Below are positions 1 through 64,000 of a stretch of DNA of 64,000 nt, in pieces. Position 1 is the first letter of the stretch. Each line of letters begins with the position of its first letter. Under the pieces are notes generated by a model, which saw only the letters and a list, made by a program, of their open reading frames with translations, made no database searches and was not told the origin of the DNA. The DNA comes from Candidatus Micrarchaeota archaeon (lineage in GTDB: Archaea; B1Sed10-29; B47-G15). A program made the translations under genes and the position numbers. The stretch is from the NCBI GenBank assembly GCA_003660975.1, contig QMVG01000001.1:32001-96000 (forward strand), read 5' to 3'.

Positions 1-250
1 AGGGGTCTGCGCAGCCAACAGGGGAAAAGTCAACGACAACTGTCCTGTTGCTGCCCACAGAGCCGTGGTAAACAGACTCTATTTCCCTTGCCAGGTATGA
101 CATGGATGCCTGCATCTTCTCGTAGAACTGCGCTGAGCAGGAGTTTTGGTATGTGTAGAAAGCAATTATGAGAACAAAGGAGAGTATGGCCACTCCTATG
201 AGCAACTCTATCGGGGCCTCTTCTTGCCCTCTTCCTGAAAGCACCGGCAT
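1..250 (-). CDS. Class III signal peptide (pilin-like) protein, runs off the window edge
   Basis: Not in the ORF track. Translated by hand from ATG 250: MPVLSGRG|QEEAPIELLIGVAILSFVLIIAFYTYQ..., open to position 1. Prepilin-type RG|Q site followed by a hydrophobic helix. Confidence 0.75.
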   Translation of the reverse strand, partial: MPVLSGRGQEEAPIELLIGVAILSFVLIIAFYTYQNSCSAQFYEKMQASMSYLAREIESVYHGSVGSNRTVVVDFSPVGCADP

Positions 251-296
251 AATTAGGTAAAAGCATGGCAGGTATAAAAAACATAAAGAGGAGATT

Positions 297-437
297 TCAG
301 AAAAGCAGAAAACCAAGCTGCTGGGCGTAAGTGGCAGCGCTCTGGAACATTGGCTTTGCAATCGTGTATATCAATATAGCTGCTATCACCAGCACAATGG
401 CAAGGTATATTGGAGTCCAGCTAACAGCTCTTTTCAT
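297..437 (-). CDS. Very short pilin-like membrane protein (46 aa)
   Basis: Hand translation MKRA|VSWTPIYLAIVLVIAAILIYTIAKPMFQSAATYAQQLGFLLF*. GTGAGGG SD-like site upstream; lies between other pilin genes on the same strand. Confidence 0.6.
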   Translation of the reverse strand: MKRAVSWTPIYLAIVLVIAAILIYTIAKPMFQSAATYAQQLGFLLF

Positions 438-449
438 AGCTATCCCTCA

Positions 450-890
450 CTAGCAACTGTCAAAGTCTGCATCTCCGATGCCTATATAGCAAGTGGTTCC
501 TGATGTGTCTGTTGTACACTTTGCTTTTACCTTTGCCCTGAAGTCTTTTTCAACTCCTAATTCGTCCTTATCAGTACCAATGGATACTGCTTCATTACTT
601 GTTAGGGTAGTCTCGGCGCAGAACTTTAAAGTCACTCCGCTGCCTCCAACTGCGTCTGTAAAGGTGTCTGTCGTGTAAACCGTTCCAGCAACGAAGGAGG
701 CCTCTCCGCTGCTGACAAAGGTGGAGCCCTTGTACTGGTATGCCTTGGAAAGCTGCTGCCTAATTGCAGACGCAGGGTCTGCTCCTGGCGTTGAGATGTT
801 TCCCAAGATGCCGAGCAGTATGCCAAGAATTGCAACTGCCACCACTGCTGCTATCATCAGCTTGAAGGTGTCAAAGGCCTGTCCTCTCAT
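450..890 (-). CDS. Archaeal type IV pilin-like protein
   Basis: MRG|QAFDTFKLMIAAVVAVAILGIL class III signal; GAGGTGA SD before ATG 890; Cys-containing globular C-terminus. Confidence 0.8.
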   Translation of the reverse strand: MRGQAFDTFKLMIAAVVAVAILGILLGILGNISTPGADPASAIRQQLSKAYQYKGSTFVSSGEASFVAGTVYTTDTFTDAVGGSGVTLKFCAETTLTSNEAVSIGTDKDELGVEKDFRAKVKAKCTTDTSGTTCYIGIGDADFDSC

Positions 891-937
891 CAAAACAATC
901 ACCTCAGGAAGATTAAGTCATCAAAGTATTTAAAAGT

Positions 938-1321
938 TTATTGGCAGTTCTTGCTTCCTATGTAAAGCATTGTTTGCCCGCTGCTGGTCTTAGCGCTGAC
1001 CGGCAGCTCTATGTTTTCATCAACCTCGCAAAGACCTGAACTGCAAGAAAAGGCAGATCCGAACTGTTGTCCCACACTGACGCCGTCGACCCCGATGCTT
1101 GAAAATGAAAAGCCCTCTCCCTTAACAAATGAAACCCTGTCCCTGGCAAAGCAGAGGCCAGGCGCCTTTTTTGACTGCTCTGACAGCTCCTTCAGGATTT
1201 GGGCAGAGCTGAGAGGAGATGCAGGTGACTGAGAAGCGAAGTAAACGAGCAAGAGCAGGAAAACCGCAAAGACAGAAGCTATGAGAAGCTTGAAAACCGT
1301 AAAAGCCTGCGCCTTTCTCAT
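938..1321 (-). CDS. Archaeal type IV pilin-like protein (paralog of 450-890)
   Basis: MRKA|QAFTVFKLLIASVFAVFLLLL; shares QAFxxFKL start, SFVxG and C-terminal YIG motifs with its neighbour. Confidence 0.8.
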   Translation of the reverse strand: MRKAQAFTVFKLLIASVFAVFLLLLVYFASQSPASPLSSAQILKELSEQSKKAPGLCFARDRVSFVKGEGFSFSSIGVDGVSVGQQFGSAFSCSSGLCEVDENIELPVSAKTSSGQTMLYIGSKNCQ

Positions 1322-1325
1322 AAAA

Positions 1326-3347
1326 TCACGCCGCCATTGTGGATGCAAACCAAGCTGCAAAGAAGAAAAGTGTCATGGCAATCGGGACTGTTTTAGCTAT
1401 GCTCATCTTTAAGGCAAGAGGGTTGTCGCCCTCGTTTATCTTTGTGATGAAGTAGAGCAAGAGGACAGTTATCTCCAGCACGTAAATTGTTATTATTATA
1501 AGAAACGTCATCGCGTCAGGCATTGAGGCCAGCGCTTGTGGGTTTATGAAGCCAACTGGAATGCCTGCGCTTGGCCCTGCTCCTATAAACTCACTGCCTC
1601 CCAGGGAAAGCAAGGCCCCTACAATCACTTTCTGGAGAGCAGAGGTTATTCCCAGCACAAGGGGAGCTATCAAATACGCTATGCTTCTCATCATAGCAGT
1701 TATCTCCTCTAGGACCGCTCTCACCTTCTCCTTGACCTTCTTTGCATCTCTCAGCTGTATTGAGAGTGAAAGCAGAACCCTTGCCCCCTGCTGCACCCCC
1801 AGAGAAAGGGAATCTATCACAACCCTTACTGTGTTCTTTATTATCTTGCTCGGAACATGTCTCAAAGAACCATAGGCAGGGTCAAAGAAGGCTGCCTCTA
1901 TTGTCATGCCTAAATTCTTTATGTTCTCTGCCGTTATCCTGTATGTCCTGGACAGCGGGCTGTCAGTGAGGAAGTTGGCAGTGTACTCAACAGCCTCCTC
2001 TATGGGCCTGTTCTCTCCCAAGCGCGATGCCAAGATGTATATGGAATCCTGAAAGTCAGCCTCCATCCTCATAATCTTGTCTTGCAGTTTCTTCTTAGGA
2101 TAAGTGCTGCCGTATAAGTAAACAGAAACAAAAATCACAGCAGACATCACATAACCTGCCATAGTAAAGAAAGGAATGTAAGAGGCAATAGCTTCCTTGT
2201 CCCAAGGCCTTGTTATTGCTGGGTTCGGATTCAGGAATGGCTCAAACACGTAAATGAAGAGATACGCGGTTGCAAGCATTGCAAAGACTGCAAGCAGAAT
2301 GACAGGGATGTTCGTGTTTCCTATTTTTATGTGCGCCTTCTTTGGCAATTCAGGATGGTCATCTGGAATGTGGGGGGCCTCGTAAACAGGGGGCCTCCTT
2401 GAAAGTATTTGCCTCGCGAAAACAAAAGCCCCAAGAGGCACCAGGATGTTATAGATAAGCACTAGAACCCAGAGCTGCGCAAAAGGCAGATTCGCCATAA
2501 TGCTTCCAATGGGGAGCATGATTATAAGCATAAGGGGAAGCAAAACCCCGACATAATAGAGATATATGCTTGGCTGTCTCATTTTCATAGCATACTTGTC
2601 CATATCGTCCTTTATACCCTCCAAAACATCATATATTGCCTTGTCCAATATCGCGTGCCTCTTGGCCTCATCAACCTCTATGACACTTGACCTTATCAGC
2701 ATGAGAGCATGCTTGAACTCATCAGAGTACTGCCCCCATTTGTATGCCAGCTTGTCCAATGCCTCCTCTGCAGAAGAGTATATGCCCATTTTGAGGTTCC
2801 ATGAAAGCTCCTTCAGCTCGCTTGCTATCTTTCCCCTGCCATGCTCAGAGGCAAAGTCTATTGCCCTTTCCAAGTTTGGAGAAAGCTTCATGCTTATAAC
2901 CATGTAATTTACTATTTCTGGAACCTCCAGAACAGACCTCATCTTGATAGAATCCGCGTGGAAGATTGGATACCTCTGCACGTAATAGGTAAGAGCTATG
3001 GGGCCCAAAAGCAGCATTGGCAGGACATACATCAAGGCATAATAAGGCAGACCTGAAAAGAAGATTAAGAGCAAGGCGATGAATACGCATGGAATGAATG
3101 AAGCTGCAAAGAAAAGGGTTGTTGTATTGCTCACCTGCTCAGCAGATAGGTCCCAGCCAAGAAAATCAATTGCCTGCTTCAGCTTCAAATCCTTGAAAGG
3201 CATAGGGCTTTCTGCTTTTCCCAGCTTACGCGCAATCCTGTAATACCAATTGTCTTCCTCAAAAACAGGCTTCTTTTCCTCTGCTATCAGCGAGCTGTAA
3301 GCTTCTGCATAAGCCTTTGGAACCCTGTCTTCACTTCTTCGCGCCAC
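1326..3347 (-). CDS. Type II/IV secretion system F-family (TadB/TadC-like, two-domain) platform protein
   Basis: 673 aa multi-TM protein with two GspF-like cytoplasmic domains; directly downstream of the pilus ATPase. Confidence 0.8.
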   Translation of the reverse strand: MARRSEDRVPKAYAEAYSSLIAEEKKPVFEEDNWYYRIARKLGKAESPMPFKDLKLKQAIDFLGWDLSAEQVSNTTTLFFAASFIPCVFIALLLIFFSGLPYYALMYVLPMLLLGPIALTYYVQRYPIFHADSIKMRSVLEVPEIVNYMVISMKLSPNLERAIDFASEHGRGKIASELKELSWNLKMGIYSSAEEALDKLAYKWGQYSDEFKHALMLIRSSVIEVDEAKRHAILDKAIYDVLEGIKDDMDKYAMKMRQPSIYLYYVGVLLPLMLIIMLPIGSIMANLPFAQLWVLVLIYNILVPLGAFVFARQILSRRPPVYEAPHIPDDHPELPKKAHIKIGNTNIPVILLAVFAMLATAYLFIYVFEPFLNPNPAITRPWDKEAIASYIPFFTMAGYVMSAVIFVSVYLYGSTYPKKKLQDKIMRMEADFQDSIYILASRLGENRPIEEAVEYTANFLTDSPLSRTYRITAENIKNLGMTIEAAFFDPAYGSLRHVPSKIIKNTVRVVIDSLSLGVQQGARVLLSLSIQLRDAKKVKEKVRAVLEEITAMMRSIAYLIAPLVLGITSALQKVIVGALLSLGGSEFIGAGPSAGIPVGFINPQALASMPDAMTFLIIITIYVLEITVLLLYFITKINEGDNPLALKMSIAKTVPIAMTLFFFAAWFASTMAA

Positions 3348-5610
3348 CTTTCCCCCCTCTTGAAATGAGTGGTTTTACGTGTGCTTCAAGGAGCCATTTC
3401 TTCCATTCTGCTTCTGCCTCCTTGTAGTTCACAGAGCCATGCTCTTCCCTCTGCCTCTCCAGAATCAGAAGCCACTTATCATTTGCAGGAACAGTATGAG
3501 AGGCCTCCAAGAGCTCAGGTATCTTGTACTTCCTCTTCATATCTACCATGTACTGCTTAACGCTTGCCCTTGCGTAAATATCATCCCAGAGCTCCTTAAT
3601 TTTCAGACCCCTGCTCTTTGCAATCCTCGGAAACAGCTCAGAGCGCTTTACTTCCTTTTCGTTTACGTACTGGTTGTCCTTTGATGTGTCAAACTCCACA
3701 AGCTTTATCAGGCCACCCTCTTTTTCAGGTTCTTCATACCAATGCTTTCCCACCTCTGTTATCTCTATAAGCCTTCTCTCCCTTCTTATCGAGCCCTTGA
3801 ATCTTATGGGAGCGCAGGTAACTATAACATCAGTGGCCTTAAACGATGTATTAGGAACTTCAAGGTCATTGACAATCCTGTCCCAAACACTGTATGCGTT
3901 TTCTCCGTGTATCGTTCCCATAACGACATTGCCAACAGCCCCTATTCTCATGGCTTCGTAAAGAACTTGTGCTTCTTTGCTCCTAACCTCTCCTATTATC
4001 AGCACAGAATCTCCTAACCTCAGGGCAGTTCTCAATGCCTCCTCTGGTGGCACCTCTGCACTGGTCCTGGAAACAGCAATGGCTGACTGGGTTTTCAGAC
4101 GCTGTATGTTATAACCTATGTTTCTCATAAACTGGACTGGTATCTCCAAGGTGTCCTCTTGAACGATGATCCTTAGGCTTGGAAGAATTTCGAGCATCAG
4201 AGCCATGAGCATGGATGTTTTGCCTGAACCTCTAGCACCGTTGACAAGTGTCGAGGCCTGGGCATCCACGAAAAAGGACAGCATGCCTGCTGTGAGTGAG
4301 TTTAACATCTTGACATCTATGAACTGTGGTAATGTCCATGGTGTTTCCTTATGCAATCTCAAAGCAAACGCAACGCCATCAGGAGACAGAGGAGGACCTA
4401 TCACAGCAACCCTTGTTTTCAAGTCGTGCATGTCCATGTCAAAAACAGGGTGCGCTTCATCAAAAGGTCTTCCTGACTGGGCCCTCAGTCTTGATATAAT
4501 GCCTTTTGCTTCCCTCTCAGTGAAAAGCACATTTGTCTGGCAGCTGCCGTAATCGCTGTGCACCACGTAAACAGGCTTTGAGCCAAGAGGCGCATCCATA
4601 TAAATATCTGTCAGCTTCCTGTCGCTGAGCAGTAATTCCATCATGCCATATCCAACAGTATACCTGGCAACTATGCCTGCTAACCTTCTGACCTGCTCCC
4701 CTGATAAGCTTATGTCGTTCCTCTGGGCAAGGTCTGCAATTGTTGCCTCATAAACCTTTTTGAAGTATTCCCTTATCTCTGATGCTTCCATAAACTGTAT
4801 GCCTTCTGGATGGTAGTTTGAAACAATTTCCCTTGTCCTCGTGAGGAGCATATATTCTTCTGGGCTTAGGTTGTACTCTGGTGGCGAGATATAGTATAGA
4901 TATTGAATCTTCTCAGGGTGCTTATAGATGTTTACGTTTGCGTCAAGCACCTCATATTGGTCCACCAGCTCAACGCCAACAGGCGTCTTGAAAAAAACCC
5001 TTGAAGAAACAAAGGCAGGTTTTATTTCAACCTGAAACAGCGTTCTGTATATTGACCTGTCCTTTGGGATCTGCTTTACTCTGCTTATAATCAGCTTTGC
5101 CTTCTTTATCAGCTCTGTTTTCTCAAAAGCATTGCGCATGAAGTTAAGCACTTTAAGGTAGGGTTCAGCGCATTTTTTGTAGGCCTTTCCCTCTGACGAA
5201 AGCCTTTCCTCTTCCTGTTTTATGGCAGATATTGTTTTCAGGTACGCAGCTATAGGGTCTGAAAAAATTAAGTCAGTAGATATAGACATTATAAGGTTAT
5301 GGCGCGCAGCATAAAGGCCTTCGCACTCTGGATATGGAGCTATCTTCTCGTGCGACCAGACGCTTTCCCTGTGGAAAAGGGAGGCCAAGTCCGCAATCTC
5401 TTTTAGCATCTTGGTTTGCTCTTCGTTGTAAACCCTCTCATATACCTCTGCCAAGACAACGAGGTCTGCGTTTGTCTTTCCCAAAAGCTCTATTACCTCT
5501 CTCATGCACTGCTGGGAATCAGCCACTGATGCTGCAAAGGAAGCGCCCCTATAGTCTATTATTAAATATCTCTTTCCTCCTTCACTTTTAATGATGTATT
5601 TATGGGTCAA
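3331..5610 (-). CDS. Type II/IV secretion/pilus assembly ATPase (TadA/VirB11/ArlI family) with long N-terminal extension
   Basis: Walker A GARGSGKT, EDTLE Asp box, ALRLGDSVLIIGEVR Walker B, GTIHG His box. Confidence 0.92.
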   Translation of the reverse strand: MTHKYIIKSEGGKRYLIIDYRGASFAASVADSQQCMREVIELLGKTNADLVVLAEVYERVYNEEQTKMLKEIADLASLFHRESVWSHEKIAPYPECEGLYAARHNLIMSISTDLIFSDPIAAYLKTISAIKQEEERLSSEGKAYKKCAEPYLKVLNFMRNAFEKTELIKKAKLIISRVKQIPKDRSIYRTLFQVEIKPAFVSSRVFFKTPVGVELVDQYEVLDANVNIYKHPEKIQYLYYISPPEYNLSPEEYMLLTRTREIVSNYHPEGIQFMEASEIREYFKKVYEATIADLAQRNDISLSGEQVRRLAGIVARYTVGYGMMELLLSDRKLTDIYMDAPLGSKPVYVVHSDYGSCQTNVLFTEREAKGIISRLRAQSGRPFDEAHPVFDMDMHDLKTRVAVIGPPLSPDGVAFALRLHKETPWTLPQFIDVKMLNSLTAGMLSFFVDAQASTLVNGARGSGKTSMLMALMLEILPSLRIIVQEDTLEIPVQFMRNIGYNIQRLKTQSAIAVSRTSAEVPPEEALRTALRLGDSVLIIGEVRSKEAQVLYEAMRIGAVGNVVMGTIHGENAYSVWDRIVNDLEVPNTSFKATDVIVTCAPIRFKGSIRRERRLIEITEVGKHWYEEPEKEGGLIKLVEFDTSKDNQYVNEKEVKRSELFPRIAKSRGLKIKELWDDIYARASVKQYMVDMKRKYKIPELLEASHTVPANDKWLLILERQREEHGSVNYKEAEAEWKKWLLEAHVKPLISRGGKGGAKK

Positions 5611-6174
5611 ATGAATTCACCTTTGAGAACTCTCCTCTCTAAAAGAGAGTTGTGGAGGGGTTTCACCTTCTTAATAAGTATCGGAGCTTTTTATATCTTT
5701 TTCTACATCTGCCTCCAGCCGCTAATTTATTACATAGAGAGCATAAGTACTGTGCTTACATCTTTTTTTCTCTCTGTCCTGGGGGTTGAGCACTCACTAG
5801 GCTTTGCTGCAGAGCCAGTGATAAGGGTAGGCAGCGTGGATGCGGTTATAGGCAGGTTATGCGCTGGGGACATTGAGATAGCAATGGTGCTGGCGGTAAT
5901 TTTTGCTACATTTGACAGGAAGCTAGGAGATAGGATAAAGGCAGCGCTTGTGGCTCTTCCTTTTATATTAATTGCTAATGCGATAAGGATATCAACGGTG
6001 CTGTGGGTTGGAAGCTCAATGGGCTGGGCAAGTGCTGACTTCGTTCACGACGTGCTTTTCAGGATAACATTGCTTGTGGTTGTTCTGTTATACTATGCTT
6101 TCTGGTATCTTGGATACATGGGCAGGTGCGCGGCTAAAATATTAAATAAAATAAATACCTTAGCAAAGCGATGA
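5602..6174 (+). CDS. Exosortase/archaeosortase family protein (true start probably at or after TTG 5650)
   Basis: Multi-TM protein with LCAG (catalytic Cys), ANAIRI (Arg) and HD near the C-terminus. Confidence 0.8.
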   Translation: MGQMNSPLRTLLSKRELWRGFTFLISIGAFYIFFYICLQPLIYYIESISTVLTSFFLSVLGVEHSLGFAAEPVIRVGSVDAVIGRLCAGDIEIAMVLAVIFATFDRKLGDRIKAALVALPFILIANAIRISTVLWVGSSMGWASADFVHDVLFRITLLVVVLLYYAFWYLGYMGRCAAKILNKINTLAKR

Positions 6175-6944
6175 AAGGTTTTTCTCTTTTTACTCCACTT
6201 GTTGGAAGTATGATGATGATAACCGCTATAATAATTTCCATGACGATGATACAGAGCGATGCCCACAGCGCCAAGAGCTTTAACAGGGTAATGATAATGG
6301 ACGAGGCCAGAATGCAGGCCAGAATCATCCAGGCAGGCGTTAGCTCTTCGCTCCTGATAAACATTGAGAAAGCGATAAATAAGGTTGTAGAGGACGTTAT
6401 AAATAGAGGGGCTGTTTCGTGCAATAGTAACCGATGTGAGCATGCAATCAAAGGCCTTATTAAAAGCAAATTGGAGGAGAAAGATAAAGAGATTTTCTAC
6501 GCGTCCGCGCATGGTGATTATGAGAATGTTTGGATGGATATAGCAGGTATGATCAGCAACGATTACCTATCTGGTATGGGGTGTAGTGGTCAAGACAGGT
6601 TAGAAAAGTATATGAATTGTCTGTCTAACGCTTTGTCAAACCAACAACAAAGCAGTAGCTTAATAGAAGCTAACTGGAGAGGTGAAACGTTGACAGTAAG
6701 AATAAATCCCCCGCAGCCGGGAACTGAGTTGGCCGAATTGTTTAATATAAAGGCAAATGTTGGGGATTCATCAACTCCCTCAACAATCACCGTAAACGTG
6801 CTGCCAAGAGCCATCTCATATGAAAGAGATATGGAAATAAGTTGTACTCCCTGCGATTCTGGCCAAGCCGCCTGCAGTGTAGATGGTCAGCAGATTACAG
6901 TAAGCTGTGTGTCTTCAACTGGTGGGGGATTCAATAGGATATGA
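6171..6944 (+). CDS. Class III signal peptide (pilin-like) protein
   Basis: MKG|FSLFTPLVGSMMMITAIIIS; ATGA overlap with the sortase stop; several Cys pairs. Confidence 0.65.
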   Translation: MKGFSLFTPLVGSMMMITAIIISMTMIQSDAHSAKSFNRVMIMDEARMQARIIQAGVSSSLLINIEKAINKVVEDVINRGAVSCNSNRCEHAIKGLIKSKLEEKDKEIFYASAHGDYENVWMDIAGMISNDYLSGMGCSGQDRLEKYMNCLSNALSNQQQSSSLIEANWRGETLTVRINPPQPGTELAELFNIKANVGDSSTPSTITVNVLPRAISYERDMEISCTPCDSGQAACSVDGQQITVSCVSSTGGGFNRI

Positions 6945-7007
6945 AGATGAAGTATTATATTTAAAGAAATATTAAATTAAAAAGAAAGGAAATTGCAAGG
7001 TGATTAG

Positions 7008-10000
7008 GTGGGGTTTGGAGATCTTTATTATAAGATTGAGGACAAGTGGTATGACCTTTTGGACTGGATTGAGGCCAAGGGCGTGCCTGTTTACTCTGTG
7101 GTTGACCCAATTGAGGATGCAGGCATTCCATCGCTTCCTGTTTTCGTGGGAATCTTTCTTTTGCTCTGCTACTTTGTCCTGACTGCGTTCGCGCCTGGCT
7201 TGGGAATTGCAGAGGAAGTAAATTTCTCTGTGCAGGTGTCTGACAGCAACGGAAACCTGATTCCAGACGCAGTGGTAAAAATAAGCAAAGGAGGGGAACT
7301 GCTCGTTGAGGGAAAGACATCCATACTTGGAAACTTTGACGCAAGCTTGCCGAAAGGCAGTTATGACATATCTGTCAGCGCTGCGGATTGTGATGGGATA
7401 TCAAAGCCGATTGAGGTTGTTGAAAGCGGTCAGGTAATCAGCATCACGCTGAACTGCGAGATGAGCTTTGCAAAGCAGGTAAGCATCTGCTTTGTCAGCA
7501 ATGACGGGGACACATTGGACACGCCCATAGAGGCAAACGAGGTTGACGAGTACGGCAACTTTATAGACAATGCGGGCAGATGTGATAATGCAGACAGCTG
7601 CAATTTCGAGCTAAAAGACAAATCGCTTTACGTCTTTGAGTCCCTGCATTACAGAAGCGAAATGGTTTACACCAAAAAGGATGTTGAAAGGATTTCTGAA
7701 AGGAAAAACTGCATAACGCTTGAAAGGAAAGAGGAGGAGATAGTTGAAAAAGGTTTGTTCACTGTCGAGCTGCTGCATTCTGACGGAAGCCCTGTTCCAT
7801 GGCAGCTGGTTAATTTAGTTTCTCCAGATAACCACAATTACATCATAGCAAGCCAGCACACGTCCAACGCTGGAAAGGACATAGGTAGCACGACGTTCAA
7901 GCTGAGGGTTGGCACGAAATTCATAATAGTCGTGCCTGGAGGCGAAAACACCACATACTACAAGGGAAACACAACATATGAGATAAGCTCAGAGCCACAG
8001 AGGGTGAGCATAAAATTAGACACGAGCGCAGACACTCTTTTCGCTGTAAGGGAAGAAAAAGCAGGAGTTCCAACACCTGTTCAGGGAGTTAAGATAACTG
8101 TCTTCAAAATAAAAGAGCCAAAGGACGAGATAGTTGCATTTGGCGAGACAGATAGGAATGGGGAGGCACACCTAAGCTTAACTGATGGCGAAAGATATAG
8201 GGTTTCCTTCTTCAAGGCAGGCTACAGGTATGTTGAAACAACAGTTAAGGGAGGAAGCGAGAAGGAGGTCGTCTTGGAGAAAATCTCAAAGGAAGAAGTG
8301 GGAACTGTTGATGTTTACGTGAGCATTGAGGGAAGAGAGCCTGTGAAGGATGCTATTGTCATTATGAAGCATTACGGAAACTCAAGCAAGACAGGATACG
8401 GCATCCTAAAAACAGACGCAAGAGGCCACGTGCATTACGAGTGGGTGCTTCCAGGGGAATACTGCATAATAGTGGCAAGGGCCAAGGACGAAACTAAGTG
8501 TGGGGAGCACAGCTTTACAGTGAAGGCAAATGAGAAGACAAGGGTCAATGTAGAGCTGAAGCCAATAATGTACAGCTTGGATGTCAATGTCCTGCTGAAA
8601 GGAGAGGGCGTGAGAGATGCAAAGGTATCTGTCAAAGACGCGTACTCTGGAGAGGCCATTGCATCTGGAAAAACAGATTACACTGGCTTCGTGAGCTTTC
8701 CGAACATAGCTGAGAGGAGCAAGATAAGGGTTTATGTGGAATACCTGCACAAAGATTTGGAAAGCGGCAGGACAACGCTTTACAGCCAGAGCACTGCCAA
8801 CATAATTGAGATGGATGATGATAAGGAAATCACCTTAAACCTTGTGGAGACAGGCACGAAAATCCAGTTTCTTGGTATAACAAGCAAAAGCGAGAGCTGG
8901 TGGTACGATGGCAGCAAGTGGGTGCAAGGAGCCCCTGAGCTGGTGGCAGGAAATGTGTATTACGCTGTCTTCGCTGTTGGGCTGCCCAAGCTTGAAGGAA
9001 AGAAATGGGATAGTGTTAAATTTTTGATAAGCAATCCTGAAAGCGAGGATTACGTGGCTCTCAGGAAGGCCGGAAACCTGCCCAGTTATATAAGAGACAG
9101 TAAAGCAGTTGAAAGCTCTTCAAGGTTATTCACTGTCTCTGGAAATTACGATGATAGCTCTGATATTATTTCTATATCAATTCCAATCAGGGTCAGACAG
9201 GTATTTGACGGGAGAGTGAAATACTTCCTGAACTTTTACGCTGAGTGGTGGAGAGGTAAAGACATTGTTAGAGACCCTGCAGGAAAGGACTTCAAGAAGA
9301 GCCCTGACTTTTATATTAGGGGCGAGCGCTGTTTCAAAAAAGGCAATTTCGGCATCTGCATAAAGGGAAAGAAAGAAGGCGGAATATTCTATCCTGACGA
9401 CCGATTCCACTTAGAGAAGGGAGAAAGCGCAAACTTTACCATAATAATCAGCAACGAAGGCTCTAATGCATTCGGCGGTAAGATAAAGCTGGAGGACCCA
9501 AAGAGGACAGTTGCTTTTGAAGACATAACTGCTGTCCTTACAACCCCTGAGGAGCAAGTAGGGTTAGAATATGGATTGGACAACGCAGCTGCCAGCATAA
9601 GCATAGACGCATCCCAGTATAAAAAAGAGGACGTGGCAGGGCTGCCTGTTGGCAGCAAAATCACGATAAAGACAAGAATAAAAGCAGTCTTCCCAATACA
9701 GTACACAGACATTGAGCTAAAAGTGGAAGGTAAAGCAGAGCAAGGGCTTGCTTACATATCATTCCCAATATCTGGAGATGCAGACGTACTGCTGAGAAAG
9801 AAGCCAGGGGCGATAACAGAGCTTGCAAGCAGTATCTTGTTCCAGGTAAGGGAAAACAACAGCGGCGCTCCTGGAAGGGCTGTTTACTTTGACCCCAGCA
9901 GTGTAAGTATTTACGGACCTGCATTGAACAAATTTTGTGGAGGAATCCTCTCCACGTCTTCAAGCAATGTGGGCTTCTCTGTTGACAGGCATGGAAACAT

Positions 10001-13000
10001 AACTGTTGACTTCAATGATTACTGCCACCTAAGTGTTGATCCACTCTTTGATGAAAAGCAGCAGATGTTCCTGTATGTAGAAAGCCCCATATTTGAAGGA
10101 AAAACCTTCTCAATACCTGTAAGCCCCTGCGTGCTCGGCGTGTCGCTGGACAAGAAAACAGTGTTCGCAGGAGGAGAATGCAATCTTCAATTAGTCTTTG
10201 ACGATGAGAAAAGCGGCTTGTATAAGGATGAAGAGTTGACTGAAGCTGCGAGCTCCTGCATTGGAGACAGGTGGCTTGTAGTACGTAAAAACGAGAACTG
10301 CAACCCTGTTTTCGGAGAAATAAAAGAAAAGAACGTGAGCATAGAAGCAAAGGAAAGTTGGGTTGCTGGTGAATGGGTCAAGGCAAATATATCAGGCGAA
10401 AAGCTGGAAAAGAACGTTAATAATGAAATTGTAAGCTTCTCGTACGAAGAGATTCCTCCTGACGTGGTGGGAGACAGGGACATAGGAGATCTTGACAAGG
10501 AAGAGGTAAACGGGGCTGCTGTGCTGAAAATCAAGGCAACGGCTAAAAATGAAGTCAATGGCGACGTGTACGTCAGGCAGGACATAGAGATGCCTCTGGT
10601 CATAAGGGATGCAGGCAACTGCCTCACAGTGCCTGAAAGGGAAAGCACTGTGCAGATTCTCCCAAACATAGTGTGCCCGATTAACTTTGAAATAGGCAAC
10701 TTCCCAGGAATTGAAGGCGGAGAGCCCGTGTGCAGCAAGAGCAATTCAATCACATACATATTCGGAAGGAGCGACAAGGACTACTGCAATGACCTTGACC
10801 TTAATAAGATAGAGTCCTTAGAAGTGGAATACAATGAAGAAGAATACAGTGAAAGTAGTTTTGTCCATGTTTCAAGCAAAAGCACTGGGCTGAACGTAAG
10901 TATAACCAAAGGCAGTGGAGAGAACCCACCAAGGACTGTAAAGCTGACAGTTAAACCGAAGATAGAGGGCTTCAAGACAGAAAGGAAAGTCATTGTCAAT
11001 GCTAACCTGGACGGTGGTGGATGCTATGACGCAAATGAGATAGGGAGGGTAAAGCTGCACGGGAACACAGAGTGCAAGATAACGTTCAGCGCAGGTGAAT
11101 CCTCTGGCGGAGAAGGATATATCGAGTGTAAAGACATTGAAGAGGCAGAAGATTACAAAACAGCAACAGTCGAGATAAAAAAGAGGGTGGATGAATGCCC
11201 TGACTTTTTAATCAGCAGCGCGAGTATCGAGGGAGATTCGAATTGGGAGATTACTGAAACTGGCGATAAATATGTAAAAGTGAAGTACGACAAGGGGGAC
11301 TTCAGATACGGGGACACATTTGAGGCAAATCTAAACCTGGAATTAGAGCTCAACTATGAGAACGGGAAAGAGCTTTCAGAAAATATCGTTGTCCCTCTTG
11401 AGACAGGGCTCAACCTGCCTGGCTGGGAAAATGTATATGCAAAAGCAGTGCAGCCTTACCATTTCAATGATGACGGCTCAGTTGACGTTTCGTCGCTTGA
11501 CTGCGAATCAAATGCCTGCAACCTGGAGCAGGCAATGCTATGGCTCAAAGAGCAAAGCAATGACTTCACAAGCAGTCCTGAGGAGGGGATAAGCTTCAAT
11601 CTCGTTCACACGGGCGCCACGGTCCACGACATACAGGCTGCTATGGAAAAAATTGAAAGCGGGAAAAACATTGTGGTGGCAGATAATGTTGATGGCTCAA
11701 GTGGTGATGCGATAGTCATTTCAAGTGACTCTGAACTGGGCTTGGGAGAAAACGCGCTGAGAATAAACAAGGCGAGGAGCGACGGCGAGGAGATAATACC
11801 ATTCCTGCGATTCTCCAACAAGGGAGCAGGTGAAATCAACTCTAGGAAGGCAAGATACTTTAATTACTACTTGCCATTGGTTGCCGATGGGAGCAGTGAA
11901 CTGAATACAATGGTGGATGCTCCAGAGGACTTAAAGGAGAACGTTAAAGAGATGCTGGCAGAGATGTGGGGCTTGCAAGCAGAAGAGCTGAGCTGGCCTT
12001 CTGTGTCCTATTCTGCGAGGATAGTGGTAAAGAGCTGTGGAGTAGATGACAACAGCGAATGCTGCTCTGATTACAATGAGAAGGTCGGCAGCTCGTCCAC
12101 TCCTGCTGTCTTCGTGCTCACCTCTGGCCAAACTGTGCCAGTCACTTGCGTGGTGGCGAGAAACGAGAAGGCCCTCAGCAACTTCATTGAAACCGTAAGC
12201 AGCTTCCTGGAAGGCAGCAAAAGAATGGCCTACAATAAGGACAAGGACTACCTAACTACCCAGAGGAACTTCATAATCCTGAAAGGCGTTGAAGGAAGCA
12301 GCGACTTCTTTGCTGACACTAACAGGTGGCAAAAAGTAAATGATGAACTGAAAGATGAAATAGCTTCTGTGCTGGGCGTTGACAAGAAAAAGGCAATGCT
12401 GGTCCACATGGAACCAGAGGAAAACTGGGAGAACACATATGTGGCTCCTGACATGACCATATTCGTGTGTTCAAAAGGCGAACAGTGCGGCTGGGATTCT
12501 CTTGAAATAAATTCATTACCAGAGTTTGAAGGAGCACACATATGGATTCCAGAAGGAGGCATGTACAAGTACGACAGCAGTATTGGAAGCTTCCTACTTG
12601 TAGATGACAGCGAAAAGGACTCCTGGATAAGCATAGGCAAAAAGCTGCTGCCATACGAAGGAAATACCTACATCCACGCTATTGATGAGAACAACCGCAA
12701 CACGAAACTGTGCCCCAACTCAGAAAGCTGCGTTATCGGAATAAAGAACATCAATGGAATCACGAAAGCAGTGGTGGACGCAAAGGAAATGACTGATGAG
12801 GAGCTGCTTAGCTACGTGAAGAAGGCCGAAGGAAATGAATACTTTGCGCTGCACCTAATCCCAACAGACGAGGAAAAGGATATAGGGAAGCAGTGCAGGG
12901 TGGAAGACGAGGAAGTAAAGATACTTGATGAAAACGGGAATGAAGCGCAACTTGGCTACGGAAACGTTTACCTTGTGGCAGTGGAGAAGGCAGAGACCGG

Positions 13001-14216
13001 CGACAGCAAGAAGGCCGTTTACCTCAAAGAGCTGACCAGCTTCGAAACGCCTGAGCTGGGCGACTGTTATGTTGGGGCAGAGGAAATGGATATTAATCAG
13101 TTAATGGATTTGATTACAGAAAACATTTACGGCACTGAAGACGCAGAGCCCAAGCTCCAGAAGGGAGAACTTATCAAAATTGTTAGGATAAATAATCCTT
13201 ACTATAAAAAGTTTGGTTATTATGACCCAGACGATAAGATATCCTCGTTTGAAGTCTATGAAGGAGACACCTCTGTGAGCAGGCTTGTCCAAGGGGGTTA
13301 TTACAAACTATCAATAACTGCCCCAGAGTCAAAAGAGAGACAGTATAAAATTAAATTAGAACTTCTCAAAATTGATACAAGTGGATTGGAAGGTAAAGAG
13401 ATTGGGTTCCTCGGGTTGGCCAAAAAAGCCATTGTTAGATATCCAACATATAATGAAGGAAAGATTGCTATTGTCAAAGGAGGGGAATGCAATGATGCAG
13501 TAACAGAAATAAATTATTGTAGAAATGATGATCTGGTGTTCCACAAGCAAGTAGAGGGGAGTGTGAAGTATAAATTAAAAGAAGGTGGACCTTTAGGCGG
13601 TTATGTGATAGAGCCTAAATATTATTGCCAGAAAAATGATGCTAACTTACGCGAAAGCTTTTGTGTTGAATCTGATAAGATCCCAACTCCAGGTTTAGAC
13701 GAAAAGGAGGTATATAAAATATTTGAATGTCCTGCTCCTTTAGGATATGTTGCACATAAAGTTGGAGATACACATATGAAAGATACGATAAATCAAATTG
13801 TCACTTTTATGTTTATGCAAGGAGGAGTCTTTTACAGACCTTCCGTAGCACCCATCCCAGACAGGCAACCAAGTTGCATTAGTGAGAAGGCATTCGATTA
13901 TATGGATAGATATAATGACCTATTGTATTATGCGAGACCAAGTTTTCATAATTATATGGGTGAATACTTCTCTAATGGTTATCAATCCTCCACTGTAAGT
14001 GGCACCCATAAACCATATATTGGCAAGCCAATCAAATATGGAGACGGAAATCAGTACTTTGCGTGTGGGTCACTAGATGGTTATGAGTACAGTAGCTTTG
14101 TTCCACCTTATTACTGCTGCGACGTCGGACTCGGCCTCCACGTTACAAATGGACACTGCTGTCCTATTGGTTTTGATTGGAATGAAGGAAAAAAACTGTG
14201 TGTAAGGACTGGCTGA
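7008..14216 (+). CDS. Giant (2402 aa) N-terminally anchored surface protein with carboxypeptidase-regulatory-like beta-sandwich repeats and Cys-rich domains
   Basis: GGTGAT SD plus GTG start; one TM helix around aa 45-65; about five repeats of the VxVxD..GxP(V/I)xxAxV...GxTDxxG type; acidic, Cys-rich distal part. Confidence 0.85.
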   Translation: MGFGDLYYKIEDKWYDLLDWIEAKGVPVYSVVDPIEDAGIPSLPVFVGIFLLLCYFVLTAFAPGLGIAEEVNFSVQVSDSNGNLIPDAVVKISKGGELLVEGKTSILGNFDASLPKGSYDISVSAADCDGISKPIEVVESGQVISITLNCEMSFAKQVSICFVSNDGDTLDTPIEANEVDEYGNFIDNAGRCDNADSCNFELKDKSLYVFESLHYRSEMVYTKKDVERISERKNCITLERKEEEIVEKGLFTVELLHSDGSPVPWQLVNLVSPDNHNYIIASQHTSNAGKDIGSTTFKLRVGTKFIIVVPGGENTTYYKGNTTYEISSEPQRVSIKLDTSADTLFAVREEKAGVPTPVQGVKITVFKIKEPKDEIVAFGETDRNGEAHLSLTDGERYRVSFFKAGYRYVETTVKGGSEKEVVLEKISKEEVGTVDVYVSIEGREPVKDAIVIMKHYGNSSKTGYGILKTDARGHVHYEWVLPGEYCIIVARAKDETKCGEHSFTVKANEKTRVNVELKPIMYSLDVNVLLKGEGVRDAKVSVKDAYSGEAIASGKTDYTGFVSFPNIAERSKIRVYVEYLHKDLESGRTTLYSQSTANIIEMDDDKEITLNLVETGTKIQFLGITSKSESWWYDGSKWVQGAPELVAGNVYYAVFAVGLPKLEGKKWDSVKFLISNPESEDYVALRKAGNLPSYIRDSKAVESSSRLFTVSGNYDDSSDIISISIPIRVRQVFDGRVKYFLNFYAEWWRGKDIVRDPAGKDFKKSPDFYIRGERCFKKGNFGICIKGKKEGGIFYPDDRFHLEKGESANFTIIISNEGSNAFGGKIKLEDPKRTVAFEDITAVLTTPEEQVGLEYGLDNAAASISIDASQYKKEDVAGLPVGSKITIKTRIKAVFPIQYTDIELKVEGKAEQGLAYISFPISGDADVLLRKKPGAITELASSILFQVRENNSGAPGRAVYFDPSSVSIYGPALNKFCGGILSTSSSNVGFSVDRHGNITVDFNDYCHLSVDPLFDEKQQMFLYVESPIFEGKTFSIPVSPCVLGVSLDKKTVFAGGECNLQLVFDDEKSGLYKDEELTEAASSCIGDRWLVVRKNENCNPVFGEIKEKNVSIEAKESWVAGEWVKANISGEKLEKNVNNEIVSFSYEEIPPDVVGDRDIGDLDKEEVNGAAVLKIKATAKNEVNGDVYVRQDIEMPLVIRDAGNCLTVPERESTVQILPNIVCPINFEIGNFPGIEGGEPVCSKSNSITYIFGRSDKDYCNDLDLNKIESLEVEYNEEEYSESSFVHVSSKSTGLNVSITKGSGENPPRTVKLTVKPKIEGFKTERKVIVNANLDGGGCYDANEIGRVKLHGNTECKITFSAGESSGGEGYIECKDIEEAEDYKTATVEIKKRVDECPDFLISSASIEGDSNWEITETGDKYVKVKYDKGDFRYGDTFEANLNLELELNYENGKELSENIVVPLETGLNLPGWENVYAKAVQPYHFNDDGSVDVSSLDCESNACNLEQAMLWLKEQSNDFTSSPEEGISFNLVHTGATVHDIQAAMEKIESGKNIVVADNVDGSSGDAIVISSDSELGLGENALRINKARSDGEEIIPFLRFSNKGAGEINSRKARYFNYYLPLVADGSSELNTMVDAPEDLKENVKEMLAEMWGLQAEELSWPSVSYSARIVVKSCGVDDNSECCSDYNEKVGSSSTPAVFVLTSGQTVPVTCVVARNEKALSNFIETVSSFLEGSKRMAYNKDKDYLTTQRNFIILKGVEGSSDFFADTNRWQKVNDELKDEIASVLGVDKKKAMLVHMEPEENWENTYVAPDMTIFVCSKGEQCGWDSLEINSLPEFEGAHIWIPEGGMYKYDSSIGSFLLVDDSEKDSWISIGKKLLPYEGNTYIHAIDENNRNTKLCPNSESCVIGIKNINGITKAVVDAKEMTDEELLSYVKKAEGNEYFALHLIPTDEEKDIGKQCRVEDEEVKILDENGNEAQLGYGNVYLVAVEKAETGDSKKAVYLKELTSFETPELGDCYVGAEEMDINQLMDLITENIYGTEDAEPKLQKGELIKIVRINNPYYKKFGYYDPDDKISSFEVYEGDTSVSRLVQGGYYKLSITAPESKERQYKIKLELLKIDTSGLEGKEIGFLGLAKKAIVRYPTYNEGKIAIVKGGECNDAVTEINYCRNDDLVFHKQVEGSVKYKLKEGGPLGGYVIEPKYYCQKNDANLRESFCVESDKIPTPGLDEKEVYKIFECPAPLGYVAHKVGDTHMKDTINQIVTFMFMQGGVFYRPSVAPIPDRQPSCISEKAFDYMDRYNDLLYYARPSFHNYMGEYFSNGYQSSTVSGTHKPYIGKPIKYGDGNQYFACGSLDGYEYSSFVPPYYCCDVGLGLHVTNGHCCPIGFDWNEGKKLCVRTG

Positions 14217-14221
14217 ATTCT

Positions 14222-14235
14222 AAAAGCTTTTTAAA
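14222..14235 (+). promoter_or_regulatory. BRE-TATA-like promoter for the small membrane protein cluster
   Basis: AAAAGCTTTTTAAA ending 22 nt before ATG 14258; the same motif recurs before other genes. Confidence 0.5.
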
Positions 14236-14257
14236 CCTCTTGTTCTTGTATATCTTG

Positions 14258-14620
14258 ATGGAGCCAATGGCAAGCATTGCAGTGATAGGGATAATAAGCA
14301 GGATACTCGGAGATATCAACCTGGCTGTAACTGGCTTCAAGATAATTGTTTTGCTCTTTGTCATACAGTTCATACGCTCGCATTTTGACGCAGGGCCTAT
14401 TCCTGTGCTGCTCACACTGATAATTGGGTACATATTCCTCTTCCAATACTGGGAGATATTCGGTCCGATAATGCTTGTTTACTTTTTCATAATATTTGGA
14501 TTTGTCTCAGTGCTGCTTGACATAGCCATAGTCAAGCCTTGGGCAGGAGGAGGTCATGTCAAAAAACCAGACATGACAAGTAAAGATATGTTGGAGAGGA
14601 TGAGAAAATACCATGGGTGA
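14258..14620 (+). CDS. Small multi-pass membrane protein, family A
   Basis: ATG 14258; 3-4 TM segments; FIRSHFDAGPIPVLLTLIIGYIFLFQYW motif. Confidence 0.8.
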   Translation: MEPMASIAVIGIISRILGDINLAVTGFKIIVLLFVIQFIRSHFDAGPIPVLLTLIIGYIFLFQYWEIFGPIMLVYFFIIFGFVSVLLDIAIVKPWAGGGHVKKPDMTSKDMLERMRKYHG

Positions 14621-14624
14621 TTGA

Positions 14625-14990
14625 ATGAACAAAGGGTTTACTGTTGTTCCAATGATAATAATCGCTCTCATATTTTTAGTTATAATAGGGCTTGGGGTTG
14701 CGCTTATAGTAAAAATACCAATACTTAACATAATGTTTAGGTTTTACATGCTCATCATAATATACACTTTCGTGAGGAGGATAGTTGGGACAGGGATATT
14801 GGCATATGTCATAACCGCAATACTAGCATACATATTCGTGTGGAAGCTCTGGGTTATGGCAGCAGGCGTATATCTCTCATATATCATATTTAGCTTTGGA
14901 ATCTCAGGCATAATCATATTCGGCCTTGAGGGAATGTGGAGAAGAGGTGGAGGAGAAGTGGCTGAGGAGGCAGCTAAAAGGCTGGCATAG
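14625..14990 (+). CDS. Small multi-pass membrane protein, family A (possible KG|F class III-like start)
   Basis: GGGTGAT SD; FVRRIVGTGILAYVITAILAYIFVWKLW motif. Confidence 0.8.
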   Translation: MNKGFTVVPMIIIALIFLVIIGLGVALIVKIPILNIMFRFYMLIIIYTFVRRIVGTGILAYVITAILAYIFVWKLWVMAAGVYLSYIIFSFGISGIIIFGLEGMWRRGGGEVAEEAAKRLA

Positions 14991-15020
14991 TTATATTAAT
15001 AAAAAATGTAATAATATTGC

Positions 15021-15260
15021 GTGATGCATATGGGAGGTCTTTGGTCTGACATAGGTATTGCCATTACAATAATACTATTTGTATATCTAGTAAAATGGGC
15101 AAGCGATTTAACGAAAAGCAAAACACTGGGCATTATAATAGGGGCTGCTATAGCTTACTTTACATTCTACCAGCACTTTGAAGTATTGCTATTCGTACTG
15201 CTGTTCTTCTTCGGTTATCCGTTCTGGGAGAGCTTAACAAAGGGATTCCTTGGAGAGTGA
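15021..15260 (+). CDS. Small membrane protein, family A
   Basis: 3 TM segments; KSKTLGIIIGAAIAYFTFYQHF motif. Confidence 0.75.
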   Translation: MMHMGGLWSDIGIAITIILFVYLVKWASDLTKSKTLGIIIGAAIAYFTFYQHFEVLLFVLLFFFGYPFWESLTKGFLGE

Positions 15261-15264
15261 AGCA

Positions 15265-15555
15265 ATGGATCAGTTCTCTACGATAGTGTTGATTGTAATG
15301 ATGTTCCTAGCCTGGACCAGAGACCTGACATGGCTTTTCATAGGTCTTGTAGTCATACTTGTACTAACCAGTAAGAGCATAGGTCTTGCAGCGCTTTTCA
15401 TAGCGGGGGCTGCCATAACCTGGCTGCTGAACTTAAAGGAATACTGGGTAATAGTGATGATATTGATGGCATTGATAGTAATAGCTGTTAAAAGAAAAGA
15501 GGGCTCGTCTGCTGGATATTATTCCCCAGAGCTGTTGAGGTTATTGGGTGGGTAA
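15265..15555 (+). CDS. Small membrane protein (family A-like)
   Basis: ATG 15265; 4 short hydrophobic segments; SKSIGLAALFIAGAAITWLLNLKEYW motif. Confidence 0.75.
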   Translation: MDQFSTIVLIVMMFLAWTRDLTWLFIGLVVILVLTSKSIGLAALFIAGAAITWLLNLKEYWVIVMILMALIVIAVKRKEGSSAGYYSPELLRLLGG

Positions 15556-15897
15556 ATGGCAAATGAAGGTATTGTAGTGCTGTCTTTTATCCTAATCTTA
15601 TTGGGATTCTACCTAAAACAGCTATGGCTCAGCTTCATATTTATAATGGTGATATTCGCTTTACTGCTCACAAGGCCTAGTAAAAAGGCGAAGAAAGCTG
15701 CTCCAAGAGGACCTGTGGTAAGGCCTATAATAGTGAAGAGAAAGTATGTGGGGCCTGAGTCAATATATCCTGAAAAAATGCATATTAAAATAACGCCTAG
15801 GGCCCCTGATGACTGGTATGAATATGGGGGAGAGTATCTGGGAGGATTTATAGGTAAAAGCTTAAGGTTCATAAAGAGAAAATTGGGAGGAGATTAA
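15556..15897 (+). CDS. Small membrane protein, family B
   Basis: Abuts upstream stop (TAA-ATG); TM hairpin, Lys-rich linker, PIIV...YPEKMHIKITP motif. Confidence 0.8.
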   Translation: MANEGIVVLSFILILLGFYLKQLWLSFIFIMVIFALLLTRPSKKAKKAAPRGPVVRPIIVKRKYVGPESIYPEKMHIKITPRAPDDWYEYGGEYLGGFIGKSLRFIKRKLGGD

Positions 15898-16242
15898 GTG
15901 TTAAATGTCTTTGCATTCTTAATTGTTGTCTTTCTGGTTGCATTATTCTTGAGAATTGACATCGTTGTATACCTGACTATCATAGTGGCGATAATTCTTG
16001 CTTTGACATACAAAAAGCCAGAGGAGAAGAAAGTAGCTGAAAAGGCAGCTCCGAGAGAGGTTATATATCCTGTTATATATGAAGATGCTGGAGAGCCTCC
16101 ATACTTATATCCTAAGAAGCAACAGATAAAAGTCAGACCAAATCAGATAGATGATGTTGAATGGGAAAAGACAGTTGCCATGCCTGGTAGAATACTGGCA
16201 AGCATAATGGGCTTCTTTACTGGAAAATATAAGAAGAAGTGA
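15898..16242 (+). CDS. Small membrane protein, family B
   Basis: TAA-GTG junction with GGAGG SD; PVIY...YPKKQQIKVRP motif. Confidence 0.8.
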   Translation: MLNVFAFLIVVFLVALFLRIDIVVYLTIIVAIILALTYKKPEEKKVAEKAAPREVIYPVIYEDAGEPPYLYPKKQQIKVRPNQIDDVEWEKTVAMPGRILASIMGFFTGKYKKK

Positions 16243-16595
16243 TGGCTATGAGGTTTGACTTGTTCCTCTTTGTGTTTTTCATTGGGCTTTTCTTTTACTT
16301 GTCTGGATACAAGGCACTCTCACTTGTGCTCTTCATAATCTCTGTTGTACTGCTGCTCTATGACAGGCCAAAAAGGGCAAAAAAGGCAGCTGCTGGCTAT
16401 GAAATGGGAGAACCAATTATAATTGAGAGCACAAGAAATGCTCCATTTAGGATACCTGACAAATACTGGCTGAAGGTAGCCCCGAAAAAGGGCCCTGCGC
16501 AGCCAGGAGGCAAGTTTACCAAGGCAGGTTTTAAGACATTCGGCAGGATAAACGAATATATTGCTGATAAGGTAAAAGAATGGTGGAATGGCTGA
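16239..16595 (+). CDS. Small membrane protein, family B
   Basis: GTGA overlap; PIII...IPDKYWLKVAP motif. Confidence 0.8.
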   Translation: MMAMRFDLFLFVFFIGLFFYLSGYKALSLVLFIISVVLLLYDRPKRAKKAAAGYEMGEPIIIESTRNAPFRIPDKYWLKVAPKKGPAQPGGKFTKAGFKTFGRINEYIADKVKEWWNG

Positions 16596-17038
16596 TGATT
16601 GCCAGCTTAACAGGCATATTGCTCTCAATCATTGGATTGATATATTCAAATGCAATTATCCTACTTTTGGGGGTTATTTTTATTGTTATTGACTTCTTGC
16701 CTTCAAAAAAGAGCAAAACTGAGCAAAAAGCAGTAGCAACCGAGGTGAAAAAAGAAAGGCACATCGTGGTAAACAGCCCCCCTCCTACTGAGGAAGGAGC
16801 TGAATTCTTTATGGCAATGCAAGCAGGCAATCCAGCAATGCCACATATCAGAAAGATGTATACGGATAAGGAAACAAGCGAGGTGCTAATGCCACACGAC
16901 TACCTGCCTTTCCAGGAACCTGCCAACATAAACCCTCTAAGGAAAATATTTATTGGCTATCCAAATTATGTCTTAAGGCGAATCTTCAGTGGTGTCAATT
17001 TCTTTGAAGACCTGGAAAAAAGGTGGAGAGAAAAATAG
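16595..17038 (+). CDS. Small membrane protein, family B-like
   Basis: TGATG overlap; TM hairpin, Lys-rich linker, HIVV and a Pro-rich cytoplasmic tail. Confidence 0.75.
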   Translation: MIASLTGILLSIIGLIYSNAIILLLGVIFIVIDFLPSKKSKTEQKAVATEVKKERHIVVNSPPPTEEGAEFFMAMQAGNPAMPHIRKMYTDKETSEVLMPHDYLPFQEPANINPLRKIFIGYPNYVLRRIFSGVNFFEDLEKRWREK

Positions 17039-17611
17039 TTACTTTTCCAATCTCATAAGAAACTTGGTGTTTGTGTCAAGAATCTTCTGGTTTATGTCCC
17101 TCAAAGCTTTTATTGATGCCTTCATATCAATTAGCATTTCTTTTATCTGTTGGAGCTCTTCTCCCAATTCCCCTATACTTGAAATCTTTTCGTGAAGCGC
17201 ATTGTGGCCCTCCTTCATTTCAGAAACAGCAGAATGTATCTCATTTATTTTTTCCTTGTGCTCTTGAACATTGCTTTTTATTTCGTGGATATGGTCCTCG
17301 TATGCGCTAACCTTTTCGTTCAACTGCTCGACTGCCTCATGAATCCGCGATGTGTTTTCGCTTTGTTTTTTTATCTCTGGCATGATGGGAGTTAAGTGGT
17401 CTCCACTTTCTATTTTTTCTTTTATGTTTTGTACGGTGTTGTGGATGTCTTGATTGCTCGGCGCTGATTTGGCTTCATCCAGCACTGAGGATATTTCGTC
17501 CTCACTGAGAGACATGGCCTTTAATGTTTTTTTAATGTCCTCCTGCCCCATACCAGATGCGTTCATAGAGCGCACAATGCTGGCTATCTGCTCCAACTTT
17601 TCCTTTTCCAT
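17039..17611 (-). CDS. Coiled-coil protein with small N-terminal helical module
   Basis: ATG 17611; GxxxEDIKxxLKxxxLSEDEI module followed by long heptad repeats. Confidence 0.75.
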   Translation of the reverse strand: MEKEKLEQIASIVRSMNASGMGQEDIKKTLKAMSLSEDEISSVLDEAKSAPSNQDIHNTVQNIKEKIESGDHLTPIMPEIKKQSENTSRIHEAVEQLNEKVSAYEDHIHEIKSNVQEHKEKINEIHSAVSEMKEGHNALHEKISSIGELGEELQQIKEMLIDMKASIKALRDINQKILDTNTKFLMRLEK

Positions 17612-17667
17612 ATTAATGTTTAAAGCATATGAATATATAAAAAGCAATCCTCTAATACTCTGATTAT

Positions 17668-19008
17668 ATGGATTCAGATCAGCTCTTATTCGGACCTTGG
17701 AGCCCTATTTTCAAAGGAGATTGGACAGGGCATCCCATAGAGATCCTTGAAAATCCAGAGAAAATGGTGCTTACTGTGCTAAACTTTGATGGTGAGCAAT
17801 ATGTTCTGCTGAATAAATTTCTCATAGCTGAGGGATATGTTGAAAAGCTAATAGAAGAAATGCCAGGAAAGAACAGCTTCATATTTAAAATACTGCCAAG
17901 TAAAAAGCTCAAAATCATTTCTCTTTCTTCTGAGATAAAGAAGGCAGGTAAAGACATCAATGAAAAAATAAGAGACTTGAAGGCTGAGCTTGAAAAAAGG
18001 AAAGAACTGCTCACAAGCATTTCAGCAAGGTATTCCGTAAATATCAGGGAATTAAAAGAAAGTCCAGAAGCAGCTGAGCTACTTTTCTCAGAGCCTGTTC
18101 TAAGCTTGGCCACATTAACGCTCAAGAGAACAGAGAAAAAAGGCAAACTGGGCCTTTTAGGCATAAAAAGCAATGGCCAGCTGCTTTATGTGGATAGAGC
18201 GTCAATGAGGTCTGTGGCCTTGATAGGTGAACTGGAGAAGATGAGAAAATGCTTGCAGGTCTTAATAGAAAACAGTTTCTTAGATAACCTGAGCCCAATG
18301 ATAATTGACAAAAGCGACTACTTTGAACGCATGGTTTCAGCCAATCAGTCATTTGACTCTGCCGTATTTCCTTTGTCTCCAATGGGCTTTCCAATAGAGA
18401 GGATTAAGATAGGAGACATAGGCATAAGCTTTGCTGTCCTGACTGCAAAGCGTTTGAAGGCCTTGCTAAGAGTAAAAGAGAGCAAAAGCTTTGACATTAT
18501 CTCTGATATCATGGAAAAAGAAGGTGACTTTGCAACGTTGGAGGACTTAGAAAACAAGATAATGGAGATAAATGACGAGAGCCAGAGGTTTCATGCCTAT
18601 CGTGCAGCAAGATGGATAAGCTTAATTGAGCGCTTATATGGAGATTTATTTAAAAAGAGGCTAGAAATGCCTCCAGAAAGGCAAATAACCATTATAGACC
18701 CAGGAAATTACAGAAAGGAGATAGTGGAATTGTTCTTACTATCTTTACTACAGGAGAGCATGGAAAACAGGGCTGTCTTTGTAAGCAATCAAAACTTCCT
18801 GAAGACAGCGGCTTTAAGAGAAGACATAATAGATAACATAGAAAAGACCTCTTCCTGTTTTGTGTTTGAAGATGAAATTGACATACCAAAAAGGATGTCT
18901 GAAAAGGTAACAATGAGCATAAAATATGTCTCTAATAATGACTTTGCAGTAAAGGACAGGAAGAAAGGCAAGTTTAGAATAAGATTGAGAGATACACTAA
19001 GTGCCTAA
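17668..19008 (+). CDS. Degenerate HerA/FtsK-superfamily (DUF853/DUF87-like) ATPase homolog
   Basis: SVALIG...LQVLIEN...PMIID...PMGFPI layout follows HerA-like proteins, but no GxxxxGK[ST] motif. Family call made by eye. Confidence 0.5.
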   Translation: MDSDQLLFGPWSPIFKGDWTGHPIEILENPEKMVLTVLNFDGEQYVLLNKFLIAEGYVEKLIEEMPGKNSFIFKILPSKKLKIISLSSEIKKAGKDINEKIRDLKAELEKRKELLTSISARYSVNIRELKESPEAAELLFSEPVLSLATLTLKRTEKKGKLGLLGIKSNGQLLYVDRASMRSVALIGELEKMRKCLQVLIENSFLDNLSPMIIDKSDYFERMVSANQSFDSAVFPLSPMGFPIERIKIGDIGISFAVLTAKRLKALLRVKESKSFDIISDIMEKEGDFATLEDLENKIMEINDESQRFHAYRAARWISLIERLYGDLFKKRLEMPPERQITIIDPGNYRKEIVELFLLSLLQESMENRAVFVSNQNFLKTAALREDIIDNIEKTSSCFVFEDEIDIPKRMSEKVTMSIKYVSNNDFAVKDRKKGKFRIRLRDTLSA

Positions 19009-19427
19009 CCTTTTAATTTTTTTAGTTTCTCATCTAAAAGCTCTTCTAACTGGTCTATCTTAACATATTCTACAGGATTAATGTTATCAAGCACATATTT
19101 AATTTCAGCTATCTGGGCTTCTAACTCGGATATTCTTTTTGTATTGTCTCTCACACTTCTCTCTATTGAGCTAAAAAGTGTCTTCAGCTCTTCATTGCTT
19201 TTTTTTATTTCATCCATTAGATTCTTATTGATTGGTTCTGCCTTGAGGCCTTTTTCCTCCATAAGCTTTTTTATATTTTTGTTATGCGTAATAAGTGTTT
19301 TTCCTATTATTTGCTCGTTTTTTTCTATCACCATCATTCGCTGCGCAATTACCCTTATCTTTGAATCCAAAGCCCTTATTTCTGAATAAAGCTCTTGAAG
19401 TCCTATGCTCCTGGAATCATGAGGCAT
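19005..19427 (-). CDS. Coiled-coil hypothetical protein
   Basis: 140 aa, heptad-rich. Confidence 0.75.
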   Translation of the reverse strand: MPHDSRSIGLQELYSEIRALDSKIRVIAQRMMVIEKNEQIIGKTLITHNKNIKKLMEEKGLKAEPINKNLMDEIKKSNEELKTLFSSIERSVRDNTKRISELEAQIAEIKYVLDNINPVEYVKIDQLEELLDEKLKKLKG

Positions 19428-19487
19428 AACAACACCAATTTAAATTATGACAACTCTTAAACATATAAAGATTATGCTGGTGCGGAT

Positions 19488-21803
19488 ATGCAAAAAGTTG
19501 AGGGCGTGTTGTTCGATATAAAAGCAGAAAATGGTGGATTATCAATAGTTCTGAAAGGAGACAAAAAACACATAATAAAAGACCAGATAAGATATTATTT
19601 CTACCTGCTTCCAGAAGAAAGAGTAAGCAAAGCAACTGTAAAAAGGGTTGAAGGTGTGGAGGATGTTGAAGAAGTCAGCATGAAAATTCACCATGTGCCT
19701 GTGAAAGCGTTTAAGGTCTATGTGAAAAATGGGCAGAATAGCGTAGAGCTGGCAAAAAGATTGGCGGATTTTGGTGAACTGAGAGAAGACGACATAAAAA
19801 TAAAATACAGGTACTTAATAGACAAAGACTTGTTTGCTTCTGAAAATTATGTATTTGAAGGTGGAAAATTCAGAAAGAAAGAAGAAGAGAAGTTGAGATT
19901 GAAGGTATGTGCTTATGATATAGAGACCTACAATAAAAACGGGGCCCCAAATCCCGATAAAGACCCAATAATAAGCATAGCATATGCAGATGAAAGCGAA
20001 TGTATAGCTTTCACGTGGAAAAACTCCCAATATAAAAATGAAAAAGAAATGATAACTGCATTTATCCAATATCTTAAGAGGGAGGACCCTGATATTATAA
20101 TGGGCTACAATGCAGACCTCTTTGACATGCCTTATCTTAAAAAGAGGTGCAATAAATTAGGCATAAACTTAGAGCTGTCAATTGACGGCTCTGAAGTGAA
20201 AAACAAAAGAAGCGGTTTAAGCGCAAAGACAGAGATTTTCGGAAGGGTGCATTTTGACGTCTACAAAGCTGTTTCTTTTATGATAACAACTAGTGGTCTC
20301 CGTGTGTCAAAGAAAGACCTTGAGACAGTTTACAAAGAAATGTTGGGCAAGAACAAAAAAGAGATAGATGGCAGGCTGATCTACGAATACTGGGACAAGG
20401 GCAAAATAGAGGAGCTTGTTGAATACAATAAAAGCGATGCGAAAGCAACATATGAGATAGGAATGAAGGCTTTACCAATATATATCGCCCTGTCGCGCAT
20501 AGTTGGCTTTCCAATTCAAGATGTAATAAATATGAGCGCCACGCAGATGATAGAGTGGATCCTGATAAGAGATGCTCACAGAAAAGGCGTTTTATCTCCG
20601 AGAAGGCCAGACGATAGAGAGATAAGATATAGGATAATGCAGGGGCCGATTAAGGGAGCATTTGTAAAGCTTCCAAAAAAAGGACTGCATGAGAACATCG
20701 TTGTTTGTGACTTCAGGTCACTTTACCCTTCCATTATTATCTCCCACAACATAGGCCCTGACACGCTAAACGCCCCTGGATGCAAGGAGTTTTTTGAATC
20801 TCCAGAAGGTCACAGGTTTTGCAAAGATAAAGAATCCATAATTGCTGGCATGATAAAGCGGCTTGTTGAAAGCAGAATCAAAACAAAAGCGGAAATGAAA
20901 CGCGCAAAAGCAGAAGATGATAAAAAGCAATTATATTACAAACAACACTCTCTAAAGATACTGGCGAACGCAACGTACGGCTATTTGGATTTCAACGCAG
21001 CTCGTTGGTATTGTAGAGAGTGTGCTGAGAGCATAACAGCTTGGGCAAGGCACTATATACAGAACACCATAAAAAAGGCAGAAGATTACGGCTTTGAGGT
21101 GATATACGGGGATACTGACTCTGTTTTCTTAAAACTCGGAAATAAAACCGTGGAAGATGCTAAGCAATTCGTGAATGAGATAAACTCCTCTTTACCAAAA
21201 GACATGGAATTGGAATATGAGGGCTTTTATCCGAGAGCCATATTCGTAACTAAAAGAGAGGGAGGTGCAGCAAAAAAGAGGTATGCACTACTGGGTGAAG
21301 ATGGACTAATACGTATAACTGGTTTGGAGTTTGTAAGAAGGGACTGGGCCCCAATTGCAAGAAAAGCGCAGGAGGAGGTTATAAAGACAGTGCTAAAGGA
21401 GGGAGACCCCAAAAAAGCCATATCAATCGCAAGAGAGATAATAAAAGAGCTAAAAGATGGTAAGGTAAGTATAGATGACCTGGTTGTTTACACGCCACTT
21501 TCAAGGCCCTTGGAGAACTACGAACAAATAGGGCCTCATGTGAAGGCCGCTCAAAAGCTGAAGCGTGCTGGCTATCGTGTTAAAACAGGCACTGTTATTG
21601 GTTATATAATCACTAAGGGGAGTGGAAGCATAAGCGATAGAGCATATCCCATAGAGCTGCTTGGAAACAGAAAGTATGACGCAGATTATTATATAAAACA
21701 CCAGGTCATACCTGCTGTCATAAAGATTCTCGGGGAGTTCAACATAAAGGAAGATGAATTGTATTATAATCATAAACAGACAGGGTTGGGTATATGGACG
21801 TGA
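19488..21803 (+). CDS. polB: Family B DNA polymerase
   Basis: ExoI YDIET, DFRSLYPS, KILANATYGY, YGDTDS; C-terminal PIP-box-like QTGLGIW. Confidence 0.97.
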   Translation: MQKVEGVLFDIKAENGGLSIVLKGDKKHIIKDQIRYYFYLLPEERVSKATVKRVEGVEDVEEVSMKIHHVPVKAFKVYVKNGQNSVELAKRLADFGELREDDIKIKYRYLIDKDLFASENYVFEGGKFRKKEEEKLRLKVCAYDIETYNKNGAPNPDKDPIISIAYADESECIAFTWKNSQYKNEKEMITAFIQYLKREDPDIIMGYNADLFDMPYLKKRCNKLGINLELSIDGSEVKNKRSGLSAKTEIFGRVHFDVYKAVSFMITTSGLRVSKKDLETVYKEMLGKNKKEIDGRLIYEYWDKGKIEELVEYNKSDAKATYEIGMKALPIYIALSRIVGFPIQDVINMSATQMIEWILIRDAHRKGVLSPRRPDDREIRYRIMQGPIKGAFVKLPKKGLHENIVVCDFRSLYPSIIISHNIGPDTLNAPGCKEFFESPEGHRFCKDKESIIAGMIKRLVESRIKTKAEMKRAKAEDDKKQLYYKQHSLKILANATYGYLDFNAARWYCRECAESITAWARHYIQNTIKKAEDYGFEVIYGDTDSVFLKLGNKTVEDAKQFVNEINSSLPKDMELEYEGFYPRAIFVTKREGGAAKKRYALLGEDGLIRITGLEFVRRDWAPIARKAQEEVIKTVLKEGDPKKAISIAREIIKELKDGKVSIDDLVVYTPLSRPLENYEQIGPHVKAAQKLKRAGYRVKTGTVIGYIITKGSGSISDRAYPIELLGNRKYDADYYIKHQVIPAVIKILGEFNIKEDELYYNHKQTGLGIWT

Positions 21804-21807
21804 TGTT

Positions 21808-22707
21808 ATGGACGATCTGGAAAAGTTTAAACGAGCGGGAAAAATAGCTGCTGAGGTAAGAGAAGAATCAATGAAGCTAATACGCATAGGAGAAAAGGCA
21901 TTAGATGTAGCCAATATGATAGAAAGGTGGATTTTAGAAAAAGGAGGGAGCATAGCGTTTCCTGTAAACATAAGTGTAAATAACCAAGCTGCTCATGCGA
22001 CGCCATCATATAATGATGAATATGTGTTTGGAGAAAAAGACCTAGTCACTATTGACATAGGTGTTCATGTTGACGGTTTTGTTGGGGGAGATACTGCGTA
22101 TAGCGTGGACCTTTCAGGTGAGAGGCAAATCTTAACTGAAACCTCAAAGAAAGCTTTAGAAAACGCTTTATCAAAGGTAAAGGCAGGTGTGGAGATTGGG
22201 GAAATAGGAAAGGAGATTGAGGAAACAGCAAGACAAGCTTCATTGAGGCCTGTTGAGAACCTGACAGGGCATGGCCTTGCTAGGTGGCAAGTTCATACAT
22301 TGCCATCTATCCCAAACATAGGCAATAAAGACAAAACAAAATTAAAAGAGGGCCAAATAATCGCGATAGAACCTTTCATAAGCAATGGGAGTGGCCGAGT
22401 AAGAGAAGGTGTGCGTACGGAGATATTTTCATTTGAAGGAAAAGTACTGACAAGGAATAGAGATGCAAGGAAATTACTTGATATTATATATGAAAATTAT
22501 AAAACATTGCCATTCGCCGAGAGATGGCTTTATGACTATATGCCTGAGCTAAAACTGAAGTTGGCTTTGAGAGACCTCGCTATGAGAGGGGCCATAAGAG
22601 GCTATCCCATACTGAAGGATGTAGAAGGTTCATTTGTCTCCCAGCATGAAGTTTCCTTAATAGTTGAGAAAGACTCATGCACTTTACTTACGCCCATGAA
22701 ATTTTAA
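21808..22707 (+). CDS. map: Type II methionine aminopeptidase
   Basis: AAHATP, DIGVHVDG, DTA, NLTGHGL, IAIEPF, SQHE; start ATG 21808. Confidence 0.95.
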   Translation: MDDLEKFKRAGKIAAEVREESMKLIRIGEKALDVANMIERWILEKGGSIAFPVNISVNNQAAHATPSYNDEYVFGEKDLVTIDIGVHVDGFVGGDTAYSVDLSGERQILTETSKKALENALSKVKAGVEIGEIGKEIEETARQASLRPVENLTGHGLARWQVHTLPSIPNIGNKDKTKLKEGQIIAIEPFISNGSGRVREGVRTEIFSFEGKVLTRNRDARKLLDIIYENYKTLPFAERWLYDYMPELKLKLALRDLAMRGAIRGYPILKDVEGSFVSQHEVSLIVEKDSCTLLTPMKF

Positions 22708-22728
22708 GCAAAATAATAAAAAGTACTA

Positions 22729-23775
22729 TTGGATGATATTAGCATGACAAACAAAAATGCTTTGCTTTTAATTGTGTTATACTCTGCCTTTAGCATTTTG
22801 TGGTTGTATGTATTCTCCATTACTGGCTTTTCGCTTTCGGACTCAGTTAACTTTAATGTCATGAGTAAAATTGTGGGTTCTATTAGACTTTTATTTTTGA
22901 TTGGCTTCTTAATGGCTCTCTCGCTTGTTACTTTGTCTTATTTTTCAGATAGGCTTGAAAGAAAAAAAGCCATCATATTCTCTATTGCTGCTGTAATACT
23001 GACATTGTTAATTTCTTCGCTCTTTTTCCAAAACAAAATGCAGTTTTTGTTGATGATGCTCTTTTACGGCCTAGGAAGTGTATGGGTATCATATCAGAAA
23101 AGTGAAAAGAAAGGTGCAAGCAGACGCATGAGAGATGGATGGAAGATGGCAAAAAAGATGACATTAAGCTTGGCCTTTGGTGCTGTTATTGTGTCTGTTA
23201 TATTTGTTAATATGAACGCAACATATTATGAGGACAGTTTTAAAGATTCCTTGCTTTCTCTTGTCTCGTCATTTGATGTAAGCAAAATGCTCTCTGATCC
23301 AGAGTTCATTGAGGAGATGGTAAAGGAGCAGATACCTGATTACCAGACGTTCAGGGAAGAGGCCTTGGCCTCTCAGGGTATAGAAAGCATAGATGATGTT
23401 AGGGAAAAGATAAGAGAACAGTATGAAAATCAGGCAGGTTGGGAGCAGATACCAGAAGACAGACAGAGAGAGATTATAGAAAACGCAACGCTAACGTCGT
23501 GGAATTTACTTGAGCAGCAAATAAATGAGTCATACCAGAATATGTTTGGTTCAGAAGCGTTAAGGTCCAGGATATCTGAGATGCAGTCAAAAATCTCCAA
23601 AGAGAACATAGGCAAAATAAGCTCTCAATTCATAGAAAAAATGCCCTTTATGAATATTTTAATAAAAGCTTTGCCATATGTTGTTGCCTTCATTTCTTTC
23701 TCAGCCATTACGCTTTTCGGCACCGTATGTGTAGCTCCTTTTGCCGCTGTGCTGAATTTATTGTTTAGGCGATAA
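22729..23775 (+). CDS. Membrane protein with large acidic helical loop, unknown function
   Basis: About 5 N-terminal TM segments, Glu-rich helical insert, C-terminal TM. Confidence 0.75.
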   Translation: MDDISMTNKNALLLIVLYSAFSILWLYVFSITGFSLSDSVNFNVMSKIVGSIRLLFLIGFLMALSLVTLSYFSDRLERKKAIIFSIAAVILTLLISSLFFQNKMQFLLMMLFYGLGSVWVSYQKSEKKGASRRMRDGWKMAKKMTLSLAFGAVIVSVIFVNMNATYYEDSFKDSLLSLVSSFDVSKMLSDPEFIEEMVKEQIPDYQTFREEALASQGIESIDDVREKIREQYENQAGWEQIPEDRQREIIENATLTSWNLLEQQINESYQNMFGSEALRSRISEMQSKISKENIGKISSQFIEKMPFMNILIKALPYVVAFISFSAITLFGTVCVAPFAAVLNLLFRR

Positions 23776-23808
23776 ACTATTTTAAGGATGGATGTCAAGA
23801 AATAATAA

Positions 23809-23883
23809 GGGCCCGTAGCACAGCTTGGATAGTGCGGCAGGCTTCGGACCTGCAGGTCGTGGGTTCGAATCCCACCGGGCTCG
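23809..23883 (+). tRNA. tRNA-Arg(TCG)
   Basis: Acceptor GGGCCCG/CGGGCTC; anticodon arm GCAGG-CTTCGGA-CCTGC; T arm GTGGG-TTCGAAT-CCCAC. Confidence 0.95.
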
Positions 23884-23897
23884 TTTGCTTAAGTGGC

Positions 23898-23981
23898 GCA
23901 GGGATGACGGAGTGGCCAAACGTGCTAGGTTCAGGGCCTAGTGGCTTAGTGCCTACGAGGGTTCGAATCCCTCTCCCTGCA
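23898..23981 (+). tRNA. tRNA-Leu(CAG)
   Basis: Acceptor GCAGGGA/TCCCTGC; anticodon arm CTAGG-TTCAGGG-CCTAG; long variable arm; T arm GAGGG-TTCGAAT-CCCTC. Confidence 0.95.
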
Positions 23982-24074
23982 TTAGGGACCGAAGGTCCCT
24001 ATTGAGGGCTTCAGTTTCGCTTAAGCCTTTAATACAGCAATAACAAAAAAGGCTTAAATCCCTCCCCCTGCATT
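23982..24074 (+). repeat. tRNA-3'-associated palindromic element, copy 1, plus duplicate of the tRNA-Leu 3' end
   Basis: TAGGGACC-GAA-GGTCCCTA hairpin; TTAAGCCTTT(24021-30)/AAAGGCTTAA(24048-57); 24057-24074 matches 23966-23983 at 17/18. Confidence 0.85.
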
Positions 24075-24144
24075 GCAACGTAGCTCGTTGCATCCGCAGG
24101 CGATCTTCGATCGCCTTTGCTCAAGCAAAAAAGAGGGAGAGGGA
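24074..24144. repeat. Run of palindromes after element copy 1
   Basis: TGCAACG/CGTTGCA, AGGCGATC-TTC-GATCGCCT, TTTGCT/AGCAAA, then AGGGAGAGGGA. Confidence 0.7.
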
Positions 24145-24167
24145 AGTTTTGGTGTCGGTGGTAAACT

Positions 24168-24911
24168 ATGAATGTAATACTGCTTGCTGGAGGTTTTGCT
24201 AAGAGAATGTGGCCGTTAACGAAAAACCAACCAAAACACCTGCTACCTGTAGCTGGTAAACCTATGTTAAGTTATGTGCTTGAAAAATTAGAAAAGAGCA
24301 ATGTGGACACAGTTTACATAAGCACAAATGCCAAGTTTAAAAGCCACTTCCAAAATTTTTTAGATAGATACAGAAAAAACAGCAAAGTAAAAATTGAACT
24401 GATAATAGAGGACACGCTCAGTGAGGAAGAAAAGCTTGGCAGCATTGGGGCGCTAGGTCTTATAATAGAGAGTAAAGCGTTATATGATGATTTAATGATA
24501 ATAGGTGCAGATAACATCTTCTCATTTGAACTCAGTGATTTCATAGGTTACTTTGAGGAGAAGAACGCTTCTGTGATAGCTGTTTATGATGTCAAAAACC
24601 TGGAGATGGCAAAGAAATATGGTATAGTGAAAGTAGATGAAAATAACAAGATAATAGAATTTGTTGAAAAACCTGAAAAACCCTCTTCAACATTGGCTGC
24701 CACTGCCTGTTATATATTAAAGAGAGATGATGCTTTAAGCATATTGCAGTATCTTAGTGAGGGAAAACCAGCGGACAGAATGGGAGATTTTATATCTTGG
24801 CTTTACAAGAGAAGTGACATATATGCATATAAATTTTCTGACTATTGGTTTGACATAGGAAGCCTTGAAGGACTGAAAATGGCTGATGAATTTCTATCTA
24901 AAAAGGGGTAA
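24168..24911 (+). CDS. Sugar-phosphate nucleotidyltransferase (glucose-1-phosphate thymidylyltransferase-like)
   Basis: ILLAGGFAKRMWPLT...PKHLLPVAGKP, FVEKP, WFDIGS. Confidence 0.9.
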   Translation: MNVILLAGGFAKRMWPLTKNQPKHLLPVAGKPMLSYVLEKLEKSNVDTVYISTNAKFKSHFQNFLDRYRKNSKVKIELIIEDTLSEEEKLGSIGALGLIIESKALYDDLMIIGADNIFSFELSDFIGYFEEKNASVIAVYDVKNLEMAKKYGIVKVDENNKIIEFVEKPEKPSSTLAATACYILKRDDALSILQYLSEGKPADRMGDFISWLYKRSDIYAYKFSDYWFDIGSLEGLKMADEFLSKKG

Positions 24912-25569
24912 ACCGCATTGTGGTCAACATATAATCCTTGGGAAAGGCAATGACTATCGCAATAGAGCTAGCCAGCCCTACAACAAAGGCCATGACTATT
25001 ACTGTGCATATGTAAGAAAGAAGAGCTTTTGCGAAAGAGCTATTATTCGCTATTTTTATGGCAGTAGCGTTTACCCAGAGCTGCCAAATAAAAAACACAA
25101 TACTAATCAAAAAGGCAGTAAAGATAAATGATTGGAGATTCTGACCAGACCTGACAGCTGCTGTTATTGAGGAATTTGCAGCAAAAGGGTAGTAGACAAT
25201 CCCCATTACAAAGGCCAGCAAAGCAATGGAAATTTGTTGGACGAAATTTAGAATTGTTGCATGTCCCATTAAGGCCAGTGTTTTATGAAAATCCCGCCTA
25301 GCTCCGAAAAGCCATACAAAATAAGATGATATGTAAGCAGTAAGTATGAAAACAAGCACTGCGAGCACCACGGCGACTATCACCTGGAGCAAAAGAGTTA
25401 GGCTTGGAACATAGCCCACAAGGAGATATAAGGAGATTATAAATAATTGTGTAAGCGTGAAAAGCATAGCTGCTATTTCTATTCCATCTTTTGCCCTAGC
25501 TCCTGGCATACTGTTGAAACTTTTCTTTGGAGAAAATAGCAGCTTAAGTAGATATGAGAAGTAAATCAT
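24898..25569 (-). CDS. Yip1-domain membrane protein
   Basis: LLFSPKKSF start and 5-TM Yip1-like layout. Confidence 0.7.
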   Translation of the reverse strand: MIYFSYLLKLLFSPKKSFNSMPGARAKDGIEIAAMLFTLTQLFIISLYLLVGYVPSLTLLLQVIVAVVLAVLVFILTAYISSYFVWLFGARRDFHKTLALMGHATILNFVQQISIALLAFVMGIVYYPFAANSSITAAVRSGQNLQSFIFTAFLISIVFFIWQLWVNATAIKIANNSSFAKALLSYICTVIVMAFVVGLASSIAIVIAFPKDYMLTTMRFTPF

Positions 25570-25609
25570 ATGATAAAGAATGCAGTAGATATATAAAAAA
25601 ATAGGGGGG

Positions 25610-26200
25610 TTAGACAGCTGGGTATAACAGATTCATTATTGGTAGCAGAATTACTGAGTAAGCTATGACTGCTGCAATTAAAGCGATTGCTGCTTCCCAT
25701 GTCTTCACGCTGTTGGCTTCAGATATTGCAACACTGTCTACCCAAAGAGCCCAAATCATAAAAACTAAGGCCACTGCAAATATGGGCACGATGACAAAGG
25801 AAGCTAACTGAGTTACAGCTCCTGGGGATAAAAGGTCTGCTGGCATGCTTGCTGATAATAGATTTACTAATATCAGCCATATCACTGCAAATAACAGTAA
25901 TAACGTATGCGCATAACCTAGAAGAGCTATGCTCTTTTTCACTTGCCTCCTTCCGCCCATCGCTCCTGCTATGTATGCAGCAATTGTTGCAATTACAAAC
26001 AGAGCAATTAGCGTCACGATAAGCTCTGCCAACCATGTCATTACTGATATGTCATTCATGTTAATCAACAGATAGGAAAGCAAGCTAACAATAACTGCTA
26101 TCGACAGTCCGTCATATATGGTTGCTTTTTTGTTTAGTTCAGCAAAGGCCTGCCTTGGCTTGTAAATTAGCATAAAGGCGTTTTTCCAGTCGAGATTCAT
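25610..26200 (-). CDS. Yip1-domain membrane protein
   Basis: LIYKPRQAFAEL, MGG...ALLGYA, W..AISEAN. Confidence 0.75.
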   Translation of the reverse strand: MNLDWKNAFMLIYKPRQAFAELNKKATIYDGLSIAVIVSLLSYLLINMNDISVMTWLAELIVTLIALFVIATIAAYIAGAMGGRRQVKKSIALLGYAHTLLLLFAVIWLILVNLLSASMPADLLSPGAVTQLASFVIVPIFAVALVFMIWALWVDSVAISEANSVKTWEAAIALIAAVIAYSVILLPIMNLLYPAV

Positions 26201-26226
26201 GGCATCACCAATTATGTAAAAGCAGC

Positions 26227-26243
26227 TATATTAAAAAGCTTTT
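26227..26243 (-). promoter_or_regulatory. BRE-TATA-like promoter in the divergent Yip1 intergenic region
   Basis: Minus strand AAAAGCTTTTTAATATA ending 26 nt before ATG 26200. Confidence 0.45.
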
Positions 26244-26276
26244 GTATGGTTTTGAAAAGCAAAACTTTATTAAGCA

Positions 26277-26909
26277 ATGCTAACTGATATTTTTGGTGAT
26301 TCAATGTTCAAAACAGCTTTGGACTGCATAGTAAATCCGTCAAAAGGCATAAAGCTCGCATCAAAGAAAACTGTGGGACAAGGGATAACAGTTCTAATAG
26401 CAGGGATAATAATAGCTGCTTTGCTTGATGGCTTGTCCGCTTACTTGGGCACACCTTTTTTCTTTGCTCAAGGTATAATGACAAACGCAAGTGGAGAGTT
26501 CAGCTCTGCGTTCAGCAATTCACTTCTGTCATTAGCAACAGTATTTATTGTGCTGACAGTTACCGTTGCTGTGATAATGAACGCCCTAGGACATAGAAAG
26601 AACACGCTTAAGTTCATATCAACTGTCTCTTTTCCATTTGCAGCCATGAGCGTAGTGGTCGCAGTAATAAACTTAGTAATAATAGCAATAGCACTGCTGC
26701 AAGCAGTATCATTAGTGATAGGTATTACAGGCTACCTCTTTTTCCTGACAACAGTTTACGCATATATACTTTACGCTAAAAGCATAAGTGAGCATTATAA
26801 AGTTAGCATGGAAAAGGCAGCTGCAGTGATAATATTGGTAATAATTGTGGCGAATCTGAGCAGTATGGCTTTTGCAATAGGCAACTTGATGTCAGGCATC
26901 AGCTTTTAA
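26277..26909 (+). CDS. Yip1-domain membrane protein
   Basis: CIVNPSKGIKLA start, 5 TM segments, SISEHYKVSMEKA. Confidence 0.7.
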   Translation: MLTDIFGDSMFKTALDCIVNPSKGIKLASKKTVGQGITVLIAGIIIAALLDGLSAYLGTPFFFAQGIMTNASGEFSSAFSNSLLSLATVFIVLTVTVAVIMNALGHRKNTLKFISTVSFPFAAMSVVVAVINLVIIAIALLQAVSLVIGITGYLFFLTTVYAYILYAKSISEHYKVSMEKAAAVIILVIIVANLSSMAFAIGNLMSGISF

Positions 26910-27920
26910 GAGCTTTATGTCCAAAACCACTTGAACCGTGCTGGGGCTGTAAGGCCTCGCTATTCTCTTGTTTATTATCTTGAATGCTATTCCCTCTTTA
27001 TCTGCCTCCTCCTTTACGATTTCCTCTGCGTATTCAAAAGCGTTGTCTTTCGGCGCGAACTGGTAGTAGTGAACGACAGCATCGGCTTTTGCTATCTTAA
27101 AAGCATATTTGAGAAAATGCCTCGCACCTTCTGGTAAGGGCATTATAATCCTATCGCATCTTTCAGCTATTCTCTTGTATGCAACTGAAACATCCCCTTT
27201 TATCGGGATAATGATATTTTCCATGTGGTTAAGTGATATGTTTTTAACAAGAAGCCTATATGCCTCTGGATTCAGCTCTATCGCGTATATTTTAACATTT
27301 TTCTGCTTCTTTCCTATGACTAAAGCAAATGGTCCTACCCCTGCAAAAAAATAGGCTATCCTCTCTCCTGCTTTTACCTGCGATGCAATCCTTTCCCGCT
27401 CGTGAGACAGCCTTGGCGTGAAGTAAACTTTATTTACATCAACCAGCATTCTTGCCCCTGATTCCTTATGCTCAGTTAAGGTCCTCTTATCACCGCCTAT
27501 AACCTCAACAGGCCGTATCCTAAAAACACCTCCGTGCTTCCCTGCTCTTTTGCAGACTGTCTTCACGTGTTTATGGACCTTCATTATTGCTTCTGCAATG
27601 TCCTTCTCATACCTCTCTAGGCCTTTCCCAATCTCAATGACTGCTATGTCCCCTATTATATCGAAACTCTTTGTAAGCTTGGACAATTCGTCTTCACTGA
27701 GACGGTCTTTAAGAGCCTCCTCTAAACTGAAATAGCTTTGTTCAGCGGCTTTTAGCTTCTTTTCTACAGTCTCGTAGCCTTTTACCTTGTCTTTAATAGG
27801 AAAGTAAACATAAGCTGAGTCAAAAAAAGTTTTGTAGCGCTTGTCAAAGACACCTATCTCTACCAAATGTTTTCTCGTCTTTTCAGCATCCTTTTTCCTA
27901 ACCTTTACACAAAGCACCAT
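26892..27920 (-). CDS. trm5: Trm5/Met-10+ family tRNA (G37) methyltransferase
   Basis: SFDIIGDIA, VYFTPRLSHERERI, FAGVGPF, IELNP, DRIIMPLP. Confidence 0.85.
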   Translation of the reverse strand: MVLCVKVRKKDAEKTRKHLVEIGVFDKRYKTFFDSAYVYFPIKDKVKGYETVEKKLKAAEQSYFSLEEALKDRLSEDELSKLTKSFDIIGDIAVIEIGKGLERYEKDIAEAIMKVHKHVKTVCKRAGKHGGVFRIRPVEVIGGDKRTLTEHKESGARMLVDVNKVYFTPRLSHERERIASQVKAGERIAYFFAGVGPFALVIGKKQKNVKIYAIELNPEAYRLLVKNISLNHMENIIIPIKGDVSVAYKRIAERCDRIIMPLPEGARHFLKYAFKIAKADAVVHYYQFAPKDNAFEYAEEIVKEEADKEGIAFKIINKRIARPYSPSTVQVVLDIKLLKADA

Positions 27921-27954
27921 AATTGTTTATTAAACAAGATTCAATAAAAGAGTT

Positions 27955-28737
27955 ATGACCTTTTTTGATGACTATTTCGTAAAACCAATCATAGAGGGAA
28001 GCGGTTATAATATTGTAAATACAGTGACATATGGCCTTCTTTTTATAATCTCCCTATTCGCTGTCAAAAAAATACTCGTTCACCTGCAAATAAAAACAGA
28101 CAAAAAACTATGGTGGAAACTTACTCCTCTTGTGATTTCCGCAGGTTTACTGAGGGCATTGCAGGACCATCACTTATTCTCATTTATGGCTTTGTTTCAA
28201 TACCTTTTCGTAACCCCTTTCATTTACCTGCTTATCTTCGCTATAGCTATAACGCTGCTTTTACTTGAAAGAAAAATTAAAAACATAACAATATATGTCT
28301 CTTCTGTAATGGCCATCTTTCTTTTCTTTTTTGTTGCTGTAATGGCAAGGCAATGGTATTATTTTAGTATTGCGATTGCTTTGCTCGTCCTCTCTATATC
28401 TATCACTTTCCTGCTGATGAAAATTACAAGGATGAAGTTTATGGATAAAATAAACTGGAGTGTTGTGGTTGCCCAAACTCTAGATGCCTGCTCCAGCTTT
28501 ACAGCCATATCGGTAATGGGAAGCTTTGCTGAACAACATGTAGTTCCAAACATTATATTTTCACAATTGCCTTTCTACCTTTTCATACCATTAAAAGTGT
28601 CTCTGGCAGTGTTTGCTGTGTATGTAATAGATAGGGAAGTTAGAGGCGCATGGAATTGGTTGTTAAAATTCAGCATACTTGTTTTGGGCTTAGGGCCTGG
28701 AACACGAAATTTAATGACAATGTTAATAAGTAATTAG
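27955..28737 (+). CDS. DUF63 family membrane protein
   Basis: GYNIVNTVTYG, LDACSSF, EQHVV, LGLGPGTRN. Confidence 0.8.
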   Translation: MTFFDDYFVKPIIEGSGYNIVNTVTYGLLFIISLFAVKKILVHLQIKTDKKLWWKLTPLVISAGLLRALQDHHLFSFMALFQYLFVTPFIYLLIFAIAITLLLLERKIKNITIYVSSVMAIFLFFFVAVMARQWYYFSIAIALLVLSISITFLLMKITRMKFMDKINWSVVVAQTLDACSSFTAISVMGSFAEQHVVPNIIFSQLPFYLFIPLKVSLAVFAVYVIDREVRGAWNWLLKFSILVLGLGPGTRNLMTMLISN

Positions 28738-28785
28738 AGAAACAACGGCAAACAGTAATAAATATGTTTATTCTAAAAAATGTGA

Positions 28786-28858
28786 GCGCCAGTAGTCTAG
28801 CCTGGTAGGACTTTGGCTTCCCAAGCCAACGACCCGGGTTCAAATCCCGGCTGGCGCA
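28786..28858 (+). tRNA. tRNA-Gly(CCC)
   Basis: Acceptor GCGCCAG/CTGGCGC; anticodon arm TTGGC-TTCCCAA-GCCAA. Confidence 0.95.
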
Positions 28859-28938
28859 TTTCACAAGCTTTGAAGGCAAGCTATAAGCTGTCAAAAAATA
28901 AAAACTAAAAAATAAGCCGAACTTCCTAAAAAATTTTC

Positions 28939-29226
28939 TTATCTTTCAACCTTCATTTCTCCATTTCGGCCTATATTAACTTGCAGCTCGCCGTTCCATT
29001 CCTTTGTGTAAGCTCCTTTTATGCTTATTTTGTCTCCTTCCTCAACTTGGTCTACTTGCTTACCCCAAAGGGTGAGTTTCACTGAGCCACTGTCATCCTC
29101 TATCACTGCGTTAGATACTCTATTTGGTCCATACTTTGTTGTTATCTGCTTTGTTTCTCCTTTTTCTTTAACAGTGGCCTCAAGATCGACGTCTTGCATG
29201 CCTGCCTTAAGCTCAGCAATTTTCAT
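28939..29226 (-). CDS. Single OB-fold ssDNA-binding protein (SSB/RPA-like)
   Basis: MKIAELKAG..., IEDDSGSVKLTLWG, EWNGELQVNIGRNG. Confidence 0.88.
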   Translation of the reverse strand: MKIAELKAGMQDVDLEATVKEKGETKQITTKYGPNRVSNAVIEDDSGSVKLTLWGKQVDQVEEGDKISIKGAYTKEWNGELQVNIGRNGEMKVER

Positions 29227-29235
29227 TTTTTCACC

Positions 29236-29652
29236 TCATTTTTCAAAAAGTTTTTTCTTAAACGCGTCCTCCACCATCTTTGAATGGTCAAAACCAAGAG
29301 GGTGCGGGATTTTGTCTAGGGGAAAATATCTGGCTTCCTCTGCATCACTGCCAGCCCTTGCATCCTCATTTGTGCGCACATAAAAGCAAACAGATATTGC
29401 TCTTGGTTCTCTTGGGTCCCTGTCTGGGTCTGAATAAACCCCAACAAGTTTCAAGCTGTTTAGATTAACAGAGATTGAAGTCTCTTCCTTAAGCTCTCTT
29501 ACAGCTGCTTCTTCAACTGTCTCATTCTTGTCTACATGGCCTCCTGGCAAGCACCACTTATCCTTAAATGGTTCCTGCTTTCTCCTTATAAGAAGAATGC
29601 CCTTGTCTGACTCGACAATCAAATCAACAGCCACCCTGTAGAGATCTGCCAT
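29236..29652 (-). CDS. NUDIX hydrolase (ADP-ribose pyrophosphatase-like)
   Basis: Nudix box GGHVDKNETVEEAAVRELKEET; PDRDPR; FDH. Confidence 0.92.
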   Translation of the reverse strand: MADLYRVAVDLIVESDKGILLIRRKQEPFKDKWCLPGGHVDKNETVEEAAVRELKEETSISVNLNSLKLVGVYSDPDRDPREPRAISVCFYVRTNEDARAGSDAEEARYFPLDKIPHPLGFDHSKMVEDAFKKKLFEK

Positions 29653-29700
29653 GTACTCCCCTAAAACAATAACAAGACCAAAAAAGTAAAGGTCTCCAAC

Positions 29701-29913
29701 TCATATCTCTTTTAGGGTCTTTATGAAGAATTCTTTTATTTCTTCTTCAGCTGGGAAACCTATTCCTGCTTTGTATCTCTTGTCACCTGTTCTCGTGTAA
29801 TATCCCTTTGAAAGAGATATGAACTCTGCATCTTCTACTTTCTTTCTTGCTATCTCAATAAAATTGTTCCCATACTTGTATTCTTCAGATTTTATTGTTT
29901 CATATTCTGCCAT
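29701..29913 (-). CDS. Small hypothetical protein (possible PC4/whirly-like fold)
   Basis: GGAGTG SD before ATG 29913; four beta strands then a helix. Confidence 0.6.
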   Translation of the reverse strand: MAEYETIKSEEYKYGNNFIEIARKKVEDAEFISLSKGYYTRTGDKRYKAGIGFPAEEEIKEFFIKTLKEI

Positions 29914-30014
29914 GTATTTCACACTCCTATGGTTGTACATTAATTTCTGTTAATCAGGTATAAAAAGGAGTAGCTTACACAGGGTTATTAAAATGAGAAA
30001 AAAGTAATTTAACT

Positions 30015-31142
30015 ATGATTTATGCTTTTGTGTTCGGTAAAAACTGGAAGCTCAGCTTGGCTGAAATTTTGTCGTATTTTGAATATAGGGAAATAAAGTG
30101 GTCATTTGTGGATTTAAGCAAAAAAGCAATCGTGGTTGATACAGAAATCTCCCCACAGGACACCATAAGTGATTTAGGTGGCACGCTTAAGATAGTAAAA
30201 ATTGAAAAGCAATTCCCTTTTGCTGAATTGTTTAGCCAAGATTTTGGGGACTGGACAGAGAGGCCAATAAGCGTATATGGTTCGTATAAGCTTCTTCATA
30301 ACATAAGAAAAGTATTTAACATTGTCCCGAAAGACAAGGTTCTCTCTCACACAGAGATTATTTCCAAGGGCTTGAAAGAATCAGCCCTTATTTTTGGACT
30401 TAAAACTTGTTACTGGGGGAAGACTGTGGCAGTAAGCAACCCTTTTGGGTTCAAAAAAAGAGACATTCAAAAACCTGCCCAAAGAACAAGATTAGCCATA
30501 TCTCCATCAAGAGCAAGGATATTGTTAAATTTAAGCCAGGCGAAAGAAAATGTCTTGGACCCCTTTTGTGGTGTTGGGACCATAGCAGTTGAGGCGATAT
30601 TCCATGGGATTAAAAGGGTATATATAAGTGATTACGACAAAGAGGTATTGAAAGATGCTGAGAAAAATGTTAGGTGGGCCAAAAAAGTGGCAGGCTCAAA
30701 TGCAAAGGTAATCATAAAACACTGCGACGCGAGAAAAATTTCTGAATGTTTTTCGAAGGTAGAGGCAGTTGCAACAGAACCTGATCTTGGTGTAAGTTTA
30801 AAAAGAAGGCCAAGTAAAGCAGACGCAAGACAGATAATATTATACTTAAAACCTCTTTACAAAAAGTTCATGAATAGCCTGCGTGATTGTTTAGAGTTGG
30901 GGGGAAGAGTGGCAATTACATTGCCTTGTATAAATTCAAAGTCAGGCAAGGTGTATGCAGGTAAATTCTTTCTGGGTTATGAGCTAGTAGACCCTTTTGA
31001 AAGCATAGCTCAGAGATACAGGGAGTTCTTAAAGTTAGATGGAAAGACAGTGCTTGATGAGGAAAGGGAAAAAGGCGTTAAAAGAAACGTCATAAGAGAG
31101 TTTTGTGTGTATAGGTTGAGAGAAAAAGCAACAAAAAAATAA
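30015..31142 (+). CDS. Trm11/TrmG10-like RNA methyltransferase (UPF0020 domain)
   Basis: LSLAEI N-terminus, VLDPFCGVGTI SAM-binding motif, ATEPDLG. Confidence 0.8.
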   Translation: MIYAFVFGKNWKLSLAEILSYFEYREIKWSFVDLSKKAIVVDTEISPQDTISDLGGTLKIVKIEKQFPFAELFSQDFGDWTERPISVYGSYKLLHNIRKVFNIVPKDKVLSHTEIISKGLKESALIFGLKTCYWGKTVAVSNPFGFKKRDIQKPAQRTRLAISPSRARILLNLSQAKENVLDPFCGVGTIAVEAIFHGIKRVYISDYDKEVLKDAEKNVRWAKKVAGSNAKVIIKHCDARKISECFSKVEAVATEPDLGVSLKRRPSKADARQIILYLKPLYKKFMNSLRDCLELGGRVAITLPCINSKSGKVYAGKFFLGYELVDPFESIAQRYREFLKLDGKTVLDEEREKGVKRNVIREFCVYRLREKATKK

Positions 31143-31163
31143 TAAACATAAAGCGTTTATTAT

Positions 31164-33467
31164 ATGGAAAGGAGAGTGAACGTCATGTCTGAATTCATAA
31201 AGTTTTTTGATGAGCTAAGTAAAGAAGATGTTTCCCTTGTTGGTGGAAAAAACGCAAACCTGGGTGAGATGATAAGCAAGGCAAACGTGCCTGTGCCTTT
31301 TGGTTTCGCTATAACTGCCAAAGCATATCAATACTTTATCGAAAAAAACAACCTATATAGCAAAATCTCTGTTGAAATGAAGAGGTTAACTGACATTAAT
31401 GACACTAAAACACTACAAAGCGTGGGTAAAAACATCAGGGAAATGATTGAAGGAGCAGATATACCAGAGGATTTAGAGCAAGAGATAAAAGAGAGTTACC
31501 GAAAACTAGCAGAAAAAATAGGCATTGAAAAGCCCTTTGTTGCTGTAAGGTCAAGTGCAACAGCGGAAGATTTGCCAGGTGCTTCTTTTGCTGGCCAGCA
31601 GGAAACATATTTAAATGTCAGGGGAGAGGAAGAACTAATAGAAAAAACAAAAAAGTGTTTTGCATCTCTCTTTACAGACAGAGCTATTTTTTACAGGATA
31701 GAGAAAGGTTTTGATTGGAGGAAGGTCAGCCTCAGCGTAGGCGTTCAAAAAATGGTTAACTCAAAGGCCGCTGGTGTGATGTTTACCTTGGATGTAAGAA
31801 ATGGAGATACAAGCAAAATAGTTATAGAAGGGGCTTGGGGGCTTGGAGAGTACATTGTGCAAGGCACTGTGACCCCGGACCACTGGCTTGTTGATAAGGA
31901 AACAATGAAGATAGTTGAGACAAAGATAAGTGATAAGCCAATTATGCTGCTTAGAGCCCCTGGAGGGGGCAATATAGAACAAACAGTTATGGAGGATATG
32001 AGAAGAAAGCCCTGCTTGACTGACGAGCAGGTAATAGAGCTGGCTAGGTATGGCAAGCAATTAGAAGAACACTACCAGCATGCGGAGGATATTGAATGGG
32101 CCTTGGATGCTGACGAAAACAAATTATATATTATACAATGCAGGCCTGAAACCTTCTGGTCAGAAAGAAAAGGCACAGAAGCAAAAGTAATCACAAAAGC
32201 AGAGGCAGTGCTAACTGGTTTGGCTGCTAGCCCTGGCGTTGGCATAGGAGCAGTCAAGAAGGTGATCGAGCTCAGAGATTTGAGCAAGGTTCAAAAAGGA
32301 GATGTGCTGGTAACTAAAATGACCACTCCTGATATGGTGCCTGCGATGGAAAAAGCATCTGCTATAGTAACTGATGAGGGGGGAAGTACAAGTCATGCTG
32401 CTATTGTCTCAAGAGAGCTCGGAATTCCCTGTGTTGTCGGGACTGGGGAAGCTACAAAGAAACTTAATGATGGAGAGATAATCACTGTTGACGGAAGTTC
32501 TGGTAAAGTTTATTTGGGGAAGCTGGAAATAGAGGCAAGAGAAGAGGAGGACTACTCTAACTTACCTGAAACAAAAACCAAGATATACGTGAATTTAGGC
32601 ATACCAGGCATTGCGGAGAAGATAGCTAAAAGGCCTGTTGACGGAGTAGGGCTCATGAGAGAAGAATTTATTCTTGCAACATACGTAAAAGAGCACCCCT
32701 TGGCACTGATAGAGCAGGGAAGACAGCAGTTTTTCATAGATAAGCTGGCAGAGGGAATAGAGAAGGTAGTTAAGGCATTTAACCCGCGACCTGTGATCTT
32801 GAGGTTCAGTGACTTCAAAACAAACGAATACAGAGAGCTGAAAGGCGGTGAGAAATTTGAACCGCATGAAGACAACCCCATGCTTGGGTGGAGAGGCTGT
32901 TCAAGATATGTCTCTCCGAAATACAAAGATGCATTTGTGCTTGAACTGGAAGCTGTAAAAAAGGTAAGGGCAAAAGGTTACAAGAACCTTTGGGTCATGT
33001 TGCCATTTCCAAGAACAGTAAAAGAGGTTGTTGAAGTTGAGAAAATAATGGAAGAGCATGGACTGAAAAGAGGAGAAGACCTAAAGCTAATCCTGATGGC
33101 TGAGATTCCATCCAACATATTTTTAGCTGATAAGTTTAGCGAACATTGTGATGGCTTTTCAATAGGAAGTAATGACTTAACACAATTAATACTCGGTGTT
33201 GACAGAGATAGCGAAATACTTGGAAAGATGGGCTATTTTGACGAAAGGAATGAGGCAGTCCTAAGGGCAATTGAACACCTGATAAAAACAGCGCACGAAA
33301 AGGGAAAGATTGTAGGCATATGCGGACAGGCGCCGTCAAACTATCCAGATTTCGCGAGGTTCTTAGTGAAGTGTGGCATTGACAGCATTTCTGTAAATCC
33401 TGATGTAATCGCAAAGACGAGGAGGATAGTGGCAGAGGCAGAAAAAGAGTTAGGCAGAGGGCTCTAA
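31164..33467 (+). CDS. ppsA: Phosphoenolpyruvate synthase (pyruvate, water dikinase)
   Basis: VGGKNANLGEM, AVRSSATAED, phospho-His TSHAAIVSRELG, GFSIGSNDLTQ. Confidence 0.97.
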   Translation: MERRVNVMSEFIKFFDELSKEDVSLVGGKNANLGEMISKANVPVPFGFAITAKAYQYFIEKNNLYSKISVEMKRLTDINDTKTLQSVGKNIREMIEGADIPEDLEQEIKESYRKLAEKIGIEKPFVAVRSSATAEDLPGASFAGQQETYLNVRGEEELIEKTKKCFASLFTDRAIFYRIEKGFDWRKVSLSVGVQKMVNSKAAGVMFTLDVRNGDTSKIVIEGAWGLGEYIVQGTVTPDHWLVDKETMKIVETKISDKPIMLLRAPGGGNIEQTVMEDMRRKPCLTDEQVIELARYGKQLEEHYQHAEDIEWALDADENKLYIIQCRPETFWSERKGTEAKVITKAEAVLTGLAASPGVGIGAVKKVIELRDLSKVQKGDVLVTKMTTPDMVPAMEKASAIVTDEGGSTSHAAIVSRELGIPCVVGTGEATKKLNDGEIITVDGSSGKVYLGKLEIEAREEEDYSNLPETKTKIYVNLGIPGIAEKIAKRPVDGVGLMREEFILATYVKEHPLALIEQGRQQFFIDKLAEGIEKVVKAFNPRPVILRFSDFKTNEYRELKGGEKFEPHEDNPMLGWRGCSRYVSPKYKDAFVLELEAVKKVRAKGYKNLWVMLPFPRTVKEVVEVEKIMEEHGLKRGEDLKLILMAEIPSNIFLADKFSEHCDGFSIGSNDLTQLILGVDRDSEILGKMGYFDERNEAVLRAIEHLIKTAHEKGKIVGICGQAPSNYPDFARFLVKCGIDSISVNPDVIAKTRRIVAEAEKELGRGL

Positions 33468-34178
33468 TATCTCTACTTTTATGTTTGGGTCTCCAGCTGC
33501 TACCCTCTGCTTGAACAAAGTAAGATTTGCTGTCAAACCTATGCTTCCGTAGTGCATCGGGATAACAATTTTAGGTTTTATCTCTACAGCTGCTTCAGCT
33601 GCCTCGGTCTCGTTCATTGTATATGTGCCTCCAACAGGCAGCAGAGCAATATCTATGTTTTGAAGTTTGGACATCTCTGGAATCTTATCAGTATCACCAG
33701 CTTGATAGATGTTAACCCCGTTAATGTTTATTACGAAGCCAAGCCAGCCATTTTCCTTGGGATGGAAATTTTTATCTATGTTGTATGCAGGCAGAGCTGT
33801 TATTGAAACCCCCATGATGTTCAAAGTATCCCCAGGTGCCATGAACCTTATATCTCCTCCAAGCTCTGTCAACTTGTCGGCACAGTCCTTTGTAGTCACT
33901 ATTACTGTGTTGTCTTTCTTCAGCTTCTTCACGCTCTCAGGATCACAGTGGTCATAGTGGCTATGTGTTATTAATATCAAGTCGGCCCTATCGTTATGGT
34001 CTGAGATGTTATACGGATCGGTGGCGATGGTCAGGTCTCCCGACTTTATAATGAAACTGGCATGGCCCAACCACTTGACCTCAACTCCTTCATATATCAT
34101 AGCAATTCCCTCCTCTTTTTCAAAGCAACCAGCAAAGATCAAAAAGGTAATGATGATTGCAATAGCAACACTTTTCAT
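33450..34178 (-). CDS. MBL-fold metallo-hydrolase (UPF0173-like) with lipoprotein signal
   Basis: FAG|C lipobox; WLGHAS, THSHYDH, AGDT, PMHY. Confidence 0.88.
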   Translation of the reverse strand: MKSVAIAIIITFLIFAGCFEKEEGIAMIYEGVEVKWLGHASFIIKSGDLTIATDPYNISDHNDRADLILITHSHYDHCDPESVKKLKKDNTVIVTTKDCADKLTELGGDIRFMAPGDTLNIMGVSITALPAYNIDKNFHPKENGWLGFVININGVNIYQAGDTDKIPEMSKLQNIDIALLPVGGTYTMNETEAAEAAVEIKPKIVIPMHYGSIGLTANLTLFKQRVAAGDPNIKVEILEPSA

Positions 34179-34266
34179 CTGTTATCTTATATGTCTTTTG
34201 ACTTATTTTTTAATTTCCCAAAAGCACTAGGTTTTTATAATGAGCATGTAATAAAAATACAAAGAA

Positions 34267-34339
34267 AGTCCCGTAGTCTAGTGGCCAAGGATTCGGGGCT
34301 CTGGACCCCGAGACGGCGGTTCGAATCCGCCCGGGACTA
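34267..34339 (+). tRNA. tRNA-Gln(CTG)
   Basis: Acceptor AGTCCCG/CGGGACT; anticodon arm CGGGG-CTCTGGA-CCCCG. Confidence 0.95.
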
Positions 34340-34341
34340 TT

Positions 34342-34469
34342 GTCCGTTGCGCCGGACCAACGCATGGGATCTTCGATCCCATATGCTGTGATTGGCTTTG
34401 AAAAAGCCGCGTGCGGCTTGCGGACATGGGATCTTCGATCGTCCGTTGCGCCGGACCAACGTATGGGAT
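34342..34469. repeat. GC-rich palindromic direct-repeat array behind tRNA-Gln
   Basis: 29-bp direct repeat 34342-70 / 34441-69 (28/29); CATGGGATCTTCGATC at 34363 and 34425; AAGCCGC/GCGGCTT. Confidence 0.85.
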
Positions 34470-34475
34470 GAGAAT

Positions 34476-34991
34476 ATGAGAAGGAAAAAGAAATTTACGG
34501 TAAAGCCCTTAAAAGAATACGATGCGACAAGGAAGGAATTGGAAGCTTTTTTTAGAGGAGCCAGGTGGTTTGACAGCTTGAGCAAAGCTGAAAAAGAAAA
34601 GGTCTTGGACGAGGTTATGAGAGATCCAAAAAACAAATGGCTTATAGAGGAGATGAGAAAAGCAGTTATTGACAAGGCAGCTTTGAAGGAAGAGCTATTA
34701 AAAAAAGCAAAGGAAGAGGAAAAGGAATTTGCTAAAAATGAAAAAGCTGCAATGGAATTGGTGAAAAGGCTAGAAAAAGAGGAAGAGATTAGATATAGAA
34801 TAAAAAAAGACCCCTGGTTTTTAGAAAAGGAATTTGAAAATTCCATCATATATCAGCAATTAAACAGCAGGGGAAGGGAGAAATTTATAAAGTGGCTGGA
34901 GAAAAATCCACACAAAGTAATAGAATTAGAAGAGAAAAAGGCAGATATAGAGGATGTTGTTATTGATTTTCTAAAAGAAACAAACAAATGA
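34476..34991 (+). CDS. Highly charged helical orphan protein
   Basis: ATG 34476 (MRRKKKF...); Lys/Glu-rich; the longer ORF-track start runs through the repeat array. Confidence 0.7.
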   Translation: MRRKKKFTVKPLKEYDATRKELEAFFRGARWFDSLSKAEKEKVLDEVMRDPKNKWLIEEMRKAVIDKAALKEELLKKAKEEEKEFAKNEKAAMELVKRLEKEEEIRYRIKKDPWFLEKEFENSIIYQQLNSRGREKFIKWLEKNPHKVIELEEKKADIEDVVIDFLKETNK

Positions 34992-34992
34992 G

Positions 34993-35065
34993 GGGCCCGT
35001 GGTCTAGCGGTTAGGACACTGCCTTCACACGGCAGAGATCAAGGGTTCAAATCCCTTCGGGCCCA
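34993..35065 (+). tRNA. tRNA-Val(CAC)
   Basis: Acceptor GGGCCCG/CGGGCCC; anticodon arm CTGCC-TTCACAC-GGCAG. Confidence 0.95.
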
Positions 35066-35240
35066 TTTTTGCAAGCTTTTTTCACAGTTATCACAGAAAA
35101 AAGCTTATTTTTGCTTAAGCTTTTTCCATAGTTTTCACAGAAAAAAGCTTAGGTCGAAGACCATGACCCCATGGCATTTATTTCGCTTAAGCCTTTAGCG
35201 TAGCGATAATAGAAAAGGCTTAAATTCCTTCGGGCCTATT
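35066..35240 (+). repeat. tRNA-3'-associated palindromic element, copy 2 (expanded), plus duplicate of the tRNA-Val 3' end
   Basis: Two AAGCTTTTT/AAAAAGCTT hairpins, GGTC-GAA-GACC, TTAAGCCTTT(35187-96)/AAAGGCTTAA(35214-23); 35222-40 matches 35049-67 at 17/19. Confidence 0.85.
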
Positions 35241-35302
35241 GTCTGTTTTGTTGGAAAGATCAAGACATAGATTTTATATATCCACTGCTTCTAAATTAGA
35301 GC

Positions 35303-35761
35303 ATGGCAAAAGAGAACATAGTGGATGAATTAGACATAAAGATACTGAAAGAGTTGCGAAGGGATGGTAGGTTGTCATTTAGGCAGCTTGCTAATAGGTT
35401 AAATGTGGCAACAGGTACAATACAAAAAAGGATAAAGCGCATGGAGGACCTTGATATAATAAGGGGCTACCATGTTAGCATTGACTTTGAAAAGTTGGGT
35501 TACAAAATCACGGCTGTTGTGGGCGTGATAGGCAACCAGGAGAGCATCATAAAGCTGGAAGATAAGCTCAAAAAAATGAGCAACGTGATAGGGCTGTATG
35601 GTGTTACTGGAGAATACGACCTCCTTATTGCAGCTAAGTTCAAAACAATAACTGAATTAAATGACTTTATAAGGAAGCACTTTAATATTAAGGGAGTAGA
35701 CAAAACAGTAACTTTCATAGTGCTACAAACAGTCAAAGAGGAACGTGGTCTCTTTGAGTGA
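35303..35761 (+). CDS. Lrp/AsnC family transcriptional regulator
   Basis: DELDIKILKELRRDGR HTH; VTGEYDL. Confidence 0.93.
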   Translation: MAKENIVDELDIKILKELRRDGRLSFRQLANRLNVATGTIQKRIKRMEDLDIIRGYHVSIDFEKLGYKITAVVGVIGNQESIIKLEDKLKKMSNVIGLYGVTGEYDLLIAAKFKTITELNDFIRKHFNIKGVDKTVTFIVLQTVKEERGLFE

Positions 35762-37224
35762 GGGGTAATATGTTTAATTTCAGCATAGAGGATGCAAATG
35801 TTGTTATGAGGGTGTTTGGGCAGGTAATGATGTATTTTTCTCTTGCTTTTGTTTTTCCTCTGGCTGTGGCCTTGCTGTATGGAGAAGGATTGAAAGGAGT
35901 TTTTATGTATGCCCTTCCAGCTATGCTGTCTTTTTTTCTCGGCTTCTGCATTTACAAATGCATTAAAAGCAAAGTAGAGGTAAAGAGCATACATGCAATG
36001 ACTGCTATAACACTTATATGGATAGTCCTGCCTCTAATAGGTGCTCTGCCTCTCGCTTATTATGGTTTGGACTATGTAGATGCGTACTTTGAAAGCGTGT
36101 CTAGCCTAACCACTACAGGCCTAACAGTTATCAACTCGCCAGACGTTCTGCCAAAAAGCATCATATTCTGGAGAAGTTTTGAAGGTTGGATAGGAGGAGC
36201 AGGCATAGTGGTGCTCGCTCTGATAGGTATATTTCATTATGTCAGTGCAGCTCGGCTTATGGAGGCAGAGGGCAGGGAAGACAGGTTAAGACCTAGCATA
36301 CTGCATACTGTTAAGAGAATCTGGTGGATTTACGGCATATTGACAGGAATAGGTGTTATTCTTTTGCTCTCCTCCCACCTCTCTGTTTTTGATGCTGTGA
36401 ATTACTCTATGAGTGCCATAAGCACAACAGGCACACAAATGAAAAATGAGGGAATTATGGGGCTCAACAATTTAGGCATGGAAGTGGCCCTTATGGTAAT
36501 CATGGTAATGGGTGCGATGTCATTTGCGGTTCACCACAGATTCCTGAGCGGAGACATAAAAGCGTATTTCAAAGACGTTGAGGTGAAAACCTTTTTTGTT
36601 TTCGCTGTTCTAGGCATTCTACTACTTATTCCGTCATTTTCAAGCATAAGCTATTACGGAAATCAAGCCCTGAGACACGCCTCATTCTATACGATAAGTG
36701 CCCTCACAGCAGGGGGCTTTGAGTCCATGCCTAGAGGTTTGTTCAATGACTATAGCAAGTTAATACTCTCCATATTGATGTTCATAGGTGGAGCTGCTGG
36801 TTCAACTGCTGGAGGTATCAAATTAATAAGGGCATATGCCTTCCTTAAGATAATCTATTGGCGCATTAAGAGCATGACACTTCCAAGCAACGCTTATTTC
36901 CCAAAGAAAATAGCTGGTCAGGAAATTAATGAAAAGCAAATGGGTTTCATAACAACGTTTATAATATTGTATTTCATAGCTATAATAATAGGCAGCATTG
37001 TCATAATGCTGACTGTTCCAAATGCAAGTGCAATGGACGCTGTGTTTGAAGTCACCAGTGCACAAGGCAATGCAGGTATCAGCATTGGCATAACATCGGC
37101 AAACATATCCAAGATTGCTAAAATTAGCCTTTGTGCTAATATGATTGTGGGCAGGATAGAGATAATACCTTTGATGGCTGCTCTTGCATTTATACTGAAA
37201 ATCAAAGTAAGGAGGAATAGATGA
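35758..37224 (+). CDS. trkH: Trk system potassium uptake protein
   Basis: FESVSSLTTTG, STTG, GGAAGSTAGGIK, SAQGNAG, GRIEI. Confidence 0.93.
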   Translation: MRGNMFNFSIEDANVVMRVFGQVMMYFSLAFVFPLAVALLYGEGLKGVFMYALPAMLSFFLGFCIYKCIKSKVEVKSIHAMTAITLIWIVLPLIGALPLAYYGLDYVDAYFESVSSLTTTGLTVINSPDVLPKSIIFWRSFEGWIGGAGIVVLALIGIFHYVSAARLMEAEGREDRLRPSILHTVKRIWWIYGILTGIGVILLLSSHLSVFDAVNYSMSAISTTGTQMKNEGIMGLNNLGMEVALMVIMVMGAMSFAVHHRFLSGDIKAYFKDVEVKTFFVFAVLGILLLIPSFSSISYYGNQALRHASFYTISALTAGGFESMPRGLFNDYSKLILSILMFIGGAAGSTAGGIKLIRAYAFLKIIYWRIKSMTLPSNAYFPKKIAGQEINEKQMGFITTFIILYFIAIIIGSIVIMLTVPNASAMDAVFEVTSAQGNAGISIGITSANISKIAKISLCANMIVGRIEIIPLMAALAFILKIKVRRNR

Positions 37225-37874
37225 TGTATATTATAATAATTGGTGCTGGAAAGGTTGGCTACCACCTGACAAAAATTCTATTAGAAGAGGGACATGATGT
37301 AGTAGTCGTTGACAAGGATGGTGATGTTTGTCATGAAATCGCCACTGAGCTGGAGTGTGTTACTATAAGGGGCGACGGCACTAAACCGAGAATTTTAGAG
37401 GAAGCAGGCATATATGAAGCAGATGCCATTGTTACATTAACTGGCTCTGATGAGACAAACTTAATCGCATCCTTGACAGCAAAGCAGATGGGCGCCAAGT
37501 ATGTAGCTACAAGATTGGGAGCACTGCATTACGATGAAGAGATACTAAAAAAGCTAGGTCTTGACCTTGTCATATATCCTGAAGCAGCTGCTGCAGGATA
37601 CATAGCAGAGCTGATTACCAAACCAGATGTTTTGGACCTGGCTTTCATAAGCAGGGGAGATGCTGAAATACTTGAGCTGGAAGTGAAACCAAAGTCGAAG
37701 ATTGCTGGCAAGGAGATCTCTGAAATAGAGCAACCCCAAGGCACAGCAATCATTGCGATAATTGAAAAGGGGCGGCTTGTAATACCAAAGCCTAGCAGAA
37801 AGATAAAGGCAGGAGACAAAGTATTAATACTGGCAAAAAAAGAAAAGGTCAAAGAAATAAAGAAGATGATATGA
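37221..37874 (+). CDS. trkA: Trk system NAD-binding regulatory subunit
   Basis: IIGAGKVG RCK-N plus RCK-C domain. Confidence 0.93.
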   Translation: MMYIIIIGAGKVGYHLTKILLEEGHDVVVVDKDGDVCHEIATELECVTIRGDGTKPRILEEAGIYEADAIVTLTGSDETNLIASLTAKQMGAKYVATRLGALHYDEEILKKLGLDLVIYPEAAAAGYIAELITKPDVLDLAFISRGDAEILELEVKPKSKIAGKEISEIEQPQGTAIIAIIEKGRLVIPKPSRKIKAGDKVLILAKKEKVKEIKKMI

Positions 37875-37886
37875 AGCAAGAACAGG

Positions 37887-38351
37887 GTGGTAGAAGAAAT
37901 GACAGATAGAATTTTGTTTGATGCAAAAATAGGAAACTGGGTCTGTATAAAAAAAGGCATAATTGACCAAGACACAGAGGCAATGGAAGTGGCCCGCTTG
38001 CTGGCGAGCATTCATGACTCAATGGACAGAAAGATATGGGAGTTTGTGGGAAAAGAGATTAACACAGAGGAGTTAGATAAAATAGCTTATGAAATAACAG
38101 GTGCCACATACAACGAAAAGAAGAAAAGCTGGGAGCTTAAAGGAAGGAAAACTGAGCAGCAAATTGCCTCTGCCCTTGCAAAGCTAAACTCTCCTGCAAC
38201 CACAAGAAAAATAAATGTAAAGGGAAAGCAAGCCCTTGAAATAGCAAAAGCGTATTTAACAAGAAAAGTACTTACTTTGCTTGGTTTCAGGATAGAGCTG
38301 GACCCAAAGATAGTAGAGAAATATATAGAGGAAAAGTCAAAATTAGCATGA
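37887..38351 (+). CDS. Conserved archaeal protein (DUF2666-like)
   Basis: ILFDAKIGNWVCIKK...EVARLLASI...KI pattern. Confidence 0.6.
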   Translation: MVEEMTDRILFDAKIGNWVCIKKGIIDQDTEAMEVARLLASIHDSMDRKIWEFVGKEINTEELDKIAYEITGATYNEKKKSWELKGRKTEQQIASALAKLNSPATTRKINVKGKQALEIAKAYLTRKVLTLLGFRIELDPKIVEKYIEEKSKLA

Positions 38352-38356
38352 TTTTT

Positions 38357-38431
38357 GGGGCTATAGGGTAGTCTGGTCCATCCTCCCGGCTTTGGGAGCC
38401 GGGGACCCCAGTTCAAATCTGGGTAGCCCCA
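38357..38431 (+). tRNA. tRNA-Pro(TGG)
   Basis: Acceptor GGGGCTA/TAGCCCC; anticodon arm CCGGC-TTTGGGA-GCCGG. Confidence 0.95.
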
Positions 38432-38437
38432 TCATAA

Positions 38438-38522
38438 GCGGGGGTGCCGGAGCCTGGAAAACGGGCAGGACTTAAGATCCTGTGGCTTAGTGCCTACGAG
38501 GGTTCAAATCCCTTCCCCCGCA
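38438..38522 (+). tRNA. tRNA-Leu(TAA)
   Basis: Acceptor GCGGGGG/CCCCCGC; anticodon arm CAGGA-CTTAAGA-TCCTG; long variable arm. Confidence 0.95.
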
Positions 38523-38537
38523 TAGGCAGGAATTTTT

Positions 38538-39377
38538 ATGAAGCTTATCTACTCCAAGAAATGTGAGGAATATTGGTCTGAAGGCCACCCAGAATCACCT
38601 GATAGGACTAGGATAATCCACGAGCACTTGAAGGAAAAGGGCTTCAGTTTCACAGAGCCAAAGCAAGCAAGTGATAGAGACATCTTGAAAGCACATAGTA
38701 AGAGCTTGATAGAAAGCATAAAAAATAACAGTTTTTTTGACTATGACACGCCCAACATAGAAAATATTTATAACTATGCAAAACTATCGGCAGGGGCTGC
38801 TATCACAGCTGCGAAGCTCAGTAAGGATGAATTTGCTTTTTCTCTCATGAGACCACCAGGTCATCACGCTGGAAAGAACAGCCTTGGCGGTTTTTGTTAC
38901 CTAAACAATATCGCCATTGCTATAAAGGGCTTAGGGGAAAGGGCTGCAATACTGGATATAGACCTACACCACGGCAATGGAACGCAGGACATTTTTATGA
39001 GAGATAAAAATGTCTTGTATGTCTCCCTCCACAGGGGAGATATCTATCCTGGCACAGGCCATGAGAGCATTGAAAATTGTATCAATTACCCTTTTTACGA
39101 AAGAGTTGGAGAGAAGGAATACTTAAGAACAGTTGATGAAGCAATAAAAAAGATTAAGGAATTTAATGCTAAAGTAATAGGCATCTCCCTGGGCTTTGAC
39201 ACATATAAAAAGGAATTTCTGGCAGGTGACAGGGGCATGAACTTAGAGCTCTCAACATACAAGGAAATAGCAAAAAGGATAAAGCAATTGGAAATTCCAA
39301 GCTTTGCTGTATTGGAGGGAGGATACCATGAGGATCTCGGTCTTTGCGCAGAGAAGTTTTTGGAGGTTTGGGAATGA
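38538..39377 (+). CDS. Histone deacetylase superfamily protein (AcuC/HDAC-like)
   Basis: HPESPDR, RPPGHHA, GFCYLNN, DIDLHHGNGTQ, LEGGY. Confidence 0.93.
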   Translation: MKLIYSKKCEEYWSEGHPESPDRTRIIHEHLKEKGFSFTEPKQASDRDILKAHSKSLIESIKNNSFFDYDTPNIENIYNYAKLSAGAAITAAKLSKDEFAFSLMRPPGHHAGKNSLGGFCYLNNIAIAIKGLGERAAILDIDLHHGNGTQDIFMRDKNVLYVSLHRGDIYPGTGHESIENCINYPFYERVGEKEYLRTVDEAIKKIKEFNAKVIGISLGFDTYKKEFLAGDRGMNLELSTYKEIAKRIKQLEIPSFAVLEGGYHEDLGLCAEKFLEVWE

Positions 39378-40027
39378 TTATAGTGTTTGAAGGTATAGAT
39401 GGCTCTGGAAAAAGCACCCAATTGAAGCTTTTAAAAAATAAGCTCGAATCAAATGGCAAAGAAGTAAAGGTTTACAAGTTTCCAACACACCAAAACAGCA
39501 GGATTGGGCAGATGATTGATAAATACCTAAGGGGAGAGATGGGAAGCATAAAGCAGATCCCGCCTGAACTGCCCAGCTTGTTGTATGCAGCTGATAGGTA
39601 TCAGTTTAAGTACTTGTTTGAAAAGGAGAGGAAAGATTACATAATACTGCTTGACAGATACTACATTTCAAATTTGGCTCACCAAGGAGGAAAGTTTAAA
39701 GGCAAGGAGAGAGAGGAAATGTTGGCGTGGTTGGAAAACCTTGATGCAAGGATGCCACAGCCTGATTTAGTGCTCATATTTGACATAAGCCCTGAAAAGG
39801 CGATTGAGTTAATTGAAAGGAAAAAAAGAAGAGAATATCTTAATGAGAAAAAGAAAGACATTCACGAAGAGGATATAGAACACCTTAGGAACACGAGGGA
39901 GACATATCTTGAACTGGCAAGCATGAAAGATTGGCCTGTTATAAATCTGCTTGATGAAAAGGGCAAGATAAAAAGCATTGAGGAAATTGCTGATGAAGTG
40001 TGGAAAATTGTTTCTGCGTACTTGTAA
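39374..40027 (+). CDS. tmk: Thymidylate kinase
   Basis: IVFEGIDGSGKST, LYAADR, LDRYYISNLAHQ; ATGA overlap with the HDAC stop. Confidence 0.93.
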   Translation: MIIVFEGIDGSGKSTQLKLLKNKLESNGKEVKVYKFPTHQNSRIGQMIDKYLRGEMGSIKQIPPELPSLLYAADRYQFKYLFEKERKDYIILLDRYYISNLAHQGGKFKGKEREEMLAWLENLDARMPQPDLVLIFDISPEKAIELIERKKRREYLNEKKKDIHEEDIEHLRNTRETYLELASMKDWPVINLLDEKGKIKSIEEIADEVWKIVSAYL

Positions 40028-40028
40028 T

Positions 40029-40102
40029 GCTTCGGTAGCTCAGCTTGGTAGAGCGCGTGCTTGGTAAGCACGAGGTCGCGGGTTCAAATCCCGTCCGAAG
40101 CT
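40029..40102 (+). tRNA. tRNA-Thr(GGT)
   Basis: Acceptor GCTTCGG/CCGAAGC; anticodon arm CGTGC-TTGGTAA-GCACG. Confidence 0.95.
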
Positions 40103-40141
40103 TTTTTAATATTATTGCACATTAGTATAGTGGTGAAAAAA

Positions 40142-40783
40142 ATGGCAAGGAAAATGGCAAGCAAAATAACTGTTAAGGTAAGTGAAAAAACATTCAGAAA
40201 ATTAAGGGCTGGCAGAAATATCTCAGAACAGGTAAGGGCTGCTTTGGAAAGGTTGAAAGAAATAGGGCCTGAAGAGCTTAAAAGAATGACAGAAGGCGCA
40301 GTGGGAAAGGAAAAGATAACTGTGAAGCTTCCTGAAGAAGAGTACGCCATGCTCAAGAGCCTTTCAGAGGAAACTGGAATGACTGTCTCAGCGATAGTCA
40401 GGGCGCTGTTAAATAAAAAAGAAGAAAGCACAGGCAGAAAAGAGGTTAAAGCAAGACATAAAAGAGGCAAAGAGGAGATATACGAGGAGATAATAGAAAA
40501 ACTCAATGAGCTAAAGCAATTAGAGGCTATTGAGAAAAGGAAAAAGGAAGGAAGGCCTGTTTTTGTTATAGAGGAGAAAAAGCAACCAAGCCTTGAAGAT
40601 TACAAGGCAGTTGAGAACAGCTTAAAAAAATGGGAGGAGTCACTGTCTAAAAAGAAAAGGCTGAGCAGGCGAGAAGAGCAAGTGCTTGAAATGCTGAGAG
40701 ACCCTGAAAAAAGAGCTGAGCTGGTAAGGCGCAATATAAAGGCAAGGTTAAGGGGAAGAAGTGGGAAGAAAATTGTTTACTGA
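40142..40783 (+). CDS. Tandem ribbon-helix-helix (CopG-like) protein with charged tail
   Basis: KITVKVSE...ISEQVRAAL and KITVKLPEE...VSAIVRALL; the ORF-track start overlaps the tRNA. Confidence 0.75.
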   Translation: MARKMASKITVKVSEKTFRKLRAGRNISEQVRAALERLKEIGPEELKRMTEGAVGKEKITVKLPEEEYAMLKSLSEETGMTVSAIVRALLNKKEESTGRKEVKARHKRGKEEIYEEIIEKLNELKQLEAIEKRKKEGRPVFVIEEKKQPSLEDYKAVENSLKKWEESLSKKKRLSRREEQVLEMLRDPEKRAELVRRNIKARLRGRSGKKIVY

Positions 40784-41518
40784 TTGATATAAGTATGGGA
40801 CCACGATATGCCCGCTTTTTAGGTCTCCGAATACTTTGCTCTTTTTCCCTCCCCAGTACCAATGGAAATAAGCGAGGTAATTGCATAGAAGAGCATCAAG
40901 CAGGTCCTCTTCATTCTTAAGAGACCTGCCAATTGCCTTGCTTTCTTTCAAAAGCTCTTTTGGGACAGTAAAGGGGGGCTCGCTGTCTGCCAAAGAGGCC
41001 AGTGCTTTTTTATACTTATCTAATTCCTTCCACCTATATTCATACGTCCTTCCCTTTCTGGCCTTATATTCAAGAATTTTATCCAAAGAAAACAGCTCAA
41101 CTATGGCAGGATGCGGAAAAACCTCAAAAAGGACTCTTGTTTTGGACCGTGGCTTAGCATATGGGTTTTCTTCAAATCCCTCTCTTTTTAATAACTTAAC
41201 TATTTCCTCTCCCCTAAGCTTGCCCTGGCCGTATTTTTTTAATATCTCTCTGTTCGCAGGATAGCAGCCAGCGTGTTTTGACCTGAAAAGCCTTGTGATA
41301 AGCTTGTCAACAGGTCGCGAGCCATTTGCATTGGGCACTGTGAGTGGAGCATCTATGGCAATCCAACATGCCTTGTTGCTTATTTCTTCCATTACGGTAT
41401 TAACAATCTCCTCATCTGACTTAACAAGAGCTAGCTTAACAACCTCTCCTCCTTTTGATATGCTTATACCTGTATTATTCCTCGGAGACCAAGCTAGGTC
41501 TATGCCCACAAAAAACAT
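40748..41518 (-). CDS. DUF429 family RNase H-like nuclease
   Basis: VGIDLAW, IAIDAPL, FEVFPHP, EDLLDALLC. Confidence 0.85.
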   Translation of the reverse strand: MFFVGIDLAWSPRNNTGISISKGGEVVKLALVKSDEEIVNTVMEEISNKACWIAIDAPLTVPNANGSRPVDKLITRLFRSKHAGCYPANREILKKYGQGKLRGEEIVKLLKREGFEENPYAKPRSKTRVLFEVFPHPAIVELFSLDKILEYKARKGRTYEYRWKELDKYKKALASLADSEPPFTVPKELLKESKAIGRSLKNEEDLLDALLCNYLAYFHWYWGGKKSKVFGDLKSGHIVVPYLYQSVNNFLPTSSP

Positions 41519-41560
41519 AATAATATATTAACTAAGATAGAATAAAAATAAGCCTGTAAA

Positions 41561-41635
41561 GCCGGCGTAGCTTAGCCTGGTTAGAGCGCTAGACTCATAA
41601 TCTAGAGGTCGCTGGTTCAAATCCGGCCGCCGGCA
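41561..41635 (+). tRNA. tRNA-Met(CAT), probably elongator
   Basis: Acceptor GCCGGCG/CGCCGGC; anticodon arm CTAGA-CTCATAA-TCTAG; lacks the three G-C anticodon-stem pairs of initiator tRNA. Confidence 0.9.
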
Positions 41636-41669
41636 TATTATATCTTTCTTGCAAAAGCCACTTTTGCTA

Positions 41670-41685
41670 GAAAGCTTTTTATATA
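41670..41685 (+). promoter_or_regulatory. BRE-TATA-like promoter of the surface protein operon
   Basis: GAAAGCTTTTTATATA upstream of 41740. Confidence 0.45.
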
Positions 41686-41739
41686 AAAAGCCCATCTAAA
41701 AGAACAGAGGCAATAATTAATTGGGGTAGTGGGGGTGCT

Positions 41740-42687
41740 TTGTTGAAATCCGGAAAAATATTTATTATGCTTCTTCCAATCGTCTTATTATTTATGCTGC
41801 TTTTTTTGCTGCCAACGGTAATCTCTGACACTGCAACAGCCCGTGTAGACGTGGGCAACACTGCCCCAACAATAAGCAACGTTAAGTTAATCGACTGGGG
41901 AACAGCTGATGATAACCAGATAGGAGATAGCATGACAGGGCACGAATACAACTACAGAGTGGCATGCAATTTCACAGTTACTGACATTAATGGTGTTTCT
42001 GACATAAAGGTGCCAGAGGCCAATTTAACAATAACAGGGATATATGCAGCAGACGATGCTGACGTGCACTACTCAAACAACTCGTGCATATACAATTACA
42101 CATCTGGAACAAATGAACTGACTTTCTCCTGTTTGTTTAGAATTCAGTACTATGCTGATAATGGCACGTGGAAGTGCCACGTAGCTGTGCAGGACCAAGG
42201 GGGAAGCAGAGACAATGCAACAGACACTGCAAAGCTTGTAGCTCTTACTTCTGTTGTTGTAAACACAAGCTCACCTCCTTATGACGTGCTTGACTTCGGC
42301 TCCATGGCTGCTAACTCAAATAGCAGCTCTGCCAATTCACTCAAGATAATTAATATAGGAAACACCAATTTAGACATCCAGATTTCAGGCACAAATATGA
42401 CAAATACCACATTGTCTACACATTTCTTCGTTGAAAATATAACATACAACAGAACATATTATGTAGAAACAAAAAAAGGGAGCAAAACAGCAAATCCAAA
42501 CACGGTGCCTAGACGGCTTCAAGAATCCTCATATACCTGGGACATAAACATAAGAGACAGAGATGATGCAGATTCAGACTTTACCGTAGCCAACAAGACG
42601 GCTCAGTTTAGAATAATAATACCTGCTGGCCAGACAGCTGCACTTTACAGGAACACAATAACGGTAAATGGCCAATATGGTGGTTAA
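41740..42687 (+). CDS. Secreted two-domain Ig-like glycoprotein (subunit 1)
   Basis: Signal peptide, 4 conserved Cys, many NxS/T sequons, C-terminal IPAGQxAxxYxxxIxVxG. Confidence 0.8.
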   Translation: MLKSGKIFIMLLPIVLLFMLLFLLPTVISDTATARVDVGNTAPTISNVKLIDWGTADDNQIGDSMTGHEYNYRVACNFTVTDINGVSDIKVPEANLTITGIYAADDADVHYSNNSCIYNYTSGTNELTFSCLFRIQYYADNGTWKCHVAVQDQGGSRDNATDTAKLVALTSVVVNTSSPPYDVLDFGSMAANSNSSSANSLKIINIGNTNLDIQISGTNMTNTTLSTHFFVENITYNRTYYVETKKGSKTANPNTVPRRLQESSYTWDINIRDRDDADSDFTVANKTAQFRIIIPAGQTAALYRNTITVNGQYGG

Positions 42688-42719
42688 GAATAAAAAACAT
42701 TAAATACATAGCTTAATAT

Positions 42720-44006
42720 GTGAATACAATGGATAGGTACACCCTCTTTGCTATACTCTTTTCGATAGCTTTGCTTAACAGTGCTTATTCTCTGGCGTCC
42801 AGCGTGAGCCCATCATCAATAATAATAAACAATGCTTTAAAAGGGGGCGAAATGTTTAGAGAGTTAAACGTGGGAAACCCAAACCCCATTAATGTAAATG
42901 TCTCGCTGCAAGTTAGAGGAGACATCCAAAATTTCGTGTTTTTGAATGAAACTGCTTTTGTCTTATCGCCAAGAGAAGTGAGGACAGTAAAGCTCACAAT
43001 AAAGCCATCAAAAGAGACGCCTATTGGATATTACAAAGGAGATGTGCTTGTATCAGTATCTGAAGCAGGTGCTGAAGGCCCTTCAGGCACTGGTTCTAAG
43101 ATAATGGTTGGTGTTGTTTCTCTCATTGAGGTAAACGTAACAGGTGAGGAGAGAAAAGCCATAGAAGTCCTATCAGCCAGAATAGAGAGAACAGAATGGC
43201 CGATTCCAACAACGCTGCGCTACAGGGTTCACAACACAGGAAACGTCTATGTTAAGCCATATCACGTGCTTAATATTTACAAGATAAGCCAGCTGACAGG
43301 AGTAAGAGGCAGGTTGGCAAAAACAATCAGCGCTGAAGGAGAAAGTGTTATGCCTGCAGAGTTCAAAAATATTATTGATATAGTCCCTGTCTCTGACCTG
43401 GAAGCAGACAGATATGATGTTAACCTAAAAATCTACACAGACAAGTTCTCATATGAAAGGGGAGAAAAGGCAGTGTATGATAAAAATATGAGCCTCTATA
43501 TCCTGCCAAAGGGCAGCTTGAGTATGTCTGGTGAAATAAGAGACACGTATTTGGAGTATTCAAAGGTTGGATACCCAGTCAAAGTAACTGCTGAATTTAT
43601 TAACACAGGAGATTACGCTATTTCTGTTCAGTTAATCGTTGACTTATATAAAGATGATATTCTCATGTCAAACCTGAAAAGCGAGGAGATTGATGCAAGC
43701 CCAGGAAAAGCCATAAACATAAGCTTGTATTACACTCCTTTACAGGCAGGAACATATGTACTTAAGATTAGGGCGAAATACTGGGTAAACACAGGCAGGG
43801 AGAGGATAGGAGCCAAAGAAACAGATATAATTGAAAGAAAGATTGAGGTAGAAGGAGAAGCTTTTCCTATTGTGTATGTGTCTATTGCTATAATTGTACT
43901 GCTGACATTGTCCTACTTGCTTGTAAGAAAAAAGACAAGCAAAAAAAGAGGGAAAATTGCGAAAACAAGGAAGAGAGGAAAATATTTAAATAAGAAAAAG
44001 ACATAA
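42720..44006 (+). CDS. C-terminally anchored multi-Ig protein (DUF916/PapD-like pattern), partner 1
   Basis: Signal peptide; SVSP..., LSPREVRTV, GYYKG, HNTGNV; C-terminal TM and basic tail. Confidence 0.75.
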   Translation: MNTMDRYTLFAILFSIALLNSAYSLASSVSPSSIIINNALKGGEMFRELNVGNPNPINVNVSLQVRGDIQNFVFLNETAFVLSPREVRTVKLTIKPSKETPIGYYKGDVLVSVSEAGAEGPSGTGSKIMVGVVSLIEVNVTGEERKAIEVLSARIERTEWPIPTTLRYRVHNTGNVYVKPYHVLNIYKISQLTGVRGRLAKTISAEGESVMPAEFKNIIDIVPVSDLEADRYDVNLKIYTDKFSYERGEKAVYDKNMSLYILPKGSLSMSGEIRDTYLEYSKVGYPVKVTAEFINTGDYAISVQLIVDLYKDDILMSNLKSEEIDASPGKAINISLYYTPLQAGTYVLKIRAKYWVNTGRERIGAKETDIIERKIEVEGEAFPIVYVSIAIIVLLTLSYLLVRKKTSKKRGKIAKTRKRGKYLNKKKT

Positions 44007-44023
44007 GCAGATTAGGCGAGTTT

Positions 44024-44944
44024 ATGAGAGCAAGAGCTTTTATTATTACCCTGTTTCCTTTGATTCTGATATTGCTGCTTTTCATTCAACCTTTCTTAAG
44101 TGATGTGTTGACAGCCAAGGTCAGCATAGGCAATGCCAAGCCACAAGTCACGAACGTGCATGTTGATGAAGCGCATGCTACTTCTCCTGACAATACAATA
44201 CAGATTGCTGCGCATAATTACAGGAATGAAGTTTGGTGTAATTTCACTGTTACTGATAACAACGGCGTTTCAGACATAAAAACACCAAAGGCTAACCTTA
44301 CAAGGGTGGGAACAAGCCAGTACGCTGCTGATGACAGCGATGTGCACTATTCAAACAATTCGTGCACATATAATTACACGGTCAATGGCAACACGCTTGA
44401 ATTCAGATGTATCTTTTGGGTAAGCTACTGGGCAGATAACGGAACCTGGAGTTGTAATGTCTCTGTGCCAGACAGCCAGACTGTGAACAACTCAGAATAT
44501 GACAGAGCGAATCTCAGCGGAGTCATCGGAATAGAGGTAAATGAATCTGAGATCTCATACGGAACTCTTGCTGTTGGTCAAGACAGCCCAACCTCTGTAT
44601 CAACTACTATTTACAACACAGGAAATGTAATGATAGATGTAAGGGTGAATGGAACGCATATGAATGACACACCTGCCATGACTAACCTGCTTTATGTCGG
44701 AAATCAGACATACAATATCTCAATGTATCCAGGTGCATGGGGTGGCACTGGCTCTGCACAACTGACAAGAAGTCCTGTGACAGTCAGCAACTTCAACCTT
44801 GATGATAGAGAGAGTACTGATGGTGATAGCAACCCCTTCATCATAGTAAACAAGACCTTAGAATGGAAGATTAGAATCCCTTCAGGGCAGGCATCTGGCA
44901 GCTACTCTGGAAGTGTCCAGATAGATGGTGTTTATTCACCATAA
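44024..44944 (+). CDS. Secreted two-domain Ig-like glycoprotein (subunit 2, paralog of 41740)
   Basis: Shares CNFTVTDxNGVSDIK, YAADDxDVHYSNNSC, ADNGTWxC and IPxGQ with 41740. Confidence 0.8.
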   Translation: MRARAFIITLFPLILILLLFIQPFLSDVLTAKVSIGNAKPQVTNVHVDEAHATSPDNTIQIAAHNYRNEVWCNFTVTDNNGVSDIKTPKANLTRVGTSQYAADDSDVHYSNNSCTYNYTVNGNTLEFRCIFWVSYWADNGTWSCNVSVPDSQTVNNSEYDRANLSGVIGIEVNESEISYGTLAVGQDSPTSVSTTIYNTGNVMIDVRVNGTHMNDTPAMTNLLYVGNQTYNISMYPGAWGGTGSAQLTRSPVTVSNFNLDDRESTDGDSNPFIIVNKTLEWKIRIPSGQASGSYSGSVQIDGVYSP

Positions 44945-44980
44945 GTAAGCTTTTTATTAAATAGCTCCTAAAAGATAAGC

Positions 44981-46207
44981 ATGAAGATAAAAGTTATGCT
45001 TATTTCTGTGCTTCTTCTTGCATCTGCTTACGCTATAGGCATAAGCATAAGCCCTGTTGATCACACGATGCGAAATGTGTTAAAGGGCGAGAGAAGTTTT
45101 ATTGAGTATTATATAGGAAACCAAAACCCGTACAATATAACTGTTTCTGTTGAAGTAAGGGGAGAAATTGCAGATTTTTGTTATGCAAACCAAAGCCAGC
45201 TTGTGATAGCTCCAAAAGACATTGGCAAAGTGAAAATTATAATAAACCCGAGCAATGAGACTGCTTCTGGCCTATATAAAGGAGAGGTCTCTGTGGCAAT
45301 TAAAGAGATTGGAAAAGAAAAAAACAAAAGCGCTGGGAGTGGGGCCTCTATAAAGCTCGCAGCCACATCACGCCTTAACATTGAAATAACAGGTGAAGAA
45401 ATTAAAAGAATGGATTTTGCCGCAGGGATTCGCTTAAGCCAAACAGAGTTCCCATTACCTGCCTTGCTGGAATTTACAACAAAAAATACAGGCAATGTGA
45501 GGATCAAGCCATATATAATTTTAGAGGTATATAGCATAGACCCCTTTACCCTAGGTCCAGGGCGCTTGGTGAAAACATACAGTTTTGAAGCCGATATGAT
45601 AATGCCCCAGGAGGGAAAGAGAATAAGCAAAAAAATAGACATAAGCGACTTGCAGGCCAAAAACTATTCTTGCATTTTGAGGATTTATCCAGACATTATG
45701 TCATATAGGACAGGTGAAAAAGCTGCCATGGAGCTGTCGCTGTCTCTCATCATATACCCTAGGGGAACATTCAGCATCATAGGAAAGCTTAGCAATTTAG
45801 AGATAATTGCTTCTGATGTAGGCAACCCAATGAAGATAAGCGCTGATTTTGAAAATCTTGGAAAGCAAATACTGGATGCAAAACTGGTAGCAGAAATATA
45901 TTTCAACGATGTACTAAAAGCAGTTGTTGAAAGCAAAGCCCTTGAATCAAGGCCTGAAGAAAAGATCAAGCTCATTGCTTATTATACTCCTGACAAGGCA
46001 GGATTATTTAAGATAAAAGCATATGCATTGTATGGTATTAAGCAGAGCAATGTTGTTGAAAAAGAGGTTTACGTTGGCGGTAGGGAAAACATTATCTTCT
46101 ACACAGGTATTGTGCTGGCTTTGGCTGTAGTTTTTATATTTCTATATAAATTACTGGTAAAAAAAAGAGAGACAAGTAAAAAGAGCAGAAAGCCTAAAAA
46201 ACATTAA
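44981..46207 (+). CDS. C-terminally anchored multi-Ig protein, partner 2 (paralog of 42720)
   Basis: Shares LKG, GNxNP, YKG, TGEE, NTGNV, GEKA, YYTP with 42720; TM plus basic tail. Confidence 0.75.
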   Translation: MKIKVMLISVLLLASAYAIGISISPVDHTMRNVLKGERSFIEYYIGNQNPYNITVSVEVRGEIADFCYANQSQLVIAPKDIGKVKIIINPSNETASGLYKGEVSVAIKEIGKEKNKSAGSGASIKLAATSRLNIEITGEEIKRMDFAAGIRLSQTEFPLPALLEFTTKNTGNVRIKPYIILEVYSIDPFTLGPGRLVKTYSFEADMIMPQEGKRISKKIDISDLQAKNYSCILRIYPDIMSYRTGEKAAMELSLSLIIYPRGTFSIIGKLSNLEIIASDVGNPMKISADFENLGKQILDAKLVAEIYFNDVLKAVVESKALESRPEEKIKLIAYYTPDKAGLFKIKAYALYGIKQSNVVEKEVYVGGRENIIFYTGIVLALAVVFIFLYKLLVKKRETSKKSRKPKKH

Positions 46208-46223
46208 CTGTTTAAAAAGCACT

Positions 46224-48203
46224 ATGTATGAAAAAATTGTTTTCATATTTCTTTTTATTACAATTGCTTTTAGCACATCTTATGCCTCTGTTTTACCTTC
46301 ATATGTAGATATCTTGGCAAAGCCATATTGTACTATAGTGCAGAACCCTTCTGTGTTATACATTAATGGAAATCCAGGTAATGCCCGTTCAGGGATAATT
46401 ACCTTCTCTTCACATGGCCCGTGCTTAAACCCTTCTGTAATAAATTTAAGCACATCCAGTCCTGGTTGGGGCCCTATAACACTTAACCAGAGCAATCTAA
46501 CAATATCTGCTGGTGAGGAAAAAAATATCTCCTACTCATTTACTGTTCCAGATGTGGGCAATTGGATAGGTTATATCTATGGTAACGAAAGCAGACCTGG
46601 GGGAAACAGGACAAACACAACCATATATGTAACATCTACTGCACCATCGCCACCGTCAGGAGGCGGTGGAGGGGGCGGAGGAGCTGCTGCTCCCTCAAAA
46701 CCAAAGTATGCAGTAAAGATAGTCTCGATAATTCCTTCAACAGTCACTGTAAATTCAGGCGAAGCCTTCCAAACAGTTGTAAGTGTTGAGAACATTGGGA
46801 AGAAAAACTTAAGCTCACTCATTTTTAACATTCAAAACCTTCCATATGGTTGGGAAGGAGATAGCATAAATGTTGGAGACCTTGCTGTTGGTGAAAAAAA
46901 AGACTTTAAGGTTTATATAAGAAGTTATCCCACAGCAAAAGGAAACTATACGCTATTGTTCTATGTTGGTAATGATGAAGCAGAGGATACAGATGAAATG
47001 CACGTTATTGTCAAGGAAAGTAAAGTTCCAAATGTGCAGATAGAAATAAAAACAGACAAGGAAAAATATGTTGCCAATGAAAGTATGAAAATAAACATAA
47101 CGTTCAAAAACATTGCTGCTGTTGCTGTTGAGGATGGCAATATAACAGTAAGCTTTGCTGATGAAGTGATAAGACAACTAAAACACATAACACTGAGACA
47201 GGACGGGCAACTGTTTTTACCCATCACACACAAAGCAGGAGAGAGCGGTAGGAAGGAAATAAAAGCATGCATAGCGGATGAGACGAGCGGTTACAAAAGC
47301 TGTGCATTGAAAAGCATTGAAATTTTGGAAAATCCAATGCCAGTGATTTCCAAGCATGCATTGAAGGAGATAAACGGGACTGTGAGCAAGGTCATTGTAA
47401 CAATAACAATAAGTAATAAATGGAAAGCATTTAGAAATATCTCTGTTGTGGACAACATTCCGAAATCTCTGGCACATTCTGCTGATGAGATTCATTTCAT
47501 AACGACTTACAATAGCATAATAAATCCAGACCCCACTGTCCTGTGGCTTATAGATTCTTTGGAACCTTGGCAAACAGCAGTCATAGGTTATGAAATAAAA
47601 AGACCCACTGAAGAAATATTGGGGATAGAAAGCCTTCCTGCGGTGAATGTCTCTCTTTTTGACCCTGTTGAGGGCAGGAAAGTTTTCACAAATGCCACTG
47701 CGATAATATCTGTAGAGTATACTGGCATAGTCACTGTTTGCTATCCGAACAGGGACTTGCCATTGCTGATAATGAGCGTGATAATCCTACTAATACTATT
47801 GGGCTTGAAGGTTTTCAAGTTCCACACCTATTATGAATTAATAATTCCAATTCCATTATTTGTTTCAATTCTGCTTATTCTTATGAACACCTGTATGTTC
47901 TGGGCTTTCCTAATCGTATTGGTCGCGTCAGTTATATTCTTGGTCTACCAGATAATCCTCAAGTATGTAATGCACAAGGAAAAACCAGACGAAATTATAA
48001 GGAAATACAATGAATACATGGAAGCTGTTGGAAAACTGGAGAGATTAAGGAGAGAATATGAAGAGCAGATTCAAAGCGCGATAGAAGCTGTTAAGAAGGC
48101 CAAACAAAAGCAGATAGATGAAACGAGGATTAAAGCACTGCTGGAAAGTTCTGGCTTTACAAAGGACGAGATAGAAAGAATTTTAAGTGAAGCAAATAAA
48201 TAA
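46224..48203 (+). CDS. Cell-surface protein: Ig/CARDB-like domains, Pro/Gly linker, 3 TM, cytoplasmic coiled coil
   Basis: Signal peptide; SPPSGGGGGGGAAAP linker; VENIG CARDB-like motif; C-terminal helical module. Confidence 0.75.
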   Translation: MYEKIVFIFLFITIAFSTSYASVLPSYVDILAKPYCTIVQNPSVLYINGNPGNARSGIITFSSHGPCLNPSVINLSTSSPGWGPITLNQSNLTISAGEEKNISYSFTVPDVGNWIGYIYGNESRPGGNRTNTTIYVTSTAPSPPSGGGGGGGGAAAPSKPKYAVKIVSIIPSTVTVNSGEAFQTVVSVENIGKKNLSSLIFNIQNLPYGWEGDSINVGDLAVGEKKDFKVYIRSYPTAKGNYTLLFYVGNDEAEDTDEMHVIVKESKVPNVQIEIKTDKEKYVANESMKINITFKNIAAVAVEDGNITVSFADEVIRQLKHITLRQDGQLFLPITHKAGESGRKEIKACIADETSGYKSCALKSIEILENPMPVISKHALKEINGTVSKVIVTITISNKWKAFRNISVVDNIPKSLAHSADEIHFITTYNSIINPDPTVLWLIDSLEPWQTAVIGYEIKRPTEEILGIESLPAVNVSLFDPVEGRKVFTNATAIISVEYTGIVTVCYPNRDLPLLIMSVIILLILLGLKVFKFHTYYELIIPIPLFVSILLILMNTCMFWAFLIVLVASVIFLVYQIILKYVMHKEKPDEIIRKYNEYMEAVGKLERLRREYEEQIQSAIEAVKKAKQKQIDETRIKALLESSGFTKDEIERILSEANK

Positions 48204-48232
48204 AAAGTTAAAAACAGAAAAGAATAGGACAT

Positions 48233-48304
48233 GCCTCAGTAGCACAGCGGTAGTGCGGCCGCCTTGTAAGCGGCAGGTCGAGGGTTCGAATCCCTCCTGA
48301 GGCT
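48233..48304 (+). tRNA. tRNA-Thr(TGT)
   Basis: Acceptor GCCTCAG/CTGAGGC; anticodon arm GCCGC-CTTGTAA-GCGGC. Confidence 0.95.
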
Positions 48305-48401
48305 TTTATGGCCGGAGGCCATAACTTTGAGGCTTCAGTTTCGCTTAAGCATTTACCATAGGCAATAACAGAAAAGGCTTAAATCTCTCCTGAGGCTTTT
48401 A
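48305..48401 (+). repeat. tRNA-3'-associated palindromic element, copy 3, plus duplicate of the tRNA-Thr 3' end
   Basis: TTATGGCC-GGA-GGCCATAA; TTAAGCATTT(48345-54)/AAAGGCTTAA(48373-82); 48382-401 matches 48289-308 at 19/20. Confidence 0.85.
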
Positions 48402-48538
48402 ACTATATCTATAAAGCCCCAAACCATAAATGGGCCTTTCAGCAGAGGTTCTGAGCTCTGATTGGACAAAACATGACTACAAAGCCAACAACCAAAAGGC
48501 TTTTAAATTACAATCTTTTTTAATATATGCATAGTATC

Positions 48539-48574
48539 CCCGTGTTTGCCTGGGGCAACCCGGGCAACCACGGG
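48539..48574 (+). other. Strong GNRA-tetraloop hairpin upstream of the NYN gene
   Basis: CCCGTG-T-TTGCCTGGG-GCAA-CCCGGGCAA-C-CACGGG: 15 pairs including one G-U, one mismatch. Confidence 0.7.
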
Positions 48575-48581
48575 CTGTTTG

Positions 48582-49235
48582 GTGATTGGTATCAAACCAT
48601 CCGCAATCCTGTTGATAGACTCTTCTAATTTTTATCATTCACTCAAAGAACAGAATGACCTCCCTTTTGATGCAGAACAGTTTGCTTTGTTAGTTAAAGA
48701 GCTAAATAAAAAATTTGATCTAAAAAAAATTAATTTTTATGATGCTATGAAAAACCGTGCTAAGGACCCAATAGGTTACTCAAAACAACAACGCTTCCAT
48801 AGCCGTTTGAGGAAAGCAATTCCGAATATCGAGATAAAACACTTAAAACTGAGGTATGTTAGAAGCATAAGTAAAGAAGAGGCATTCAAAATCTCTAAAG
48901 AAATTGGGATTCCATCAAATCTCAAAGACAAGCTTTATTTATTCCTAAAGAAGCTTGGGGTAGTAAAACTTACTAGAGAAAAAGGTTTAGATGTTTTAAT
49001 AGTTATAGATGCTTTGGAAGCGCACAGAAGTGGAAAATATGACAATATAATCCTCTTATCTGGGGATTCTGACTTTGTTCCAGCAGTCAAATTCATGCAA
49101 AATGATGGAGCCAAAGTCATCAATTTACATGCTTATTCCGGTAGCTCGAATGAATTAAGGGAGACTTGCTCTAGTCACATACTCATAGACATTGACGCTA
49201 ATGGGAGTGTCAACCTGAAAAGCTACAAGACATAA
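48582..49235 (+). CDS. NYN domain (LabA/DUF88, PIN-like) predicted ribonuclease
   Basis: LLIDSSN, EKGLDV, LLSGDSDFVP acidic motifs; start uncertain (GTG 48582 or TTG 48546). Confidence 0.88.
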   Translation: MIGIKPSAILLIDSSNFYHSLKEQNDLPFDAEQFALLVKELNKKFDLKKINFYDAMKNRAKDPIGYSKQQRFHSRLRKAIPNIEIKHLKLRYVRSISKEEAFKISKEIGIPSNLKDKLYLFLKKLGVVKLTREKGLDVLIVIDALEAHRSGKYDNIILLSGDSDFVPAVKFMQNDGAKVINLHAYSGSSNELRETCSSHILIDIDANGSVNLKSYKT

Positions 49236-49299
49236 TTTTTTTAGTGAAAAAGTAAGAACCTTAAACATTGTACGCTTCATTTCCTAAAAACTATATATG

Positions 49300-49321
49300 T
49301 TTTATGGCCGAAGGCCATAAC
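49300..49321. repeat. Second copy of the TTATGGCC-GNA-GGCCATAA hairpin (possible bidirectional terminator)
   Basis: TTTTATGGCCGAAGGCCATAAC matches 48304-48325 at 21/22; lies between convergent NYN and acs genes. Confidence 0.8.
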
Positions 49322-49325
49322 CTGA

Positions 49326-51065
49326 TTACTCATCAGCCAGTGTTGACAAGTCGCCTGTTGGAAGACCGAGTTCTTTTGCTTTCAACACGCGCCTCATTAT
49401 TTTTCCTGACCTGGTCTTGGGCAGCTTGTCTATAAATTCTATTTCCTTTGGTGCTGCATGTGCTGCCATGTGGGTCTTAACAAATGCCATAAGTTCTTTT
49501 TTCAGCTCTTCGCTTGCCTCATAGCCCTTGTTTAAAACAACGAAAGCCTTTATTATTTCTCCTTTTATTGGGTCTGGCTTTCCTATAACACCTGCCTCGG
49601 CTACAGCAGGGTGCTCTATCAAGGCACTCTCAACCTCAAAAGGACCTACTCGCTCCCCAGCAGTATTTATGATATCATCAACCCTGCCCTGAAACCAAAA
49701 GTAGCCTTCTTCATCCATATACGCACTATCTCCAGAAACATACCAATCAGCTATGAAGTAGTTCTTAAAACGCTCTTCGTTGTTCCATATGGTTTTCATC
49801 ATACTTGGCCAACCTCTTTTCAAGGCCAGGTTTCCTATTGTTAAAGGGGGCAATTCATTTCCGCTGTCATCTATTATAGCTGCTTTTATCCCTGGGAATG
49901 GCTTTCCCATAGAGCCTGGCTTTATAGGCATTGATGGGTAATTGCAAATCATTTGTGAACCTGTTTCAGTCATCCACCACGTGTCGTGAATGGGCAATCC
50001 CCAGACCTTCATGGCCCACCTTATCACTTCTGGATTCAGAGGTTCTCCAACAGAATATATCAAACGCAGAGAGGAGAAATCATACTTAGCAACCTTTTCA
50101 TCTCCTGCGGCCATCAGCAACCTAAAGGCTGTTGGGGCGCTGTACCACACGGTTACTTTATATTTCTCTATTGTGCTATACCATGCATCAACGTTGAATC
50201 TTCCTCCACGTATGACAGAGCTAATTCCATTGAGCCATGGGCCATACATACCATAGGAAGTTCCTGTAACCCAGCCTGGGTCAGCAGTGCACCAGTAAAT
50301 ATCTTCATCATGTAAGTCCAAAACCCACTTTGCAGTTATGTAATGAGAAATCATCGCTCTCTGTGCATGTAAGACTCCTTTCGGTTTTCCAGTTGAACCA
50401 GAGGTATAATGCAAAATGAGAGGGTCTTCAAGATCAAGCCAAACAATGTTAAAATCATCAGGTGCATCTTCCATCTCTGCTTTATAGTTAATCTCATTGT
50501 CTTCTATCTCCTCTTCATCACCCACCATAAAAACATATCTCAAGTCAGGTAACTTTTCCCTGGGAATCCTCTTTCTCATTTTTGGGATGCTGATTATTGC
50601 AATTGCTCCTGCGTCGAGCATCCTGTCCTTCACTGCCTCCTCCATAAAAGCTTCAAAAAGAGGCATTGGTATTGCTCCTATCTTATGGATTCCCATAAAA
50701 GCAACATAGAGCTCGGGGCTGCGAGGCATAAAAACAGCAACCCTATCTCCCTTTTTTATTCCATACTTTTTCAACACATTTGCAAACTTGTTCGATAGGA
50801 GGGATAAATCTCTGAAGCTGTATGACTCTTCTCTCTTATCTGAAGTGTAGTAAAGGGCTATTTTGCTGCCATCCTTATTTGCGTGCTTGTCTATTGCTTC
50901 ATAAGCCATATTTACTTTTCCTGTCTTATACCATGAGAAATCTTTTTTAATTTCTTCCCAATCAAAGTCTTTATACGCTCTCTCATAGTCCTCCATATGT
51001 GGTTTCAGTCTAAGCATTTCCTCTGTCTTGAATATCTTCTCAACCTCGTGAGCAGCTTTTTCCAT
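49326..51065 (-). CDS. acsA: AMP-forming acetate--CoA ligase
   Basis: YTSGSTGKPKG, DTWWMTETG, GRVDD, PKTRSGKIMRR; GGTGAT SD before ATG 51065. Confidence 0.93.
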   Translation of the reverse strand: MEKAAHEVEKIFKTEEMLRLKPHMEDYERAYKDFDWEEIKKDFSWYKTGKVNMAYEAIDKHANKDGSKIALYYTSDKREESYSFRDLSLLSNKFANVLKKYGIKKGDRVAVFMPRSPELYVAFMGIHKIGAIPMPLFEAFMEEAVKDRMLDAGAIAIISIPKMRKRIPREKLPDLRYVFMVGDEEEIEDNEINYKAEMEDAPDDFNIVWLDLEDPLILHYTSGSTGKPKGVLHAQRAMISHYITAKWVLDLHDEDIYWCTADPGWVTGTSYGMYGPWLNGISSVIRGGRFNVDAWYSTIEKYKVTVWYSAPTAFRLLMAAGDEKVAKYDFSSLRLIYSVGEPLNPEVIRWAMKVWGLPIHDTWWMTETGSQMICNYPSMPIKPGSMGKPFPGIKAAIIDDSGNELPPLTIGNLALKRGWPSMMKTIWNNEERFKNYFIADWYVSGDSAYMDEEGYFWFQGRVDDIINTAGERVGPFEVESALIEHPAVAEAGVIGKPDPIKGEIIKAFVVLNKGYEASEELKKELMAFVKTHMAAHAAPKEIEFIDKLPKTRSGKIMRRVLKAKELGLPTGDLSTLADE

Positions 51066-51162
51066 CCCATCACCTTCAAAGTAATGTCTATATCTTGCCA
51101 ATTCCAAATATTTAAATATGTCATTTGAACAGTATATTAGAACGTTGAAAGAGGTTGATTTT

Positions 51163-51498
51163 ATGATAAGAATATATAAAATAAATGCTGATAGGAAATC
51201 AGAAGTAAAGAAAATTCTTGAAACACCTGACCACGTAGAAAATGGAAAGATGGTTATAAATGAATTTGCTAGGAATGGCTATGAGTTCAGAGATGCATCT
51301 GGTCTCGGCCTGAACGAAGACGCAGCGTATCTTTACATAGACGCAGACGAATCCTTCTTTGAAAGAAATGAAAAATTAATTATGCTTGAAGGCGTAAAGA
51401 AATTGGAAGGAGAGGAGTTCAACAAAATAAAGGACATATTTGAACAGCAGTCTAATAGTGTTGCTGCTGGTGTTGGAGCTATCTTTGGGGACATGTGA
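51163..51498 (+). CDS. Hypothetical protein
   Basis: GAGGT SD before ATG 51163; acidic, 111 aa. Confidence 0.7.
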   Translation: MIRIYKINADRKSEVKKILETPDHVENGKMVINEFARNGYEFRDASGLGLNEDAAYLYIDADESFFERNEKLIMLEGVKKLEGEEFNKIKDIFEQQSNSVAAGVGAIFGDM

Positions 51499-51573
51499 GG
51501 GCCCGTGGGCTAGTCTGGTCTATGCTTGGGGCTTCGGGAGTCCCAGACCTGAGTTCAAATCTCGGCGGGCCCA
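51499..51573 (+). tRNA. tRNA-Pro(CGG)
   Basis: Acceptor GGGCCCG/CGGGCCC; anticodon arm GGGGC-TTCGGGA-GTCCC. Confidence 0.92.
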
Positions 51574-51580
51574 TATCCCC

Positions 51581-51597
51581 AAAAGCATTTTTAAATA
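51581..51597 (+). promoter_or_regulatory. BRE-TATA-like promoter for tRNA-Tyr/tRNA-Asp
   Basis: AAAAGCATTTTTAAATA ending 21 nt before the tRNA-Tyr start. Confidence 0.55.
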
Positions 51598-51618
51598 AAA
51601 AACGCTAAATAGAATAGC

Positions 51619-51711
51619 CCCGTGGTAGCATAGTGGTAGTGCGCCCGGCTGTAGTTCTCTGCCAAGTGAGCAGTCACCGGGAGATCGCCGGTTCAAATCC
51701 GGCCCACGGGA
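51619..51711 (+). tRNA. tRNA-Tyr(GTA) with a 21-nt canonical intron (51655-51675)
   Basis: Acceptor CCCGTGG/CCACGGG; CCCGG-CTGTAG-[intron]-A-CCGGG; bulge-helix-bulge with CUGU/GCAG central helix. Confidence 0.92.
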
Positions 51712-51713
51712 TT

Positions 51714-51786
51714 GCCCCGGTAGTCTAGTGGTCTAGGATTCGGCCCTGTCGAGGCCGAGACCCGGGTTCAAATCCCGGCTGGGGCG
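51714..51786 (+). tRNA. tRNA-Asp(GTC)
   Basis: Acceptor GCCCCGG/CTGGGGC; anticodon arm CGGCC-CTGTCGA-GGCCG. Confidence 0.95.
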
Positions 51787-51879
51787 TTTGTTTAAAACAT
51801 TAACCGATACGAATAAATATTAGAAAGGAGAAAAAATTTTAGATACCTGATTTTCTCATTTTGTTAGGAAGGGGTCACT

Positions 51880-52113
51880 TTGAAGGAAGAACTTATAATT
51901 GGGCATGAGCTCGTGCCTAAACACGAAATAATGAAAAAAGCAGAAGTAGAGCAATTGTTAAAAAAATACGGTTTAAGTATAGAGCAGTTGCCAAAAATCT
52001 TGGAAGACGACCCTGTTGTGAAGGCAATAGGAGCAAAAAAGGGTCAGGTATTGAGAATCATAAGAAAAAGCCCCACGGCAGGAGAAAGTATCTACTTTCG
52101 CGTTGTAATATAA
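51880..52113 (+). CDS. rpoH: RNA polymerase subunit H (Rpo5)
   Basis: HELVPKHEI, QLPKI..DDPV, RKSPTAG. Confidence 0.97.
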   Translation: MKEELIIGHELVPKHEIMKKAEVEQLLKKYGLSIEQLPKILEDDPVVKAIGAKKGQVLRIIRKSPTAGESIYFRVVI

Positions 52114-52123
52114 GGGTGATAGT

Positions 52124-53596
52124 TTGTACTATTGGGATGTTGTTGACGCGTATTTCAAAGACAGAAGTATAGTAAAGCAGCATATAGACTCATACAACGA
52201 CTTTGTAAATAACAGGATTCATAACATACTGCAGGAAATAGGTGACATAGAAACAAATAAAGAAGGATGTATCTTAAGGCTTTATAAGCTAAGGTTGGAA
52301 AAATCAGTTGTCACAGAGGCAGATGGTTCTAAGAGACCTATACTTCCCCTAGAAGCAAGGTTAAGAAACCTTACATATTATGCCAGTGTCTTTGTCGATA
52401 TGGGCCTCATCGAGGATGGCGTTGAAAAAGACAGAGTGGAGGTTTACATAGGTAGGCTGCCAGTAATGGTAAAAAGTGACCTCTGCCATTTAAGCGGTAT
52501 GACAAGGGATGAATTGATAAAAGCAGGAGAGGACCCTGATGACCCTGGTGGGTACTTCATAATAAACGGTTCAGAGAGAGTATTAATTTCTGTTGAGGAC
52601 TTAGCGCCGAATAGGGTAATAATCTCAAAAGAGAAAAAGAGCGGTAAGGACCTTGTCATAGGAAGGATATTTTCAACACAAGGAGGCTTTAAGGCAAAGA
52701 TAGCTATAGAGAGAAACAGCCAAGGGCAGATATACATAAGTTTTCCTGCGAGCCCGAAAAACCTGAACCTATTTATAGTGTTGAAAGCACTAGGGCTTGA
52801 AACAACAGAAGATATGATAAATGCGCTCCACATAAGAAATGAGGAAGTCATAAATGATATTTTGTTAAACGTTGAGGGAATTGAGGAAGTTACGACAGAG
52901 GAGGCTCTCCAGTATATAGGAAAAAGGGTGGCTGCTGGGCAGCCAGAAGAATACAGACTAAACAGAGCAGAATACATTATTGAAAATTATCTTTTGCCGC
53001 ACATAGGTCTTGAGAAAACAGACAGGATAAAGAAAGCGTATTTCTTGATGAACATGCTTGAAAGGATAATCGCAGTGGCAAAAGGTTATAGAGACGAGGA
53101 AGACAGGGACCATTATGCCAACAAGAGGATAAAGATATCAGGCAATTTGATGGAGGAATTATTCAGATACGCAATGAACTACTTTGTCAAGGACATCAAG
53201 TATCAGGTAGAGAGAGCATATGCCAGAAACAGAAAATTGCAGATAAAAACGTTAGTAAGACCAGATGCACTGTCTGAGAGGATAAGGTTTTCAATGAGCA
53301 CTGGACAGTGGGTTGGAAGAAGGCAGGGTGTGTCTCAACTTTTAGACAGAATGAGCTATATGGCCACCATAAGCCACTTAAGAAGGGTAAACTCCTTGCT
53401 TTCAAAGACACATCCCCACTTTGAGGCCAGAGACTTACATCCAACACATTGGGGAAAGATATGCCCAAATGAGACACCAGAGGGACCTAGCTGCGGTCTT
53501 GTCAAAAACCTTGCAATGGGTTGCACTATTTCAGCAAGGAATATACCAGGTCTTGAGGAAGAACTGAAACAAATGGGAGTTACAATAAAAAGGTGA
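52124..53596 (+). CDS. rpoB2: RNA polymerase subunit B'' (Rpo2N)
   Basis: QHIDSYN, GGYFIINGSER, CPNETPEG. Confidence 0.96.
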   Translation: MYYWDVVDAYFKDRSIVKQHIDSYNDFVNNRIHNILQEIGDIETNKEGCILRLYKLRLEKSVVTEADGSKRPILPLEARLRNLTYYASVFVDMGLIEDGVEKDRVEVYIGRLPVMVKSDLCHLSGMTRDELIKAGEDPDDPGGYFIINGSERVLISVEDLAPNRVIISKEKKSGKDLVIGRIFSTQGGFKAKIAIERNSQGQIYISFPASPKNLNLFIVLKALGLETTEDMINALHIRNEEVINDILLNVEGIEEVTTEEALQYIGKRVAAGQPEEYRLNRAEYIIENYLLPHIGLEKTDRIKKAYFLMNMLERIIAVAKGYRDEEDRDHYANKRIKISGNLMEELFRYAMNYFVKDIKYQVERAYARNRKLQIKTLVRPDALSERIRFSMSTGQWVGRRQGVSQLLDRMSYMATISHLRRVNSLLSKTHPHFEARDLHPTHWGKICPNETPEGPSCGLVKNLAMGCTISARNIPGLEEELKQMGVTIKR

Positions 53597-53600
53597 AATT

Positions 53601-55415
53601 ATGCTTGGTACAAGTGTTTATCTAAACGGAAAATTAATTGGTTTTCACAATAATCCTAAAGATTTGGTTCAAACAATTAGAGACAGAAGAAGAAATGGCA
53701 AACTTCCTTATGAGGTGACGGTGGCATATTATGAGGATAGAAATGAGGTTTATATAAACGCTGATGAAGGGCGGGCACTAAGACCTCTGATAATCGTAGA
53801 AAAAGGCAAGCCAAAACTCACAAAGGAACACATAAAACTGCTCAAAGAGGGAAAATTAAGCTTTGATGACCTTGTAAAGAACGGCATAATAGAGTACCTT
53901 GATGCTGAGGAAGAGGAAAATGCATACATAGCGATAACAGAGGATGAGCTAACAGAGGAGCATACTCATCTGGAGATTCACCCAGCATTGATTTTGGGGG
54001 TTTGTTCAATAATTTCACCATATCCTGAACACAATTCAGCCCCAAGGGTTCCGATGACTTCTGCTATGATAAAGCAAAGCCTTGGTCTTTATGCGTTAAA
54101 TTACAGGCTGAGAACGGACACCCAGTCCCACATAATGTATTACCCTCATGTGCCAATAGTAAAAACAAAGTTCCACAAAATAGTTGGTGCTGAAGGCAAA
54201 CCTGCTGGGCAGAACTTCATAGTGGCAATTATGCCATACAGGGGGTATAACATAAACGATGCAATTGTTCTGAACAAGGCCAGTGTTGAGCGCGGCCTTG
54301 GAAGAACTGTTTACTTTAGAACATATGAAACCCAGGAAAGGAGATATCCAGGAGGACAGAAGGACAAATTTGAAAGGCCAAAACCAGAGATTTCAGGCTA
54401 TAGGGGTGATGAAGCTTACAGGTTCTTGGACGAAAATGGTATCATAGAGCCTGAATTTAAGGTTAATGGTGGTGATGTAGTAGTTGGGAAAACATCGCCT
54501 CCTAGGTTCCTTGAAGAAATTGGAGAGTTTGGAGGCATGATTGAAGAGAAGCGAAGAGAAAACAGCTTGGCAATAAAGCAGGGAGAGAGCGGATATGTTG
54601 ATCTTGTATTAATAACAGAAAGCGAAAGTGGAAATAGATTGGTAAAGGTAAGAACAAGAAAGGAAATGGTGCCTGAAATAGGGGACAAATTTGCTGCCAG
54701 GCATGGTCAAAAAGGAGTTGTTGGTTTACTAGTGCCTCAAGAAGACATGCCATTCAGCCAAAGTGGGATAATTCCTGACATGTGTATGAATCCGCATGCT
54801 ATTCCTTCTAGGATGACAGTTGGTTATTTATTAGAGGCTCTCGGAGCAAAGGTTGGAAGCCTTGCAGGCAGGCATATTGATGGCACTCCTTTTGACAATG
54901 AAAAGGAGAGAGACCTCAGAGAAGAGTTAAAAAGGTATGGTTTCAAACCAAACGGCACTGAAATATTATATGACGGTGTGACAGGAGAGAGAATAAAAGC
55001 AGAAATTTATGTTGGTGTGATTTACTATCAAAAATTGAAGCACTTGGTTTCAATGAAAATGCATGCAAGGGCAAGAGGACCAGTGCAGATTCTGACAAGG
55101 CAGCCAACAGAAGGACGTGCCAGGGAAGGAGGCTTAAGGTTTGGAGAAATGGAAAGAGATTGCCTGATAGGACATGGCACCTCTATGTTGCTGATGGAGA
55201 GGCTCCTAGAAGAGTCTGACAAGGTCACTGAAATGGTTTGCCCAAGATGTGGGATAATAGCAATAAATGACCAGATAAGAAAGAAAGCATACTGTCCAGT
55301 TTGCGGCTCTACAGAAGTTTATCCGATAGATATGAGCTATGCGTTTAAGCTCTTGTTAAATGAATTGATATCTATGGGCATACTTCCAAAGTTAAACCTA
55401 ACAGACAAAGTTTGA
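53601..55415 (+). CDS. rpoB1: RNA polymerase subunit B' (Rpo2C)
   Basis: GDKFAARHGQKG, NPHAIPSRMT, GGLRFGEMERD, Zn ribbon. Confidence 0.96.
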   Translation: MLGTSVYLNGKLIGFHNNPKDLVQTIRDRRRNGKLPYEVTVAYYEDRNEVYINADEGRALRPLIIVEKGKPKLTKEHIKLLKEGKLSFDDLVKNGIIEYLDAEEEENAYIAITEDELTEEHTHLEIHPALILGVCSIISPYPEHNSAPRVPMTSAMIKQSLGLYALNYRLRTDTQSHIMYYPHVPIVKTKFHKIVGAEGKPAGQNFIVAIMPYRGYNINDAIVLNKASVERGLGRTVYFRTYETQERRYPGGQKDKFERPKPEISGYRGDEAYRFLDENGIIEPEFKVNGGDVVVGKTSPPRFLEEIGEFGGMIEEKRRENSLAIKQGESGYVDLVLITESESGNRLVKVRTRKEMVPEIGDKFAARHGQKGVVGLLVPQEDMPFSQSGIIPDMCMNPHAIPSRMTVGYLLEALGAKVGSLAGRHIDGTPFDNEKERDLREELKRYGFKPNGTEILYDGVTGERIKAEIYVGVIYYQKLKHLVSMKMHARARGPVQILTRQPTEGRAREGGLRFGEMERDCLIGHGTSMLLMERLLEESDKVTEMVCPRCGIIAINDQIRKKAYCPVCGSTEVYPIDMSYAFKLLLNELISMGILPKLNLTDKV

Positions 55416-55425
55416 GGAGAGTTAG

Positions 55426-59432
<4,007 letters not shown>

Positions 59433-59436
<4 letters not shown>

Positions 59437-59846
59437 TAAAACTTTCAGCGACTGAACTCGAATACATTAACTTTTTTGAAAAGAAAACGAAGGCAGTAAT
59501 AAAAGATTGCATCCTGAACAGAGAAAATGGAGACATAACGATAATAACTAAAGAGGGAGATATAGGCCTTGTCATCGGAAAGAAAGGCAATGTTATCAAG
59601 CGTCTGAAAAAAGAATTGGGAAAGGAAATTCATGTGTATGAGTATTCTGATGACCCTGTTCAGCTTATAAAAAACCTCTTGTATCCAATAAATGTTGAAA
59701 AAGTTGAAATCAACGACAAGATAGCCACAGTGCATACGTCCCAAGAGGAAAGGAAAAGGGCAATAGGAAGAAATGGCAAAAAAATAAATATGGTAAAAGA
59801 GATAACAAGAAGATATTTTGATATTGAAGACATCAGAGTGGTTTAA
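59433..59846 (+). CDS. nusA: Archaeal NusA (two KH domains)
   Basis: IGKKG and IGRNG KH loops; canonical operon position. Confidence 0.93.
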
Positions 59847-60275
59847 ATGCCTGGAGAGTTTGCTGCAAGGAAACTGAAAAGAGATAGGCAGAGGTTTCGC
59901 TGGAAAGACGTTCACTATGTCCAACAGATGAGAAGAAAATACAAAAAGCTTAAAGATCCCTTAGAGGGAGCACCGCAAGCAAAAGGGATAGTAATAGAAA
60001 AAGTTGGTAGGGAACAGAAACAGCCTCACTCTGGAATAATCAAATGTGTTAGAGTTCAGTTGGTGAAGAATGGCAAGGTTGTAACTGCCCACCTACCAAG
60101 AGACAAGGCAAAGGACTATGTTGACGAACATGATGAGGTCCTGATCGAGGGACTTGGAGGCTCTCAGAGGGGCGCTATAGGAAGCATGTGGGGAATTAAG
60201 TATAGAGTAGTCAGCGTAAATGGCATTAGCCTTGAACAGCTGCGCACAGGAAAGAAAGAAAAGCCGAGGAGATAA
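59847..60275 (+). CDS. rps12: Ribosomal protein uS12
   Basis: [27 protein letters not shown]. Confidence 0.96.
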
Positions 60276-60881
60276 GTGGTTTTCATGGATAAGGTTTTTG
60301 GAAAATGGGATTCAAATGTAAAGGTGAATGACCCTGGTTTAAAGAGATATATAAACTTAGATCCTCGCTATGTTTACCACACACAAGGCAAGCAGGCAAG
60401 CATAAAATTTGGCAAAAGCAAAGTTCACATTGTTGAGCGCTTGGTGAACACACTAATGAGAGGCGGGACTGGAAGAAAAATAGGTGGGAAAATAATAAGA
60501 GATAGAAAAGGTTGCGGAAAAAAGGCGAAAATGTATAGGATAGTTGAGGAGGCCTTTGATGAAATATATAAAAGAACAAAGAAAAACCCTCTGCAATTAT
60601 TGGTTCAGGCAATCGAAAACGCAGCTCCAAGAGAGGAAACTACAAGAGTAAAGTACGGAGGGATAATAAATCTTATTCCTGTTGATATTTCTCCTCAAAG
60701 AAGGGTCGATCTGGCATTGAGGAATATTGGAAAGGCAGTTGCTATGCGCTCCTTTGACAGCAAGAAAAGCGCTAAGAATGCCCTTGTTGAGGAAATTATT
60801 TTGGCAAGCAACAATGATCCACAGTCCCATGCTGTCTCAAGAAAGATAGAAATAGAGAGAATGGCCAAGAGTTCAAGGTGA
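60276..60881 (+). CDS. rps7: Ribosomal protein uS7
   Basis: [25 protein letters not shown]. Confidence 0.96.
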
Positions 60882-63076
60882 TTTTCGTGGGAAGAATTGA
60901 AAAGATGGCTGAAAAAGTTAGACAATTAATGGATAAACAGGAATCAATTAGGAATATAGGCATAGTGGCACACATTGACCATGGAAAAACAACAATGACG
61001 GATAACCTAATAGCTGGAGCAGGTCTAATGAGTGAAGACCTCGCAGGTAAAGAACTTGTTATGGATTCTTATGAGCTGGAAGCTGAGAGAGGAATAACAA
61101 TTATGGCTGCGAACATCAGCATGGTCTATAATCATGAAAACAAAGAGTATCTAATAAATCTTATAGATACTCCGGGACACGTTGACTTTGGAGGAGAGGT
61201 AACAAGAGCTATGAGGGCTGTTGATGGGGTTGTCGTTGTTGTCTGTGCTGTTGAAGGTGTCATGCCTCAGACAGAAACAGTATTAAAACAAGCCCTAAAA
61301 GAAAAAGTAAAGCCTATTTTATACATCAACAAGGTAGACAGGTTAATTAACGAACTGAAAGTTGATGAAAAACAGATGCAGGAAAGGTTTATTAAAATAA
61401 TAAATAGAGTGAATGAATTGATAGGTAGATACGCTCACCCAGAATTTAAAGAGAAATGGAAAGTGAAAGTTTCTGATGGAAGTGTGGTGTTTGGAAGTGC
61501 TTATAACAATTGGGCCATAAGTGTCCCTCTTATGCAGAAAACAGGTATAGGCTTCAAACAGATTTACGAGTATTCAAAGAATGAGCAGCAAAAGGAATTA
61601 GCAAAGAAGATACCTGGCTATCTGAGTGTCGTTGATGCTATAATAAAGCATTTGCCAAACCCCAAAGAAGCTCAGAGGTACAGAATACCCCACATATGGA
61701 AAGGAGATGCTAATTCAGACATAGGAAAGGATATGATAGAGTGCAATGCAGATGGAAAAACTGTCATTATGATAACAAGCATAGATGTTGACCCACATGC
61801 AGGAGAAATTGCTACTGGCAGAGTTTATTCTGGAAAAGTTAAAAAAGGCGATAAGCTATATTTGATAAACTCAGGAAGAGAGAATACAGTCCAGCAGGTT
61901 GCTATATACATGAACACAGGCAGAGTGCAAATGGAAGAGATACCTGCTGGCAATATAGCGGCAATAAGTGGTCTCAGAGACGCATATGCTGGTGAGACAG
62001 CAGCGGTAGAGAAAATAGAGCCTTTTGAATCAATAAAGCATTACTCTGAGCCAGTAATGACCAAGTCGATAGAGGCAAAGAATCCGAAGGATTTGCCACG
62101 ATTAATAGAGGTGCTGAGACAAGTAGCAAAAGAAGACCCCACCGTAAAAGTAGAAATAAACGAGGAAACCGGCGAGCACCTTGTTTCTGGCATGGGAGAG
62201 CTACATCTGGAGATTGTAGAACACATAATCCAGCACGATAAGGGTGTAGAAATAACAACAAGTAGGCCTATAGTGCTTTACAGGGAAACTGTAACAAAGC
62301 CGGGCAAGATGGTTGAAGGAAAATCCCCTAACAAGCACAATAAATTCTATTTAACTGCAGAACCTATGCCTGAGAATATTTACAAGGCCATAATTGAGGG
62401 AGAGATACCAGAAGGAAAGCCGAAAAATCCAAAGGAGTTGGCTCAAAAGCTCAGAGAATATGGAATAGATAAGGAAGAGGCCAAGAAGGTCTGGGACATA
62501 TACAACCACAACATGTTTATAGATGTCACAAAGGGCGTTCAGTACTTAAATGAAACAAAAGAATTAATAATACAGGCATTTGAAGAAGCTATGAGAGAAG
62601 GGCCATTAGCCCAAGAGAAATGCACAAAGGTTATAATAAAATTACACGATGCTAAGCTCCACGAAGACGCGGTACACAGAGGACCCTCTCAAGTTATACC
62701 TGCGGTGAAAAGGGCTATTTTGGCTGCTATGCTCTACGCTGATGCCCAATTAATGGAACCAAAACAAAAATTATTTATAAACGTTCCACAGGAATATATG
62801 AATGCTGTAACAAAACAGATACAGGGCATGAGAGGACAGATCCTGAACATGGAACAGGACGAGGACCACCTAACCATTGTGTCAAAAGTGCCCGTGTCCA
62901 AGACCTTTGGTTTTGCAGCAGAGATTAGGTCTGCAACACAAGGCAGGGCGATGTGGAGCACAGAATACGCAGGATATGAATTGCTACCAAGAGAATTGCA
63001 GGAGGAAACAATAAAACAAATAAGAGAGAGGAAAGGTCTTGGAAAGAGAAAAACAGCTGAGGGATTCCTTGAATAA
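60878..63076 (+). CDS. fusA: Elongation factor EF-2
   Basis: [21 protein letters not shown]; diphthamide-site HEDAVHRG intact. Confidence 0.97.
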
Positions 63077-63102
63077 AATAATACTTATGGAGGTGTAATG
63101 CA

Positions 63103-64000
63103 ATGGCAGATAGGATACACATGAACCTTGTGTTCATAGGACACGTTGACCACGGAAAGTCAACTACAGTTGGTAGGCTCCTTTTGGATTCTGGAGCCAT
63201 AACAGATGCTCAACTTAGGAAGTTGAAGGAAGAGGCCGAGAAGCTCGGAAAACCTACGTTTGAGTTTGCCTTTGTCATGGACAAGCTAAAGGAGGAAAGA
63301 GAAAGAGGAGTTACAATAGACGTAATGCACAAAGACTTCAAAACGCAGAAGTATTATTTCACAATAATCGACGCACCAGGCCACAGAGACTTCGTGAAAA
63401 ACATGATTACAGGGACAAGCCAGGCAGATGCAGCAGTTTTGGTAGTGTCTGCTAAAGAAGGACAGCAGGAGCAAACAAAAGAACACGCTTTTCTCGCAAA
63501 GACATTGGGAGTAAAGCAGATGATAGTGACCATAAACAAAATGGACACGGTAGACTATGCCGAATCCAGATTTAACGAGGTTAAAAATGACGTATCAAAG
63601 CTTTTGAAAACAATCGGTTACAACATTGAGAAGGTCCCATTTGTCCCAATAAGCGCATACAAAGGAGACAACGTTGTAAAGAAATCAGAGAACATGGCAT
63701 GGTACAAGGGCAAAACACTTATAGAAACGCTTGATGACTTAGAACCGCCAGAGAAGCACACTGATAAGCCCCTTAGACTGCCTATACAGGATGTCTACAA
63801 TATTACTGGAGTGGGCATGGTTCCTGTAGGTAGAGTAGAAACAGGAGTACTAAAAACAGGGGACAAAGTGATAATAATGCCTTCAGGAGCGGTTGGTGAA
63901 GTAAAGAGCATTGAAATGCACCACCAACCAATGCAGCAAGCAGAACCAGGAGACAACATTGGCTTTAACCTTAAAGGCGTTGACAAAAAAGCAGTAAAGA
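63103..64000 (+). CDS. tuf: Elongation factor EF-1 alpha (partial, runs off the window edge)
   Basis: Not in the ORF track. Hand translation [21 protein letters not shown]...ERERGVTID...[15 protein letters not shown]...NKMD. Confidence 0.97.

What the first reader, a model, noticed from the sequence alone, without database searches (positions are those of the whole stretch)
23966..24074. tRNA-targeting mini-element that duplicates each host tRNA's own 3' end (3 copies: Leu-CAG, Val-CAC, Thr-TGT)
Seen: one non-coding core, TTTCGC-TTAAGC(C/A)TTT-N17/18-AAAGGCTTAA, lies just 3' of three unrelated tRNAs (24015-57, 35181-223, 48339-82). A C-GNA-G triloop hairpin precedes it each time. The core runs directly into a copy of that particular tRNA's 3' end, from the T-loop AAT through the acceptor strand and a few flanking bases (17/18, 17/19 and 19/20 identity). 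Copies 1 and 3 have nearly equal periods (91 and 93 bp) and share TTGAGG(G)CTTCAG; their 8-bp hairpins differ in sequence but keep pairing. Known: tyrosine-integrase islands carry the 3' end of one specific tRNA in attP, whereas casposases insert at tRNA 3' ends and create target-site duplications. Inference: one element flanked by three different duplicates fits target duplication by a trans-acting enzyme that recognises the shared T-arm, i.e. a non-autonomous tRNA-targeting element. No candidate enzyme is in the window.
Basis: partly seen in the sequence, partly recalled or inferred. Interest (0 to 1): 0.9.

Follow-up and report, generated by a model that had tools for sequence, protein, structure and literature searches.

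The report
Interrupted spare tRNA ends behind tRNAs
Behind several tRNA genes of this small archaeal genome lies a second, partial copy of the tRNA's own end, split in its T loop by a small hairpin, which may bear on how tRNA introns arise.

Summary
In the window's genome, 9 tRNA genes carry the hairpin module and 6 of them also carry a copy of their own last 16 nt (14-16 of 16; every other tRNA scores 11 of 16 or less). Nine of 11 tRNAs whose T arm reads AATCCCTY carry the module.

The simple reading, a fixed mini-transposon with a target-site duplication, explains only part of this. The module also holds a copy of the T-stem 5' strand plus TTC. So the second copy is a whole T arm plus acceptor 3' strand, with the "core" hairpin sitting in its T loop.

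The same architecture, with other inserts, occurs in 5 of 6 relatives sampled and was most frequent in G019 (15 of 30 tRNAs). There the T-stem copy pairs with the downstream copy in a locus-specific way.

Other relatives have tRNA genes that read as interrupted in the T loop, and the same hairpin family sits inside interrupted tRNA genes of another MAG. No Cas1, tyrosine integrase, reverse transcriptase or Y1 HUH gene was found in G019.

Best reading (0.42): an att-like partial duplication holding a T-loop insert. The mechanism is unproven.

The parts
23898..23981 (+). tRNA-Leu(CAG), complete and uninterrupted; the T-loop AAT starts at 23966
   Evidence: ARAGORN and Rfam RF00005 at 53.5 bits
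23983..24001 (+). Trailer hairpin h1 of locus 1 (8-bp stem, 3-nt loop)
   Evidence: MFE fold; coordinates
24004..24014 (+). a': linker that resembles the T-stem 5' strand plus TTC. In the MFE it pairs with the T-stem 3' strand of the downstream copy.
   Evidence: stem encloses the core hairpin; alignment A2
24015..24057 (+). Core: TTTCGC followed by the 'A' hairpin (10-bp arms, 17-nt conserved loop). It lies in the T loop of the second copy.
   Evidence: (9 invariant pairs in 7 copies)
24057..24074 (+). b': copy of the T-loop AAT, T-stem 3' strand, acceptor 3' strand, discriminator and 2 flanking bases. It matches its own tRNA 17/18 and the Leu-CAA gene's last 16 nt 16/16.
24074..24148 (+). 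Two more hairpins (24074-24092, 24096-24120) and an inverted, degenerate copy of the tRNA 3' end with a T run (24127-24148). The same blocks occur at the Leu-CAA locus on contig C4.
34993..35065 (+). tRNA-Val(CAC), complete
35066..35151 (+). Two 'B' hairpins, each preceded by a T5 run (terminator-like). They are relatives of the A hairpin.
35152..35223 (+). Truncated h1, a'-like linker and A-hairpin core of locus 2. The A hairpin is identical to the one at Val-GAC on contig C3.
35222..35240 (+). b' of locus 2 (17/19). Both changes are C to T and would keep G-U pairing.
48233..48304 (+). tRNA-Thr(TGT), complete
48306..48382 (+). h1 (48306-48324), a'-like linker (48328-48338) and core (48339-48382) of locus 3
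48382..48401 (+). b' of locus 3 (19/20, including 4 flanking bases)

Best explanation
Each locus is an intact tRNA gene followed by a spare, partial copy of its own 3' part. In order, the pieces are:
- a trailer hairpin (h1);
- a copy of the T-stem 5' strand plus TTC (a');
- the rest of the T loop, the T-stem 3' strand, the acceptor 3' strand, the discriminator and a few trailer bases (b').

The core therefore sits inside the T loop of a second T arm. This is the same place where tRNA genes of relatives read as carrying introns, and those interruptions have the same short T-loop repeats on both sides.

I read the direct repeats as att-like. They look like the product of a single crossover (site-specific or homologous) between the tRNA gene and DNA carrying an interrupted copy of the same 3' part, or of an equivalent partial tandem duplication. 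They do not look like a staggered-cut target duplication made by a fixed transposon.

The small hairpin insert is the part shared between different tRNAs. It behaves like an intron-like, non-autonomous mobile sequence. It persists here because it interrupts the spare copy and not the gene.

Within one genome the modules are exchanged and homogenised among tRNAs that share the T arm. Recombination between the repeats would give either a clean gene or a gene interrupted in its T loop.

Shown: the architecture, its distribution, the locus-specific a'/b' pairing, turnover between congeners, and the lack of the tested enzyme families.
Inferred: the order of events, the recombination route, and the link to introns.
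For: 1. Architecture in the window's genome.
- The MFE of locus 1 is h1 plus an a'/b' stem enclosing the A hairpin (z -2.83, 2 of 200 shuffles fold as well).
- The 7 aligned modules are 81% identical on average.

2. The same order of parts occurs in G019, a different family of the same class. There, 15 of 30 tRNAs with at least 89 nt of flank have a copy of 13/16 or better at +59 to +163. Three insert types are shared among different tRNAs.

3. In G019, a' pairs with the T-stem strand of its own downstream copy (4.54/5 own against 3.32/5 cross; 0 of 20000 permutations). At Gln-CTG the pair has changed on both sides relative to the tRNA.

4. In G019 the inserts are flanked by TTC on one side and TTCGAAT, TTCGGAT or TTCGAT on the other. 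The G022 Leu-CAG gene, which reads as interrupted in its T loop, is flanked by TTCGAA on both sides (my reading).

5. The window's hairpin family (core pattern) recurs in only one other of the species genomes scanned, G041. There 7 of the 8 pattern sites lie inside or beside sequences I read as interrupted tRNA genes, two of them directly after a T-stem 5' strand.

6. Turnover between the congeners G019 and G030: the module at Gln-CTG is kept, with a compensatory change in h1; Thr-GGT is empty in one and filled in the other; Arg-GCG holds different insert types.

7. Copies that match another tRNA, and arrays of units, fit recombination among repeats.

8. The two module subfamilies in the window's genome follow the T-loop variant. 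The Leu-CAG, Leu-CAA, Leu-TAG and Thr-TGT genes have TTCGAAT; Ala-TGC, Val-GAC, Val-CAC and Ile-GAT have TTCAAAT. Homology-dependent exchange predicts this pattern.

9. A published model for intron gain uses exactly such a recombination, between an attP with an intron and an attB without one (PMC3293823; abstract and discussion passages read).
Against: - No donor DNA carrying an interrupted copy was found. Three scans of viral contigs gave 0 hits.
- No recombinase was found in G019.
- The model needs the same kind of event at many tRNAs, and crossovers within only 16-25 bp.
- No bulge-helix-bulge motif can be drawn by eye at the junctions in the window's genome, so nothing shows that these inserts were ever spliced.
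- In the window's genome all targets share one T stem, so a' could simply be a fixed part of a transposon.
- The link to G041 rests on a short hairpin. G041 is not among the 40 nearest relatives.
- I chose the a' 5-mers by eye.
- All genomes are MAGs.
- There are no RNA data.
Confidence: 0.42

Rival explanations
1. A roughly 75-nt non-autonomous element (h1, linker, core) is inserted just 3' of tRNAs by a trans-acting enzyme that recognises the T arm. The enzyme makes a 17-20-bp staggered cut from the T loop to just past the gene, and repair duplicates that stretch.
For: - In the window's genome one module family is flanked by locus-specific copies at 5 of 6 loci, and the copy includes 0-4 flanking bases.
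- A composite unit (two B hairpins joined to a truncated h1, linker and core) with one and the same internal junction lies behind three different tRNAs (Val-GAC, Val-CAC, Ile-GAT). Each time it starts right after the discriminator.
- There is strong target specificity for AATCCCTY T arms.
- There is an empty/filled pair in congeners.
Against: - a' is locus-specific in G019.
- The repeat extends into h1 and forms arrays.
- Some copies are mismatched to their tRNA.
- Repeat length varies, there are no terminal inverted repeats, and the left end is conserved only as a structure.
- Two loci have the module without a copy.
- No Cas1, PF00589, RVT_1 or Y1_Tnp was found in G019, which is 96% complete.
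- No longer element with these ends turned up in the own genome, in 185,579 species genomes, in metagenome contigs or in viral contigs.
Confidence: 0.2
2. A conserved cis-acting part of the tRNA transcription unit, made of a stabilising or processing hairpin, a terminator and the next promoter. The copy of the tRNA end would be kept by selection, for example as a T-arm-like processing or protein-binding structure.
For: - h1 keeps its pairing through compensatory changes within the genome and between the G019 and G030 orthologues.
- The loops of the A and B hairpins are conserved.
- B hairpins follow T5 runs.
- The 3' arm of the core plus AAT resembles a BRE/TATA-like word that also precedes several ORFs in this genome (42 places listed and not scored statistically).
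- Many copies are perfect: 8 of 13 in G019 are 14/14.
Against: - The module is present at only 9 of about 45 tRNAs here.
- It is absent or replaced at orthologous loci of congeners.
- Insert families are restricted to single families of genomes: type-i matches occur in 3 of 31 genomes of the class, all in family f10.
- Copies decay: 12/14 matches, deletions, and wrong-tRNA copies.
- Downstream genes are not consistently co-oriented, and at least one (after Val-CAC) has its own stronger TATA-like box.
- No Rfam family matches.
Confidence: 0.15
3. Independent scars of classical virus or plasmid integrations at tRNA genes (attL and attR repeats starting in the T loop), each element later deleted down to a few dozen bases.
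For: [quoted passage not shown] The repeat starts in the T loop in every case.
Against: - The remnants at different tRNAs are homologous and equally long (75-77 nt in 5 loci), which independent decay would not give.
- No integrase fragments lie nearby.
- None of the 5 relatives searched has a PF00589 match.
- The 3 integrase genes of the window's genome lie on other contigs (C22, C124, C14). I did not inspect their flanks for modules.
Confidence: 0.1
4. Off-target integration by the CRISPR Cas1-Cas2 integrase, or a casposase, with the tRNA end acting as a pseudo-repeat.
For: The window's genome has Cas1, Cas2 and Cas4 with a 37-nt-repeat array. The Cas1 gene starts 3.9 kb downstream of the tRNA-Leu-CAA gene end, and that locus carries modules. 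Unit arrays look superficially like repeat-spacer arrays.
Against: - 'Spacers' here are conserved structured modules of 60-160 nt, whereas the CRISPR units have periods of 73-76 nt with a 37-nt repeat.
- The duplicated stretch is 17-20 nt, not 37.
- None of G019, G030, G021, G013 and G007 has a Cas1 match, yet all have the architecture.
- No PolB or inverted-repeat structure of a casposon was seen.
Confidence: 0.02

Closest known systems
Integration of archaeal viruses and plasmids into tRNA genes by tyrosine recombinases (SSV-type and pNOB8-type), and the Sugahara et al. 2012 model of intron gain through recombination of an intron-bearing attP with an intron-less attB
   Same: A restored, intact tRNA gene is followed by a direct repeat of its 3' part. 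One of the two copies is interrupted and the other is not. Mismatches between the two copies are tolerated (PMC3293823).
   Different: - Almost nothing lies between the repeats (about 20 nt of hairpin, or two small hairpins).
- There is no integrase.
- Up to half of the tRNAs sampled in a genome (G019) are affected.
- The interruption is a 35-45-nt hairpin shared among many tRNAs.
Non-canonical (bulge-helix-bulge) tRNA introns and their proposed transposition between tRNA genes in Thermoproteales (Fujishima et al. 2010, seen only as cited in PMC10714607 and in the 2026 bioRxiv preprint 10.64898/2026.10.13.758758)
   Same: Related short structured inserts recur in different tRNA genes of one genome, at one position of the cloverleaf (the T loop). 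Relatives G022 and G013 have genes that read as interrupted in the T loop, and the same hairpin family lies inside interrupted tRNA genes of G041.
   Different: Here the gene itself is not interrupted. The insert lies in a spare partial copy, I could draw no splice motif in the window's genome, and nothing shows splicing.
Casposons and CRISPR spacer integration (Cas1-family integrases; tRNA 3'-end targeting and 14-15-bp duplications recalled from memory, not read here)
   Same: Insertion next to the tRNA 3' end with a direct repeat of target sequence.
   Different: There are no terminal inverted repeats and no casposase. The repeat is longer and variable. The architecture occurs in Cas1-free genomes.
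MITE- or REP-like small palindromic intergenic repeats
   Same: Multi-copy, non-coding, lineage-specific hairpins that form tandem arrays and vary in copy number between relatives (2.6 copies here against 1 in metagenome contig L022).
   Different: They are confined to the 3' flank of tRNA genes: 17 of 17 strict hairpin hits. They are also coupled to a copy of the tRNA's own T arm and 3' end.

Membership tests
Casposon-like or Cas1-mobilised element | A Cas1-family integrase (casposase) available in the genome outside a CRISPR locus | tested here: not met
   There is one Cas1 in the window's genome. It sits beside a 37-nt-repeat array together with Cas2, Cas4 and a Cas12f-like protein. Cas1 matches in G019, G030, G021, G013 and G007: 0 of 5.
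Casposon-like or Cas1-mobilised element | Terminal inverted repeats and a fixed-length target duplication | tested here: not met
   The left end is a variable hairpin and the right end is the A-hairpin arm, and they are not complementary to each other (by reading). The repeats are 17-20 nt long.
tRNA-integrating element with a tyrosine recombinase | Direct repeat of the tRNA 3' part beside a restored gene | tested here: met
   6 loci in the window's genome and 15 of 30 in G019.
tRNA-integrating element with a tyrosine recombinase | An integrase gene in or next to the element, or at least in the genome | tested here: not met
   There is no ORF inside the 75-165-nt modules. PF00589 matches in the window's genome lie only on contigs C22, C124 and C14. 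Matches in the relatives: 0 of 5.
Archaeal bulge-helix-bulge tRNA intron | Interrupts the mature tRNA sequence, so that splicing is needed | tested here: not met
   The upstream gene is complete (ARAGORN and Rfam full-length matches).
Archaeal bulge-helix-bulge tRNA intron | A bulge-helix-bulge motif (two 3-nt bulges around a 4-bp helix) at the junctions | tested here: inconclusive
   I checked by eye only. The 4 nt before the AAT bulge of the copy cannot pair with the T-loop TTCG or TTCA in the window's genome. I ran no motif-search program.
Archaeal bulge-helix-bulge tRNA intron | Removal from the RNA in vivo | not testable with these tools
   No RNA run holds the stretch.
MITE | Many copies with conserved ends, derived from an autonomous element in the same or a related genome | tested here: not met
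   - There are multiple copies, but no longer element with these ends in the own genome, in species genomes, in metagenome contigs or in viral contigs.
- No Y1_Tnp or RVT_1 match.
- The only TnpB-like domain belongs to the CRISPR effector.
Known RNA family (Rfam 15) | A match at the gathering score | tested here: not met
   Only the 13 tRNAs match in 23000-52000.

The most novel reading that the evidence does not exclude
These loci would be unresolved intermediates of tRNA-intron gain and loss. A small T-loop-seeking hairpin first resides in a spare, partial copy of the tRNA's 3' end. A deletion between the two T-stem/TTC repeats then turns it into a T-loop intron of the gene, while a deletion between the two 3'-end repeats removes it cleanly. 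If so, they are the first genomic footprints of the route by which non-canonical introns arrive in archaeal tRNA genes.
Probability: 0.2. Interest if true: 0.85.

Novelty: new variant of a known kind. Interest (0 to 1): 0.62.

Why it matters
How short introns arrive in archaeal tRNA genes is still called an open question. [quoted passage not shown]

This class of small archaeal genomes shows three states side by side in related genomes:
- clean tRNA genes;
- tRNA genes followed by a spare 3' end whose T loop holds a hairpin insert;
- tRNA genes that read as interrupted at that same T-loop position.

This gives a concrete hypothesis that can be tested by phylogeny and by RNA work. Even if the intron link fails, partial self-duplication at up to half of the tRNAs sampled in a genome, with no recognisable recombinase, is not something I found described in the four literature searches I ran. 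It also explains why assemblies of these genomes break at tRNA genes.

Tried and rejected
- Rfam: no family matches except tRNA.
- BLAST of the module against the 40 nearest genomes: full-length matches occur only in the own genome. Elsewhere only the tRNA-like end matches.
- Pattern scans: metagenome contigs gave 3 loci. L022 is an orthologue of the C4 hairpin array; L021 and L023 are single hairpins with no tRNA found. Species genomes gave 2 loci, both in one MAG. Viral contigs gave 0 hits for three patterns.
- Reads: no RNA holder is listed. The laid runs are contigs only. They bridge tRNA, module and copy without change in X1 and X2, break at the repeats, and show no empty allele. The 'joints' are cross-matches to paralogous modules of the same genome. 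X3 and X4 gave no usable cover of the modules.
- Covariation: the RNAalifold consensus found only the A stem, which does not vary (0 compensatory pairs). MAFFT misaligned h1, so I ran no formal covariation count and built no covariance model.
- Promoter reading of the core's 3' arm: similar words precede some ORFs, but I made no statistical test.
- EndA type against intron state: there is no clean correlation. G000 and G019 each have a single EndA domain match in a 175-aa open frame; G022 and G013 have one in 198-199-aa frames although they have T-loop interruptions; G041 has two adjacent genes.
- Ungapped 8-mer test of a': not discriminating. I replaced it with the pairing test.
- Relaxed hairpin regex: it gave 115 genome-wide hits and is too loose. 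I use only the strict count.
- Taxonomy: I could not name the lineage. The relatives of G041 received new handles.
- Structure, complex and protein-homology tools were not used, because the feature is non-coding.
- Supplements of the papers were not seen.
Full report
**What is there.** The window holds 13 tRNA genes, none with an encoded CCA. In order it holds:
- a GC-rich hairpin (h1);
- a short linker;
- TTTCGC plus a hairpin with 10-bp arms and a 17-18-nt loop, which is the 'core' (I call it the A hairpin);
- directly abutting it, a copy of that tRNA's own end, from the AAT of the T loop through the discriminator and 2-4 further bases.

The copies match 15/16, 14/16 and 15/16 over the last 16 nt. 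Among the 48 tRNAs ARAGORN finds in the 1.33-Mb, 130-contig genome, six have such a copy (14-16 of 16) and the other 42 reach at most 11 of 16. The three extra loci are Val-GAC on contig C3, Leu-CAA on C4 and Ala-TGC on C5, all 16/16.

Three more tRNAs carry the module without a usable copy:
- Leu-TAG on C4: module present, no copy.
- Thr-CGT on C4: module variants in a 2.6-unit array, no copy.
- Ile-GAT on C4: module cut off before the core.

A related 'B' hairpin, preceded by T5 runs, occurs in tandem at five of these loci. All 17 strict hits of the A/B hairpin family in the genome lie within 300 nt 3' of these tRNAs; the Thr-TGT copy has one stem mismatch and is the 18th.

Nine of the 11 tRNAs whose T arm reads AATCCCTY have the family, against 1 of 34 others. 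That one is Arg-TCG, which merely sits 15 nt upstream of Leu-CAG. Fisher's exact test gives 6e-7. Four contigs with bacterial-type tRNAs were left out of that table.

An independently assembled contig in run X1, and a matching one in X2, spans gene, module and copy with no difference (these runs may be the source sample).

The linker is not neutral. It reads like the T-stem 5' strand followed by TTC, with one extra base. In the minimum-energy fold of locus 1 it pairs with the T-stem 3' strand of the copy, enclosing the A hairpin (z -2.83). The second copy is therefore a whole T arm plus acceptor 3' strand, and the core sits in its T loop. Because all nine targets in this genome share practically one T stem, this genome alone cannot show whether that piece is copied from the target.

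**Relatives settle that point.** The genome is the only member of its family among the genomes held. The class has 31 genomes. I fetched tRNA flanks from six of them and counted tRNAs with a copy of 13/16 or better of their own end within 450 nt:

| Genome | Relation to G000 | tRNAs with a copy |
|---|---|---|
| G019 | same class, other family | 15 of 30 with at least 89 nt of flank (5 more had too little flank) |
| G030 | same genus as G019 | 4 of 11 with enough flank |
| G021 | same family as G019 | 2 of 15, plus one false hit that is the next tRNA |
| G013 | same order as G000 | 2 of 17 |
| G007 | same order as G000 | 1 of 12 |
| G022 | same class | 0 of 19 |

In two of the 15 G019 loci the intervening bases are withheld (N).

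In G019 the order of parts is the same: trailer hairpin; a 5-mer plus (N)TTC or TTA; one of three insert types shared among different tRNAs; the remainder of the T loop; then the T-stem 3' strand, acceptor strand and discriminator.

The T stems of G019's tRNAs differ from one another, and the 5-mer follows them. It pairs with the T-stem strand of its own downstream copy at 4.54 of 5 positions, against 3.32 of 5 for other loci, and none of 20000 permutations reaches the observed total. I read these 5-mers off by eye, which is a weakness. At Gln-CTG both sides have changed relative to the tRNA and still pair.

In some loci the repeat continues 12 nt into the trailer hairpin (Arg-GCG, L070). In G030 whole units are repeated in arrays. 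A fixed-sequence element flanked by a staggered-cut duplication cannot contain target-specific sequence in its interior, so for G019 that model fails.

The G019 type-i insert and the window's core share a plan: TTC, then YAG, a T run and C-rich bases, then a hairpin ending in AAAAGGCTT, then the T-loop remainder. I therefore treat the two as one phenomenon with lineage-specific inserts. The exact type-i pattern occurs only in family f10: 13 matches in 3 of 31 genomes, and 12 of the 13 lie within 200 nt of a tRNA gene.

**Link to introns.**
- G022: the Leu-CAG gene is missed by ARAGORN and Rfam. It reads as a gene interrupted in the T loop by 58 nt, which begin with a hairpin and are flanked by TTCGAA on both sides (my reading).
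- G013: the Arg-TCG gene is interrupted at the same place.
- G041: across 185,579 species genomes, the window's core pattern recurs in only one other genome, a MAG recorded as Candidatus Aenigmatarchaeota. Seven of its eight pattern sites lie inside or beside sequences I read as heavily interrupted tRNA genes. Two sit directly after a T-stem 5' strand, in the opposite orientation to the window's. I could not place the exon borders exactly. G041 is not among the 40 nearest relatives.

I could draw no bulge-helix-bulge motif at the junctions in the window's genome, and no RNA data exist. Splicing of these inserts is therefore not shown, and I do not call them introns.

**Dynamics.** I compared orthologous loci of the congeners G019 and G030.
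- At Gln-CTG the module is kept, with a compensatory change in h1. The downstream copy has changed in both genomes, by one transition with a matching change in a' in G019 and by a 2-nt deletion in G030.
- At Thr-GGT, G019 has no module and G030 has 76 extra nt, with only AATCC left of a copy.
- At Arg-GCG the two genomes carry different insert types.

Some copies belong to another tRNA. G019 Lys-TTT carries a Leu-CAA-type copy together with its downstream block, and G019 Ser-TGA carries a Val-CAC-type copy. The window's Leu-CAG copy is identical to the Leu-CAA end and shares its downstream hairpins.

In the window's genome the two module subfamilies follow the T-loop variant, TTCGAAT against TTCAAAT. 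These facts fit recombination and gene conversion among repeats that share the T arm. They fit a strictly conserved signal less well.

**Enzymes.**
- The window's genome has one Cas1. It belongs to a CRISPR locus with a Cas12f-like 593-aa protein, a 37-nt-repeat array, Cas2 and Cas4. The locus begins 0.65 kb downstream of the Leu-CAA gene and 0.37 kb past its last module, on contig C4.
- It has three tyrosine recombinase genes, on other contigs.
- G019 is 96% complete. It has no match to Cas1, PF00589, RVT_1 or Y1_Tnp.
- No viral contig carries any of three insert patterns.

**Reading.** The best-supported description is an intact tRNA gene followed by a spare partial copy of its 3' part whose T loop holds a small, lineage-specific hairpin insert.

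The most economical origin I can name is the one proposed for Caldiarchaeum by Sugahara et al. (PMC3293823; abstract and discussion passages read). That is a single crossover between the gene and DNA carrying an interrupted copy of the same 3' part, which leaves one clean and one interrupted copy as direct repeats. Recombination between the repeats would then give either a clean gene or a gene interrupted in its T loop, and both of these states occur in relatives.

I give this reading 0.42. The donor, the recombinase and the direction of events are all inferred. The transposon-with-duplication model keeps 0.2, chiefly because of the composite unit found behind three different tRNAs in the window's genome. 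A functional cis-element gets 0.15, independent integration scars 0.1 and Cas1-mediated integration 0.02.

**Literature.** Four full-text searches found no description of pervasive partial self-duplication of tRNA 3' ends. A 2026 preprint on Asgard tRNA introns states that their route of arrival remains open (abstract and passages read). Fujishima et al. 2010 and the casposon literature were not read; the former is cited as quoted and the latter from memory. Supplementary files were not seen.

Noticed in passing
Own genome, contig C4:57114-62245 (outside the window; locus L031 7114-12245): A compact type V-like CRISPR locus. It has a 593-aa protein with Cas12f1-like TNB and OrfB_IS605 domains, an array of 37-nt repeats (L031 9238-10334), then Cas1, Cas2 and Cas4. 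It resembles the miniature Cas14/Cas12f systems reported from small archaea (that comparison is recalled, not checked).
   Followed up: partly
Own genome, contig C4:52945-53059: tRNA-Thr(CGT) with an intron at the anticodon-loop position. The intron carries C-box-like (ATGATGA) and D-box-like (CTGA) words, as in intron-encoded C/D box guide RNAs. ARAGORN mislabels the gene.
   Followed up: no
Window 34340-34400 (behind tRNA-Gln-CTG); also behind Gln-TTG, Glu-CTC, Val-TAC and Gly-TCC on contigs C1 and C2: A second, unrelated family of small GC-rich hairpins follows other tRNA genes. It has no copy of the tRNA end (best 10/16).
   Followed up: no
Window 24127-24148, and own genome C4 around 56590-56615: An inverted, degenerate copy of the Leu tRNA 3' end joined to a T/A run and the start of a B hairpin. 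Each locus carries the variant that matches its own tRNA.
   Followed up: partly
Window 48494-48560: A BRE/TATA-like word (the core's 3' arm with two extra T) lies about 190 nt behind tRNA-Thr-TGT. It is followed by a GC-rich, structured-looking stretch with no Rfam match.
   Followed up: no
Own genome, contigs C6, C96, C108, C109: tRNA genes with encoded CCA and bacterial-looking clusters. These are probably contaminant contigs in the MAG. Contig C22, which carries one integrase gene, has 53% GC against 43% for the genome.
   Followed up: no
G019: contigs C23, C15, C13, C35, C26, C10 (starts) and others: Many contigs of this MAG end exactly at the 3' side of a tRNA gene. This is as expected if the repeated modules break the assembly.
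   Followed up: no
L014 (G028), about 1505-1680: Behind a tRNA-Leu gene, the last 9 nt of the gene plus the trailer hairpin (about 35 nt in all) are repeated about 130 nt downstream, without the T-arm part.
   Followed up: no
G041, contig C98:6555-7508: Two adjacent splicing-endonuclease catalytic-domain genes lie in the MAG whose tRNA genes are interrupted many times. The same contig holds the tRNA-Asn gene with the hairpin in its T-loop interruption.
   Followed up: no
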